Source: the human T2T-CHM13v2.0 reference genome, Homo sapiens
DNA: 64,000 nt
Assembly: GCF_009914755.1 (NCBI RefSeq)
Contig: NC_060940.1
Strand: one strand, 5' to 3'
Shown here: piece by piece, positions 1 to 64,000 of the stretch
How the letters are laid out: the number at the start of each line of letters is the position of its first letter
How positions within the stretch are numbered: position 1 is the first letter of the stretch
The notes under the pieces: generated by a model
What the model was told of the DNA's origin: nothing
The model's database searches: none
What the model saw: only the letters and a program-made list of their open reading frames with translations
Program-made: the position numbers and the translations under genes

Positions 1-24
1 AAAGTTGGGGGCTCACCTACCCTG

Positions 25-205
25 CATCAACACTACTGATATTTTGGACAGGACAATTTTTTGGCATGAGGGATGATAGCTATGCACATTGTAGGATTAT
101 GGGCAATGTACCTGGCCACATTAGAGGTTAATAGCATCTCCCTAGTCATCACAATCAGAAATAGTGTGATGGGAAAGGCAAAACTGCCTCCTGTTGAGAA
201 CAACT
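25..205 (-). mobile_element. MER20 (hAT-Charlie) DNA transposon remnant
   Basis: cactactgatattttggacaggacaatt...gcacattgtaggat...ggcaaaactgcctcctgttgagaacaact resembles the reverse complement of MER20. Confidence 0.75.
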
Positions 206-454
206 AACATAGATGAAAAGAGGGATTCATGATGTCCCTGAGCATTCAGGACCAGTTCTATTCCGTAATGATTCTTCCTAAGACCAATTTTTCACTTTCT
301 TGCACATTCTGCACACAGATTATTACATTCATTGTTAATTATATTATGCAATTGATTGGATGTCCACTATATATGCCAGGAGCATGACTAGGTTATTAAT
401 ACCTATTATCTCCTTTATCTCCCCTGCTCTTAAATGTAGTACACCGGTCTAACA

Positions 455-1010
455 CTGCAGGTTGTAGTCCAGGACTGCCTAGGTTTCTCCAATACTTTAC
501 AGCTACGCAATCTGGAGAATGGTTACTATGTCTCAGTTTCAACAACAACAACAACAAAATTGGGTAATAATAGTATCGTATTAGTCTGTTTTCACACTTC
601 TATAAGGAAATATCCAAGCCTGGGTATTTATAAAGGAAAGAAGTTTAATTGACTCACAATTCCACATGGCTGGGGAGGCTTCAGGAAACTAATAATCATG
701 GTGGAAGGTGAAGGGGAAGCAAGGACTTTCTTCACATGGCGGCAGAATAGAGAAGAGAGAGCGAAGTGGGAAAAGCCCTTTCTAAAACCACCAGATCTCA
801 TGAGACTTCACTCACTCTCGTGAGAACAGAATTGGGGAAACTGCTCCCATGATCCAATAACCTCCCACCAGGTTCCTCCCTTGACATGTGAGGATAACAA
901 ATTAAGATAAAATTTGGTTGGGGACACAGCCAGACCATATCAAGTATCTACCTCAGATGTGTAAATTACAAGTAAGGTGCTTATTACCGTGGCTAATACA
1001 TAAAAACAAC
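455..1010 (+). mobile_element. MIR, split by the THE1/MST LTR at 577-942
   Basis: gactgcctaggtt...tctcagtttc...aaaattgggtaataatagtat, resuming after the LTR as ctacctca...gtaaggtgctt. Confidence 0.65.
577..942 (-). mobile_element. THE1D/MSTA-type MaLR solo LTR
   Basis: gtattagtctgttttcacac...gggacacagccagaccatatca termini; 5-bp target-site duplication (TSD) AGTAT at 572-576 and 943-947. Confidence 0.92.
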
Positions 1011-1039
1011 TAATGTTTACTGAACTCTAACGGTTATAT

Positions 1040-1160
1040 TAATTCCATTTGACAGATGAAAGGACAGTTGTGCTTATGGATAAAGTAACTTGCCCCAGGT
1101 CATAGAGCTAAAAAGTCTCAGAGCTTGGATTCAAATACAGAACTATCTGATTTAAATGTC
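1040..1160 (-). mobile_element. MIR fragment
   Basis: ccatttgacagatga...aagtaacttgccccaggtcatagagcta...ggattcaaa, the antisense MIR core. Confidence 0.7.
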
Positions 1161-2832
1161 TCATTATTTTTCACAATACAACAGTACATAAATTGCTAGA
1201 CAGCATGTTACTGCCCGTCTCCATGTCCTTTTTAAATTGTGTTTCTTTTGAATCCTCAACCCCTTATTCTTGGCAATAATGACTCCCTAGTTTGGTCCAG
1301 ACTAACAATGTTTGCATGATATTTTAAAACACTAAAAAATGCAGTACTTAACAAATTATCAGTAAATACATTAAGTTCTAATGGAATCTGCCATTTATTG
1401 GAATGAAATAATTTGACTAATTTGTTGTAGCAAGATGCTCTAGGAAAACTTCTAGAAAACTGGAGAAAAATTGGGTTCTAGTGTGGCTTGGACATTAACA
1501 ATCTGAGTCCCAGAGGTCTGGAGACAACCTGCCGAAGTTCTCTGTCTCTTGGCATTTCCGATTTCATGTTGTCTCAGTGAATTTTGACTCTTTTAAATGT
1601 ATCCTGTATGCAGTGTGTGCTCAACAAACATCTTTAGAAAGGATGAATAAATGACTTGATTACAAACCCATGATATTTTCCACAGCAGATCTTCAAAAGA
1701 TGACAATATTTGTTTTCTCATTCCAGCATGTTCGCACTCAAATATTTTGGCATCCAAGCATAAATCATTGAGAAAAAGACCCTTTTAATATTTTTGTACC
1801 ATAGTATCCAAATTCTAGTTAGAAAAGAATTTTCTCTTGTTTAAAACGACAAATTTCAAAGCACTTTATTTTTGCAGGGTTCATTTGGTTTCACTGTGGA
1901 ACAGAAAAATAGGACTCATTCCAGAAGATAAATAAATTTGGTGACTTTAAGGTTTGGAATTTATTGTTTTACCTCCTGGGGAAATACAGCAAACAACGAC
2001 ACACATTATTCTGTCTGAATAATTTGTTTGCCCTATGAAATCCCCAGTCAACAATTAATATTGCAGGTTCTTTGAGAGTTTAATGTATTTATAGATAATT
2101 TGTAAGTACTGAATTTTTAAGTGGTTTCAAATATCCAAGTAAGCAATGTGAGCCTGGAATAATCTGCATGTTCATTTGCTAAACAATTTATGATAGAAAA
2201 CATTGCTACATTCTGATTCCATGTTTTTATTTTATTATTTAGGTTTCTAAATCGCTGTTCCACATAATAGAGAAAATTCAACCTGTTAATTTCAGTAAAT
2301 CTCTAAGGAATTATAAAAATAGTTACCAATTATGGGAAAAATATTTTCTGATTAATCAGCACTTGATGAAAAGGACCATTAGCTTTCTTAGTATTAACGG
2401 GACTCTTCATCACAATTACTGCCTGTGCATGCTTATTGATTAATTGACTAGAAGAAGAGATGGTGCATACATCAACCTGTATTCTTGGAAAGAAAAGCAT
2501 TATAGAATTAGAGCTATAATTACTATCTTAAAGAAACTCTGATGTGAGGAACAGATGGGAATACTAGAATAGATTTGATTAATGTTAAAAATGTTCTGAT
2601 TCTGAAAAAAGTAACACATCCAAAGTATTAATTTGTTCAATTCCCTGTTGAAAACAAGTAGCACCCAGATGCCCCTTACGTTGAATTTACACAATGAGAA
2701 TATAATGTTTTTATTAAGACATCTCCTATCTGATGGTTTAGAAGGGAAAATATTTTTCTTTTGGACATTAGAATACAAATAGAAGAACCTTCTAATAGTA
2801 ACTCATTTGGAAATAATTATTTGAAAAAAATG

Positions 2833-2997
2833 TTTTTTGAGATGATACCTTTCTATGTTGCCCAGGCTGGAATGCAGTGGCTACTTCATAGATGCGATTG
2901 TAGGACACACCAGACAGAAACTCCTAGGCTCCTGTCATTCTTCTGCTTCAGCTTCTCAAATAACTGGGACTACAGGCACATGCCAACATGTCCAGAG
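2833..2997 (-). mobile_element. FAM (fossil Alu monomer, 7SL-derived)
   Basis: Monomer-length Alu-like sequence with tgcagtggctacttcatagatgcgat, the FAM-type segment absent from dimeric Alu; explains the ORF at 2761-3030. Confidence 0.7.
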
Positions 2998-3139
2998 GTG
3001 ATAATTCCTAATAGGGCAACAAATATTTGACAGAGGACTGTACTCATGATGAAATGAGCATGGGCTATAGAGAGAGATCTCCCTGAGTTTGCTTCTGGCT
3101 CTGCCATTTCCTAGTGGTGTGTCCTTCAGCACAGTCTTT

Positions 3140-3632
3140 ATTTATTTTTTAATTTGCATATAGTAAAACTCAATCATTTTGTTGTTGAGTTCTACGAATT
3201 TTGGCAAATGCATAGTGTGTTTCAATACCACAACAATCTAATGAAGAAATATAATATTCCCATCACCTCAAAATATTATCTTTGCTGCCCCTTTGTAATC
3301 AAATGCCTCTCCTGTACCCTGGTAACCACTGATCTGTTTTCCATCTCTAGTTTTTCCTTTTCCAAGGCATCGTTTAAATTAAACCATAGGTAGCCTTTTG
3401 AGTTTAGCTTCTTTCTCTTATTATAATGCATATTCAAGTAAAATAAAAAGCCATGTTCACACAAAAACCTGCATTTGAATTTTCATAGCTGTGTTATTGA
3501 TAATTGGCCTGTACTAGAAACAAATCTAATGTCAAGTGGTGAATATAGAAACGAACTCTTCTATATCCAATAGAATAATACTCAGCAGACAAACTACTGG
3601 TACATGCAACAATGTAGATTGATCTCAAATGC
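3140..3632 (-). mobile_element. Ancient L1M 3' end with an inverted upstream segment (3140-3437 minus, ~3445-3632 plus), inserted in a MIR
   Basis: ggtaaccactgatctgttttccatctcta and gtagccttttgag (antisense L1M) abut atgttcacacaaaaacctg...tacatgcaacaatg (sense L1M); MIR halves at ~3060-3135 and ~3640-3790. Confidence 0.7.
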
Positions 3633-3975
3633 TTTGGCCAATTTTAAATCTGTGCATTTGCCAATCTTCTCATCTGAGAAATGAAAAAAAAATGCCAGAA
3701 TTGCAAATTCATGGTGAGAGCTGAAATATTTAATGTAAAATATTTTGTAATGTGTTCAGCTCATAGAAGTTGCTGGAATACTTTTTTGCACTATTATTTT
3801 ACATTTTTATGGAATAATTTGATTAATTGAGTACAATAGACAACAGTGGTTAAAACAGAAATATAGCTACAATCAAAGTCATTCCAATGTCATAATTGCG
3901 CAAGTCCTGGTTTTGGAAAGAAGGGATGGTATAAAACTTCAGGCTGTGACTGCTATTTCCTTGGCTCACTCATAT

Positions 3976-4622
3976 TGGTACAGACAGGAGACAGGGAAAT
4001 ACTGGGTAGAAGAGGGCAGTTCCCCAGCAAAGGCCCCACCCTCAAGCCTGGATACCCAGGGCCCTAAATGGGAACAGGCATTCCTATTTTTGTGCCCAAA
4101 AAGTTGCCTTTTGTCCCACCACACCCTACTATCCTGTACCCATATAAACCCCAGACCCCAGGATCCAGAAGGAAATGAGGAGACAAGCAGAGGAGCAGAA
4201 CGTGTGGCAGACAAGGAAAGAAGAGAAGGAATGTCAGGAGGAGTTCGGCTGCAGACAGTCAGAGAATCGGCTGCTAGATGGCCAAACTCCAGGTGAAGAT
4301 CATTTCCCCACTCCACCCCCTGTCCAGCTCCCCATCCATCCTGCTGAGAGCCACCTCCACCACCCAATAAAACCCTGCATTCACTATCCTTCAAGCCCTT
4401 GCAGAAAGGCAGAGGGTCCACTGAGCTGGTTAGCACTTAAGCTGTTGGTGGACAGCAAGACTAAAAGAGCTCACTGTAATATACACCCACTTGGGCTCCT
4501 GCACCTGTTTGTCTGTGTGCTGCCCCTCCTGTAAGTGGTTTGAGCAGTGTCGGTGACCAAACAGACGAGTCACACCCCTGTTGCACATCCTGCAAGGGAG
4601 GTCAGGGAACTCTCCCGTTTCA
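3976..4622 (+). mobile_element. ERV1 solo LTR, LTR27/LTR1/LTR28 group
   Basis: TG...CA termini; acaggagacagggaaatactgggtagaagagggc start; TATA-like catataaa ~4141; AATAAA ~4366; gggaactctcccgtttca end; 647 bp. Confidence 0.85.
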
Positions 4623-4749
4623 TTATGGAGGGGAGATAATCTCCATGTCCTAAGAAAGGGTTTCCTCCTGCTATAGTTGCTGTGCTTCAAAAGATATACA
4701 TAATAGAATAATAATGACAAAACATAAAATAATAATATAGAACATACAA

Positions 4750-4930
4750 CACATGCAAGGCACTGTGATAAACTGCTTAAATATATAACCTTATTTAATA
4801 CTTGCAACAATCTAATAGGAAAGTTATTGTATTCCACAGATTACAGATGAGGAAGCTGAGATCAGAGAGGTTAAAGAATTAAAAGAACTGAATTTAGAAT
4901 GCAGATAGTTTGTAGCAAAACCCTAGGTGC
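4750..4930 (-). mobile_element. MIR
   Basis: ttacagatgaggaagctgagatcagagaggttaa core. Confidence 0.75.
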
Positions 4931-5201
4931 ATATACACTGCCTCTTGAATTAAATAGTGATGTTAATTCAATATAAATATTTTTAGTACTTTCATATGAA
5001 GGGTTTTGAAAATTATGTGGAAAGAGTGTTCTACTGGTGACAGTATTTCACTTTCTAATATCTATGCACACACCATCTTTAATCTGAATGGTCTTTGTTA
5101 TGTAGACATTAGAATTTTGAATTGTGGGAGTTAGATAATAATTTTTGAAGGCACAGAATGAATTTCATTAATCTTCCTCTTTTTCAAAAATATATGGTAT
5201 G

Positions 5202-5680
<479 letters not shown>

Positions 5681-6449
5681 ACACAACTTTACTCTGTCTT
5701 TTTACAAGATAGCTCTAAGTCAAGTTTTAAAGTTTAATTGTATTTGTTTTTAATTCTTAAAATATGAATGAAAGGAAGTGAAAATGTAAAACAATGTGAA
5801 TTATAATTTACTGTATTTGCAGTTTACTGGTTTAAAATTTACTCACAAGCCTTTTACCTGTCTGCCAAGATGTAATCTTTCCTCCAACATGATATAAGGT
5901 GACTTCTGATCAGCTGCCCCTCACTGAATGTTTTCAGGCACGTTTTTTTTTTTCAAGTTCAATTGCAGGAAGAGTCAAGTAGCTGATATTTACAGAGTTT
6001 TCCCTAGTCTGTAAGGACACAATGCGGCATTCAATTTTGTGGTTTACCTAGCATGCTGGACTCCCTCTGAGGCTTAGTGACTGCCTACCACCAAAAAAAT
6101 AATAGAGGTGCAGGGGATTCTGGGAAATAAATGGATATTATTGAAAAACCAAACAATTGTAAATCAACATACAGGCTTTTTCTAGTCTTATTATTTTCTT
6201 CAGCCATCAAGTGCCTTCCTTATTCATCCGTTTTGTGGATAGAGAGCAAATTCTTTACGTATACATAAAACCAAAGTGTTATCAGCAAGATACTCAATGA
6301 TGTGGAATTTAATGAGGCTGAAACCTTTTGAAAGCCTAGAACTATGAACTTGGCAAAGCAGGAAATGAATTGTATACAATTGAGAGGGAGGATGTTAGAA
6401 AAAAGGCATTACATTCAAAACAGGAAGAAAAGGCTGAAAAATGTGATCA

Positions 6450-7040
6450 CTCTTTACACAATAAAGGTCAATTTCAAAGACAGTAATTTGCAGTATCTAC
6501 TAAAACTTCACATATGCTCGCTCTGTGACATAGAAATTCAACTCCTTGGTGTACACCCAGTGGAAATGTGCAGATAAATTTATTTTAAAATATGTACAAG
6601 AATGTTCATAGTAACACCTCAAAATAGCTAAAGTTGGGAATTACCAAAATGCCCATCAACTGGAGACTGGATAAATGAACTAAGATGTATATATTTCCAG
6701 GTGAATATAACACAACAATAAATATAAATATTGTACAATTACACCACAATAAGATGATTCCTGAAAACATGATGTTAAGAGAAAGAAGCCAGATACTATA
6801 TTGATTCTCATTACCTAAAATATGCAAGCAGGCAAAACTAACCTATGCTGTTCAAAGTCAGACAATGCCTGTTCTGGGGGTGTCGAAGCATGATAGAAGA
6901 GAACATGAAGAATTCTTATGGAGGGCTAGTAATAGTTTTGTTTCTTGGTCTATATATTAGGTACCAATTGTCTTAAGTTTATGCAGGTTCATTCATTTGC
7001 AGATATTTGACAGATATACTTTTCTATTTAAATATTAAAC
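6450..7040 (+). mobile_element. L1M (L1ME-like) 3' fragment
   Basis: actccttggtgtacacccag...aaatgcccatcaac...gaaagaagccagatac...caggcaaaactaacctatgctgtt. Confidence 0.8.
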
Positions 7041-8004
7041 TTCAACATAACATAAAAATAACAATGAAGTCTAAAGTTATCTGTAAAAAAAGGGAGCATT
7101 TGTGTACATCATATCTCAACAGAAAATATGAGCATCTCAGCCAACAGAGGGTTAGCAAGAGTGAGGACTGATCTGTTCTGTATATGTTTTCTGTATGGGT
7201 GTCTAGTTCCAGGGCCCCATGGTCTTTTACTAATGGCTTCACTTAACGTGTCTCAGTGTGGTAGAGCTGGAGAATCACGGGCTGTCATGCTAGTCAGAGG
7301 TGAAGTTTAATCCCTGCTCTACAACTCTCTAGCTAAGTAGAGTTGAGTGAGATTTTGACCAACATTCAATGCTCAAAGGAGTAGTGTGAGGCTGTTTTTA
7401 AGATCATGGATTTATGTAGATAAAAATTTTCTCATGCATATAAAGTATCTAATGATAACACAAGCCTCTCCCTTTCTTCCACATATACATACACATAGAG
7501 AAAGAGTAGAAGAGAACAATAGGTATATCCATATTTATAGTGATACAGATACTTTAAAGATGTAAAGGCCTACTAATTACATTACAATTAACTTGTTTAC
7601 TTACCTGAAATTTAACAAAGAACAAGAGGTTTACAAATATGCTGAAACATTCATTAACCAACAAAAGGAAGTGAAATAATTAAGTGTACAGGCTAGGATG
7701 TTCAGGTCATAATAGACATAGAAGTGAGTGAGCACCGTACAAAAATATGATGCAGCCATCCTTTCACAAGCTTAAGTTTTATGAGAAGTTTTTGAGAGAT
7801 TTTTTAATGCTTTCCTAGAATAACATATCAAAACTCTTTAATTTCCTTCAGGTAATTAATAGTGACTGATTAGGAGAGATCTTGTTTAGCTTGCTTCAGG
7901 TACACAATGAGCAAAAATAATTAAGAATAGATTGTTTAGAATCTGTCACATCTTTTTGCTAGAAAACAAAATGCAAAGTGTTCTCTAAGATTTACAAATA
8001 TATT

Positions 8005-8338
<334 letters not shown>

Positions 8339-10512
8339 CTATGATATATGAGGATAAGACTTTGGTCTTTGCTAATCTTCAACAATCAGCGCAGTGTCTA
8401 GCAGGTAAGAGGTGCTTAAATATTTGCAAGTAAACAAAAACAAATGTATGGCTGTATACATATATGAGTCAAGTATCCTAAATACAGCTTTAAAAGTATA
8501 AAATAATACCAACTAAGAACTGACCCCTTTGTTATATGCTTCACTCAAGTCAACAGTAATTTATACCTCCTTCGCCTCCTTCTCCATTGCTCATACTTTT
8601 AGGAAAGCATAGGTTTGTTTTGTAGTTCATAGACCTATTTAATCCAAATTATGTTAATAGATAATATTTGATAAATAACCATTAATCAGTTTTATGCATA
8701 TGTTTCAGAACAGAAAATATTGTTTGCTTTCTTTTTCATAGATTATAAGACATCTATTTATTAAAATATTACAAAATTTGTTCCTGCATTCTCTTTTCTG
8801 TTTAGAATTGTATGTGTGTGTGTTTGTCCTATGTCCCACAGACATATGTATGAAAGAGTAAAATAATTTCTTTTTTTTATTTGACCAACTAGCATTATAT
8901 TTTAAAAGCTGAGGGCTTTTGAATGTTTACACATCCCATATAAAAATTTACTTATTGATTATCTTAAATAGACATCCTCACAAGATGATACCATTAAGTA
9001 AGAAAACACCATTTCTGGGAAGAAATGGTCCATCACTCAGCACATAATGCATTGCATTAACCCAATCCACTTCCTAATATATTTTTAAAAAATCACTTCA
9101 CTTTTGATATTCACATGATTCCCTATTGCTCCTTGTAATATGAACGTATGTTTGAAAGATGGTTCAGTAAAATCATGTTCCTAAGTAAAACTCTCTTGTT
9201 TCTATCTTTTTTATTTTTTAAAATCAGCTAAACTAGGCCAAAGCAATAACTATGAAAAATGAAATGAGAGTGCTGATGTTCATCACTAAGTGCAGATGTA
9301 TCTAAAAACAATATAATTTTAATTTCTGGAAGTAGTATTCATTTGAGTACACTCTTGAGTAGTAATGAATGTGTGTTTATTCATTACTATGAATAATTCT
9401 CTTTTCTTTGGCGATATTGTTATTATGTAGGTGGGAAATTCTTTTGAAAATTTCTTTAGGATTATTAGTGATCATGGCCATAACACACTCAAATATTTAA
9501 AGTAAGTCTGCAATGCATTTTGTTTTTACTAGTTTATGACAAGCATTTCTTTCATTGGGGAAGCATGCCTTTTTCATTCAGTTTTCTCTAATTCCAGGGA
9601 TAGCTGTCTGACTTAATTCAGGTCAATTTGAGTCTTTTCAGTACCTTTTGGGAAAAGCTCTCTCTTTTTTATTCAGTTACCATTTAAAGAACCATGTGAT
9701 GCTAATGGTGTCATTGCCTGTAATTCCTCCCAAGAAAAGAGATGAGTTTTCGAAAATGATGTACCACCGAGCAAAGGAGCATCAAGACATTAGGGGGGAA
9801 AAGAACCATGACCCCCCTTTCTTTTTTCCTCTTAAACCACTAGTGTTTTAAACAAGGTTAATTCTTCAAAGTTCCCTTGACCATGAGCCATGAATTCCAC
9901 TTTTATCAAAGCTCGTTTGAAATGATCAGCACTTCTTGTCACAGGTGATAAAATACAGTGAATAAATATGTTTCTCTGTTAGTAAATGCTACGAAAGTAT
10001 GGATATATAATATTTATATCTATTTTTTATACTTGATGAAGCCCTTGGTACAAATTAGAAGTTTTGTAAAGGTTTCTTAATCGAACAATTAAATTGAACT
10101 GAGGGGAAAAAAAAATCAAGAAAAAATTTTAAAAATTTGAGAAATGTGTCAATCATTTCAAAAAGTACAATAATATCCCATAACAAATATTATTATCACA
10201 GTGATACAATTTATTGCCAGAACAACTACTTCCAGATGAGAGGCAAAAGAGTAATATTCTCTTTAAATTCTTCGGTCAGATTTTTTTTTTCTTTTTTACC
10301 AAGAAAGAGTAGGGGATTTGAGTTTAATCTATACTCAGTTTTATCAGAAATGTGTGTGGCTGGCAGAAAATTAAATCCTAGTCATTGTTGTCTCTTCCTG
10401 GGGTCACCTGAAGGACCAACACAGGGGTGTTATACAGAATATTTAGGAAATACCTCGAATCTTCTGTCCACACCAGGCACCACCAACATAAGCTCATGAT
10501 CTGGAATAGCTT

Positions 10513-10927
10513 TGTATCAGGCTGTTCTTGCATTGCTATAAAGAAAAACCAGAGACTGGATAATTTATTTAAAAAGAGATTTAATTGGATCCTGGTTCTT
10601 CAGGCTGTATGGGGAGCATGATGCTGCCATCTGCCTGGCTTCTAGGGAGGCCCCAGGAAACTTACAGTAATGGCAGAAGGCAAAGAGGGAGCAGAAATGT
10701 CTTACATGGTGACAACAGGAGCAAGAAAGCAAGGAGGAAGGTGCTACACACTTTTAAGCCAGCAGATCTTGAACTATAGTGAGGACCCTATGAAGGGGAT
10801 GGTACTAAATCATTCATGAGAAATCTGTCCCCATGATCCATTCACCTCCCACTGGGCCCCACCTCCAACATTAGGGATTATATTTCAATCTGAGATTTGT
10901 GTGTGGGCACAGAGCCAAAGTATATTG
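10513..10927 (-). mobile_element. MST (MSTA/MSTB) MaLR solo LTR
   Basis: tgtatcaggctgttcttgcattgctataaagaaa...catgatccattcacctcccac...gagatttg. Confidence 0.88.
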
Positions 10928-11339
10928 AGCATATTTTCCAATGATTCAGGTTTCTTTAGATTTCATGCTAAAGAAGATCTTTAGCATGATCTTCTTTAGT
11001 GATTCTGGGAGACCACTGACCTAAAATTTGGTCTCTGAAAATACACCAAAGTCATTCATTTCTTCACCCTCCTAGGAGATAGGGAAGTCTTTACCTTCCC
11101 AGACATGATTGATAGGAGAAGGTCGTGAGGCTTTTGCTGAGCCCCAAACGACCATCCCTACTGCAATCTTGGAGAAGTCCAAAAGAAGAAACTCAAAAGA
11201 TGGCAGGGAAAGGAAAACAGAGGTAAGAACTAGAAAACAAATAATAAAGGGGTAAACCTAAGTCTGCACATGTGATAATCAAATACAAATGATCTAACAT
11301 TCCAATTTTGAACAGAGAATGGCTAAATGCATAAAGAGG

Positions 11340-12440
11340 GATATTATATAATGATAAAAGACTTCTCCAAGAAGTCAAAATAAACATAGATTTTAAAAAA
11401 CTTGAATATGCACTTCAGCAAAGAGCAAACGTAGATAAAACATAAGCACATAAAATGGTTTCCAACATCATCACCCATTAAAGTAATACAAATTAAAAGC
11501 ATGATGGGCACCACTACACATCTGCTAGAATGACTAAAAACAAACAAAAAACAAGCAAACCAATGAAAATCTGAAAATACCAAGTGGTAATGAGGATGAA
11601 GAGTAACAGGAATTCTCATATGTGGTTGTTGGGAATGCAAAATAATACCAGCCCTCTGGAAGGGTTTATCAGTATCTTATAAAGTTAAGCACACACAATA
11701 CCATAGGATCTAGAGATTACACACCACAGTGTTTACCCTAGAGAAATAAAAACAGGTTCACACAGAAACTTGTACACCAATGCCTATAGCAGCCCTATTT
11801 AATGGTCCCAATCTGAAAATATCCCAAATGTTCTTCAATGCGTGAATAAACAAACTGTGGTTCATCCACACAGTGGAATACTACTTAGCAATATTAATGA
11901 ATCTTCTGTCCACATCAGTCGCCAGTGACATATGCTTTGAGACACACAAAACCTTGTACAAATTTCAAAGGCATTATAAGTGACATATTCCAGTCTCAAG
12001 AAATTTTATGCTTTATGATTTCATTTATGTGACAATCTTGAAAAGACAAAACTATTGTACTAGAGAATAAATAGGTGGTTTCCAGGGTTTATTGGTCAGG
12101 GGGTGCCATGTTTATAAAGAAATGGAAGGGAGGAGTTATTTGGGGGTTATCCTGTATCTAGATTTTGATGGTTGTTACATGAATCTATACATAGACTCAA
12201 ATTTCTAAGCTGTACACCAAAATAAAAATTGCTAATAGAAAATTCTGCTTTTTAAAAACATGATTATTTGTCAATGTAGGGTCATTGATTTTAACAAATG
12301 TACCACTTTGATGAGGGATAATATTGATAGTAGGGAGGGTGAGGCAGGGCACCAGGGGATTATAGAAATGCTATGTACCTTCTGCTCAATATTGCTGTAA
12401 ACTAAAGCCACTGTCTAAGTAAAGTCTACTTAAAAAAACA
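11340..12440 (+). mobile_element. L1M (MC/MD-like) 3' fragments
   Basis: cacttcagcaaagag...gaattctcatatgtggttgttgggaatgcaaaa...aaacaaactgtgg...aacaaatgtaccactttg. Confidence 0.8.
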
Positions 12441-14612
12441 AAAAGCAAAAATAACGTACCTCTTTTATCTTACTATATAGGATACACCAGCATAATTTTC
12501 TCAAAACAAACAAAACCATATGAGAGAAATTCAGTTCTATTTGCAAGTTTCATCTACTTTAAGCCCTGAAACATGAATCACATTATAGCAAGAGGACTCA
12601 AGGACTTAGCTACCTTCATGTATAAGGAGAGTAAATATCCATACACTTCTACTCAAAATATAATTTGTGATCTCAATAAATCATCCTGAAGCTCATGGCA
12701 TGAGAACCTTCCCTAAAGAGTGGTACTCATGGGCACGTCCTGCAGGAAGCCCCTGACATTCAGTTCATCTTGTGCCTTAATCATGAAAAAACCCAAAACC
12801 TGTGAGGCAGAGTACTGCTATTACATATTTCTTATCACTATTCCTGTGAAGTCACTGAACTTCAGTGCCCAAAAGTTTCCTTAACTTGCTGCATGTCAAA
12901 ATCTTTCTTGTTTCTCTCAGATGCATTAATAAAGGTCAACCTGCAGTAGCTCAGAATGGTAGAAATCAGACTTTGAAAACACCTGCAAGGTACCAGGCAC
13001 CATTCAAGGTAATTAAAAGTGGTCTCCTTTGATCCTTGAATCCACCAAGTGAGGTACCTAGATATGAAACCACCATGGGAGGCAGGAACTCTGCTGCAGT
13101 GGAATCCTGGTTTGGGCACGTTTAAGTAAGTTGTCCGTGGACAAAACTTGAATAGGTGTCAAGGCCAAACATGGCAGAATTCCCATTTCCAGTTGCTGCT
13201 GAGATTATAGAACACAGGGCAGTGGCGTAAAAATGAAGCATATACAAACCAAAAAGGTAACCAAAGTTACTTGCCATTTAGAAACATTTCAGTTCAGGTT
13301 CATTTCTTTGGTTGATAGTTTTCTTTTTCCATCACCATTATAATACAATTACTTCCCCAGCTGGAGGTTAACATCCCATTCACTAGTTAATTTTTTTAAG
13401 CCATAATCTGCATTTTGCCTCTTTGTCCATGGAATCTTGCCTATAGCTACCCTCTCATTCATGAATTAATTTCATCCTCTCCAAATGAGCCAGAAAAGTT
13501 TTGTTAATATTGTATTCAACTGCAAGAATTTAATCAATGTTGTCTTTCTTTGCCAAAATACTGATAAATCATCATATTTTTTCCTTTCTATGGTCACTCC
13601 TGGAATCACTGACCATCTCTGAAGAGAAGACCTGGTAAAGCCTCAAGTATCTTTTGAGCAAAATCTGTTAATAGTTTTAAAACAAAAACATGGGAAAATA
13701 TCATAGTTTGTATTAGAGATTTGACAATTATATCAATGAATATTATAAATGTTTTTTAAAACACTCATGTCAAAATCTAACCGCTCAGGCAAACTAAGAA
13801 AACCAGAATACTCAATCAATTTTTTTAAACTTATTTATCTCATATTTGTTCATACTTTTCTGCTAAGAATCCTGGGTTAAAACTTCTCAGGATTTCTGTT
13901 GTTGGTATTCCCTCTCCACTCTCTCCCTACCCCTCCAGCTCACTGGTCTGGCTGCTAGCTTTACCTTCTTTTTTAAATCCATCCTTCTTAATAAAAATAT
14001 CAGATAGTTTTTTTTTAATAAAATGCAATTGTATGCCATAAACTCTCTTTTGAAAACTCTTGCTATTATTCTCCGTTCAGAATGAAACCAAATCCCTGAG
14101 TTCATTCAGAATTGGTCTCCTCCCTGTATTTCCAGTCCTACCTTTTCCTGAACTGGCTGACATCTGTTGCCCTCTGACAATATTGGATACCTTGCCAATC
14201 TGCTTGTACTTTTTGCTTAAGTTTTGTGCATCTGCACACATGCTATTTCCTCTACCCAGAAGGCCTTTCCTTCGATCTGCTAGAAATCTATTTATTACCT
14301 TCTCACCTCAGCTTGATGCTTACTTATTGCCTTTCTTTGCCTCCTCAGAAAGAGTTCAGAATGCCTTCCTTTGTATTCTCACAAAGCTGGGCTTTAAAAA
14401 AGAGTGGCAGTTCTCCTACTGTCATTCTCTCATTTGATATGGATACTCTCACAAATCACAACAACCTGTGTATCATGTTTCTATAAAATTTCAACATTTC
14501 TTCACTGAACACAATTCAGGATGGATGAGAAGGTGTGTCAATCTTATGATAACCATTTTTGCCACAGTTTGGTACACAGTCTACAGACAGAGAGCAGAGT
14601 GTCACTTGGTGG

Positions 14613-15072
14613 TGAAAGGAGTTAGCCAGCTTGCCTTAGGCAGACAGTAAGGGAGGGGTCCTCAGAGAACCTCTGACTCACCCCACAAGTGCTTACACCA
14701 GACGGTTTTGTGCAGATAAGGGAACTTGCACAGGGGTCTTGCCTAAACATGCCCACAGTAGAAAATTCTGTTGCTTAACACATGCACAGTAAGGGAAACA
14801 CAGAAATATGGAGCAGCTCAGTCTGAGGGCTCCCCCACACACTGGAAGGACAGGTGGAGCCACCAGGAATTTGCACCTTATGCCCTGGTATTCAACTGTG
14901 AAGGAGGCAACCAGCAACCTGCTTATTCAGGACCCCTCTCTTTGTTGAGAGCTTTCCTTTCACTTCATACATTCTACTCCACTCACTCTCTGGTGTCCAC
15001 ATGCCTAATTTTTCCTGGTTATGAGACAAGAACCTGGACCTAGCTGAGCTAAAGAGCAAAAATCCTGCATCA
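14613..15072 (+). mobile_element. ERV1 solo LTR, LTR9-like
   Basis: tgaaaggagttagccagcttgccttagg...aaaaatcctgcatca; TG/CA termini; 4-bp TSD GTGG at 14609-14612 and 15073-15076. Confidence 0.85.
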
Positions 15073-15923
15073 GTGGGGGATAGTAAAAGGTGGGTGGTCA
15101 CAACCCAGCCTTAGGAGTTGGAGCCTTGAATCCAGCAGTCTCTGGTTACATTCCTGATGTGGATGGCCACTGCAGGGTAGGAGTAAATGGTCAGTCTCAG
15201 CTTCAGTTAGTGTTAGAAGGCACTTTCTGATGGACACAGAGATTTGAGAAAGATGCCTAGGTTTGGAGTAGCATTGGTAGGTTCAATCATAGAAACAGCA
15301 ATGCAAGACATACAGAAAGGACCCAAAATACCCATCAGATCTGATGAGAGAGGAAAACTGCCTGTGATAAGGCAGTACTACAGGTGGTAGTATCCTGGCT
15401 GGTCCAGGGTACTCAAAAAATAGTCTTTTATAAATTCCAGGATTTGAGATTTTCTCATCTTCTGCTCCCTACCCCTTGATAAGCACTGGGATTAAAATAT
15501 GTAAAGAAGGTAGTTTCTTGAACTTAGTAGGTACTCAATACATTTTATTTTCATAATTAATGAATTAATTAATATTATGAAGGATACAAAACAATAGCTC
15601 TTTATTATAAATATTTTATAATGGTGGAATTTAGATTAGAATTTAGATGGTCCTACTATTTTAGTTATTTATTCATGGATATTGTATTTGTTAAGATTCT
15701 CTGGAGAAATATAATCAATAATGTGTATGGGTACATATATATATGTAATTTGGGTAAAATATGTATTATATATAATATATATGTACACATACACATATGT
15801 ATACTGCTATTACCATATATACAAATATATTACCATATATGTATAAAAAGATGGGAAGGAAGGGGTATTCCTCACTTATAACAACATACGTACTGCTATT
15901 ACCATATGGTAATTATGGAGGCT

Positions 15924-16362
15924 CATGTGGTTTGGACCTGTGTCCCCACCTAATCTCATGTTGAATTATAATCCCCAGTGCTGGAGATGGGACCTGGTGG
16001 GAAGTGATTATACTATAGGGGCAATTTCTCATGAATGGTTCAGCACCATTCTCTTGGTGCTGTTCTTTTAAGAGTGAATGAGTAGTGAGTTCTCGTGAGA
16101 TCTGGTTGTTTAAAAATGTTTAGGACATACCCTGCTCCCCTCTCTCTATTTGGCTCCTGCTCTGGCCATGTAAAACGTGCCTGCTTCTCCTTTGTCTTCT
16201 GCCATGACTATAAGTTTCCTGAGACCTCCCAGAAGCTGAGCAGATGCCAGCATCATGCTTCCTATACAGCCTGTAGAACCATGAGTCAATTCAACCTCTT
16301 TTCTTTATAAATTACCCAGTCTCATGTGTTTCTTTACAGCGGTGTGAGAATGGGCCGTATGT
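15924..16362 (+). mobile_element. MSTA-like MaLR solo LTR inserted into MLT2
   Basis: tggtttggacctgtgtccccacc...ttctttataaattacccagtctca; flanks aggct/aagct. Confidence 0.88.
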
Positions 16363-16717
16363 AAGCTGAAGCCCCAGGAAAGCTGGTGGTTTAATTCCAG
16401 TATGAGTCTGAAGGTCTGAGAACCAAAAGAGCCAATGATGAAAATCCTAGCCTGAGGGTAGGAGACCAACGTCCCAGCTAAGAGGCAGGCAGAAAGTTTT
16501 TAAAAAGGGTGAATTATCCCTTCCTTTGCCTTTTTGTTCTATTTATGCCCTAAAATAGATTGGATGAGGCCTACTTATGCTGAGGAGAGCCATCTACTTT
16601 ACTGAGTCCACCAATTCAAATGCTAGTGTTATCTAGGAACACTCTCAGAGTCACATCCAGAAATAATCTAGGCATCCTGTGGCACAGTCGAGTTGACACA
16701 TAAAATTAAGTATCATA
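16363..16717 (-). mobile_element. MLT2 (ERVL) LTR fragment
   Basis: gagtctgaaggtctgagaacc...gttgacacataaaattaagtatca, the reverse complement of the MLT2 5' end. Confidence 0.82.
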
Positions 16718-16911
16718 GATATATAGTAGCCCATCAGCAAAATATTCCCACATAAATGATAATATTATTTCAGAGAAGTGACCCACAGGAATAAAGTTTC
16801 TGTTTCACTGGTAGGTTGACACTGGAGCAAAAACATAGGTGAAAATAAAAGCAATGTGAATATATTTCATTGCAAATAAGCCAGTATTCAGAAGATTCCT
16901 GTTCTTCTAAA

Positions 16912-17120
16912 TCAGAATCTCTCAACCTCTGCGATATCGACACGTTGAACTAGATAATTCTGTGTTGGGGACTGTGCTGTTCATTGCAGGATGTTGAGTA
17001 CCATCCCTGACCTCTGCTCAGTAAAACCCAGTGGTATTCTCCAGTGTGACAGCCACAGATTTCACAGGCATTGCCAAAATTCCCTGGTGAAGCAAAATTT
17101 CCCTCAGCTGAGAGTCACTA
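16912..17120 (-). mobile_element. MER20 DNA transposon
   Basis: tctcaacctctgc...gataattctgtgttgggg...cattgcaggatg...cattgccaaa. Confidence 0.8.
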
Positions 17121-17539
17121 TACTAGGTTAAAGAATTTTGTATTATTAAAATGAGATAAAGTATGTAGAAACATTTTGCTCACAATTTTATGGCTTTCAG
17201 AAATTTGAGAATTAGTTATGTTTTAATTTTTATTCAGAAATAAGCTGTGAATCTGGTTTACCAAATAAGAATTGTACTTCTAATTGGAAACATTCTTGCT
17301 GCTTTCAAATACTTCAGTGGAATTGGCATGTTCTACTCTGGTGTCCTAGAAGTAACTTCTGGGGCCTTGAGATGTCAGATAATTTGCCTAAGGTCATAGG
17401 CTTTTAAGTGAAGATCTGGAATATCAGCTCAGGTTAGAGGGATTTCACAGATCATAGTAAACTCAAATAAACGATCTTTCTGTTTTACATAGTCTGTGTT
17501 TCATGATTTATTGTATGCTTTTAAAAAAATCACCCTGCT

Positions 17540-17889
<350 letters not shown>

Positions 17890-18129
17890 CTAGTCAAGTC
17901 CTAGATGTCCGTATTAGGATTAACTGGGATTTAATTGGGGATTTCCTGACCAATATGAAAATAAGATTTCGGCATCATGATTTGTGTTTGCATTCTATAT
18001 GTCCCTTCCTTCTCCCCTTCAAATATGGGTGAAACATAGGATTAATGTACCTTTAAAACTCTCATTTCTCCTCCTTATTCTTCCATGATTTATTGTTAAA
18101 TAGTCACTCTCATATTAAAAATGGCTATA

Positions 18130-18330
18130 AAGTATTGAGCAGTTTTCATGTAAAAATTTATTATTCTATCTTCCAAACTCCCCAGGAGGTCAATATTCTT
18201 AGTTTTTATTCTCATTTTATTGCAGCAAAATCTGAGAGGCAGAAAGTTGAGTACAAGTCACACAGCTCTCGTGTAGGAGCCAGGATTCAAATGTACATCT
18301 ATTTCATAGTAAAACCCATATTCTTCAACT
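18130..18330 (-). mobile_element. MIR
   Basis: ctcattttattgcag...tgagaggcaga...aagtcacacagct...gagccaggattcaaa. Confidence 0.6.
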
Positions 18331-18648
18331 TCACCCTATACTAATTTTCATGCAAAGCCAGTCAGCAAAGATACAGATAAAGACCTTGCAGGAAATTTCA
18401 TATTCATAATAATCATGCAAAACTCAGGCTCCAGAATGCAAATAAATAAACAAAGGCAATAACTTTATCTTTACAAGGGAGTTAAAATAGATATGACATT
18501 GTTATCAAAATATCCGTTTTGCTTTATCATTTGATAATTCTTATTTATTTTATTGTAGGGCTGTTCCTTGAGTTCAAGCCCCACTACATATTTCCTGATG
18601 TAAGCAGGTCTGGTACACATCCTTGCTGGGTAAAAAAGGAAAAACAAC

Positions 18649-18947
18649 GACTGAGTGTGGTGTCTTGCGCCTGTAATCCCAGCACTTTGGCAGAATGAGT
18701 TGGGCAGATTCTTTGAGATTGGGAGTTCGAGACCAGCCTGGCCAACATGGCGAAACCCTGACTCTACTAAAAATACAAAAATTAGCTGGACATTGTGGCA
18801 CGTGCTTATAATTCCAGCTACTTTGGAGACTGAGGCACAAGAATCGCTGGAGGTCGGGAGGCAGTAGTGAGCCAAGATTGTGCTACTGCACTCCAGCCTG
18901 GATGACAAGAGCAAGACTCTGTCTCAAAAAAAAAAAAAAAAAAAAAA
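18649..18947 (+). mobile_element. AluS SINE
   Basis: Full dimer, gagttcgagaccagcctggccaacatgg, poly-A; short TSD aaacaac. Confidence 0.93.
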
Positions 18948-21900
18948 GTAAACAACATGGAAAAAAAGAGGCTCCAGAGAAAATTGTCAATAAATACAAT
19001 TATGACCCAAAAGAGTAGTGGGTTAAAAGAGGCCTCTTGAAGAGAAGCCAGTAAGGGAGGATTTATTTAGTTTTCGCTTTTAATTTAGTAAAGATTTAAA
19101 TAACAAATTACTGGAGAAATGGTAAAACACAGAAATTTATATAGAATGTAAAGAAAAAATCACCTATTAAAAATAAATTCAGTGATAAGAATGAATTAGT
19201 TTTTAAAAGTATTATTAACTTCTTTTCCAATTTACTCGGCCAACGTGGTTAAACACCTACTATATGCCAGAATCTGTTCTACATCCCAGAAATTTAAAAT
19301 GAGGCAGAAGAGACAGGAATGCAAAGGGTTAAATGTTACTCCACCTTTTTACCTGAACTTGAGATTTGAATGGGATTTGGACATAAATCATCACATAATT
19401 TTAGGGTTATTTAGTGAGTGAATTTGACCATCAAGTAATGAATACTTGTACTACTAAAGGCCTATTAGTGTGCCCTTTGGTCATATCAACAAATGCCTCG
19501 GGTAAATGGAGCAATTTAGGAAAATATTTGAATCCGTAATTTGGGAGGTAGGAGGTAGTTGGGAATGGATAGGAATAAGTCTTTTCACAGAAAAAAATGG
19601 AATGACTGAGATGTGAAGACAAAATAGCTTCTTTTCTGTTCTTTTTAAAATTTATTTAAAAGAATGCTCCCTGAGGAGAAAAATTACCATCAAGAACCCT
19701 CTATCATTTGGTCAACATTTCATATTATTTTATGTTTATTTTCACTGCTGATAAATCAGATATATCACCAATGGATTGTATATTTGATAAAGAAATTCTT
19801 CTAAAGACCAATTTCTACTTCTCTCAAAAAGTTTTCTTTTTTTTTAATTCAATTCTGCTTCCACAGTTGAAAACATTTGCCAAGTTTGTGTCACAAATTA
19901 GACATCTGAGAAGCAGGCAGCAAGTTTGTTAATTATTGGGATTAATTTCAAGGAACTTATTCTCATTAGACTTTATGAGCCATGCTATACACAGTAACGT
20001 GTGAAAGTCCACAACCACAACATAGTGATGTCAGTAGGTAATTAAGGGCACAAATGAGACTTTTTGCAGAAAAAACAAAGTGTAGCAAATGCTTTCTGTA
20101 TTACCACATTATTAGATAGAATTAAGGGTTGATAATTACAGAGAATTAAGTAGAGATCATTTTGGTAGCTACAAATTAAGAGAGAAGTCAGTTTGGCTCT
20201 AAAAACAAATGTTCAATATACACATAAATCATAATGTTTCATAGCTGACACTTTATCCTGGGTGTGATGAGCTATGTAATAGTGTTTTACTGCCACATGA
20301 TCTGGAAGTAGGCACAGTTTGTCATCAGAAAGATTTTTAAAGTGTTGATCTTTCAGAAAAACAATCTCACACTTCAAATGGCCTCGTGATGGAAAACACA
20401 TAAAACAGATGTCCTTTTTTTTAGTCTATTGGCACTTCGTTGTTATCATTCCTGGTATAAAGGAAAGTAGAGGAGATTGACTATGAATAAAATGTAAAAA
20501 TACATGTCTCAACATCTCACCTCCACTTCTTCAGAAAGAGAAACCCCTGGAGGGTCACAGTGGATGAAAGTTTGGCAAGCAATCATAAATGGAAAGTGTT
20601 TAAAGAAGTAAACGTGGATCAATGGTGTCCTAAAAAAAAATTCAGTGTCTACTGTGAGATCAGACCTATGCTCATCTCACGTCTAGTCTATTAAAGCTAT
20701 TTAAGTAAAATTTAGCGTATTGCTAGTACAGAATAGTGACGTTAAATGAAGGATTGGCAAACAGGAGTAAAAGACAACTATAAAAAGATTGAAGTGTTCT
20801 TAACATTATCCTGTGTTTTAAATGCAGCTCATCAACGATATACATATTTTCATGCATCTCACATTTTACAATAGATTAAAATATATGTGTTCTTATTACC
20901 AAGTGAGATAATAGACATTTAAGATCTTTTAAACCCTAGTATGTGATATAAATCAATGGAGTTGTTGATGATAATGCTGATGATGTGATTATTATTGTTA
21001 TTTTCAATGAAACTCCAAGTTGGACATGGACTAATAAATGAGCCTTTCTTTAATGCCCTCCATGATCTTGACAAAGATGACTTAATATTATTAATTTTGT
21101 TTCATCCATACCTGAAAGAACTATAATCTGTCCTTTCAAACTTAGGATGACTTTTCCCTTTCCAGTGCTTGAACAGAAAGATTTGGCTTAATGCTGGGGC
21201 TGATTGCTACATAAGGAAGTCTCAGAGATGTCAGAGGAGAGCTGTCTTTTAGTTGTGGTGGAGATTCTAATACGGCCTGCAGAAGAATCTGTATGTATGT
21301 TCATACGCATACATCATATTATACAATGGAGCATTTCTTTTATGAGTTTCTACTCTATAATTTGAAATAAATTAAAAATTAAAAGTTTTAGTCTTCTAAT
21401 TAGATGGCTCCTGTCATGCGTCTTTTCTAGTCCCTCTGCATGTGCTAACTTGCTGGTAGGTTGCATCCATTGAGGGTGTATGGGCTTGTGTATGCGTGTA
21501 TTTTCTGTGTTTATGTTCTTGTCTTTTATGTTTGGTTGGGAGTGATAATATTCAGAATGGGTTTCTTAATTAAACTTAAAGATACTTATACCCTGAGGCT
21601 AGAGACAGGCATCTAGTAATAAATTAGATATAAATGAATAATAATAGAGAAGCATGACATTTAAATAGCAGACTTATAAATTTCATGTGAAATAGCTGCA
21701 CTGCCTAGGTGAAAGCTTCAGTAGGATTAAAGCAATTTAATTAGTGCTATTTCAAAACGAAATTTCCAGGCCCATGTGACTTTCCTTAATGAAATCCTCC
21801 CCTTAAATATCTAGTTTATTTACAGGTGAAATGATAAAGAGAAGACAAGAGAGTTCTTCAAGACATTCTTAAACACTGCAAATCTCTGGAAATCGATTCC

Positions 21901-22865
21901 AATCAACACAACTTTATTGCAGAGTGGTTTTGAATGTTGAATGATTAAAGGAACATCTTTGATATTACAGCTATTGAGTTAAGTGATGCAGAAACAAACT
22001 ATTTGGAAAGTGGGTACTAGGCTATTAGTTCATGGAAAGTGGACACCCTAAAATGTTCATGGTCATAATCAAATTAGTGGAAAGTATATCCCTTATTGGG
22101 CATTCAGGCAAACATTTCATTTATTTTATAATATTTTAATTCATAATTAGACCTAGACATCTATGAGGGCTACTTTAGATAATGCCGATCTACTTTCTGG
22201 GTAGATAAGCACATAGGCAATGAAATGTGGTTAATAAAATAGATGTGTACAGGTATAAATGGAACATGGGGAAAGGAGGATTGACATTTTCCTTTTAAGA
22301 CTTCATACCAGTTTTGTAGAGGAATTGTCAGTTGAGATGAGTTTTGATGACAGAGGAAGGATTTTTTTTTTCTTTTTTTGGTAGAAAATGAAGGTAATGT
22401 GGACTGGACCACTTTGGAGATAAGAGTGAATAGAAAACGGATGCTGGAGTTGAATTGACAAATTACTTCAATTATTTTAGCCCTATTTATCTTATTTATA
22501 AAACACAGATAATAATAGAATTGTGAAAATGGTATGAGAAAATCCATATACAATACTGACCCAGTGTCTGGCAGTTAGTAAACACTTAATAAACATCTGC
22601 TGTAATAATAACGTTTTTATCTCAAGTATAGTGTTTTCATGATATTTGTTTTGTTTGATGTTATTGCATGTGACATGCTGATCTCTTGTCAGTAGTGAGA
22701 AATGGGCCTAGGTGGATACAGAGCGGACAGAGAAGATTTCATATAAAATCTGCACATACTCTTAAAAACAACGAAACAGCTGTTGAAGCATTTAAAAGTA
22801 GAATCAAAATATGTTACCCACACCTTCAAAGTGGTGAGGGAAGAAGTTTGAATAACAAGGATGAG

Positions 22866-23254
22866 TATATTTGTCCGTTTTCACATGGCTGTAAAGAAAT
22901 ACCCGAGACTGTATAATTTATAAAGGAAAGAGGTTTAATCGACTCACAGTTCCACATGCCTTTGGAGGCCTCAGGAAACTTACAATCATCACAGAAGGTG
23001 AATGAGAAGCAAGGAGCTGCTTCAAATAGTGGCAGGGGAGAGAATTGCAAGCAGGGGAAATGCCAGATGCTTTTAAAATCATCATATCTCATGAGAACTC
23101 ACTCACTATCATGAGAACAGTAAGGGGAAAACTGACCCCATGATCCAATCACCCACCCACCTCCACAATTCAGGATTACAGATCCCTCCCTTGACATGTG
23201 AGGATTACAATTGGAGTGGAGATTAGGATGGGGGCCCAGAGCCAAACAGTATCA
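22866..23254 (-). mobile_element. THE1D/MSTA-type MaLR solo LTR
   Basis: gtccgttttcaca...aaaggaaagaggtttaatcgactcacagttccacatg...cagagccaaacagtatca. Confidence 0.9.
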
Positions 23255-23911
23255 AAGTTACCTACGGTAACTTTTGGAAGAACGGTCTTAATCATCATGA
23301 AGAAGAGAATACAGAAGATCAGGTCTGTAAGGTGAACATCTAGGTTTCTGTCAGAAAACGTGAATATCTAAATACAAATAATGTGTTTTGGGTGTTAGCT
23401 GTGCATGTGTTAATCCTTTGCATTTATTCTTTAATTTTCTAGCCACTGACCACCTTTTTTTGTTAGGTACAATGGTGATTTGTGAGAATGTGTTAGACAG
23501 CAAAATGGCTATGATTCCTGTCTTCTTAGATACGCATGTAGAGCAGACAGCAGATTGTGGGGTACGCCTGATAGGAATATTACAAGGAGTGAATAATTTG
23601 TCAGAAAATATCAGACATGAGTAAAATATGAGACCAAAATTTCTGTTCTAAGCCTTATCCCCTTCACCAGTTTTTCCTCTTCTACTTCCAGTCATGAGTA
23701 TTGAAATAAAGGAAAGAGTCTGTTCAGATCTCTTACACATCTCTAGGAAGAAAAAATAAAATCTCTGCACTTAAGGTATTTTCCACTTCACCCCAACGTT
23801 ACTTTTTCATTCACCTTAGGTTATTGATACTTAAAGTGAGTGAAGTTTACCTGTCATTTGACATAGCTTCATAGCTTTCTTGTCAGCCTAATAAATCTGA
23901 AAAGGTCCCAT

Positions 23912-24500
23912 TGTCGCAAACTGGATACCCCAGATGGTAGACTCTAAGTCAAAAATTAGCACGCGGGTGGTGTATCAGGTAGTGGTCTGAGGATTACTAC
24001 CTGTGGAAAGCAAGGGGCAACAGAGAATTAGACAAGGGGAAAGTTTGTGTTGAAATCTCAACAAAGACTTCAGCCAACTCTACAAATAGTTTCAAAGCAG
24101 GATGGGCTTTCTGAGTCCCACAAGCTTGGTGTGAGGTGACTGGGGTTTTATATGCATGCATCTCCTGGTCACTGGGTGCAGGCTGCCATGGGCAGAGGCA
24201 AGACCTCAGGCAGGATGACTCTCCTCAACTATCTTAATGGGGAGCCTGAAAATCCAAATTGCACTTCAGAGTTTTTCTGAGCTTGGCTGAGGTTGCCTCA
24301 GCTGTTATTCATCCTTGCTGAATGGTCGCTGGATGTGAGCTGTCAGTGGGTAGGAGCATGACCTTGGACCAGGCCATTCTTTTCAGCCAAGGCGATTTTG
24401 AAAAGAGCTGATGGCAGGATGCTCTCTGTGGGCAGCTCCCCCAGCAGCTGGGGAGCTAAGTCCTTCAGTCCTGAAAGGAGTATGATTGTCACATCACAGC
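23912..24500 (-). mobile_element. Old ERVL LTR, LTR33-like
   Basis: cccagatggtagactctaag...attagcacgcggg...acctgtgga...ctcccccagcagctgggg. Confidence 0.55.
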
Positions 24501-24519
24501 ATCTCCTACACTGAATAAA

Positions 24520-26330
24520 GAAAAAAAGGTAACAAAACAATTTCACTTGAACACCTTTCTCCCTCATGATACCTCCCAAACTCTCTCTTTTCTCAGCTTA
24601 ACTTCTTGCAAAAGTTGTCTCCTCTCTTGTTGCTACTTCTTTTAATCATAGTCCCCTGAACTCATAATGAGCAAATTTTCACTATACTCTGCCCTCTCCA
24701 AGATCCTCAAAGATATTCTAATTGCCTGGTTCACTCACCTCAATCCAGTATTTATTTCCTATCATTATTTTTTGCATTGTTAACACCATTAGCTGCTGTA
24801 TTTCTTTTGAAAGTATCTTGTCTTTTTTTTTTCTATAATATCCCATGGCTAGGCTTCTACCTACATCTATAATACTATTTTAATTATCTCTTTGATTCAT
24901 ATGCTTCCTGAAATTTAATTGTAGACACTGTAAATATTGGTCTATACATTCTTTTCCTTATAAACCTCTAGTCATGCAACCTTGACCTTTACCTTCACGC
25001 AGATAACTTTCAAATCCATATTTCTTATTCTAAACACTCTCTCAGGTTCCAAACATGCCTTTGCATGTGTATCCCAGATATCTTTCCATAGATTTCTTGA
25101 TGGCATCTTAATTAAACCTGTCAAAAATACTATCCTATTTGTTCCTTCTGGTTTCTCTTTGGTTCGTGGTATCTTTATTTCAGTGTTTCTAAACTCACCC
25201 ACCGAAAGGAATCCCTTGTAGAATTAGATCACCCAGCACAACCCCTGGAGATTCTGACTCACTACGTCTATGTTTAGGAGCCCAGGAAACCAAGTTTTTG
25301 ACACTTTCTTCAGTCCTTAGCATTAGTGAGTTTTGTGAAACACTGCTATATGCCATCAAGTAGACGAATTTCAGAGTCATATTTATTATAACTTTCTCTT
25401 TTTTTATGCCACCTCTTGTTGATAAAACTCACATATATTGTATATATTTCCTTTTCTCAGGCTTTATTTCCATTCCTCTAATTGAGTTCCCCATCATCTT
25501 TCATATGGATTCACTTATTCGTTTTCTTTTTAATATATGCCTCTAGTTGTACTATATTTGAAAGTTCCTTTTTCTTCATTGTTGCCACTGTTATGTCTTG
25601 AAAAGAGATCTGGTCACATTACTTCTCTGGTTCTATGAGTAACAAGCCTAAAATACTGAATAGCACTGATTTTTTAAAACCTAGCTTTACTTTATGTTTC
25701 AGACCTTCTAAGCCCTGCATACTATAGCCACTCAAAAAGTAGCCTATTCATATTTTTCTTTAAATCTATAGCCTTATAATTCTTTGTCTACTTGATCAAT
25801 ATCTGATAGAAGTGTATGCAAAACTCCGATTATAATTGTGATTTTGTTCATTTCCAGTCTGTCAGGGTTTTGTTTGGTTGTGTTTGCTTTAGTCTTTGTA
25901 GGTCCTGTGTTGGATGCATACAAATTTATCATTGCTCTATTGTCTTGATCTTACTTTTTAAAATTAAATAATGTTGCTTTAAGTTTGTCTTTTTAAAAAA
26001 AATTCTATTTTTTTGGATACCTGAAATTTCACAATGATGAACTTTTGCTAATGTTGTCTCTTCACTCAGACATCAAATTTGGTCCAGTGAAAGTCTACTC
26101 TGTGTTTCAAGATGCCATTGCAATAATAAAACTTTCTCTCTTTTCACCAGGAAAATTCAGCATGTTCCTCTTACATATCTTGCATTGTCTGGCGTTTAAT
26201 CAGTTAGTGACATAACTCTTTCCTACACTGGATTATAAGAATATGAGGATCACAACAACATTATAATCTTTCTTTGATTCTCCAGAATGCTTGCAACTTA
26301 GAGAATTTTATATAAATATTTATTGAATTG
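24520..26330 (+). mobile_element. Degraded L2, interrupted by MER5 and an L1M fragment (~25770-25990)
   Basis: Pyrimidine-rich L2-like body ending taaatatttattgaattgaa. Confidence 0.5.
25181..25344. mobile_element. MER5-family DNA transposon
   Basis: Terminal inverted repeats cagtgtttc / gaaacactg; ggagattctgactca core. Confidence 0.75.
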
Positions 26331-26514
26331 AAAAAATTATATTGAGTTTTAAAATTCTGGTTCTACCAAAATTTCCCTGACTTCCCTATGCCTTAATTTC
26401 TTCATCTCTACAATAGGGATTGATTTATTTTACGACTGTATAATTGCTATGTGTGTTAGAGACAAGAATAGTATGGGACCTATGACTGGTTTTAATATGT
26501 AGAAGACAAAATAC

Positions 26515-26605
26515 ATAATAATAATAAATAAATATAATATATATTTATATATTATATATTATATATGTATTTATAAATAAATAATATATAAATAATAAAT
26601 AATTT
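26515..26605. repeat. AT-rich low-complexity tract
   Basis: aataataaata/tatatat runs. Confidence 0.8.
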
Positions 26606-27339
26606 GTCTATCTGAAATAGCAAGCATGTGAGATTTATATTTTCAAATTTTCCTACTATTCTACCTAGATTTTATTTATTTGAAAGTAAAAGTTACAATA
26701 CAAATGTGATCTGTACTTAAATCCTGTAGTTGTCACTCTAACAACACATCTTTACTTTTATTGTAGGGGGATTGAGGGAACTGCTTATTTAAAAACAAAA
26801 GAAAACAACACACCATTACCAAAGTTAAAATATTTGGCATTCAACTCAAGGACAATGGAGAAACTATATTGAAATTATGGCTCTGTTCATAAGAGTGTAG
26901 TTTGAAGACAATCACAACTATTTTGGAAGGAAGTGGTGATTGTATCTCTTCTTTTTTTCCCCGTGTGACTATGAAGGATACAGTGGGAGTGGTGTTAGAT
27001 GCTCTAAAATGTCTGCCTTTTGGAAAAGGAAAGAGGAAAGAAAAAAGGCAAATTGTAAAATTTAGTGTACATGAGCCACAGATTAAGTAGCAAACTGCTC
27101 ATGTGGGACTTTATAAAATTGATCTTCTGAGTTTGGGGGTTTCAATTAGGGCACGTGACTAACACTTTTAAGGGAAATAAGAGCATAGAAACCAAAGTAT
27201 AATTTTGCTTCTTAGAATCCTTTAAGAAAGGTAAGAGGACAATTGAAAGTGCAAACAGAAGGATTTGCAGAAATTCTGTGGTACAGAGAAGGGAAGAGAA
27301 TCAACATTTCTTTCATACTGACATAACTCCATGTGCTTC

Positions 27340-28113
27340 TGAGGCAGGAAAAATAAGGATAGGGGGCCATCCTGACTCACCTCTTGTGTGAAGCCTCGCG
27401 AGCTCCTTTTGCAGTGGGTTCTGTGTCCCTTACACTGTTGTGCACTTTACTCTCTTGCAAGATAAACAGTCTTACAGGATACCAGCAGACTGCCTGATGG
27501 TGACAAGTTTCCGATACCAAATACAGCCCAGAAAAGAGGACAAAAGGCCTTTATTCATGATGTAGCTTCCCTAATCTCCAGCTAATCAACATCAAAAATC
27601 CAAAAAGCTATTAGCTACAAATTCCTGCCTTGGAGGGGATAGAGACTTCTCCAGGGTTCCGCATGTGCAGCTGGGTTCAAGGTTTAGCCGATAGTGGCCT
27701 TTTAATAGTAAAATTTTATATTTTAATTTTAATAGTAAAATTTTGTATTTTAATTTTAATAGTAAAATTTTATATTTTAATAGTAAAATACACACTCTAG
27801 GTGGAGATTTTATACGCTAATGATACATGCAGTGCATGTTAGAGCACGTAGATGCTGACCGCATGTGCCAACCACAGGTCTGCCTTTGCATACTTGACCT
27901 CCCCAGGATTTTATGAATATTTATGGGCAATTCCCATAAAGGGAATTCCCTTAGGGCACTAGGGACTGTCCTCCCTCCTTTTCAGCAGCCTGCTCTGCCT
28001 CTCAAGTGTACTTTTGCTTTGCAATAAACTTATTTGCCTTCTTTTACTTTAAACTCCCTCTCAAATTCTTTTGTGTGGTGAAGTCAAGAATCTGAGCTAG
28101 CCCAATGGCAATA
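27340..28113 (+). mobile_element. ERV1 (MER4-group) solo LTR
   Basis: tgaggcagga start; gcaataaactt polyA signal ~28021; caaattcttttgtgtggtgaagtcaagaa U5; flanks cttc/cttt. Confidence 0.75.
27700..27789. repeat. 27-bp tandem repeat (~3.3 copies) inside the LTR
   Basis: Unit ttttaatagtaaaattttatattttaa; produces the repetitive LLLKLKYKI ORF. Confidence 0.9.
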
Positions 28114-29912
28114 CTTTAACATTTTAAACCTCAGCACAAGAAAGGTTGGTTTTACTACCCCTGCTTTATAGATGAGCAAGCAGGATAAATAACTTGGTTA
28201 TGTTTGTTTAACTAGTATCGTAGTCAGGGTTTTTCTTTTTTCCAGACGCATAAACATACTGAAACTTACTGAAATGATATAGGGATTCTAAATGAAGCTC
28301 CCTCTTTACGGACAAGGCTGCTGTGTATGGCTTTGCAGGCTGTACCACTGCACGATTTTAGGGAGAGCTGTGCATCACAGGGGCTGGGAAGCCAGGGTGT
28401 CTGAGGCAACTTGAAATTGGCATCTTGTTGAAACTTGGGCACTCCGGCTTTTGGAAATAAGTAAATGGTTATCTCCACTGTTCTCTGCCATTATTATTAT
28501 TGTTGTTGTAGTCACTAGTACTGCTGCTGCTAATGCTGTCAGTGCTGCTACTATGGTAGTTATTCTCTGTTTAGAATGTCCATAAATTCAGCTGGTCCAT
28601 GAACAATCATGTTCTTCCTGCCTATGTCAGCATGATTTTTCACATTCATGGTCTATGGCTGTCAACCTTCTTCTCTGTCTCTTAGTTCAAGTTTCTGTAA
28701 TAATCTGATCAGATGAGCTTGTCACTGTTTTATACCAGACAAAGCCTTATGAGTCTTATTGGCCAATGACCAATAAGAATGCCCCTTTTCAGGTCTGGTT
28801 TATACCATGAGTGCAATTAGCTGAGGCCTGGGGTGAAGTTGTATGACACAGAGAAAATGTGGTGCATTCACCAGAAACAACTCCAGATGTTTTTGCTGAG
28901 TAATGGCTGATACATGTTAATGGAAGTAAAAACAATTTCAAATAATTTCTCATAAAGGCACATTTAAAACTTTTCAGTTACCTGTAAGCAGGATATCAAA
29001 TTTTATGTGAATTATGTTCAAAATGGCAATTATGAAAGTTTATATAAAATAGATATAGGGTTATCTGTGAAATTTAACATTGGTTATCCCTCTATGCATC
29101 TACAGATCTACAGAGGTCACCTCGTTTTTCTTTTATTTCTAAAAACAGCTTAAAAAGGTTTAATAATTAAAATAATCAACTATTATTATATTGGGGGTCA
29201 ACAATTATGTAAATTGTATATCGTTTATATATTTAATATAGTCTAATTATATATTACTATATTTTATATCATATTATTGTTGAAGTTTCAAATGTATTTT
29301 TAGTTTTATTAATTGATTAATGTTTTCTGTATTTTCCACAATCCCTTTTGTTTTACAATTTTATGACATTAAATGCAATATTTATATAAAATGTTAATAT
29401 TTAAAATTATATAATATGAAATATGAGCAAACATTTATTTAATGTCTAATATTAAAAATCATTTGCAATTTTGGAACTAATATAAATGAATAAAGCTGTC
29501 ACTTTCAATATGTATAGTATATAATAAAAATGTATATAATTATTCAATAGGACTCAATTGCTTTAAGTTCCTGGGGTAAAAAGAATCTCATCAAAAACAA
29601 AGCTTTCCAAAGGATTTGTTGTTTATTCTTGAAAAAAAAAAATTACAGTGGCAAGGAACAGCCAGTAGATCTGTGACCTTTTAGCATGTGCCTCTAACTT
29701 GAGTACTCTCTGACCTTCCAACCAGCAAGTGCAGGCTACGTGAGTGAGCAGGCGGGACCTGGATATTAACGTCTTTCCTAAAAGATTTGAAAACATTCCT
29801 CCTGTTTTAGTCCATCTTCCATTTCCATCTTCAGAGATAATGTGTGCTGTTAATTCCAGAGACTTCCTAGGATTCTGTTGTTGTTGTTGTTGTTATAAAT
29901 ATCTATGCTTAT

Positions 29913-30205
29913 TGTGTTAGTCTGGATCTTCCAAGAAACAGACACCAAGATGGGACTAAACATGCAGAGTGGGGAAAAGACCTGTATGAGAAGAAACGGG
30001 AAGGGGGTGGGAAAGCTCAGATAGCCTTCAGCTCATGATGAAATTCTGTCTCTGGATGGAGGAGAAAGCTAGGGAATGTTGGATTAAAGCATCCTAGATT
30101 TAAGTTGCTGTGCATACCCTAAAGATTTGGTAAAGCCATCTGGGTGTCCTTTAGCCAACATGAGAGCTGTCAGATGAGTTGTTTTTCTGGGAAATTGATT
30201 TGCCT
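29913..30205 (-). mobile_element. Old ERVL LTR fragment, LTR33/LTR41-like
   Basis: tgtgttagtctggatcttccaagaaacagacaccaagatggg. Confidence 0.5.
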
Positions 30206-31548
30206 TCGTGTAGATCTGCCTTTTTCTTTCTCTCTTTTTTTTTAATCTTCAATAAAGATCCTTTATAAAAAATATGCCAGAGGGTCCCCCTAGTGGCATG
30301 GAAGAATTATCCCATCCTAATGCCTCCTTCCAAACAAAGTCTCACTGATAAAGGCTACAGGCATTCTTTACTCCAGGCAACTGTAAGCAAAAAGATTACC
30401 ATGTGACTTCATTTCCATAATGCTGCTAAGGCAGACTAGCTCTCCAGCCTCCCCACCCTGCTCCCTGCGCACTTTTTTTTCTAGCATGGGCAGGGAAAAA
30501 TATCAAACAATCTGTTAATGAGCATTTGGTGAAGTGTAATGAATACAGTCTAATTCACTAATTGAGGCTCATTCCACAACTCTCCACTAATAAGCATCTT
30601 AATGTGCTTAACTGCAAGTGTCCAAAATAGTTATTGAGATGTGTGGAAATTTCCCATTCTGTATGTGAAAATTTTGATAATGTTGCAGCTTGATTAATTG
30701 AGAGAAAATTTTTCACTAACAATGAAGAAAATGTAAAAGCAGGAAAATCATATAATTACATCTTGTAAAATGGACTGACAAATAACATTATTGAAACAAA
30801 TTATTTCCTGAAGTAACTTTTACTGCAGTGGGACACTGATTTCAGTTTCCATGTGATGTCACACAAAACTGACATTGAGAATTTATTTGATTAACTTGTT
30901 AAAAGATATAACAAATAAATTGGTCAATATTTTATTAATTATAAAAGTCAGAAAAGACAAATTTATGATTTTGGTTTCAACCAGATTTATTTTCTTCACC
31001 TTAAAAATGTACCTATTAAAGTTGAAATGAATATAATGAATAAATCAGTTATTATATAAAAACCTTCTCCCGTCTCCCTGTCTGTTTCTTCCTTTCCCAT
31101 CCAATATCCTTTCTTCTTTTTGAGCTTCATTCCTATAGAAGTAAGAAAATTTCTCAAAATGATACTCTTCCATCACTACCTTGAGAACCACCTTTAGCTC
31201 CTTCCAGCTTTGACAGGAAAAGGAGTCTTTTTCTTTAGTTCTAGAAAGGGTCCTAATGTTAGCTTTGATGGTTTCTGGCTCTGATTGGATGATTCCTTAA
31301 CTAATCATTATTAGGAAAAGGAAATGTTCTGATTGCCCACCTCTTCAGCAGGATGTAGCTTCACCTCTCAAACTACAGGACTGGAGGTGAGTAGCTCCCA
31401 TAAGTGGGCATGGCTACTGGAAAGGCACAAATAAAGCACATCACCTACAACCAACAAACAGGAAACTTAAACTTGAAGAATTCCCCTTAGATAATCATCA
31501 TATTCTCCTTTCAAGCCTAAGGTAGAATCTTTAGAAAGATAGACATTG

Positions 31549-31961
31549 ATTAGCATATTAATAGCAGTGAGTATAAAGAGGTCACTTTCACTGCCGTCTT
31601 GGTTTTGGTGGGTTTTGGCTGGCTTCTTTTTTGCATTCTGTTTTATCAGTAGGGTCTTTGTGAACTGTATCTTATGCAGATCTCCTGTCTCATCCTGTGA
31701 CTAAGGATGCCTGAACTCCTGGGAATGCAGCCCAGTAGGTCTCAGCACTATTTTACCCAGCCCCTATTCAAGATGGAGTTGCTCTGGTTCTAAGGCCTCT
31801 TACAGTTGATTCAAAGCCAAAAAATGAAAGCAGTGGTCAGGAGTGGAGACCAAGCTGGATCCCTCTTGTTTCATTTCCTTTATGGAACAGCACACCATTA
31901 GAGGGTCAGGTGGATCAGCCCAGATGTGGGAATAGGCTCACTGCTGGGGGAACTCTGGACA
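31549..31961 (-). repeat. Left arm of a local inverted duplication (MER41 5' part plus flank)
   Basis: Hand alignment: reverse complement of 32875-33292, including a 94-bp perfect run at 31749-31842. Confidence 0.97.
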
Positions 31962-32789
31962 TTTAGTACAGGTAAAAAAATATCCCTGGAGAAGTCAGAA
32001 TACTTTTTTGTCTCATCAGGCTATGTTGTTTTGAGAAATACAGTGTCCAGGTAACCCTAGATAATGTAGCACATCTTTCTTCAATCATAAAATGCAAGTG
32101 ATTTTTCTCTTCCCAGTATACCTATGAAATATTTTTATGACATTCCATGGAAAAACAGTTGTATCAATCTTTACTATAAATATTTCTTCTCAGTGGTAAT
32201 ATCTTCCTTGTAGTGAAGGCAAATCCATCTTTTTGTACTGATTTTATTCTTTTTAAATTTTTTTTTTTTCTAGAATAACCCAGTCCTTGGCAAGAAATAA
32301 GGAAAACTACTTAAACTCCATTTCCTGCTCTACCTGCCCCAGAATTTTATTCCTCAGCTCTGGTCCAAACCTCCCACTTACCAGCTATGTAATGAAGTCA
32401 ATGTATTCTAAAAAGTTTAAAAATTCTTTATATCCATGTGCACAATCAGCAAGTCATTTGGAATTTCCAAACAAATTCAACAAGCATAAGGATATATATG
32501 TATAGATACATGCTTATTGGCAGAATCTCTTCTGAATGCGAATGAGAAGAACTGGCTTAAGCTATATAAGGTCATTTACGTACCAAGAATGAGTGTGGCA
32601 TTGATACAGGGGATAACTGAGGAATGAAGGAGATTCACTACATGTCAGAAAAAGTGCAGTGTTCATTGCAAACTATTGTCTGGGAGCCAATAAACCAAAT
32701 CTGCTTCTATCTGACAATGCTGGTATAGACAAGTCGACTAATATCTTAGCCTCATTTTCTCTGATCTGAAACATCATTTCTCCCCTCTG

Positions 32790-33035
32790 ACTCAGTATTC
32801 AGTAATTCTCCACCCCTAGAATTTCCTCCTCTACCTCTCCCTAGCCCTTGGGTCCATAAAACTATAGGAGCCTTTGTCCAGAGTTCCCCAGCAGTGAGCC
32901 CACTCCCGCATCTGGGCTGATCCACATGACCCAACCCTCTAACAGTGTGCTGTTCCATAAAGGAAATGAAAGAAGAAGGAGCCAGCTTTGTCTCCATTCC
33001 TGACCACTGCTTTCATTTTTTGGCTTTGAATCAAC
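32790..33035 (+). mobile_element. Probable old ERVL LTR (MER54/MER74-like) hosting MER41; resumes at ~33666-33720
   Basis: ccttgggtccataaaactataggagcctttgtccagagttcccc, a TATA-like LTR segment; family recalled, not searched. Confidence 0.4.
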
Positions 33036-33665
33036 TGTAAGAGGCCTTAGAACCAGAGCAACTCCATCTTGAATAGGGGCTGGGTAAAATAATGCTGAGA
33101 CCTACTGGGCTGCATTCCCAGGAGTTCAGGCATCCTTAGTCACAGGATGAGACAGGAGATCAGCATAAGATACAGTTCACAAAGACCCTGCTGATAAAAC
33201 AGAATGCAAAAAAGAAGCCAGCCAAAACCCACCAAAACCAAGACGGCAATGAAAGTGACCTCTGGTTGTACTCACTGCTATTAATACGCTAATTATAATG
33301 CATTAACCTGCTAAAAGACACTCCCACCAGTGCCATGACAGTTTACAAACACCATGACAATGTCAGGAAGTTATTCTATATGGTCTAAAAAGGGAAGGAA
33401 CCCTCAGTTCTGAGAATTGCCCACCCCTTTCCTGGAAAACTCATGAATAATCCACCCATTACTTAGCATATAATCAAGAAATAACTGTAAGTATACTCAG
33501 TTGAGCAGCCCATGACACTGTTCTGCCTATGGAGTAACCATTCTTTAATTTCTTTACTTTATTAATAAACTTGCTTTCACTTTACCCTATGGACTTGCCC
33601 TGAATTCTTTCTTTGCACCAATTCCAAGAGCCCTCTCTGGGGGTCTGGATCCCTTTCCGGTAACA
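33036..33665 (+). mobile_element. MER41 (MER41B-like) ERV1 solo LTR
   Basis: tgtaagaggcc...gaaccagagcaactccatcttgaataggggctggg start; AATAAA ~33564; ccctttccggtaaca end; TSD CAAC at 33032-33035 and 33666-33669. Confidence 0.93.
33408..33437 (+). promoter_or_regulatory. Tandem GAS (STAT) motifs in MER41
   Basis: TTCTGAGAA (33408-33416) and TTCCTGGAA (33429-33437) both fit TTCN3GAA; function not shown. Confidence 0.6.
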
Positions 33666-34568
33666 CAACTACTCTTGACACCTGGCACCCAGCTCTCCGT
33701 AGTTCAGCTGAGCTCCTCTCTTTCTCTCTCTCTCTCACATACAAGATGGGCAGCACTTAGATATTCATCATTTTAAGGAAATTGGCTTCCCTGGAACTTG
33801 CAAACATTCCATTAGTATATATCAATTTTTTACATACCGAATCTCTTTATCTTTCCATAACTTTTCTAATGGAATCGACTTCAGGAAATCATGAGATCTT
33901 GACTTGGCAAAGAAAACTTCCTTATAACCTTTTAATAGAATATCACATATATGACATGAAAAGAATGTTGACTAAAGGTAAGCCTAAGAGTACTGCGTTT
34001 CACAGTAGATTTTGGGTGGGTAGCTTATGTAAAATACATGAAGTAAGTTTAAGCCAAGTATCAGGCCTGACAAAGTGACGAGTTAGAATGGAGTTTGGAA
34101 ATCAAGTAAGATAACCGAAAAAAAAAAAAAGAAAAACAATTCATGATGTCTTATGGAATTCCTGTAATTGGGGTATACATTTGGTCTGATTTTCCTGGCA
34201 ATCCAAGTGAAAGGGGGAATATAAATGATTACATAATTCTCCTTTTTCACATATTAAAAAAATGTGCTGAATCCTCAGGCATGGTTGGCACTTCCCAGAA
34301 TTTCTCTCTTAAGTAAAGTTGTCACACAATGCTTCAGAAAGGAATGTGAAGGGATGAATAATCTTCATAAGGGGAGAAGACTTCACAGTCTTCTTCACAG
34401 AAATAAAAGAGTGATTAAAAACAAGCATCAGGGTGGACGTGTACCAGTTTAGAAAGGCCCAAAGAAATGACTTTGAAAATGTTGTGTCTTTCATCCTTTG
34501 GTAGTTCCTTTCCTTTGTGGGATCTTACCTCTTACTCTTATTATTCCCTAGAGGGAATTATTTTAAAG

Positions 34569-35062
34569 AAGTGGCTCTCAAAGTACAGTCACAGTACTGG
34601 TAACAGCAGCATTAAGTGGAACTTTATTAGAAATGCAAATTCTCGGGTCCACTTGCTGAGTCAGAAATTCTAGAGGTAGAGCCCAGCAATATGATTTAAG
34701 AAGCCTCCATATGCTTGGCATGGAGGCTCTACCTATAATCTCAGCATTTTGGGATCCTGAGGCAGGAAGGTCATTTGAGGTTAGGAGCTTGAGACTAGCC
34801 TGGGCAACATAAGGAGACTCTGTCTACAAAAACTTTAAAAATTAGTCCAGCATGGTGTCATGCACCTGTAGTCCCAGCTACTCAGGAGGCTGAGGTGGGA
34901 GGATCACTTAATCCCAGGAGTTTGGGGCTGCAGTGAGCTATTGATCATGCCACTGCACTCCAGCCAAGGTAGCAGAACAAGACCTCATCTATGAAAAAAA
35001 TAAAATAAAATAAAATAAACCTCCATGTGATTCTGATGTACATTCCATTCTGAAAACCAGTG
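34569..35062. mobile_element. MER5A split by an AluJ
   Basis: gtggctctcaaagt...ttagaaatgcaaattctcggg...cccagcaat; resumes gtgattctgatg...gaaaaccagtg. Confidence 0.85.
34713..35016 (+). mobile_element. AluJ SINE
   Basis: gcctgggcaacata, ggaggatcactt, gctgcagtgagcta; (TAAAA)n tail; degenerate TSD aagcctccatat/aaacctccatgt. Confidence 0.9.
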
Positions 35063-35769
35063 CTCTACAGCCTTATTTCTTGCCTCCTGCACATTATTCC
35101 TTCACTTTAGGATTCTCTACTAAAACTCTCTGACATCTAGACACATGATTATCTAGTTACTGTCTCAAAGGAGACCTCCCTCTATCTCAGTTAGAACCAG
35201 CTTCTTATGGCTTGTTGGGAAAATCTCATTTTATGAATAAAAAATAATGAATCTGTAACTTACAAAATGACTTCTATCAATCATGTTAACAACCTCAGCA
35301 GAAGGTTATCTTGGTAATTTATCTGTATCAGCTACTTCTCACTGTGACTCAGATATTTAGAGATGTAGTTGCAAATGTGCAATTAGAACAATTTGGAAGA
35401 GAGTGACTAACAAGGAAACGCAGTTGTTCTCTTAGCTGAAGATGAAGAAGCAGGGTCTTGCATTATGGCATGTGGTCTAGAACTTGTTAAACTAGAACAA
35501 AGATACCTGAAGTATCCTCTAGTACAAAACATAACCCTGAAGTTAAAGATCAGTAGAGCATCTATGTGGTTCAGGCATTTCATTTATTCAATAAATAGGA
35601 ACTTATGTATACATTTATCTCAAAGAGTATAAATACCTTCAAATGTATTTATGATTGTGCGTATGCTAGCCTGAGGTAAGAGCGCGCCATCAAAACTAGA
35701 GTACAATGCCAAGCTCAAAAATGCTGACTTGTCAAAGCATTCTGATATGGTAGAAACATGAGGAACTAT

Positions 35770-35940
35770 GCCAGAATTTAAATTTAAATTTTTCAGTTAC
35801 TCTCATGTGATCAAGAGTGAATTACTAAATCTTTCACAACTGTTGTTTATTCATTTAGAAAATTTGATCTGTGATATCTACTTTATTGAGGTAATATTAA
35901 TATGTAAAACATTTGTGGAACATAGGTTTTATATTTGTTC
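35770..35940 (+). mobile_element. MIR
   Basis: atgtgatcaagagtgaattactaaatctt...tatgtaaaacatttg. Confidence 0.5.
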
Positions 35941-36446
35941 ACTTTTTGTTCCCCTGCATTCCTTTCCTGGCTAGTAAATACTTCTAAAATTTAATCATTA
36001 AGATGTAGAGCTTTAAATCTGGGTTAAAAGTAAGACCTAGAGATTTCACATGTACTTACTTTTTATCCATGATATTGGTGGATATTACAAGAAAATGTAT
36101 ATTTCTCCCTTAACTACATTTTGTTATATATATAGTCTGTAGTTTATACACAAAAAAGAAGTGCCTTACCACCTAGAATAGAAGTTGTCATGATCCAAGT
36201 GGACTTCATAAATTAGTTGTGTATTGAACTAGAACCCTGAAAGATTGATTTTGACATAGCCTGGAAAAAATGAAGTGTAAAAAGAAAGCTGTTGGTAGAA
36301 GAAATGGGTGACTAGGCTTAGTATCTCCTAATTCTGTGGTGAAAAAAATATATTGATATAATTAAATTTATATTAGTGAGCCAGTAAATGCATGGGACCA
36401 GAAATTCTACTCATTAGTGGCAATGGGTGGATAAAACCAGCACTCT

Positions 36447-37021
36447 GACCTAAAGACAGAAATAGTATTAGACTCAGCAATCCTATTACTGAGTATATAC
36501 CCAAAGGAATATAACTCATTCTGTTATAAAGACACATGCACGTGTATGCTTATTGCAGCACTATTCACAATAGCGAAGACATGGAATCAACCTAAATGTC
36601 CCTCAATAATAAACTGGATAAAGAACATGTGGTACATATACATCATGGAATACTATGCAACCATAAAAAGGAATGAGGTCATGTCCTTTGCAGGGACATG
36701 GATGGAGCTAGAGGCCATTATCCTTAGCAAACTAAAGCAGGAACAGAAAACCAAGTACCGCATGATCTCACTTATAAGTGGGAGCTAAATAATGAGAACA
36801 CATGGACACATAGAGGGGAACAACACAAACTGGGGTCTATCAGAGGGTGGAAGATGGGAGGAGGGAGAGGATCAGGAAAAATAACTAATGGATACTAGGC
36901 TTAATACCTCGGTGATGAAATAATCTGTATAACAAACCTCCATGGAACATGTTACCTATGTAACAAACCTGCACATCCTATACTTGTACTCCTGAATTTA
37001 AAATAAAAGTTAAAAAAAAAA
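36447..37021 (+). mobile_element. 5'-truncated older L1PA 3' end
   Basis: ORF2 C-terminal remnant (MLIAALFTIAKTWNQPKCPS...), 3'UTR, aaataaaagtt plus A tail. Confidence 0.93.
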
Positions 37022-37739
37022 CACCCTTCCTTCTTAAAGCTTAGTAAGAGGGAAGACTGGGAAAATCCACTAAGGGTAATTTTTAGATATGCAATATTTT
37101 ATTTTAAGCTTTTGCCTGGATAGAAGTTTATACTACTTAGTCTAATTATGAAGAAACTTCTCCAAAATTTTCAAGTATGTGAGTTACAACCCTTTAGGAT
37201 GCACTATCTCTATTTTTCTTTAAGAACTTCCTACTTTCTGACACAATAATGATCAGTAGTAGAGGATCAGTAGTAGATAACTTACCTTACTGGAAGCCCT
37301 GACAAAGTTTTTGCATTGGACTGACCTGTGATGAATAGCTTCAGAACCAGAAAGGTTAAAGTTTGTTTTGCTTCCCAGATTTCAATGGAAACTTTTTTTT
37401 TTAAGTTCTTGAAATATCTGAGCCAGTTTTTCCATTTGTAAAAGGTGTCATCTGTAGCAGAGTTCAAAAGTTTGGCAAGAATTTTTATTTCCAACAATGC
37501 AGAGGATGATATCAACTTTCCCCATTACTGATTATTCAATATCACACGGTTAAGTTCTGCTAGATTTTTCCATTCCAAGATACTTAAAAAAATACACTTT
37601 TAGTCTTATACTATGGGGTCTTATACTTTGAGAAGTTTACAATTAAGGGGATTTCATATGAGATTATAAATTGAGAGCATGTGAATATTCTATGTCCCCA
37701 AAATAATGTTATTTAAACATTTAACATTCAGTAATAATC

Positions 37740-38090
37740 ATTGTCTGGAATAACTGATAAATTGGCAGTTGTATAATGGTGATTTTTGTAAAAAATTATG
37801 TCACTCTTTATATAATTACTAGCTGACATTCTTTTCCCCCCAGTAAGTTTTCCCATTTCTTCCTCCTCTTCCTTCCTCTTCTTATTTCTGATAATTAATA
37901 TTGAATATTACTACATATTATATTCTAGTACTTCTAGTATTATTTTTGATGTCAAACTGTTCACAATTTGGACAGTGATAGGATAGCCAGATTAAACTGA
38001 CTTCTGTCTCTTTTGACACACTATTTCTATTTTTCCTTGAATATTTCCTACTTTCTGACATAGTATGATATTCCTCATCCTTATTTATTC
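37740..38090 (-). mobile_element. L1ME-like fragment
   Basis: ttttgatgtcaaactgttcacaatttgg...gacttctgtctcttttgaca...ttcctactttctgaca. Confidence 0.5.
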
Positions 38091-38582
38091 TACATGTTTT
38101 AGTAACTTGAAGTTCTCTGTCTTATAATTATGCTACAAGAATGAGGTTTAGGTAGCTGTGTTTGTTTTTGTTGCCTTCCTTCCTTTACTTCCTCCTTTCT
38201 ACCTTTCTTCCCTTTTTTCATATTTTTTATTTTATTTTTGAGGATGTGATACAAGTTTTGGAAATATAAAATTATGGTCACTATAACCTCAGCTATTTAG
38301 AATTCCTTAAGTCTAGGATTTTTGCTAGATTATATCTCAGAGTTGACCATTCCAGATCAGTTTCCCATGTACCAATACACTTTTAAAATATACATGTTCA
38401 ACTTAAAGACACAGACTAGTGACACTATAAAGCAACCACACAAACAAGTCTGCATAACAACCACCTAACAATATGATCACATTATCAAATTTACACATAT
38501 CAATACTCGCCTTGAATATAAATGGGCTAACTTCCCCAGTTAAAAGGCAAAGAATGGCAAGCTGTATAAAGAAGCAAGACCT

Positions 38583-38885
<303 letters not shown>

Positions 38886-40213
38886 GAAGCAAGACCCAAG
38901 GGTATGCTGTCTTCAAGAGACCCATCGCCCATGTAATGACACCCAAAGGCTCAAAATAAAGGGAGAGAGAAAAATCTACCAAGCAAAGAGAAATCAGAAA
39001 AAGCAGGGGTTGCAATTCCAATTTCAGATAAAACAGATTTTAAGCCAACAAAGATCAAAAAAGACAAAGAAGACCATTACATAATGGTAAAGGGTTTAAT
39101 TCAACAAAAAGACTTCACTATCCTACATATATATGTGTACCCAACACATGAGCACCCAGATTCATTTATCAAATTCTTAGAGAATGTCAAAGAGTCTTAG
39201 ACTGCCACACAACAATAGCGGGAGACATAAACGCTCCACTGACAATATTAGACAGATTATTGAAGCAGAAAATTAACAAAGATATTCAGGACCTGAATGC
39301 AACACTTGACCAAATGGACCTAATAAACATCTACAGAACTATCCATCGAAAAACAAGAGAATATACATTCTTCTCATTGCCACATGGCACATATTCTAAA
39401 ATCCACCACACAATTGGGCACAAAACAATCCTCAGCAAATCAAAAAAAAACCCTGAAATTATACCATCCACACTCTTGGACAAATGTGCAATAAAAATAG
39501 TATTTAATATGAAGAAAATTGCACAAAGCATACATTTATATGGAAATTAAGCAACCTGCTCCTCAGTAGTGACTTTTGGGTAAATAATAAAATTAAGGCA
39601 GAAATCAAGAAGTATTTGAAACTAATGAGGACAAAGATACAACATACCGGAATCTCTAGGACACAGCTAAGGTAGTGTTAATAAGAAAATCTATAGCACT
39701 AAACACCCACATCAAAAAGTTACAAAGATCTCAAATTAACAGCCTCACATCACAACTAGAAGAACTAGAGAACCAAGATCAACCCCACCCCAAAGCTAGC
39801 AGAAAACAGGAAATTACCAAAATCAGAGCTGAACTGAAGTAGATTGAAACAGAAAAAAAATCACAAAAAAATCACAATATCCAGGAGATGGTTATATGAA
39901 AACATTAAGCAGATAGCTAGGATGCTAGCTAGATTAATAAAGAAGAAGAGAAGATACAAACACACAATTAGAAATGACCAAGAAGACATTACTATTGACC
40001 CCACAGAAATATAGATAACCATGAGAGACTACTGTGAACACCTCTAGGCATCCCAACTAGAAAAGCAAGAAGAAATGGATGAATTATCGGACACATACAC
40101 CCACCCAAGCTTGAACCAGGAAGAAATTGAATCCCTGAACAGACCAATAACAAGCTCTGAAATTAAGTCAGTAATAGATAGTCTATTAATCAACCAAAAA
40201 GAAAAAAAAAGCC

Positions 40214-40534
<321 letters not shown>

Positions 40535-41261
40535 CTACCAGATGTACAAAGACCTGGTACCATTCCTACTGAAACTATTCTGAAAAATTGAGAAGGAGGG
40601 ATTCCTCCTCAACTCAATCTGTGTAGTCAACATCATCCTGATACCAAAACCTAGCAGAGACACAATAAAAAGTGTGTATGTTGAAATACAACATACACGT
40701 AAACATAATCAATAAATGTAAATCTTCACATAAACAAAACTAACGATAAAAAGTATGATTATCTTAATAGGTGCAGTAGAGTTTTTCAATGAAATATAGT
40801 AACCTTTCATGTTTAAGACCCTCAGTATACTAGTCATAGAAGGAATATACATGAAAATAATAAGAGCCATTTATGACAAGTCCACAGCCAACATCATACT
40901 GAATTCATAAAAGCTAAAAGCATTCTTCTTGAAAATTGGCATCAGATAAGGATGTCCTCTCTCACCACTCCTATTCAACATAGTATTGGAAGTCCTGGCC
41001 AGGGCAACCAGGCAAAATAAATAAATAAATAAATAAAGGACATCCAAATAGGAAGAGAGGAAGTCAAACTATCCCTGTTTGCAGATGACATGATTCTATA
41101 TCAAGGAAAATCCCATAGTCTCTGCCCAAAAGCCCCTTGAGGTAATACATTCAGGGAAGTTTCATGATACAATATCAACGTACATAAATCAGTATCATTT
41201 CTACACATCAAAAACATCCAAATGAAGCACCAATTCAGGAATGCAATCCCATTCTTAATTG

Positions 41262-41262
<1 letters not shown>

Positions 41263-41298
<36 letters not shown>
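41263..41298. repeat. (CA)n microsatellite in L1
   Basis: Direct reading. Confidence 0.95.
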
Positions 41299-41299
<1 letters not shown>

Positions 41300-44200
41300 C
41301 CCAGGAATACAGCTAACCAGGGAGGTAAAAAGATCTCAACAATGAAAATTACAAAACACTGCTAAAAGAAATTAGAGATGATGCCAGAAAATGGAAAAAT
41401 ATTCCATGTTCATAGATAGGAAAAATAAATATTGTTTAGATGACCCTACTGCCCAAAGCAATTTACAGATTTAATGCTATTCCTACCAACTACCAATGAC
41501 ATTCTTCACAGACCTAGACAAGTCTATTTTAAAATTCAGATGAAACTAAATAAGAGCCTGAATAGCCAAGGCAATCTTGAGCAAAAAGGAGCAAAGGTAG
41601 AGGCATCACGTTACCCAACTTCAAACTATGCTACAGGACTATAGTAACCAAATGCAAATGGTACTGGTACATAAACAGACACATAGACGAATTGAACAGA
41701 ACAGAGAGGCCAGAAATGATGCTGCCCATCGCAACCAGCTGATCTTCAACAAAACTGACTTAAACAAGCAATGAAAAAAGACCCCTTATTCAATAAATGG
41801 TGCTGAGATAACTGGCTACCCATATGCACAAGTTTGAAACTGCACCCCTTCTTGACACCATATACAAAAATTAACTCAAAATGAATTAAAAACTTATATG
41901 TAAAACCTAACATTATAGAAACCCTGGAAGATAACTTGGAAATACCATCCTGGAAATCGTAACTGGCAAAAAATTTATGACAAAGACACCTAAAGCAATT
42001 ACAACAAAAGCAAAAATTGACCAATGAGATCTACTTAAACTAAAGAGCTTCTGCACAGCAAAATAAACTATCAACAGAATAGTGAGACAACCTACAGAAT
42101 AGGAGAAAATATTTGGAAATTATATATCTGACAAAGGTCTAGTATCCAGAATTTATAGGGAGGTTAAAAAAATTATAAGCAAAATTAAAAAAAACACCCA
42201 CCACTAACAAGTAGACAAGGATCTGACAGACACTTTTCAAAAGAAGACACACATGTGGCCAAAAAACATATGAAACGTGCTCAATGTCACTGCTCATTAG
42301 AGAAATGCAAATCAAAATCACAATGCGATACCATCTAATACCAGTCAGAATAGTTATTATTTTAAAAATACACAAACAGGTGCTGGCAAGGTTTCACAGA
42401 AAAGTGAACACTTATACACTGCTGGTAGGAGTGTAAATTAGTTCAACCACTGTGGAAAGCAGCGTGGTGATTCCGCAAAGAACTAAAAACTGCACTACCA
42501 TTCCACTCAGCAATCCCGTTACTGGTTATATACCCAACAGAATATAAATTGTTCTACCATAAGACATATGCACATGTACATTCATTGCAGCACTATTCAC
42601 AATAGCAAAGATGTGGAATCAACCTAAATGTCCATCAATAATAGACTGGATAAAGAAAATGTGGTACATACGTGCCATGGAATACCATGCAGCCATAAAA
42701 AGGAATGAGATCATGTCTTTTGCAGCCACATGGATGGAGCTGGAGGCCGTTATACTTAGCAAACCAACACAAGAGCCGAAAACTAAATACTGTATGTTCT
42801 CAGTTATAAGTGGGAGCTAAATAATGAGAACCAATAGGCACAAATATAGGAAAAACAGACGCATGGGCCTACTTGAAAAAGGAGAGAGGGAGGAAGGACA
42901 GGATCACGAAAAATAACTATCGGGTACTATGCTTAGTACCTGGATGATGAAATGGTCTGTATACCAAACCTCCATGAAAAGATTTTGCCTGTATTAACGA
43001 ACCTGCACATGTATCTCTGAACCTAAAATAAAAGTTAAAAAAGATAAATATATATGTTTAGTTCTGCTTTTATAGCCCTCAAATTTTTTTGGATTCTAGT
43101 TTTAAATATTACTTCTCATCCATGGTTTTGTTTTTCATCTTGGGGAATAGATTATCCTCAACTTTCTTCTACCTCCAACACTGTCTCACTGCTTTTTGCC
43201 AATTTTATCCTTCTCTTTAATTCCTTTTAGGATATTTTTAGCCAATTCCATTTAACAATGAGCATGCACTGAGCATATTTGTAGTTTTTCTATACTTGTA
43301 AGATTTTTTTTCTTTTTAAAAATTTCTTTCCTAAATTTGTCCAGTTTTCACTTTGCCTGTTTCTCTTGTTTGGCCAGTACTCTTCTGAGTTCATGAATTT
43401 CTGACTCAAGACGTTTTGTTTTCTACTTTAAAGATTTATTGAAAGATATTTAGTTCAAGGTGAGATCTTATGATGTATCTCACTTCTGCTCTGAGGTTGA
43501 GTTTTTGGGGTAGAAAATTTTTCATCAATTGAAATATTTACTGTTGTTTGTTTTTCTTCTTATACCCTAGTGGTATATCTCATTAGACATCTTTTTTTAA
43601 CTTTTTATTAAATTTTAAATGCCTTATCTTATCCTGGACAAAAAACAACAGATGATTTCATATTGACAAAGTGAAGAGTTGGGGTAGTTTTCTAGGTTTC
43701 TTAGTTTAAGAGCAACTTTCTCTTTGTCACAGAGAAGTGCAGATTCTTTAGGAAATGATACCCTGTGGAGGAAGGCTCAGTTCGCCTTCCAATTTTATGA
43801 TTCATTCTCTCTCTCTCTCTTTGTCTTTCTCTCTCTTCGCCATCAAGTCTACAAATATGTATCTCCCTTTCAAGTCCACTTCTTACCAAAATATTCTGTC
43901 TTCCTAACACTGTTTTTTTCTGTTCTCACACATTTTTTAACTACTTTCATCCAATTTCACAATATCAAGTGCCATGGTCCACTAGATCTCAGTTATGTTC
44001 TCATTATTTCTTCAATTAGTGTAGAAACTTTTTTCTTAAGGCAATTTTTATCTGCGTTCCACAGTGATGGACATCTGCTGTGTTTAATTTTTATTGTTTC
44101 TATCTGATCTTGTTTCAGCATGAACTCTGGAATAGAATCTGCTGGGTTTTGTATGTATTCCCTGACTGCTTGTAGCTTAAAGATTGTATAATTCCGCATA

Positions 44201-44805
44201 CTGTAGTTTTATGGTATGTGTGGGTGATGGGTTATTTGTTCTCCTTGTTAATGGGTATGGTTTTTAAAGGATAGATAGAGAGATTCTGATTTAGAAAGAC
44301 TCTGTTTTCCTATGGTACCCCAAAAAGTCCTTTATTTCATTTAACTTTGGCCACAGACAGCTCAGTGATGGAGCTAGAACTGTGAGAACAAGAACAATAT
44401 TTCTGTATGCAAAATCAGCATATAATCATGGAATAATATTTGTGGACTTAGTACTCCAGCCCAAACCTAGGGCACTGAGTCCATCTCACTATGGTATAGA
44501 GATTTAACACTAGCTATGATCTCACGAACACAGGGTTTAATGAGCAGAAAAACAGCAGGTAAATCAGCAAAGAATTTATACAGAGGGACTCAGGTTTATG
44601 GGTGTCTGATGTAATGGAACATATATTATTATAACTGGTCAAAAGTATCAATAAAAAGACTGAGAGACTATTTACAATATGGCTTTCAGATCACTTTTTA
44701 TTTTGGTTGGTAAAGCAATCTTCTCAGTATCTAACTAATATAATTATTAGGTACTCTTTTCTTCAAATTCATTATTGAATTAATGAATGATTTCAATGAT
44801 AGATT

Positions 44806-45201
44806 TCAATGATAGATTAAGAAAATGTGGCGCAAATGCACCATGGAATACTATGCAACCATAAAAAGGTATAAGTTCATGTCCTTTGCAGGGACATGGA
44901 TGAAGCTGGAAACCATCATTCTAAGCAAACTGTTACAAGGACAGAAAACCAAATACCACATGTTCTCACTCATAGGTGGGAGTTGAACCACGAGAACACA
45001 TGGACACAGGGCGGGGAACATCACACACTGGGGCCCATAGGGGGTGGGGGTTGGGGGAGGAATAACATTAGGATAAATACGTAATGTAAAGGATGAGTTG
45101 ATGGGTGCAGCAAACCAACATGGCACATGTATACCTATGTAACAAACCTGCACATTGTGCATATGTACCCTAGAACTTAAAGTATAATAACAATAATAAA
45201 A
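44806..45201 (+). mobile_element. 5'-truncated L1PA (PA7/8-like) 3' end
   Basis: atggatgaagctggaaaccatcattct...gtaccctagaacttaaagtataataa; G-rich tract 45030-45060. Confidence 0.93.
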
Positions 45202-45671
45202 GAAGCTATTTCCATGTCAAAAAAAGAGATTTAGAAAAATAGCAATGGTTTAGACTTTATCATTACCCATTATTCTTCCTCAATGATGGCTTTCTTTGAC
45301 TTCTTTTCAACTTTCCATCCTCCACTTCTCCCCCCTAAAAACAAACAAACAAACAAAAACCAATTAAGAGGCTCAACTCTTATGCATTTCCAATCACAAG
45401 CTACCACCAGTTTGAAGCCCATGAGCGTTCTAGCAAACTCACTCAAAGCAAAGTGAATGATTTCTGGGGTACTTATTTAGAGAGATATTTGCATGAAAAA
45501 GATGATATTGGAAATGCTAGGTTGCTCTCCACAGTCTTTAATTAATAGAGGACAGTGTAAAAATCTCCCTTAAGCTGTCATATCTGTGAACTTTTTCTCC
45601 TAAGCAAAAAACAGATGGGACAACACACCTATCCACAGCCTTTTTACTGAACCAGTTGCCTCGGTGTTATG

Positions 45672-45703
45672 GTTGTTTTGTTTGTTTGTTTGTTTGTTTG
45701 TTT
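45672..45703. repeat. (GTTT)n simple repeat
   Basis: Direct reading. Confidence 0.9.
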
Positions 45704-46389
45704 GCAATGTCACTTTCAACTCACCTTTTGATATTGTGACTTTGTTCCCCAGGGCCTTGCAGTGTCTTTCAGATTCTATCCTAGTCTTACTGGTTAAAAC
45801 CTTTGTCTCCTCACTCTCAATCATGACTTGAGTTTTTCTCTGGCTAGCCTGTGTTAATATATCTTTGATAAATTCTATGTATGTTTAGATCTGGACAAAT
45901 ATACATCTACCTCACTGAGAAGAACTGCCACTGAGATCATTCTCTGTGTGCCAGTGGGAGCTAAAGAGTAATTGATGGCTTCAAAGGTCATTAAACATTT
46001 AGTGACTACCTGCCATGTAACAGGCAATGTATTAGTGGTGGAGATGTAATGGTGAGTGAGAGTGATATGATCTCTCCCTTTATAGAGGTTTCAGTTTCGT
46101 AAGATAAAGGAGCAAGTCACCATGTTTTCCAGTAAAAATGAGTAATGTAATAAAAAGGAAGTCCATTTTACCACAGGAAAACTAGGGTATACAAAATGAG
46201 ATGAGAGAGGGTTCTTATCCTTTAAAGAGACTCTGAATTGAGACCCACAGATGAGGTGAAGCTGTAAGATTGGAAGCTTGGGGCTCTTATCATGTTGTCT
46301 CAGCCATCTCCAGCTAATTCAGCCACCCCAGATGAGAGTCCAGTTGCAAAGCAGAGAAAATTAATTCCCACTATGCATACCCAAATTAT

Positions 46390-46703
46390 TTCGTTTTGCT
46401 TTGTATTGTGTTTTGTTTTTAAGGGAGGGTCTCACTCTGTCACTCAGGCTGGAGTGCATTAGGGCAATTACTGCTCACTGCAGCCTCAGTCTCTAAGGAT
46501 TCAAGTGATTCACCAAGCTCAGTCACCCCAGTGCACAGACTGCAGTTCTGTGCCATCATGCCTCACTAATTTTTTGTATTTTTTGTACAGATGGGGTCTC
46601 ACATTGTTGCCCAGGCTGATCTTGAACTCCTGGGTCCAAGTGATCCTCCCGCCTCGGCCCCCTAAAATGCTGGGATTATAGGCATGAGCCACAGCACCTG
46701 GCC
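46390..46703 (-). mobile_element. AluJ SINE
   Basis: gctcactgcagcctc, gttgcccaggctgatcttgaactcctggg; TSD tacccaaatt. Confidence 0.9.
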
Positions 46704-47574
46704 CCATTACCCAAATTCTTGATCAAAACAAATTCATGAGCGTAACAAAACACGTGTTGCACTATGCGTTTATTTGGGGGTTACTTTATAACACAGCAAC
46801 AGTTGACCATAACAAAATGTGTTGTCTGTAAATGACATGCCATCATAATAACTATAAACTTAAAGCCTGTGGCACTGACTTTGAAATGGTGGATGAAAGT
46901 CCGAAATTTCTTATGAGTGGTGAGGAGGGACCAAAGAACAATGAGGAATGCTGTTGGAGATTGGAGGAAAAGAGACAATTGTTATGTAGTGGCAGGATGT
47001 TTGGCAACACTGTTGTGTGAGGAAATGTGGAAGATAGAAAGGGCATTTAATTGACTCATGGGTGGGAGATTTGTAGGCAAAACATTTCAGAATGGCAATT
47101 AGCTTTTTCAAGCTTACTATATTAAAATATAACAAGAGGAAATTGAACTAAAGAAGGAGATGTTGAGTTTTTGAAGGTAATTTAATGGAATCACAAAGAA
47201 GTAAACCTTGCTAGTTCTAAAATAAAACTGACTTTTTTTCTCTCTCTCTATCCCAGTAAAAGATTCACATAGTAGAAAATGACTTTAGAGCATAAAAGAT
47301 GTCCAGTGTAGGCTGTAATCTCTGTGAAGATGTCAGAAATATATAAGGTATATACTCTAGAAACTTTCAGCTATACAAAAAACCTGCTATATAAGCACTT
47401 TAAGAAAATAACTGATAGATCCTCTCTATTATGAAACAGTTTCTAAGAATCTCAATGCCATTGATCCATATTAGTTCTATATAGGCCAAAGATAGAGAAT
47501 ATCCCATCTCAAAGACATGACTGGGCATAGCTGTTACCTAAGAGAACTACAATAATATCCATAGGAAACCCTAA

Positions 47575-47950
47575 TGTATTAGTCTGTTATCACACTGCTA
47601 CAAAGACATACCTGAGACTGAGGAATTTATAAAGGTAGGAGGTTTAATTGACTCACAGTTCTGGGTGGCTGGAGAGGCTTCAGGCAAATTACGATCATGG
47701 CGGAAGGCAAGAGAGAAGCAAAGGCATATTTTATGTGGTAGTGGGGGAGAGAGAGTGAGGAGCGAAGGGAATAGAGCTTCTTATAAAACCATCAGATTTG
47801 GTGAAAACTCACTATCATGAGAACAGTATGAGGGAAACTGCCGCTATGATGCAGTCACCTCCCACCAGGTCTCTCCCTAGACCTGTGGGGATTACGGGGA
47901 TTACAATTCAGCATGAGATTTGGGTGGGGACACAAAGCCTGACCATATCA
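47575..47950 (-). mobile_element. THE1D-like MaLR solo LTR
   Basis: tgtattagtctgttatcacactgct...gagatttgggtggggacaca...accatatca. Confidence 0.92.
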
Positions 47951-50927
47951 CCACGTGAAAGAATAAAATTAGGAGAAGTATTACCATTTTTGGACTATAA
48001 GACATAGAGACATTAAACAAATACATTAGATATTTGGACTGCCAAACTTTCTAAGAGCAGGAAGCAAGCTGAAAATGCAAACAGGAGCTATTTACTGTGG
48101 GAAAATGAGGATGACTCATATGAAAAAATGAAGTACACAGAGAACAGAGGAAAGAACCATGGGAAATTATTCCTACTGTATCACCTTTTAGTGTTGAGTA
48201 TATGTGGGATATGAGACTGATTTCTACGTTCTCAAATCCTCAAACAAGAGGAATCTTCTGGATGAATCACATATGAAGAGTTTCATGTAAACCTGGATAT
48301 AATTTTTATTACAAGATCCTGGACTTGAGTCAATGCTATAATGGGACAACATTTGTGGAGTTTTGGAGAGTGTAATTATACTTTTCACTAGGAGTAAATA
48401 ATTTATAAAGACAGGGTGGTCTGTGTAGAGGAAAGATGTCTCCAAATTCCTTGCTAATTATCTCATTGAAAGAAGAAACCTAATCTCTTTTTCCCTGAAT
48501 GTGGATTGGCCTTATTATCTTACTTGACCCACAGAACGTAGCAGAAATGGCATTCTAGGACATTGACAAAATAAGTCTAGGGGACACCAGATGCCATGTA
48601 GAAAATTTAAGTATCCCGAGACTGTTATGCTGTGTGCAGAGATTTGTAGGCAGAGAGAGAGGTGGGGGAGGGAGAGAGATTGAGAGATTATTCTAAGTGT
48701 CTTTCTGTGCATGTGTTGGATATTCCAATACTAGCAAAAATAGTGGAAGAACCAAGTAATCCAACTGGCAGCCAGAACTGAGGACAAAGACAGATGGACC
48801 CATTTAATCAAAACAAACCATTTCCAGGAGTGTGAGTCAGCCTAGTTGAAGACCACATTCAGTCAGGACTGGTACAGATAGAACACTTCTCCTGGTTCTG
48901 CTTAGGTTCTTGACCCACAGAATCATGAGTACACAAAAATGGCTGCTTGATGCCATTAAGTTTTGGGGTGGTTTGAAATGCAACAACAGACAACCGTACC
49001 CTCACATTACATATGATACTGGTGTATGAGCCTGAAGATCTAGAGAAAGTATGTTGCTAGAGACATAGATATGGAAGTCATCAAAACATAAATAATAATT
49101 GAAGCAATGGAAATGGATGAAACAGTTCCGGGAATGTGAGTGGAAAAAGAGGGTAGAAATGATATTAGAAATGACTATAAGAGACAGACAATTAAATAGT
49201 TATATACAAATATTTTACCTACTCTACTACAAAGATTTATAGCTATTATAGCTATAAGAAAGATGCCATTTCTTATCTTGTCTTGGCAGGTCAGATGCTG
49301 TAAAGAGAAATAATGCTTCAACGTAGTTTGAAGGTTGAGTGAGAATTCACCAAATGAAATGTTGTAGAGTAATGAAACAGCATGCTTCATAGGAATGATG
49401 TAGAAAAGATACCTGGTCTGCAGCAGAATGTGGGCTTTCCCTTTCATTATATGAAATTATCACTGGGAGAAGATTATCCAGCAACAAACTACAGTTCCCA
49501 AACATGTCTTGTGACAGAAAGTGAGCTTAAGTGATGTATGTTATTTCCAGGCCAGAATTGTAAGTGTGTTTTTATTGTACATTGCTGCTTATATCTTGGT
49601 TAGCAGCAAAATCTGAGAACCTGGGGGTTGATATCAGCCTGGGGCCTGAATCAGCATGTGGAGATGAAACATCTGCAAATCAGGAACATCCTCATTTTAG
49701 GGTTTCATGAATAAAAAATAAAATTCTATTTTGTTAAGCAACTGAAATTTTAAGGTTTATTAGTAGTAGCACCTAGCATTGTCTCCTTCTGCAGCTGTAC
49801 TAAACTGCTTTAAATTCGTATATTAAAGAAATGCAAGACAGAAGGATATTAAAGAAACGCAAGTTTGCAGCGGTCAGATGTGGAGGGTCTTATGTGTTCT
49901 TGGTTGAATTGAACAAATTTTCTTAAAAACAAGTGGTAGTGAATAGCATGATCAAAATTCTCTTTTGAGATGTAAGCACAGAAAATCATTTCATTGTCTT
50001 TGGTCCCAGCTTACCTCCCTTTTTAATGTAGAATATTATAATTTGAGTCTTTTTGCACACATTTGCAAGCCATGTCATGTCTATTATCCTTTTATAAAAA
50101 GGTCCTGGTGTGAGAGAGAGACAGAACATGAAAGAGAAGTATCATTTTTAGCATGCAAGAAAACATACAGTGAACTTCCAATAACCCCCCAAATTCACAG
50201 GCTTATAGGCTGACAAGTCAGATTTATTGAATGGTAAAATAATAGTACTTTTTTACTTCACTGAACTTATTAGTGTGTGTTTCACACACTGTGAAGAAAA
50301 AAGTAATGAGTGAAATGTGACCATTTGATATCTCTATTGTGTGTGTGTTGATGTGTGTAAAGGAGGAAGGGAGAAAACCTCCAGGTATCTTAGTTCTATT
50401 TTCTGCAATGGGACATATTACATAACTACTTCTTGTTGAACTGTAATTATAACAGAGCCACCTTTATAAACATGAATACAGGAGAAACTAATTAGGTGCT
50501 GACAATAAGCAAATATTATTTTCTTAATTAGATCTCCTTCTATTGGAAATCCTGCTTTGTTCCTGCTACTCCAGTGTGAATGACATTTGAATCATAACAG
50601 TGTCTCACAGAACGGCCTTTCAGGGATGAAAAAGACAGACGCAACGTCACAGTCAATGAATACCTTTTCAAATCTTTGCTAATCTGAAGTCAATCAAATG
50701 CAGCCCCCAAAACAGCGCTTTTGCTGATTTGTATACCCGCATAATTAGCGGGGAAACTGTTCAGACGGCACATTTTTTGTATTCAAGTATTTTGATAGTT
50801 CTTTTGTCACTTATTATTTTTACATAGCTGGTTACTATCTTATAGTTGGAATGCTCAACTTGAGTTAGCATGAAGACAAATGCAATTTGATGGTTTATCA
50901 GTACCAGACCCCTATCCTGAAAAGTCA

Positions 50928-51070
50928 ATCTCTCTTTCTCCCTCTTCCTCTTTTTCTCTCCTTCTCTCTCTCTCTCTCTTTCTCTCTGGCTCTTTCTCCT
51001 CCCAATTCTTCCCCATCTCCACTCTTTCTCCATCCCTCTCCTTCTCTCCCTCTCTCTGAACTGTCTCTAT
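50928..51070. repeat. CT-rich polypyrimidine/polypurine tract
   Basis: ~140 bp almost all C/T, including (CT)n. Confidence 0.9.
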
Positions 51071-53572
51071 TCAGCACATACATTTTTAAAGAAATGAGAA
51101 GGATTCACTGAGAAAGTCATATTTTGTATGAGGTGCAGCAGTAAGGAGAGAGTAGGATATAGCTTTATGGAGATAATTCTTCCCTAGAAACCTCTGACTT
51201 TTGAAACAGCCTCAGACACACGTTGAGACACTTGCAATAGATATGCAAGGGTAATGGCCACATCCCTTGAGTAATAAACACACTTGTCATTGTGGAACCA
51301 GGAGGCCGAGTTATGCTACCCATTTGGATTAAAATTTCATCAAAATGCCATGTATTGAGAAGCAGCTAAGGCCCTACAGAAGTAATATTAAGATAAACGA
51401 TGTTAAAACAGGATTTTCTATCTTAATAGTTAAGGAACGATAGTGATTTTTTATCTTGTGTTCATATATTAGAAAGCTAAATTCTGTATGAATTTATATT
51501 TTTACCTCAGATCTCAGAAAAAATGTAAAAATGATATTTTAATCTCACGAAATAACTCCCACTTTTGCTTCAACACAATAGTGTTTGGTGTCATTCAATG
51601 AGGATACATCTAGGAAGCTTCAATGGTAGAAATGGAATAAGTTTGGGAGTAAAACAAAGGCAAGTAACTCAGTAAACATCTAATATATACAATTAAAAAT
51701 GTTTACTTAAATTTTTTCAGCTACATGGTTATTATCTATAAAATTGTTATAATAAAACTTCAGGTGGTTGTACTGATGATTAAATGGTCGGACTGATGAT
51801 AATGTTTAAAATGTCAGGTGGATTAGTTGGTTTGCTTTAAACATGTTTTTCTTTGGGCATTATTCTAGGTTCTGTGATAGATACAAACATGAGTAGGATA
51901 AAGATGAGCTACTAAAATTATTGCCATTTCAGCATTTTGACCTAAAAATAATAGATTTATATACTTCAACCTAAAATCTATCCTCAAATAACTAAAAATC
52001 TAGTAATCTAGTAGAATTGAGAGTAACATTTATATATAGAGAGAGTATTAATATCTACATGGTAATAAATGTTAACAGAGTAATATGTACTATACGATTA
52101 TAGAATTGCAATAGATTTAATCTCTCTTGGGTGAGATTGGATTTAGGAAATTTCATATAAAAGGTCTTTCAATTTTGCAAAGAATTGTTTCAGGTGGAGG
52201 AGAAACAGAGAGAGAGGTAGAGATAGATAGATAGAGCTATATAGGGAATCTTCAAGAAATGACAATTATCTGGTAGTTACTCATCTGATAATTCATTATG
52301 CTTTTTCCACAGCCAGTAAAATATTTTTCTTCAAGAGCATGCAAATATTCACATATTATATAGACAAATACACTAGGGGATTTTTTGAGCCCAATTTTTG
52401 AATATTTGGTTAGGCTGAATGCTATAAAGTAATTTAAAAATGGGTTCACAATTTGCTGACAGTATATTCTATCATTTCGTATTTGGGTATACATTTAAAC
52501 TATCTAAGTCTGTCTCCTAATCTTGAAAGTGTGGATAATCATACTTCTCTTACAGGGTTTTTGTAAGAACTAAGTGAATTAATATATCTAAAACCCTTAA
52601 CTAAATGCCTAGAATAGGCACCATCAATAAATCATAATTTTCTGTATCACAATAGGTAGCGAGGCTATTTCCATTTGAGACTGTGATATTTAATTTTAGG
52701 ACTAACATTTAATAAATAATACTTGTTTTAGCAACAGAAGAAAAATCCTTGCCGTTTTTCAGGAGTGCTGCAAGTTTGTTTTTCTATTGTTGTTTTCTTA
52801 GTCTTTGTGTGGTTAAAAAAGTCAGCATTTTTGTATAGCTAATCCATTAGTGGCCTTAAAAGAGAAATCGTTTGGTGTTTTTTTATGAAATTTGTGAATA
52901 AGTAGCTTAATTATAATCATTCTCAGGCTCTCCTTACCCTTAATAAGTGTGTGTGTTTCTAATACTTAAAAGAAATCACCTAGGCTCTACAAATGTGCAT
53001 GGAGAAATGATTTTCAAATAATTAAAGGACATGAAGGGATGGGTTATGACCACATGATGGTGGCAAGGTTAAAAGCAGTGTTGTCAGAGGTCAGATAAGA
53101 GAAAATTTATATTTACTGAGCACCTACTATGTACCAGGCAGGACCTGTGTTTATATTCTGAGTATTTCTTTCTCATTGTAAGTATGCAAGGGTATTAACA
53201 TCATCCCAGTTTAAAGGATGAGGTAAGTAAGGCTCAGGGAATAGGCATAAGATGCTGAAGCAGAAGTCAGAGGCTGCATAGAGAGAGCTTCTTACTCACA
53301 CTGGCACTACCAGTTTCCATATTTCTGTTTCTAAGTTTAGTGGCTATGGGGAAGCTATGGATCGTTAGTAGGACTCATTGCCATTGGAAGTAACTGTGAC
53401 ATTTTTGGCAAAGAATGTAGAACCTGTTAACCACTAGGTGAGGAACCTCATGCAAATCTCATTTGAGAGTTTAGGGGACTTCTGATAGCTTCTAAAGATG
53501 AGCTGATTTTGGAAGGGACGATCAATATCTTCAAAATAATTATCAAATTAAATGGCTATATCCATGAATTGC

Positions 53573-53598
53573 TTTTTTTTTTTTTTTTTTTTTTTTTT
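53573..53598. repeat. Poly(T)26
   Basis: Direct count. Confidence 0.95.
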
Positions 53599-53828
53599 GG
53601 TGGTAAGTCCTGCAACCATTTAGTGCAAATGTGACTTAGAAAAAAAAGATAAAAGCATCAAATAAATGTAATGTAAATTACCTGAGTTGTCAACATAACT
53701 CTGTACATAATTCCAGGTCCACATGCCTGTCAGAGAAAAGACAGAAATAGGAAGTGAGTCTAAATCTGTCCTGTGGACTACATAAGTTACTCTATATGTG
53801 TATATATAAGTATACACACCCCCCCCAA

Positions 53829-53901
53829 GCACACATACACATGCACACACACACACACGTGTGTGTGTGTGTGTATATATATATGTATATATATATGTAT
53901 G
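53829..53901. repeat. Compound (CA)n-(TG)n-(TA)n microsatellite
   Basis: Uninterrupted purine/pyrimidine alternation over 73 nt. Confidence 0.95.
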
Positions 53902-54068
53902 GATAACCTATTTTATTTACTCTATAAACGAGGAAAGCGAAGCTTAGGCATTTACGAAAATTGCACAAAACAAGGTGATTAGAGGAGAATTGGGACTCCA
54001 TCTGTTTCTAAACCTCATGGCCTTTCCACTATCTAATATATATTTTTGAATATACGACATAAATATTA

Positions 54069-54375
54069 TTCATTCATTCTTTCAACAGATATTTACTCAG
54101 CATCTACCCTAAGCCAGGCACTTTCCTAGAATAGGTATGTGATTAAACTCAAACTGTTACCTCTTAGGGACTCACAGTCTACTAGGCATGAGACATGTAA
54201 ACACACACATCAAAACTGATGTAAACACAGAATGGAACAAAGAAGCAGGATTGATGCGTGTAGGGGTGTCAGGTGATTTTTGAGCTGGGTCTTGGAGGAC
54301 AATATGAATATTTCAAGTGACAAGGACATGCCAGACAGGGAACATCAGCCTGGCAAGGAAGAACATAGAGCCAAA
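54069..54375 (-). mobile_element. L2 3' end
   Basis: ttcattcattctttcaacagatatttactcagcatctac...gccaggcact. Confidence 0.75.
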
Positions 54376-55078
54376 ACTGGCCTGGGAGACATAAGGTTGG
54401 GATATAAATGCTGCCTGTCTCCGTTCTCAGCAGGCCTTCCCACTGCCGCCTGCTGCTCTCATCTATTTTCTGGCTTTGCAATTCCCCTGCACTCCCAAAC
54501 CTACTATTACATTCCCATTCCCCCTCCTCCACCTCCTCACCTAATGTCCAAAACACATGGGTATGTGAGATAAGTGGGTGAGCAAGTTGCAAATTGAGAA
54601 AGGGAGGGGTGGAGTGCAGGAGCGTCACAGAGGATGAAGGGCACAGGAATGACAAGCACCTAGGCCTTAAAACCCCATGATTGCCTTCCTTCACCTTGAA
54701 ACCTTTCTTGCTGTTCCATGGCCAACATCATACTTTGCCAAATAATTTTGACTGATAGCATCTTTTGGGCTGATTCAAAGGTAAAACAAAGCAGATCATC
54801 AAGTTCTATAAATGAGAAAATATTTAAAAAATTACCGATTATTTACCAAGGAAAAACAAAACATTTGAAAAAAATATCTTGAACAGTCATCCAACCAAGA
54901 GCTTAATTCATAGGGTCTCCTTAAGCAATCACCACCAGGTGATGCTAATTAGCCTGAACAGTGCACAGGTGTTACTCTATAAGGGAAGTAAATAAATAAA
55001 TAAATTCATAAATAAATAAATTGCAGCTTCAACATAGCTGCCTGTATCTCTCCTCATTGTCTCCAAATATGCCACATA

Positions 55079-55366
55079 TTTTTTTGAGATGGAGTCTCGC
55101 TGTATCGCCCAGGCTGGAGTGCAGTGACACGATCTCAGCTCACTGCAACCTCTGCCTCCCGGGCTCAAGCCGATTCTCCTGCCTCAGCCTCCCGAGTAGC
55201 TGGGATTACAGGCACACGTCACCATGCCCGGCTAATTTTTGTATTTTTAGTAGAGACGGGGTTTCACCATATTGGCCAGGATGGTCTCGATCTCTTGACC
55301 TCATGATCCACCTGCCTCAGCCTCCCGAAGTGCTGGGATTATAGGTGTGAGCCACTGTGCCCGGCC
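55079..55366 (-). mobile_element. AluSc-like SINE
   Basis: ggccaggatggtctcgatctcttgacctc; TSD core atgccac. Confidence 0.95.
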
Positions 55367-55706
55367 AAGATGCCACTTTTAAATATGCCTTCTTTAATAT
55401 CTATTGTGTTAGTTATGCAAACTATTGTGGTAACCTGAAAAATGTTCTTTCTTCTCTAAATATAAATAACTGTATTCGATTGCATATCCATTTGTGCATT
55501 CATTTAAGTGAAATAATAATCTAAACTACTACGTACCTGACACTGGGCTTGGCACTAAGAATAAGGTAATAGAGAAAAATGCAATTGGTCTTTCTTTTAT
55601 GGGCTTACAGTCTACTAGGAGAGAAATATATTAATTAAGTTACATAATTAGGTGATTGCAGTTTAATGTCTTCAAGGGAGGCAATGTAAAAGGCAATATG
55701 AAAATA

Positions 55707-56025
<319 letters not shown>

Positions 56026-56918
56026 CTAGTTTATGCTACTGTGGACTGCTTTCTCCTAAGGTAGTGGGAGCTGTGATTGAGTCAATGCATAAATTCCAGA
56101 CCAAAGAAATAGAACAGTTCTGCAGCAAAGCAAACCAAAAGAACAACAGGAAGTCCTGTGTGAATGGAACCCAGAGCAAGCAGACCCTAATGCTGTGAGA
56201 CTAGAGAGTGAATGGGTTTTCCAAAGCCTGCTAAAAAAGCTAATATTTGAATTCTTTCCAAATGTTCTAAAATATTTTAAGCAAGAATGTCTTATCTGAT
56301 TCAGGGAAGGCTCCTGAGTGGACAGAAATGATCCTTATATGATAGAAAAGTAATCCAATTTGGTTGGCCCAAAAACTATATCAGATTTAGACATGGATGG
56401 AGTTGGAGAATTTTCTCTCCAGGATATGAGTCCATCAGAGAACGAGCATTTGTGCTCTAAACATCTTTAGTGGCGTGAACCTGAATCCAGAATCTTGTCA
56501 CATAGCCAGAATTTGTTCATGAAAACTGCAAAACAGGACAGTAAGAGACTGAAGGCAACTCAATGCACACTTAAATCAACAGTACTTTGAACAATCCAAG
56601 AATGAGCAAGCTGGAGGAAGAGACCCTTACTGATTTCACAAAATTCTATTCAAATTGTGTCTCTGGGTGTAAGAGACAGAGACAGAGAAGGAGACAAAGA
56701 TAGAGACAGAGATTCAAAGAAAGAGAGTCTGATTGACTTTGTAAAGGGACTTATTGACTTACAGGTATAAACGGAATGTCCACAGTAAATGAATGGGTTT
56801 TGGATTTCCTGTAAAATGTTATTTTCAAGCTAATAATTTATGAAAATATTTCTATATTTGTCAGATAAAATTAAAAGGTAAATCTTAGGCTATAATATTG
56901 GCCGTAGTAATATTATAT

Positions 56919-56951
56919 TGGGATTACAGGCATGAGCCACCATATCTGGCC
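56919..56951 (-). mobile_element. Orphan Alu 5'-end fragment
   Basis: tgggattacaggcatgagccaccatatctggcc only. Confidence 0.8.
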
Positions 56952-57999
56952 ACTATAATAGATTTCTGACTCTAAAAAGTCCTTGGCTGTACTGATTGAG
57001 CCTCCTCCCCAATCTTACAGGTGAAGGAACTAAAGCACAGAGAGGGTGAGAAAAGTGCCCAAAAACACACAGCAAATTTGGGACTGGGCTCCAGTTCTCT
57101 CCAGGGGTTTTCCACATCCCAAGATCTGGGATGTGGAGTCAAAGGGAGTCAAAGTCTCTATAGAAATGAAAGGTTTTACTTAGGAAAGGTCTCACTTCTG
57201 ACACATAACAAATATGAATAAAAAATTTTATAATTCCTGAAAATTTTTTATGAACTGGTTGAACTCTATTTGTGTTCATCCATCACTTTGCCTATTTTAT
57301 TTGCTGTTAGTTTAAGGGAATACAATGTTCAGAAGTTAGATGGTTGTATAGAAATATTAGCATACATCCATGGAGCAAAAGATTAATCTATCAGCCATTT
57401 CAATTTCAGAATTAGCCATTATTTTTCTAACTGGAGGTACATGGTTTGAACCAACAAATCACTGCCTTCTCTAATGTGCTTTGCCTGAAAGTTGTATGTT
57501 GTGTCTTCCAAAGGGTGGGTGGGAGAATTAAAGATTTAGATGGAAGAACATTTTGGCTCATATACATAGCAGTAAGTAATGTTAAATCATAAGTAAACTA
57601 TTTTCATTTCAATTATATTTTTCTCTTGATTAGGAGATTGTGTCAATGATAACAATATCTTTAACACCTAACATTTAAAAAATTACCCTTATATAAGCCT
57701 ATATCTTGACAAGTGTCAAGTTTAGAGCTTGCCCATAGTCAACAATATCCTATCAAAATGAAATCTAATTGTTTTAATGTATTGCATTAATATTTATGTG
57801 ATATCTCTATTTCTGGCAAATATTATTAATTTTACATCTTTGGTAGTAACATAGCATTCAAAATTAATTTTAACTTAAATGAGTTTATTAAATAATTTAG
57901 ATAAATGATATTATAGTATGTGGTTAGTAGATGTAAAGAGGTAATAAAGGTTGAAAAAAATTGTTTTAATAGAGAAAAATATGACCTTTGGAATTTTAA

Positions 58000-58135
58000 A
58001 CTGATTTCATTACTTACTCATTATGTGACCTGGGCAAGTCACTTAACCTTTCTGAGTCTCAGTTTCCATTTCTGTATTATGAGAATTATAATGATTCTGA
58101 CCTCATGAGTTCATTATAACATTAAATAAGTCTAG
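58000..58135 (+). mobile_element. MIR
   Basis: tgtgacctgggcaagtcacttaacctttctgagtctcagtttcc. Confidence 0.85.
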
Positions 58136-60970
58136 CATATAATCAAAACCCAGCAAAGGTTATTATAGTTGAACACAAAGAGATAATAAAATTATAGAAG
58201 TAACATAGCCTACATAATGAAAGATGAAAAACAGAAGTGAATCCTTTGGCCTTATCCAAGGCACACAATACAAAAGAGGAAAATATTTTGGAAATAAACA
58301 GAGTCAGCACCAGATGCAACACAATTAAACTGAACAGTCCCTCGTGTTTACAAGAAAATCCTCACTCACAATTACCCAAACAAATCTATTCACTTAGAAA
58401 CCCAGAGGGCTTCAAACCAAAGCACATATCTCTTTAGGGCCTCTTAAACTATTTTTATTGCTATCTAAATTTTATACACCAGCAACACCAGTAATACACA
58501 TTAGTAAGAATGCTATTAGAAGTTCAGATTGTTCCTACAATCTATCAACCACTCCATTTAATTCAGTTCCGTTTGATTCATTCCAGCAACCACATGGGTG
58601 GTGATGTACACTATATACTGTGTGAGATAGTAAAGGAAGACCAAAGAGGATTTTCATAGCTCATGTCTTCACAGACCTTTGTTTTTTCCAGCATTCTTTA
58701 TTTGGTTAAGTTCTAAACATTCTATGGTAAAGAGAATCCTACTTAATATACACAGTCACTTAATTCCTCAATATTTCATTGAATGGATTAACAAACAATT
58801 GTGTTTTTAATAAATAGTAGATGCAAAATAATTTGTGGCAGATTGGAAGGCACTGGGATGAAATGATGAAGGAGTTAGATTTTGGAAAGAAATCAGTGGT
58901 TCCTTTCAAAAGTACAAATACTGTGTCATGGAATCAAAGGTGAGTGAGGGATTCATTCCTATCTTTCCAGCACACATCACTGTCAGATGGCCAGTGCCTG
59001 TCCTTCTGGGTCTGGCTTCATTCTCTGATGGAGAATCCTTCTGGACAAAGTCTGAGCTAAGTCTTGGGCTTGAGTTGAATAAAATATACATTTTATTAAA
59101 TATTTGCTTTATGAATTAGACATAGAGCTGATCATCTTATCTTGGTACAGAGTAAGAAGACAACTCCATCTGCCACGTTATGTAAAGCAGGCATCAGCCT
59201 TTATGCTCAGCCATGGACAGAACAAGGGAAGCTTTAGGGCATCAAGACAAAGAGAGGGGTTTGGGACTAGGGTGATATTATACATAATGTTGTACCTTGA
59301 ATATGGTGGCAAGATATTATCTTCATTGCTAAATACCAGAAATATTTTACTTTCTATTCTTGACCTCATACTAAACAGTGATTTTCCAGATATATCTTCA
59401 TTATCTTTAAAATTAATTGGTCCAGAATAACTAATTCTTAGTAAATTTTTAAAATTTGTTCTCTTTGGATTAAAGTGATGAGTTTTCTTTTACATAAAAG
59501 CAAAATTTTTTTTTCCCCAAAACATCTCAAGTGTTACTTTCTCCTCTCCATCCTATTGCCACTAATTAAAAAAGCTGTTACTAATATCTGGCTTGCATGC
59601 TTGTAATAGCTTCCTGAATGGTTTCCCCCAATCCACTGCCAATTATGCTTATCTTTCTAAAACTCAACTCTTTTTTTGGCCATTCCCTACCTAAAAATTC
59701 ATCAATATAACCTGATTTTCTTTATAAAATAGTCAATTACTTTACTGATGGCATTTAAAGCCATCTATAATCTAATATTATTTTGCTTTTCTGCATTTAT
59801 CCCAAAATATCTTGATTATGTTTACCTCCTTCTTTTCCATGGGTTACTTTTGGAAGATAATTTCCATATAGGTTGTTTCATAATATAATTTAACATAATC
59901 ACAAAATACTAAATATAAAGCTGCAAGGGAGGGTTGACTGTATCTATATCTATCTATGTAAATATCTCAATATAAATATTATATAAAATCCTGAATATTT
60001 ATAAAACAGCTGTATGATGCACAGTTTTAATCCATAAAACTTTCCAATCAATGCAGAGACAATAGAATTCAGAATTGTCCAGAGGACACGTTGAATCTTC
60101 CTGCAAATTCCTTTTCCAAACTTGCTTTTCCTCTCTGCCTAGACAGTCAAATAATTCTCTGTATTTATAGGACACTTGTGAAGCACTTAAAACAGAACAG
60201 TATGTAAATTCACACTAAATAATGCAAAATGCTACAGGAATCTGTTTTCCAACTTGCTGCAGCCATCATCACATACAAGGAAAAAGAGAAGGACAACTAG
60301 AAGTAAAAAGCAGCTGTATGTTTTTTAAAAGCTACAATAGAATAGTGTGCATTTTTAATGTTCTAGACCTACACACCATAGCTAGAGGCTGTATTTATTT
60401 CATTAAACGCATTTTTGTCTATAGGGAGGGCAAGTTCAAGTTTTAGAGGAAGAATAATATGTTTAATGGATTCTTGATTAATATGCTTTTTATGAAAATG
60501 TAGGAAACAACTACATATTTTAATAACATGTGTTGATCAAAATAAGTTATTGATCTATAACTTGATAACGGCTTATGAATAGTTCTTTGGTACTATTGAT
60601 ACTTTGGTACTATTAAAACCTGACCTCTCACCTTTGCTTTGGAGACCCTTCTCAAAAATTATAAGTCCTTCCTAAAAAAAAAAGGAATATAAGGAATATA
60701 GTTGTTAATGGTTCACTCATTCACAGAAGGAATACTTATTGAGTATCTTTAGGATGTAGGGTAAGTAAAACTGAACACATTCTCTGATTCTCAATGTATA
60801 AAAAACTAATAGCAGTGCTATAGATGAGAGAAAGGTGGTTCTATGAGAACATATGCCAATAATACCCATTTGACACTAGTGGTTAAGGACAGCCTCCTCC
60901 AGAAAGTAACACTTTGGCTGAGATCTGAAAGGTGGGCAGGAGTTAATATGGAGAAGGGGGTTAAGGATAG

Positions 60971-61507
60971 TATGGTTTACGGAATAACAGTCCCTCCGTG
61001 TGGTCACATACTGATCCCTAGAACCTATAAATACATTACAGACTTGACAAAGAGGACTTTGCTAATGTGATTAAGATAAGGAGTTTGGGATGGTGGAATG
61101 TTCCTGGATTAGCAAGATGGGTCTAATGTAATCACAAGGTTTCTAACAAGAATAGTGAGGGGGATCAAAGTCAGAGACAGCAATGGGGCAATAAAAGCAG
61201 AGGGAGAGAAGGTAGTGTGATGCTAGAAGCAGACGTGGATAAAGCCATGTGATGAGGGAAGCACAATGATGTGACTGCTGGTACTCAGGAAGGAGAAGGA
61301 CCATGAGCCAAGGAATGTAGGGAGCCTCTGGAGGCTGAGAAGTCAAGAAAAAAATTCTTCTCCAGGGGCTCCGGAAAGGATATGGCCCTGCCATTCCTTA
61401 GATGTCTGGTACTTCTGACCTCCAGAAATGTAAAATAACAAATGTATCCCATTTTAAGCCATCAGGTTTGTGGTAATTTGTTAAAACAATAATAGGAAGT
61501 TAATATA
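60971..61507 (+). mobile_element. MLT1D-like MaLR solo LTR inside an antisense L2
   Basis: ggactttgctaatgtgattaag...gagccaaggaatg...acttctgacctccaga...gtggtaatttgtt; flanks gatag/gatgg. Confidence 0.88.
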
Positions 61508-62444
61508 GATGGCTTCTTTATAAAAGGGGGGAAGAATATTCAGGCAAAGAGAACTCTTTGTGTGAGATAGAGTTTGCATATTTGAGGAATTGAAAAAAGG
61601 GCTGATATTTCTGAAGCACAGAATTTAAGGACCAAAGGAAACTTAAAAAGTCAAAACTGTACAAGGTATTCAAAACCATCTATTTCAAAACCTCATTTTA
61701 TGAATGAAGATAAAATATGGTTTACTTAAGATCATGGAATCTATTAGTAAAAGAATCTTACAAATTTCAAGATGTAAGAAAATCCACATTTGATCAGAAT
61801 GCAACTCATTTATCCATTCAATCATTTACAAATATTTATTGACTGCTGTGTAGCAGATCAGGGCACAGTGGCTGAGGACATATAGAATCAGGAAGAAATA
61901 AAGCATAGCCACTGACTTGCTGTGTTCCTGTCCTTGTAATATCCATGTACTTCTCTGTCACCTTCACTATAGGGTAAGCTCCTTGAAGGCAAATGCTGTT
62001 TTAGTTTAAGCACGGTATATTTATGTGAGGCCGCTAATAGAATATTTGGGAACATGGATTTACTTTGAGTATGCACCAGCCTGTGTGGGGACATGAGCTC
62101 CAGAAGCTACATTAGGAATATAATGCGGTGATAACAACAAGCTTAAACATGCATTATACCATTTAATCCACACAATTTCCCCACAAGGAGGGTGCATTTC
62201 AAAATGTATATATTTCCATGGCATAGTCTTGAATCCCCACTGCCTGTTTTAGCTGTGACGCAAACTTAGGACCCTGTGACTCCTGTTTTCTCCTAAGTAA
62301 AGTATGTATATTAATAGTAACTGTCAGAGTAGTGGTAAGGATGGAATAAATGTATATGTGTTAAATATATGTAAATTACCTAGCAATCTGACAAATAGTA
62401 GGAATTCAACATTTATTGAGTGAATAAAATAATGAATGAATGAA

Positions 62445-62446
<2 letters not shown>

Positions 62447-62475
<29 letters not shown>
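62447..62475. repeat. (TG)n microsatellite
   Basis: Direct reading. Confidence 0.95.
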
Positions 62476-63589
62476 ATCTTGTAGATGTAAGTGAGAGCTC
62501 CTGTGAGCCTATTGAAACACAGCAGACATGAATTGGGGATCAATTTGTGCACCAGGCAGTCAGAAGTCCTGGCCTGGTGCAGGTGCCAGTTCCAAGCCTG
62601 GCTCAGTCTATATCTATACGAGATGATGCTAACCTCTATGAACCTCATTTCTTCATCTGAAAAATGAAGATATCAATCTGTGCTGTGATCTCTGTTTGAA
62701 TTATTTCAAGGATTGAGTGACATGGCTGCAATTTCTCTAATTTCCATACCACCACAACCTTAATAAAGTGAATAGAATTCTCATGAACATTATTATTAAT
62801 GTAGTTGCGATTTTTAAGAAACATTGCATTTGACTGCATTATTTTACCAAAGCTTTAGCTTACCAGTTTAGATATTGTTCCCTCTTTGTTCATAAACTGT
62901 TATTAAGACTCTCTATGTTCACCATGAATAATGGCCCCACCCATAGAGAAGTGAAAACACATTTGTTTTACTCAGAAAACTCTGAGTCATACACTGTGAG
63001 GTTGTGTATTGTGTATAAACTATTATTTTCCATTTCTACAGCACCAGTCTCTTCTGTTGATATTTCTAACCACATCTGTAGATATCATTTTTAAGGTCTT
63101 TAGGACTGACACACAATGGGACCTTTTCAAGAAAAGACACCTCTTGCCTACAATTTCTTCTTCTTGTTTGTTGGGAGCTTCAAGTGTTGACATCTGAGAG
63201 CTGAAACATGCACTTAGGGAGGTTGTGACTATGCCTTTCAATCTTGCTCATGAGAATGTAAAGGTAGATGGCATAAATCTCTGGTATCTGAATTGTATTT
63301 CATAGCATCTGTACTTTGTCAACTGCAAACAAGATGAGGTGGAGAAAAATGCCAGCATTTGAAAGAAAGAAGAAACCTATTCATTTCAGGGTTTTAAAAT
63401 TAATAGATTTTGGACATGGGGCAAATAATTTCTTCTCACTGGGCATTGATATTATCATTTGTTCAGTATAATATTGGAAAGACCCATAAAAATTGCCAGG
63501 TTTATAACCTAATAATCTGTGCCTATGATTCTAGTTCATTGCAGTGGGAAACCTGTTGATGTATGAATAAAAACCTGAACAATGTAGTC

Positions 63590-63780
63590 TGCTGGATTAG
63601 CGCACCAATCCCAAATTTGCCACTTTCTAGTTGTAAAATTTAGAATATGATGCCACATTTATCTGCAGATTAAAACGTTGCGGCTTTAAGTGGAGACAAT
63701 TTACCCATCTCACACGACTTTTCAGAGGATTAAATGAAAAATAATATGTCAAATGAATAGCACAGGAATCTGGCAGGATG
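63590..63780 (+). mobile_element. MIR
   Basis: aatcccaaatttgccactttctagttg...gaggattaaatga...atagcacagg. Confidence 0.5.
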
Positions 63781-64000
63781 GCAGACTAAGTTAACCTAAA
63801 TCACTCCAGAAATAAATCTTTAGCCATGGTAGATGATATGTAACAACAATAAAAAATATGAATGCATAGCTGAGTTCAATAGGAAATTAAATCCTCAGGA
63901 GGTAAGAAGTAAAAACGGAACTTGAAGAAATGTATTACCCTCATGAATTAGCATTACAGCTACCCTTGGAGTGGGCTATCAATATGAAAAATAAAAAGGA

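What the first reader, a model, noticed from the sequence alone, without database searches (positions are those of the whole stretch)
31549..33292. ~410-bp inverted duplication across a MER41 insertion junction, ~0.9 kb spacer: candidate flip-flop inversion
Seen: 31549-31961 is the reverse complement of 32875-33292. The match covers ~255 bp of the MER41 5' end plus ~160 bp of non-MER41 flank and crosses the CAAC TSD, so these are not two independent LTR insertions. The right arm is the donor, because its LTR is complete with both TSDs; the left arm is a later inverted copy. Established: short, closely spaced, high-identity inverted repeats can mediate recurrent inversion of the spacer by non-allelic homologous recombination. 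Inference: the 31962-32874 spacer may be orientation-polymorphic. If transcribed, the locus would fold into a ~400-bp dsRNA stem, a possible ADAR/MDA5 substrate next to an interferon-responsive LTR family. I cannot tell whether this is already catalogued.
Basis: partly seen in the sequence, partly recalled or inferred. Interest (0 to 1): 0.75.

Follow-up and report, generated by a model that had tools for sequence, protein, structure and literature searches.

The report
Old inverted copy of MER41B junction
A roughly 415-base piece spanning the edge of an ancient retroviral LTR (MER41B) and its neighbouring host DNA was copied backwards about 0.9 kb away many millions of years ago, in a gene desert; it is a real but ordinary genomic scar with no sign of function.

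Summary
Window 31549-31961 is the reverse complement of 32875-33293, with 18 mismatches and 3 indels in 412 aligned columns. The copy spans 157 bp of host flank, the CAAC target-site duplication and the first 258 bp of a 630-bp solo LTR at 33036-33665.

The LTR is MER41B-like (ERV1). It aligns over its full length at 82.6% to the LTR that print names as the MER41B promoter of BANCR.

The right arm is the donor. An older dispersed repeat runs unbroken from the spacer into the right arm, but is cut off exactly at the inner end of the left arm.

Both arms carry their own derived changes. The duplication is therefore old and is not an assembly artefact. It dates to about 10-19 My from the whole arm and about 25-45 My from its most diverged part. 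Divergence is uneven (23 of 2000 permutations), which suggests later partial gene conversion.

The flip-flop inversion and dsRNA ideas could not be tested here. CHM13 shows the ancestral orientation, the longest identical run is 94 bp, and no transcript is annotated. Interest is low.

The parts
31549..31961 (-). Left arm, the derived inverted copy (413 bp). It consists of the LTR-derived part at 31549-31804, the copied target-site duplication GTTG at 31805-31808, and the copied host flank at 31809-31961.
   Evidence: It holds a truncated piece of the old repeat that starts exactly at 31961. It is the only other LTR-like piece in the window.
31962..32874 (.). Spacer of 913 bp. It is unique sequence except for its last ~110 bp, which belong to an old dispersed repeat. 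In CHM13 it lies in the ancestral orientation relative to the donor arm.
32875..33293 (+). Right arm, the donor (419 bp). It consists of host flank at 32875-33031, the target-site duplication CAAC at 33032-33035, and the first 258 bp (U3 end) of the LTR at 33036-33293.
   Evidence: The old repeat is continuous across 32874|32875 in 13 of 13 copies.
33036..33665 (+). Complete MER41B-like solo LTR (630 bp, TG...CA), flanked by the 4-bp target-site duplication CAAC at 33032-33035 and 33666-33669. It includes AATAAA at 33564-33569.
   Evidence: Direct reading. There are 39 other full-length matches in the reference at 83-85% identity, out of 4147 first-look candidates of which 40 were scored. It aligns at 82.6% over 1-630 to the LTR at the BANCR start site that print names as MER41B.
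33408..33437 (+). Two GAS-type (STAT1) half-palindromes 21 bp apart centre to centre. They lie in the LTR but outside the duplicated arm.
   Evidence: 1 match in the window, 0 in 100 shuffles. This spacing is stated for the MER41B consensus in PMC2897888.
33451..33476 (+). Match (23 of 26 bases) to the 26-mer that Schmid and Bucher attribute to MER41B.
   Evidence: 1 match in the window, 0 in 100 shuffles.
32763..33013 (.). Fragment of an older, unnamed dispersed repeat (copies 64-75% identical elsewhere). It spans the spacer/right-arm boundary. Most copies align to about 32763-32932, and the longest reaches 33013.
32998..33286 (.). Low-divergence tract of the arms, with 5 mismatches in 287 columns against 13 in 125 outside it. 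Its counterpart in the left arm is 31556-31842. It is a candidate gene-conversion tract.
   Evidence: (23 of 2000 permutations reach the statistic).

Best explanation
This is a fixed, ancient, one-off local inverted duplication, reconstructed in four steps.

1. A MER41B-type class I endogenous retrovirus integrated here in an early simian ancestor, making a CAAC target-site duplication. It was later reduced to a solo LTR.
2. Later, a 419-bp stretch was copied in reverse-complement orientation and inserted 913 bp upstream. The stretch holds 157 bp of upstream host DNA, the target-site duplication and the first 258 bp of the LTR.
3. The most likely mechanism is a single switch-and-return event, either a template switch during replication or templated repair of a break. 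In such an event the growing strand copies a nearby stretch from the opposite strand and then returns.
4. The two arms then diverged. Most of the arm, about 32998-33286, was probably homogenised later by gene conversion between the arms.

Shown: the structure, the donor/copy polarity, the family, and divergence on both arms. Inferred: the mechanism, the gene conversion and the dates. The locus has no detectable function.
For: Structure.

Single origin: the flank occurs only in the two arms across the whole reference.

Polarity: the LTR on the right is complete with both target-site duplications. 13 of 13 old-repeat copies cross 32874|32875. Matches to the left arm (8 of 13 copies) start at the inner end of the arm or inside it.

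Family:
- It aligns over its full length at 82.6% to the LTR holding the BANCR start site, which PMC5134097 names as MER41B, ERV1 (passages).
- It matches the 26-mer attributed to MER41B at 23 of 26 bases.
- It has tandem GAS sites 21 bp apart (PMC2897888).
- It has a 4-bp target-site duplication, as PMC11905727 lists for class I elements.

Age of the LTR: the mean K2P distance to 29 other copies is 0.168, and it is 0.169 among those copies (406 pairs). That is about 0.084 per lineage. Print places MER41 entry in the simian ancestor, between roughly 43 and 69 My ago (PMC11905727).

Age of the duplication: K2P is 0.045 for the whole arm (10-19 My) and 0.111 for the inner 118 columns (25-46 My).

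Both arms carry their own derived states.
- In the LTR part the left arm holds the rare state at 4 substitutions and one 2-bp deletion, carried by 0-2 of 29 copies.
- In the flank part the right arm holds a 1-bp deletion (0 against 11 of 13), a 5-bp insertion (0 against 13 of 13) and further substitutions. The left arm is derived at 32981 and 32989.
- 10 of 13 old-repeat copies score higher with the left inner part than with the right.

Heterogeneity: 5 of 287 columns differ inside the tract against 13 of 125 outside, and 23 of 2000 permutations reach this. The last 43 columns are again diverged (3 mismatches, Poisson P=0.016 against the central rate; post hoc), which is what unconverted edges would look like.

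Against: - No other species or haplotype could be examined, so neither the ancestral state without the left arm nor the dates are directly verified.
- No microhomology is detectable at either junction by direct reading. Template switching usually leaves 2-5 bp (recalled), though tens of millions of years of decay could have erased it.
- That 31548 and 31962 were once adjacent cannot be tested, because both sides are unique sequence.
- The published template-switch model was applied to events of tens of bases, not to about 400 bp copied from 0.9 kb away.
- The gene-conversion reading rests on only 18 mismatches.
- Within the low-divergence tract the left arm carries 5 clear derived events and the right arm none (binomial P=0.06; P=0.22-0.45 if the 2 ambiguous sites are counted for the right arm). 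This asymmetry is unexplained.
Confidence: 0.75

Rival explanations
1. Two-step origin. A short inverted duplication of the host flank alone is the older event. Much later, a break next to the left copy was repaired by invading the right copy and copying on through the target-site duplication into 258 bp of LTR, and the repair ended by end-joining.
For: The inner 118 columns are 10.2% diverged, against 1.7% for 32998-33286. The divergence boundary (32997|32998) lies inside the flank, 38 bp before the LTR, as a homology-primed extension would predict.
Against: The last 43 columns of the arm are again diverged (3 mismatches against 0.51 expected, P=0.016; post hoc). That fits an internal conversion tract better than a uniformly young outer part. 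This model also needs two rare events at the same spot.
Confidence: 0.13
2. Active flip-flop locus. The arms still recombine, and the 913-bp spacer is orientation-polymorphic in humans or differs among apes.
For: The uneven divergence is compatible with a past exchange between the arms, with the central tract dated to about 3-7 My. Of 132 balanced inversions that look NAHR-mediated in 41 human genomes, 31 are flanked by mobile-element pairs. The Alu-flanked ones have a median size of 685 bp, and only 1 of 9 Alu pairs is more than 90% identical (bioRxiv 10.1101/2021.12.20.472354). Closely spaced repeats can recombine with short identity stretches (PMC2583991).
Against: CHM13 shows the ancestral orientation. 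The arms are shorter than the smallest inverted repeat (654 bp) among the 24 validated NAHR inversions (PMC6748972). The longest identical run is 94 bp, whereas a drop from 232 to 134 bp already cut recombination 20-fold in cultured cells, and the human meiotic estimate is 300-500 bp (PMC2583991). A full-text search found no paper on an inversion here, but inversion call sets sit in supplements that were closed.
Confidence: 0.05
3. Inversion by staggered breaks, which leaves inverted duplications at both ends of the inverted segment, followed by a re-inversion through the arms.
For: It yields the same final structure as a simple inverted insertion (my reasoning from the structure).
Against: After a single staggered-break inversion, no copy keeps both of its ancestral neighbours. 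Here the right arm keeps both: the old repeat on one side and the rest of the LTR on the other. A second event is therefore required, which makes this less parsimonious.
Confidence: 0.04
4. Functional RNA hairpin. The locus is transcribed through both arms and forms a stem of about 400 bp that is edited by ADAR or sensed by MDA5.
For: If it were one RNA, the minimum-energy fold pairs 398 (+ strand) or 404 (- strand) positions arm to arm, and the arm duplex is -768.5 kcal/mol.
Against: No gene, transcript or functional element is annotated in the window, and the nearest protein-coding gene, CDH8, ends about 221 kb away. The window has no Rfam family match. The LTR is sense-oriented away from the spacer, and by analogy with BANCR its start site would lie near LTR position 512, downstream of the arm. 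An LTR-driven transcript would therefore not contain both arms.
Confidence: 0.03
5. Assembly artefact, or two independent MER41 insertions.
For: None found.
Against: The arms differ at 18 substitutions and 3 indels, with derived states on both arms. An artefactual duplicate would be nearly identical. Independent insertions cannot share the same 157-bp unique flank and target-site duplication.
Confidence: 0.01

Closest known systems
MER41B solo LTRs (ERV1, gammaretrovirus-like), for example the LTR that promotes the lncRNA BANCR
   Same: It aligns over its full length (1-630) at 82.6%. It has TG...CA ends, a 4-bp target-site duplication, tandem GAS sites 21 bp apart and the 26-mer attributed to MER41B. 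Its divergence from other copies is typical: p=0.149, the same as among those copies.
   Different: No promoter or enhancer activity is known or annotated here. Subfamily B against E cannot be settled without a reference library: PMC2897888 Table 2 lists the 21-bp spacing for both MER41B and MER41E.
Inverted repeats created by replication template switching (four-point model, Loytynoja and Goldman 2017, PMC5453318) and the larger FoSTeS/MMBIR events
   Same: [quoted passage not shown]
   Different: It is about ten times longer than the short-range events that model was applied to, and far smaller than typical FoSTeS/MMBIR rearrangements. No microhomology is visible at the junctions.
[quoted passage not shown]
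   Same: The architecture is the same: two inverted repeats more than 90% identical bracketing a unique segment.
   Different: The arms are 413 and 419 bp, against 654 bp to 24.2 kb. The longest identical run is 94 bp. No second orientation is known.
Small balanced inversions flanked by inverted Alu or L1 pairs (Porubsky et al. preprint, 10.1101/2021.12.20.472354)
   Same: Short mobile-element-derived inverted repeats flank a sub-kilobase to kilobase segment. The Alu-flanked median is 685 bp, and here the segment is 913 bp.
   Different: Those pairs are independent insertions of one family. Here the pair is a local duplication that carries host flank as well. LTR pairs are not among the 31 cases described in the text I saw (22 L1, 9 Alu).
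Segmental duplications / low-copy repeats
   Same: It is an intrachromosomal duplicate of more than 90% identity.
   Different: It is below the 1-kb length in the definition quoted in PMC4195946, so standard segmental-duplication tracks would not list it.

Membership tests
MER41 (ERV1) LTR, B-like subfamily | Full-length sequence similarity to an LTR named MER41B in print | tested here: met
   82.6% identity over 637 columns, query 1-630, to G000 chr9:81473580-81474208. That stretch contains the BANCR start. PMC5134097 names the BANCR promoter LTR as MER41B, 629 bp.
MER41 (ERV1) LTR, B-like subfamily | Two GAS (STAT1) sites in tandem, 21 bp centre to centre, as stated for the MER41B consensus in PMC2897888 | tested here: met
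   33408-33437 is the only match in the window, with 0 in 100 shuffles. The same spacing is listed for MER41E, so it does not separate B from E.
MER41 (ERV1) LTR, B-like subfamily | The 26-mer motif that PMC2897888 Table 1 attributes to MER41B | tested here: met
   23 of 26 bases at 33451-33476. It is the only match in the window at up to 3 mismatches, with 0 in 100 shuffles.
MER41 (ERV1) LTR, B-like subfamily | Class I hallmarks: TG...CA termini and a 4-bp target-site duplication | tested here: met
   TG at 33036, CA at 33664-33665, and CAAC on both sides. The table in PMC11905727 lists 4 bp for class I elements.
MER41 (ERV1) LTR, B-like subfamily | A family of several thousand copies of simian age | tested here: met
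   4147 first-look candidates, of which 40 were scored. About 4110 solitary LTRs are given in PMC5134097 Table 1. The distance of about 0.084 per lineage fits entry between about 43 and 69 My ago (PMC11905727). Presence or absence in other primates was not testable.
MER41 (ERV1) LTR, B-like subfamily | Assignment against the reference subfamily consensus sequences (A, B, C, D, E, G) | not testable with these tools
   No Dfam, Repbase or RepeatMasker library is on hand, and I built no consensus.
Inverted-repeat (NAHR) mediated recurrent inversion | Inverted repeats of high identity bracketing the segment | tested here: met
   413 and 419 bp at 95.6% identity.
Inverted-repeat (NAHR) mediated recurrent inversion | Repeat length and uninterrupted identity in the range of validated cases | tested here: not met
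   The arms are shorter than 654 bp, the smallest inverted repeat of the 24 NAHR inversions in PMC6748972. The longest identical run is 94 bp, against 134-232 bp in cell culture and 300-500 bp in human meiosis (PMC2583991).
Inverted-repeat (NAHR) mediated recurrent inversion | Both orientations observed among haplotypes or species | not testable with these tools
   Only one haplotype (CHM13) is available, and it has the ancestral orientation. Inversion call sets are in closed supplements.
Template-switch / templated-insertion inverted duplication | A nearby fragment copied in reverse complement, with the donor left intact in its ancestral context | tested here: met
Template-switch / templated-insertion inverted duplication | Microhomology at the switch points | tested here: not met
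   The bases adjoining both junctions mismatch, and there is no similarity beyond the ends. Decay over more than 10 My makes this a weak test.
Template-switch / templated-insertion inverted duplication | Ancestral allele without the insert seen in an outgroup | not testable with these tools
Segmental duplication (low-copy repeat) | At least 1 kb long and at least 90% identical | tested here: not met
   The identity criterion is met, but the length is only 413 and 419 bp. The definition is as quoted in PMC4195946.

The most novel reading that the evidence does not exclude
The two arms are still recombining. The central roughly 250-290 bp was homogenised within the last few million years, and the 913-bp spacer flips between orientations in humans or among great apes. 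That would make this one of the shortest inverted-repeat pairs known to toggle, and one built from an LTR junction rather than from Alu, L1 or large duplications.
Probability: 0.05. Interest if true: 0.45.

Novelty: new member of a known kind. Interest (0 to 1): 0.2.

Why it matters
The significance is modest.

- It is a cleanly resolved example of a mid-sized (about 0.4 kb) local inverted duplication. The donor/copy polarity can be proved from one genome, because the copy crosses two datable landmarks: an LTR insertion junction and an older repeat.
- Events of this size fall between the tens-of-bases template switches and the kilobase-to-megabase rearrangements that are usually catalogued. 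They also fall below the 1-kb cut-off of segmental-duplication tracks.
- The uneven divergence offers a small natural test of whether gene conversion operates between very short, closely spaced inverted repeats.
- Nothing points to an effect on genes, immunity or disease.

Tried and rejected
Error-prone copying as the cause of the diverged inner part. Rejected, because the donor (right) arm itself carries derived changes there, and 10 of 13 outgroup copies score higher with the left arm, 2 with the right, 1 tie.

A single crossover or inversion as the cause of the mosaic of derived states. Rejected on logic: the original inner donor segment always stays attached to the spacer end that continues the old repeat, and that continuity is on the right arm.

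The flank plus spacer as a DNA transposon with long terminal inverted repeats. Rejected. The flank has only 2 places in the reference, and the first ~800 bp of the spacer has none beyond itself.

Homology beyond the stated ends. None found.

A 14-base stretch between a possible TTTAG direct repeat and the left arm, as a second templated piece. It is unique in the window, so the idea was dropped.

The AIM2 upstream element as a named MER41 comparator. Dropped after PMC11905727 stated that it is an ERV-Saru LTR. The BANCR LTR was used instead.

Scans that added nothing: Rfam (0 matches), tandem repeats, composition, and the sigma-70/terminator scan, which is irrelevant to human DNA.

Literature. 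One search (inversion, CDH8, 16q21, inverted repeat) listed 9 papers, none on this locus. The cytoband is recalled, not computed. One search was seen as a listing only and was not used for claims.

- Read as passages only (find mode): PMC10069462, PMC11905727, PMC2897888, PMC3961182, PMC6748972, 10.1101/2021.12.20.472354, PMC5453318, PMC2583991, PMC4195946, PMC5134097.
- Chuong et al. 2016 is recalled only, not seen.
- The inversion call sets (for example Table S2 of the Porubsky preprint and Supplementary Data 1 of PMC6748972) are supplements. I did not ask for any, and they may list this locus.

The age rate of 2.2e-9 per site per year and the usual 2-5 bp microhomology are recalled values.
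Full report
OBSERVATION.

The repeat finder on 29500-35500 returns no direct families and two inverted pairs: 335 nt at 96% and 47 nt at 91%. They are two pieces of one repeat, split by a small indel.

A gapped alignment sets the arms at 31549-31961 (413 nt) and 32875-33293 (419 nt). There are 412 aligned columns, 18 mismatches (14 transitions, 4 transversions) and three indel events of 1, 5 and 2 bp. Similarity ends abruptly at both ends. In a comparison of the 64-kb window with itself, this is the only repeat pair of at least 200 bp and 88% identity.

ANATOMY.

Direct reading gives a 630-bp LTR at 33036-33665 with TG...CA ends and CAAC on both sides (33032-33035 and 33666-33669). My earlier calls used 33037 as the start, which is one base off. 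One search repeats the counts with the right bound.

The right arm holds 157 bp of host flank, the target-site duplication and the first 258 bp of the LTR. The left arm is its mirror image, with GTTG at 31805-31808.

The flank is unique: a search of the whole reference finds it in 2 places, and both are the arms. The sequence left of the left arm (31150-31548) and the first ~800 bp of the 913-bp spacer are also unique. The window has no other LTR piece. Together with the two target-site duplications, this makes the element a solo LTR. No retroviral gene is present to be described.

WHICH ARM IS THE COPY.

The last ~110 bp of the spacer belong to an older dispersed repeat. With a sensitive alignment, 13 of 13 fetched copies of that repeat align across the spacer/right-arm boundary at 32874|32875, reaching 32893-33013.

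Against the reverse complement of the left arm plus its adjoining spacer, 8 of the 13 copies give matches. All 8 begin at the inner end of the arm or inside it, and none continues into the spacer.

The right arm therefore sits in its ancestral context on both sides: the old repeat on the left and the rest of the LTR on the right. The left arm is the derived copy.

It also follows that CHM13 has the ancestral spacer orientation. A crossover between the arms would carry the old-repeat continuity over to the left arm.

A single staggered-break inversion is excluded as well, because it leaves no copy with both ancestral neighbours.

FAMILY.

The LTR matches 39 other places in the reference over essentially its full length at 83-85%, plus one at 72%. 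There were 4147 first-look candidates, of which 40 were scored.

Three tests from print name it.

- It aligns at positions 1-630 with 82.6% identity to chr9:81473580-81474208, on the strand of BANCR. That stretch contains the annotated BANCR start. Babaian and Mager (PMC5134097, passages) list the BANCR promoter as a 629-bp MER41B LTR of an ERV1 element. They give about 275 internal regions and about 4110 solitary LTRs for MER41.
- The 26-mer that Schmid and Bucher (PMC2897888, passages) attribute to MER41B matches 23 of 26 bases at 33451-33476.
- Two GAS sites lie 21 bp apart, as stated for the MER41B consensus. They are at 33408-33437.

The BANCR comparison also fixes the sense orientation as +. 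The duplicated piece is therefore the U3 (5') end, and the GAS pair lies outside the arms. B against E cannot be separated without a reference library.

The AIM2 element was not used as a comparator, because Frith (PMC11905727, passages) reassigns it to ERV-Saru.

AGES.

The mean distance of this LTR to 29 other copies is p=0.149 (K2P 0.168). Among those 29 it is the same (0.149 and 0.169, 406 pairs). That is about 0.084 substitutions per site per lineage. The 29 copies were the best matches to this LTR, which may bias the figure slightly low.

Frith states that all MER41 subtypes entered in a common ancestor of simians, and gives about 43 and about 69 My as the bounds of that branch. This calibrates the local rate at 1.2-2.0e-9 per site per year.

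| Part of the arm | K2P | Age, local rate | Age at 2.2e-9 (recalled rate) |
|---|---|---|---|
| Whole arm | 0.045 | 11.6-18.6 My | 10.3 My |
| Inner 118 columns | 0.111 | 28-46 My | 25 My |
| 32998-33286 | 0.018 | 4.5-7.3 My | 4.0 My |

With only 18 mismatches the errors are wide.

UNEVEN DIVERGENCE.

A scan for the window with the largest deficit of mismatches picks 32998-33286, with 5 mismatches in 287 columns against 13 in 125 outside. Only 23 of 2000 random placements reach that statistic.

The last 43 columns are again diverged, with 3 mismatches against 0.51 expected at the central rate (P=0.016; post hoc).

Polarising the differences with outgroups gives the following.

- LTR part, using 29 other LTR copies. 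The left arm carries the rare state at 33092 (0 of 29), 33162 (0, against 14 for the right-arm state), 33190 (2 against 27), 33249 (2 against 24) and the 2-bp deletion (0 against 27-28). Sites 33268 (11 against 18) and 33287 (a CpG, 15 against 13) are ambiguous.
- Flank part, using 13 old-repeat copies. The right arm is derived for a 1-bp deletion (0 against 11), a 5-bp insertion (0 against 13), 32932 and 32933 (0 against 10-11) and 32977 (1 against 7). The left arm is derived at 32981 and 32989. Sites 32943 and 32944 look like one CpG that decayed separately on each arm. The remaining sites are ambiguous.
- Independently, 10 of 13 old-repeat copies score higher with the left inner part, 2 with the right, and 1 ties.

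Both arms have therefore evolved on their own. This excludes an assembly artefact, and it excludes copying errors as the sole source of the differences.

The simplest account is one old duplication followed by a later gene-conversion tract over most of the arm. A two-step origin remains possible.

The 5-to-0 excess of left-arm changes inside the tract is not significant (P=0.06) and is unexplained.

MECHANISM.

The product is a reverse-complement copy of a nearby fragment, inserted 0.9 kb away with the donor left intact. This is what the switch-and-return template-switch model produces, and that model can create novel inverted repeats (PMC5453318, passages). Here the scale is larger than the model's authors treated.

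I see no microhomology at either junction. That counts weakly against the model, given the age.

Recurrent inversion. Against it:
- The validated recurrent human inversions use inverted repeats of 654 bp to 24.2 kb (PMC6748972).
- Efficient recombination needs long uninterrupted identity: a drop from 232 to 134 bp gave a 20-fold loss, and the human meiotic estimate is 300-500 bp (PMC2583991). Here the longest identical runs are 94, 69 and 58 bp.

For it:
- The same review notes exchanges with less than 50 bp of identity between closely spaced repeats.
- The Porubsky preprint describes 31 of 132 NAHR-like balanced inversions flanked by L1 (22) or Alu (9) pairs. The Alu-flanked ones have a median size of 685 bp.

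A flip is therefore possible but unlikely to be segregating now. One haplotype cannot decide it, and the call sets are in supplements I could not see.

dsRNA. Folded as one RNA, the unit pairs 398-404 positions arm to arm. However, nothing is annotated as transcribed or regulatory in the window. CDH8 ends about 221 kb away. Rfam has no match. An LTR-driven transcript would run away from the spacer.

VERDICT.

This is a real, old, probably fixed inverted duplication of the 5' junction of a MER41B-like solo LTR in the CDH8-CDH11 gene desert. It was made once by a copy-in-reverse event and partly homogenised since. It is a new example of a known kind of event and is of low general interest.

Noticed in passing
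window 32763-33013: There is a fragment of an old dispersed repeat whose copies on chromosomes 2, 4, 5, 6, 12, 19 and X are 64-75% identical. I could not name it without a repeat library. It was useful as a landmark and as an outgroup.
   Followed up: partly
window 33408-33437: This roughly 8%-diverged solo LTR still has both GAS-type sites at the consensus level, 21 bp apart. Whether STAT1 binds here is unknown.
   Followed up: no
window 31549-31961 and 32875-33293: The derived changes form a mosaic. In the inner ~120 bp the donor arm is the more derived (10 of 13 outgroup copies score higher with the left arm). In the LTR part the copy is the more derived (5 clear events against 0). This is not significant on its own (P=0.06) and is unexplained.
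   Followed up: partly
G000 chr15:61600305-61600931 and 61600984-61601523 (L033): Two matches to the LTR lie 53 bp apart on the same strand, one at 83% identity and one at 72%. This may be two different MER41-type LTRs side by side.
   Followed up: no
window 33374-33494: The RefSeq masked-repeat table marks only 121 bp of the 630-bp LTR and none of the left arm. That mask would not reveal the duplication.
   Followed up: no
window 27700-27781; 5486-5681; 50931-51057; 41263-41299: Ordinary tandem repeats are present: a 27-bp unit in 3 copies (96% matches), an AT-rich microsatellite block, a CT-rich array and a (CA)18 run.
   Followed up: no
literature (PMC11905727): The often-cited 'MER41' enhancer of AIM2 is reassigned in print to a separate low-copy LTR type, ERV-Saru. 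It is therefore a poor reference for typing MER41 copies.
   Followed up: yes
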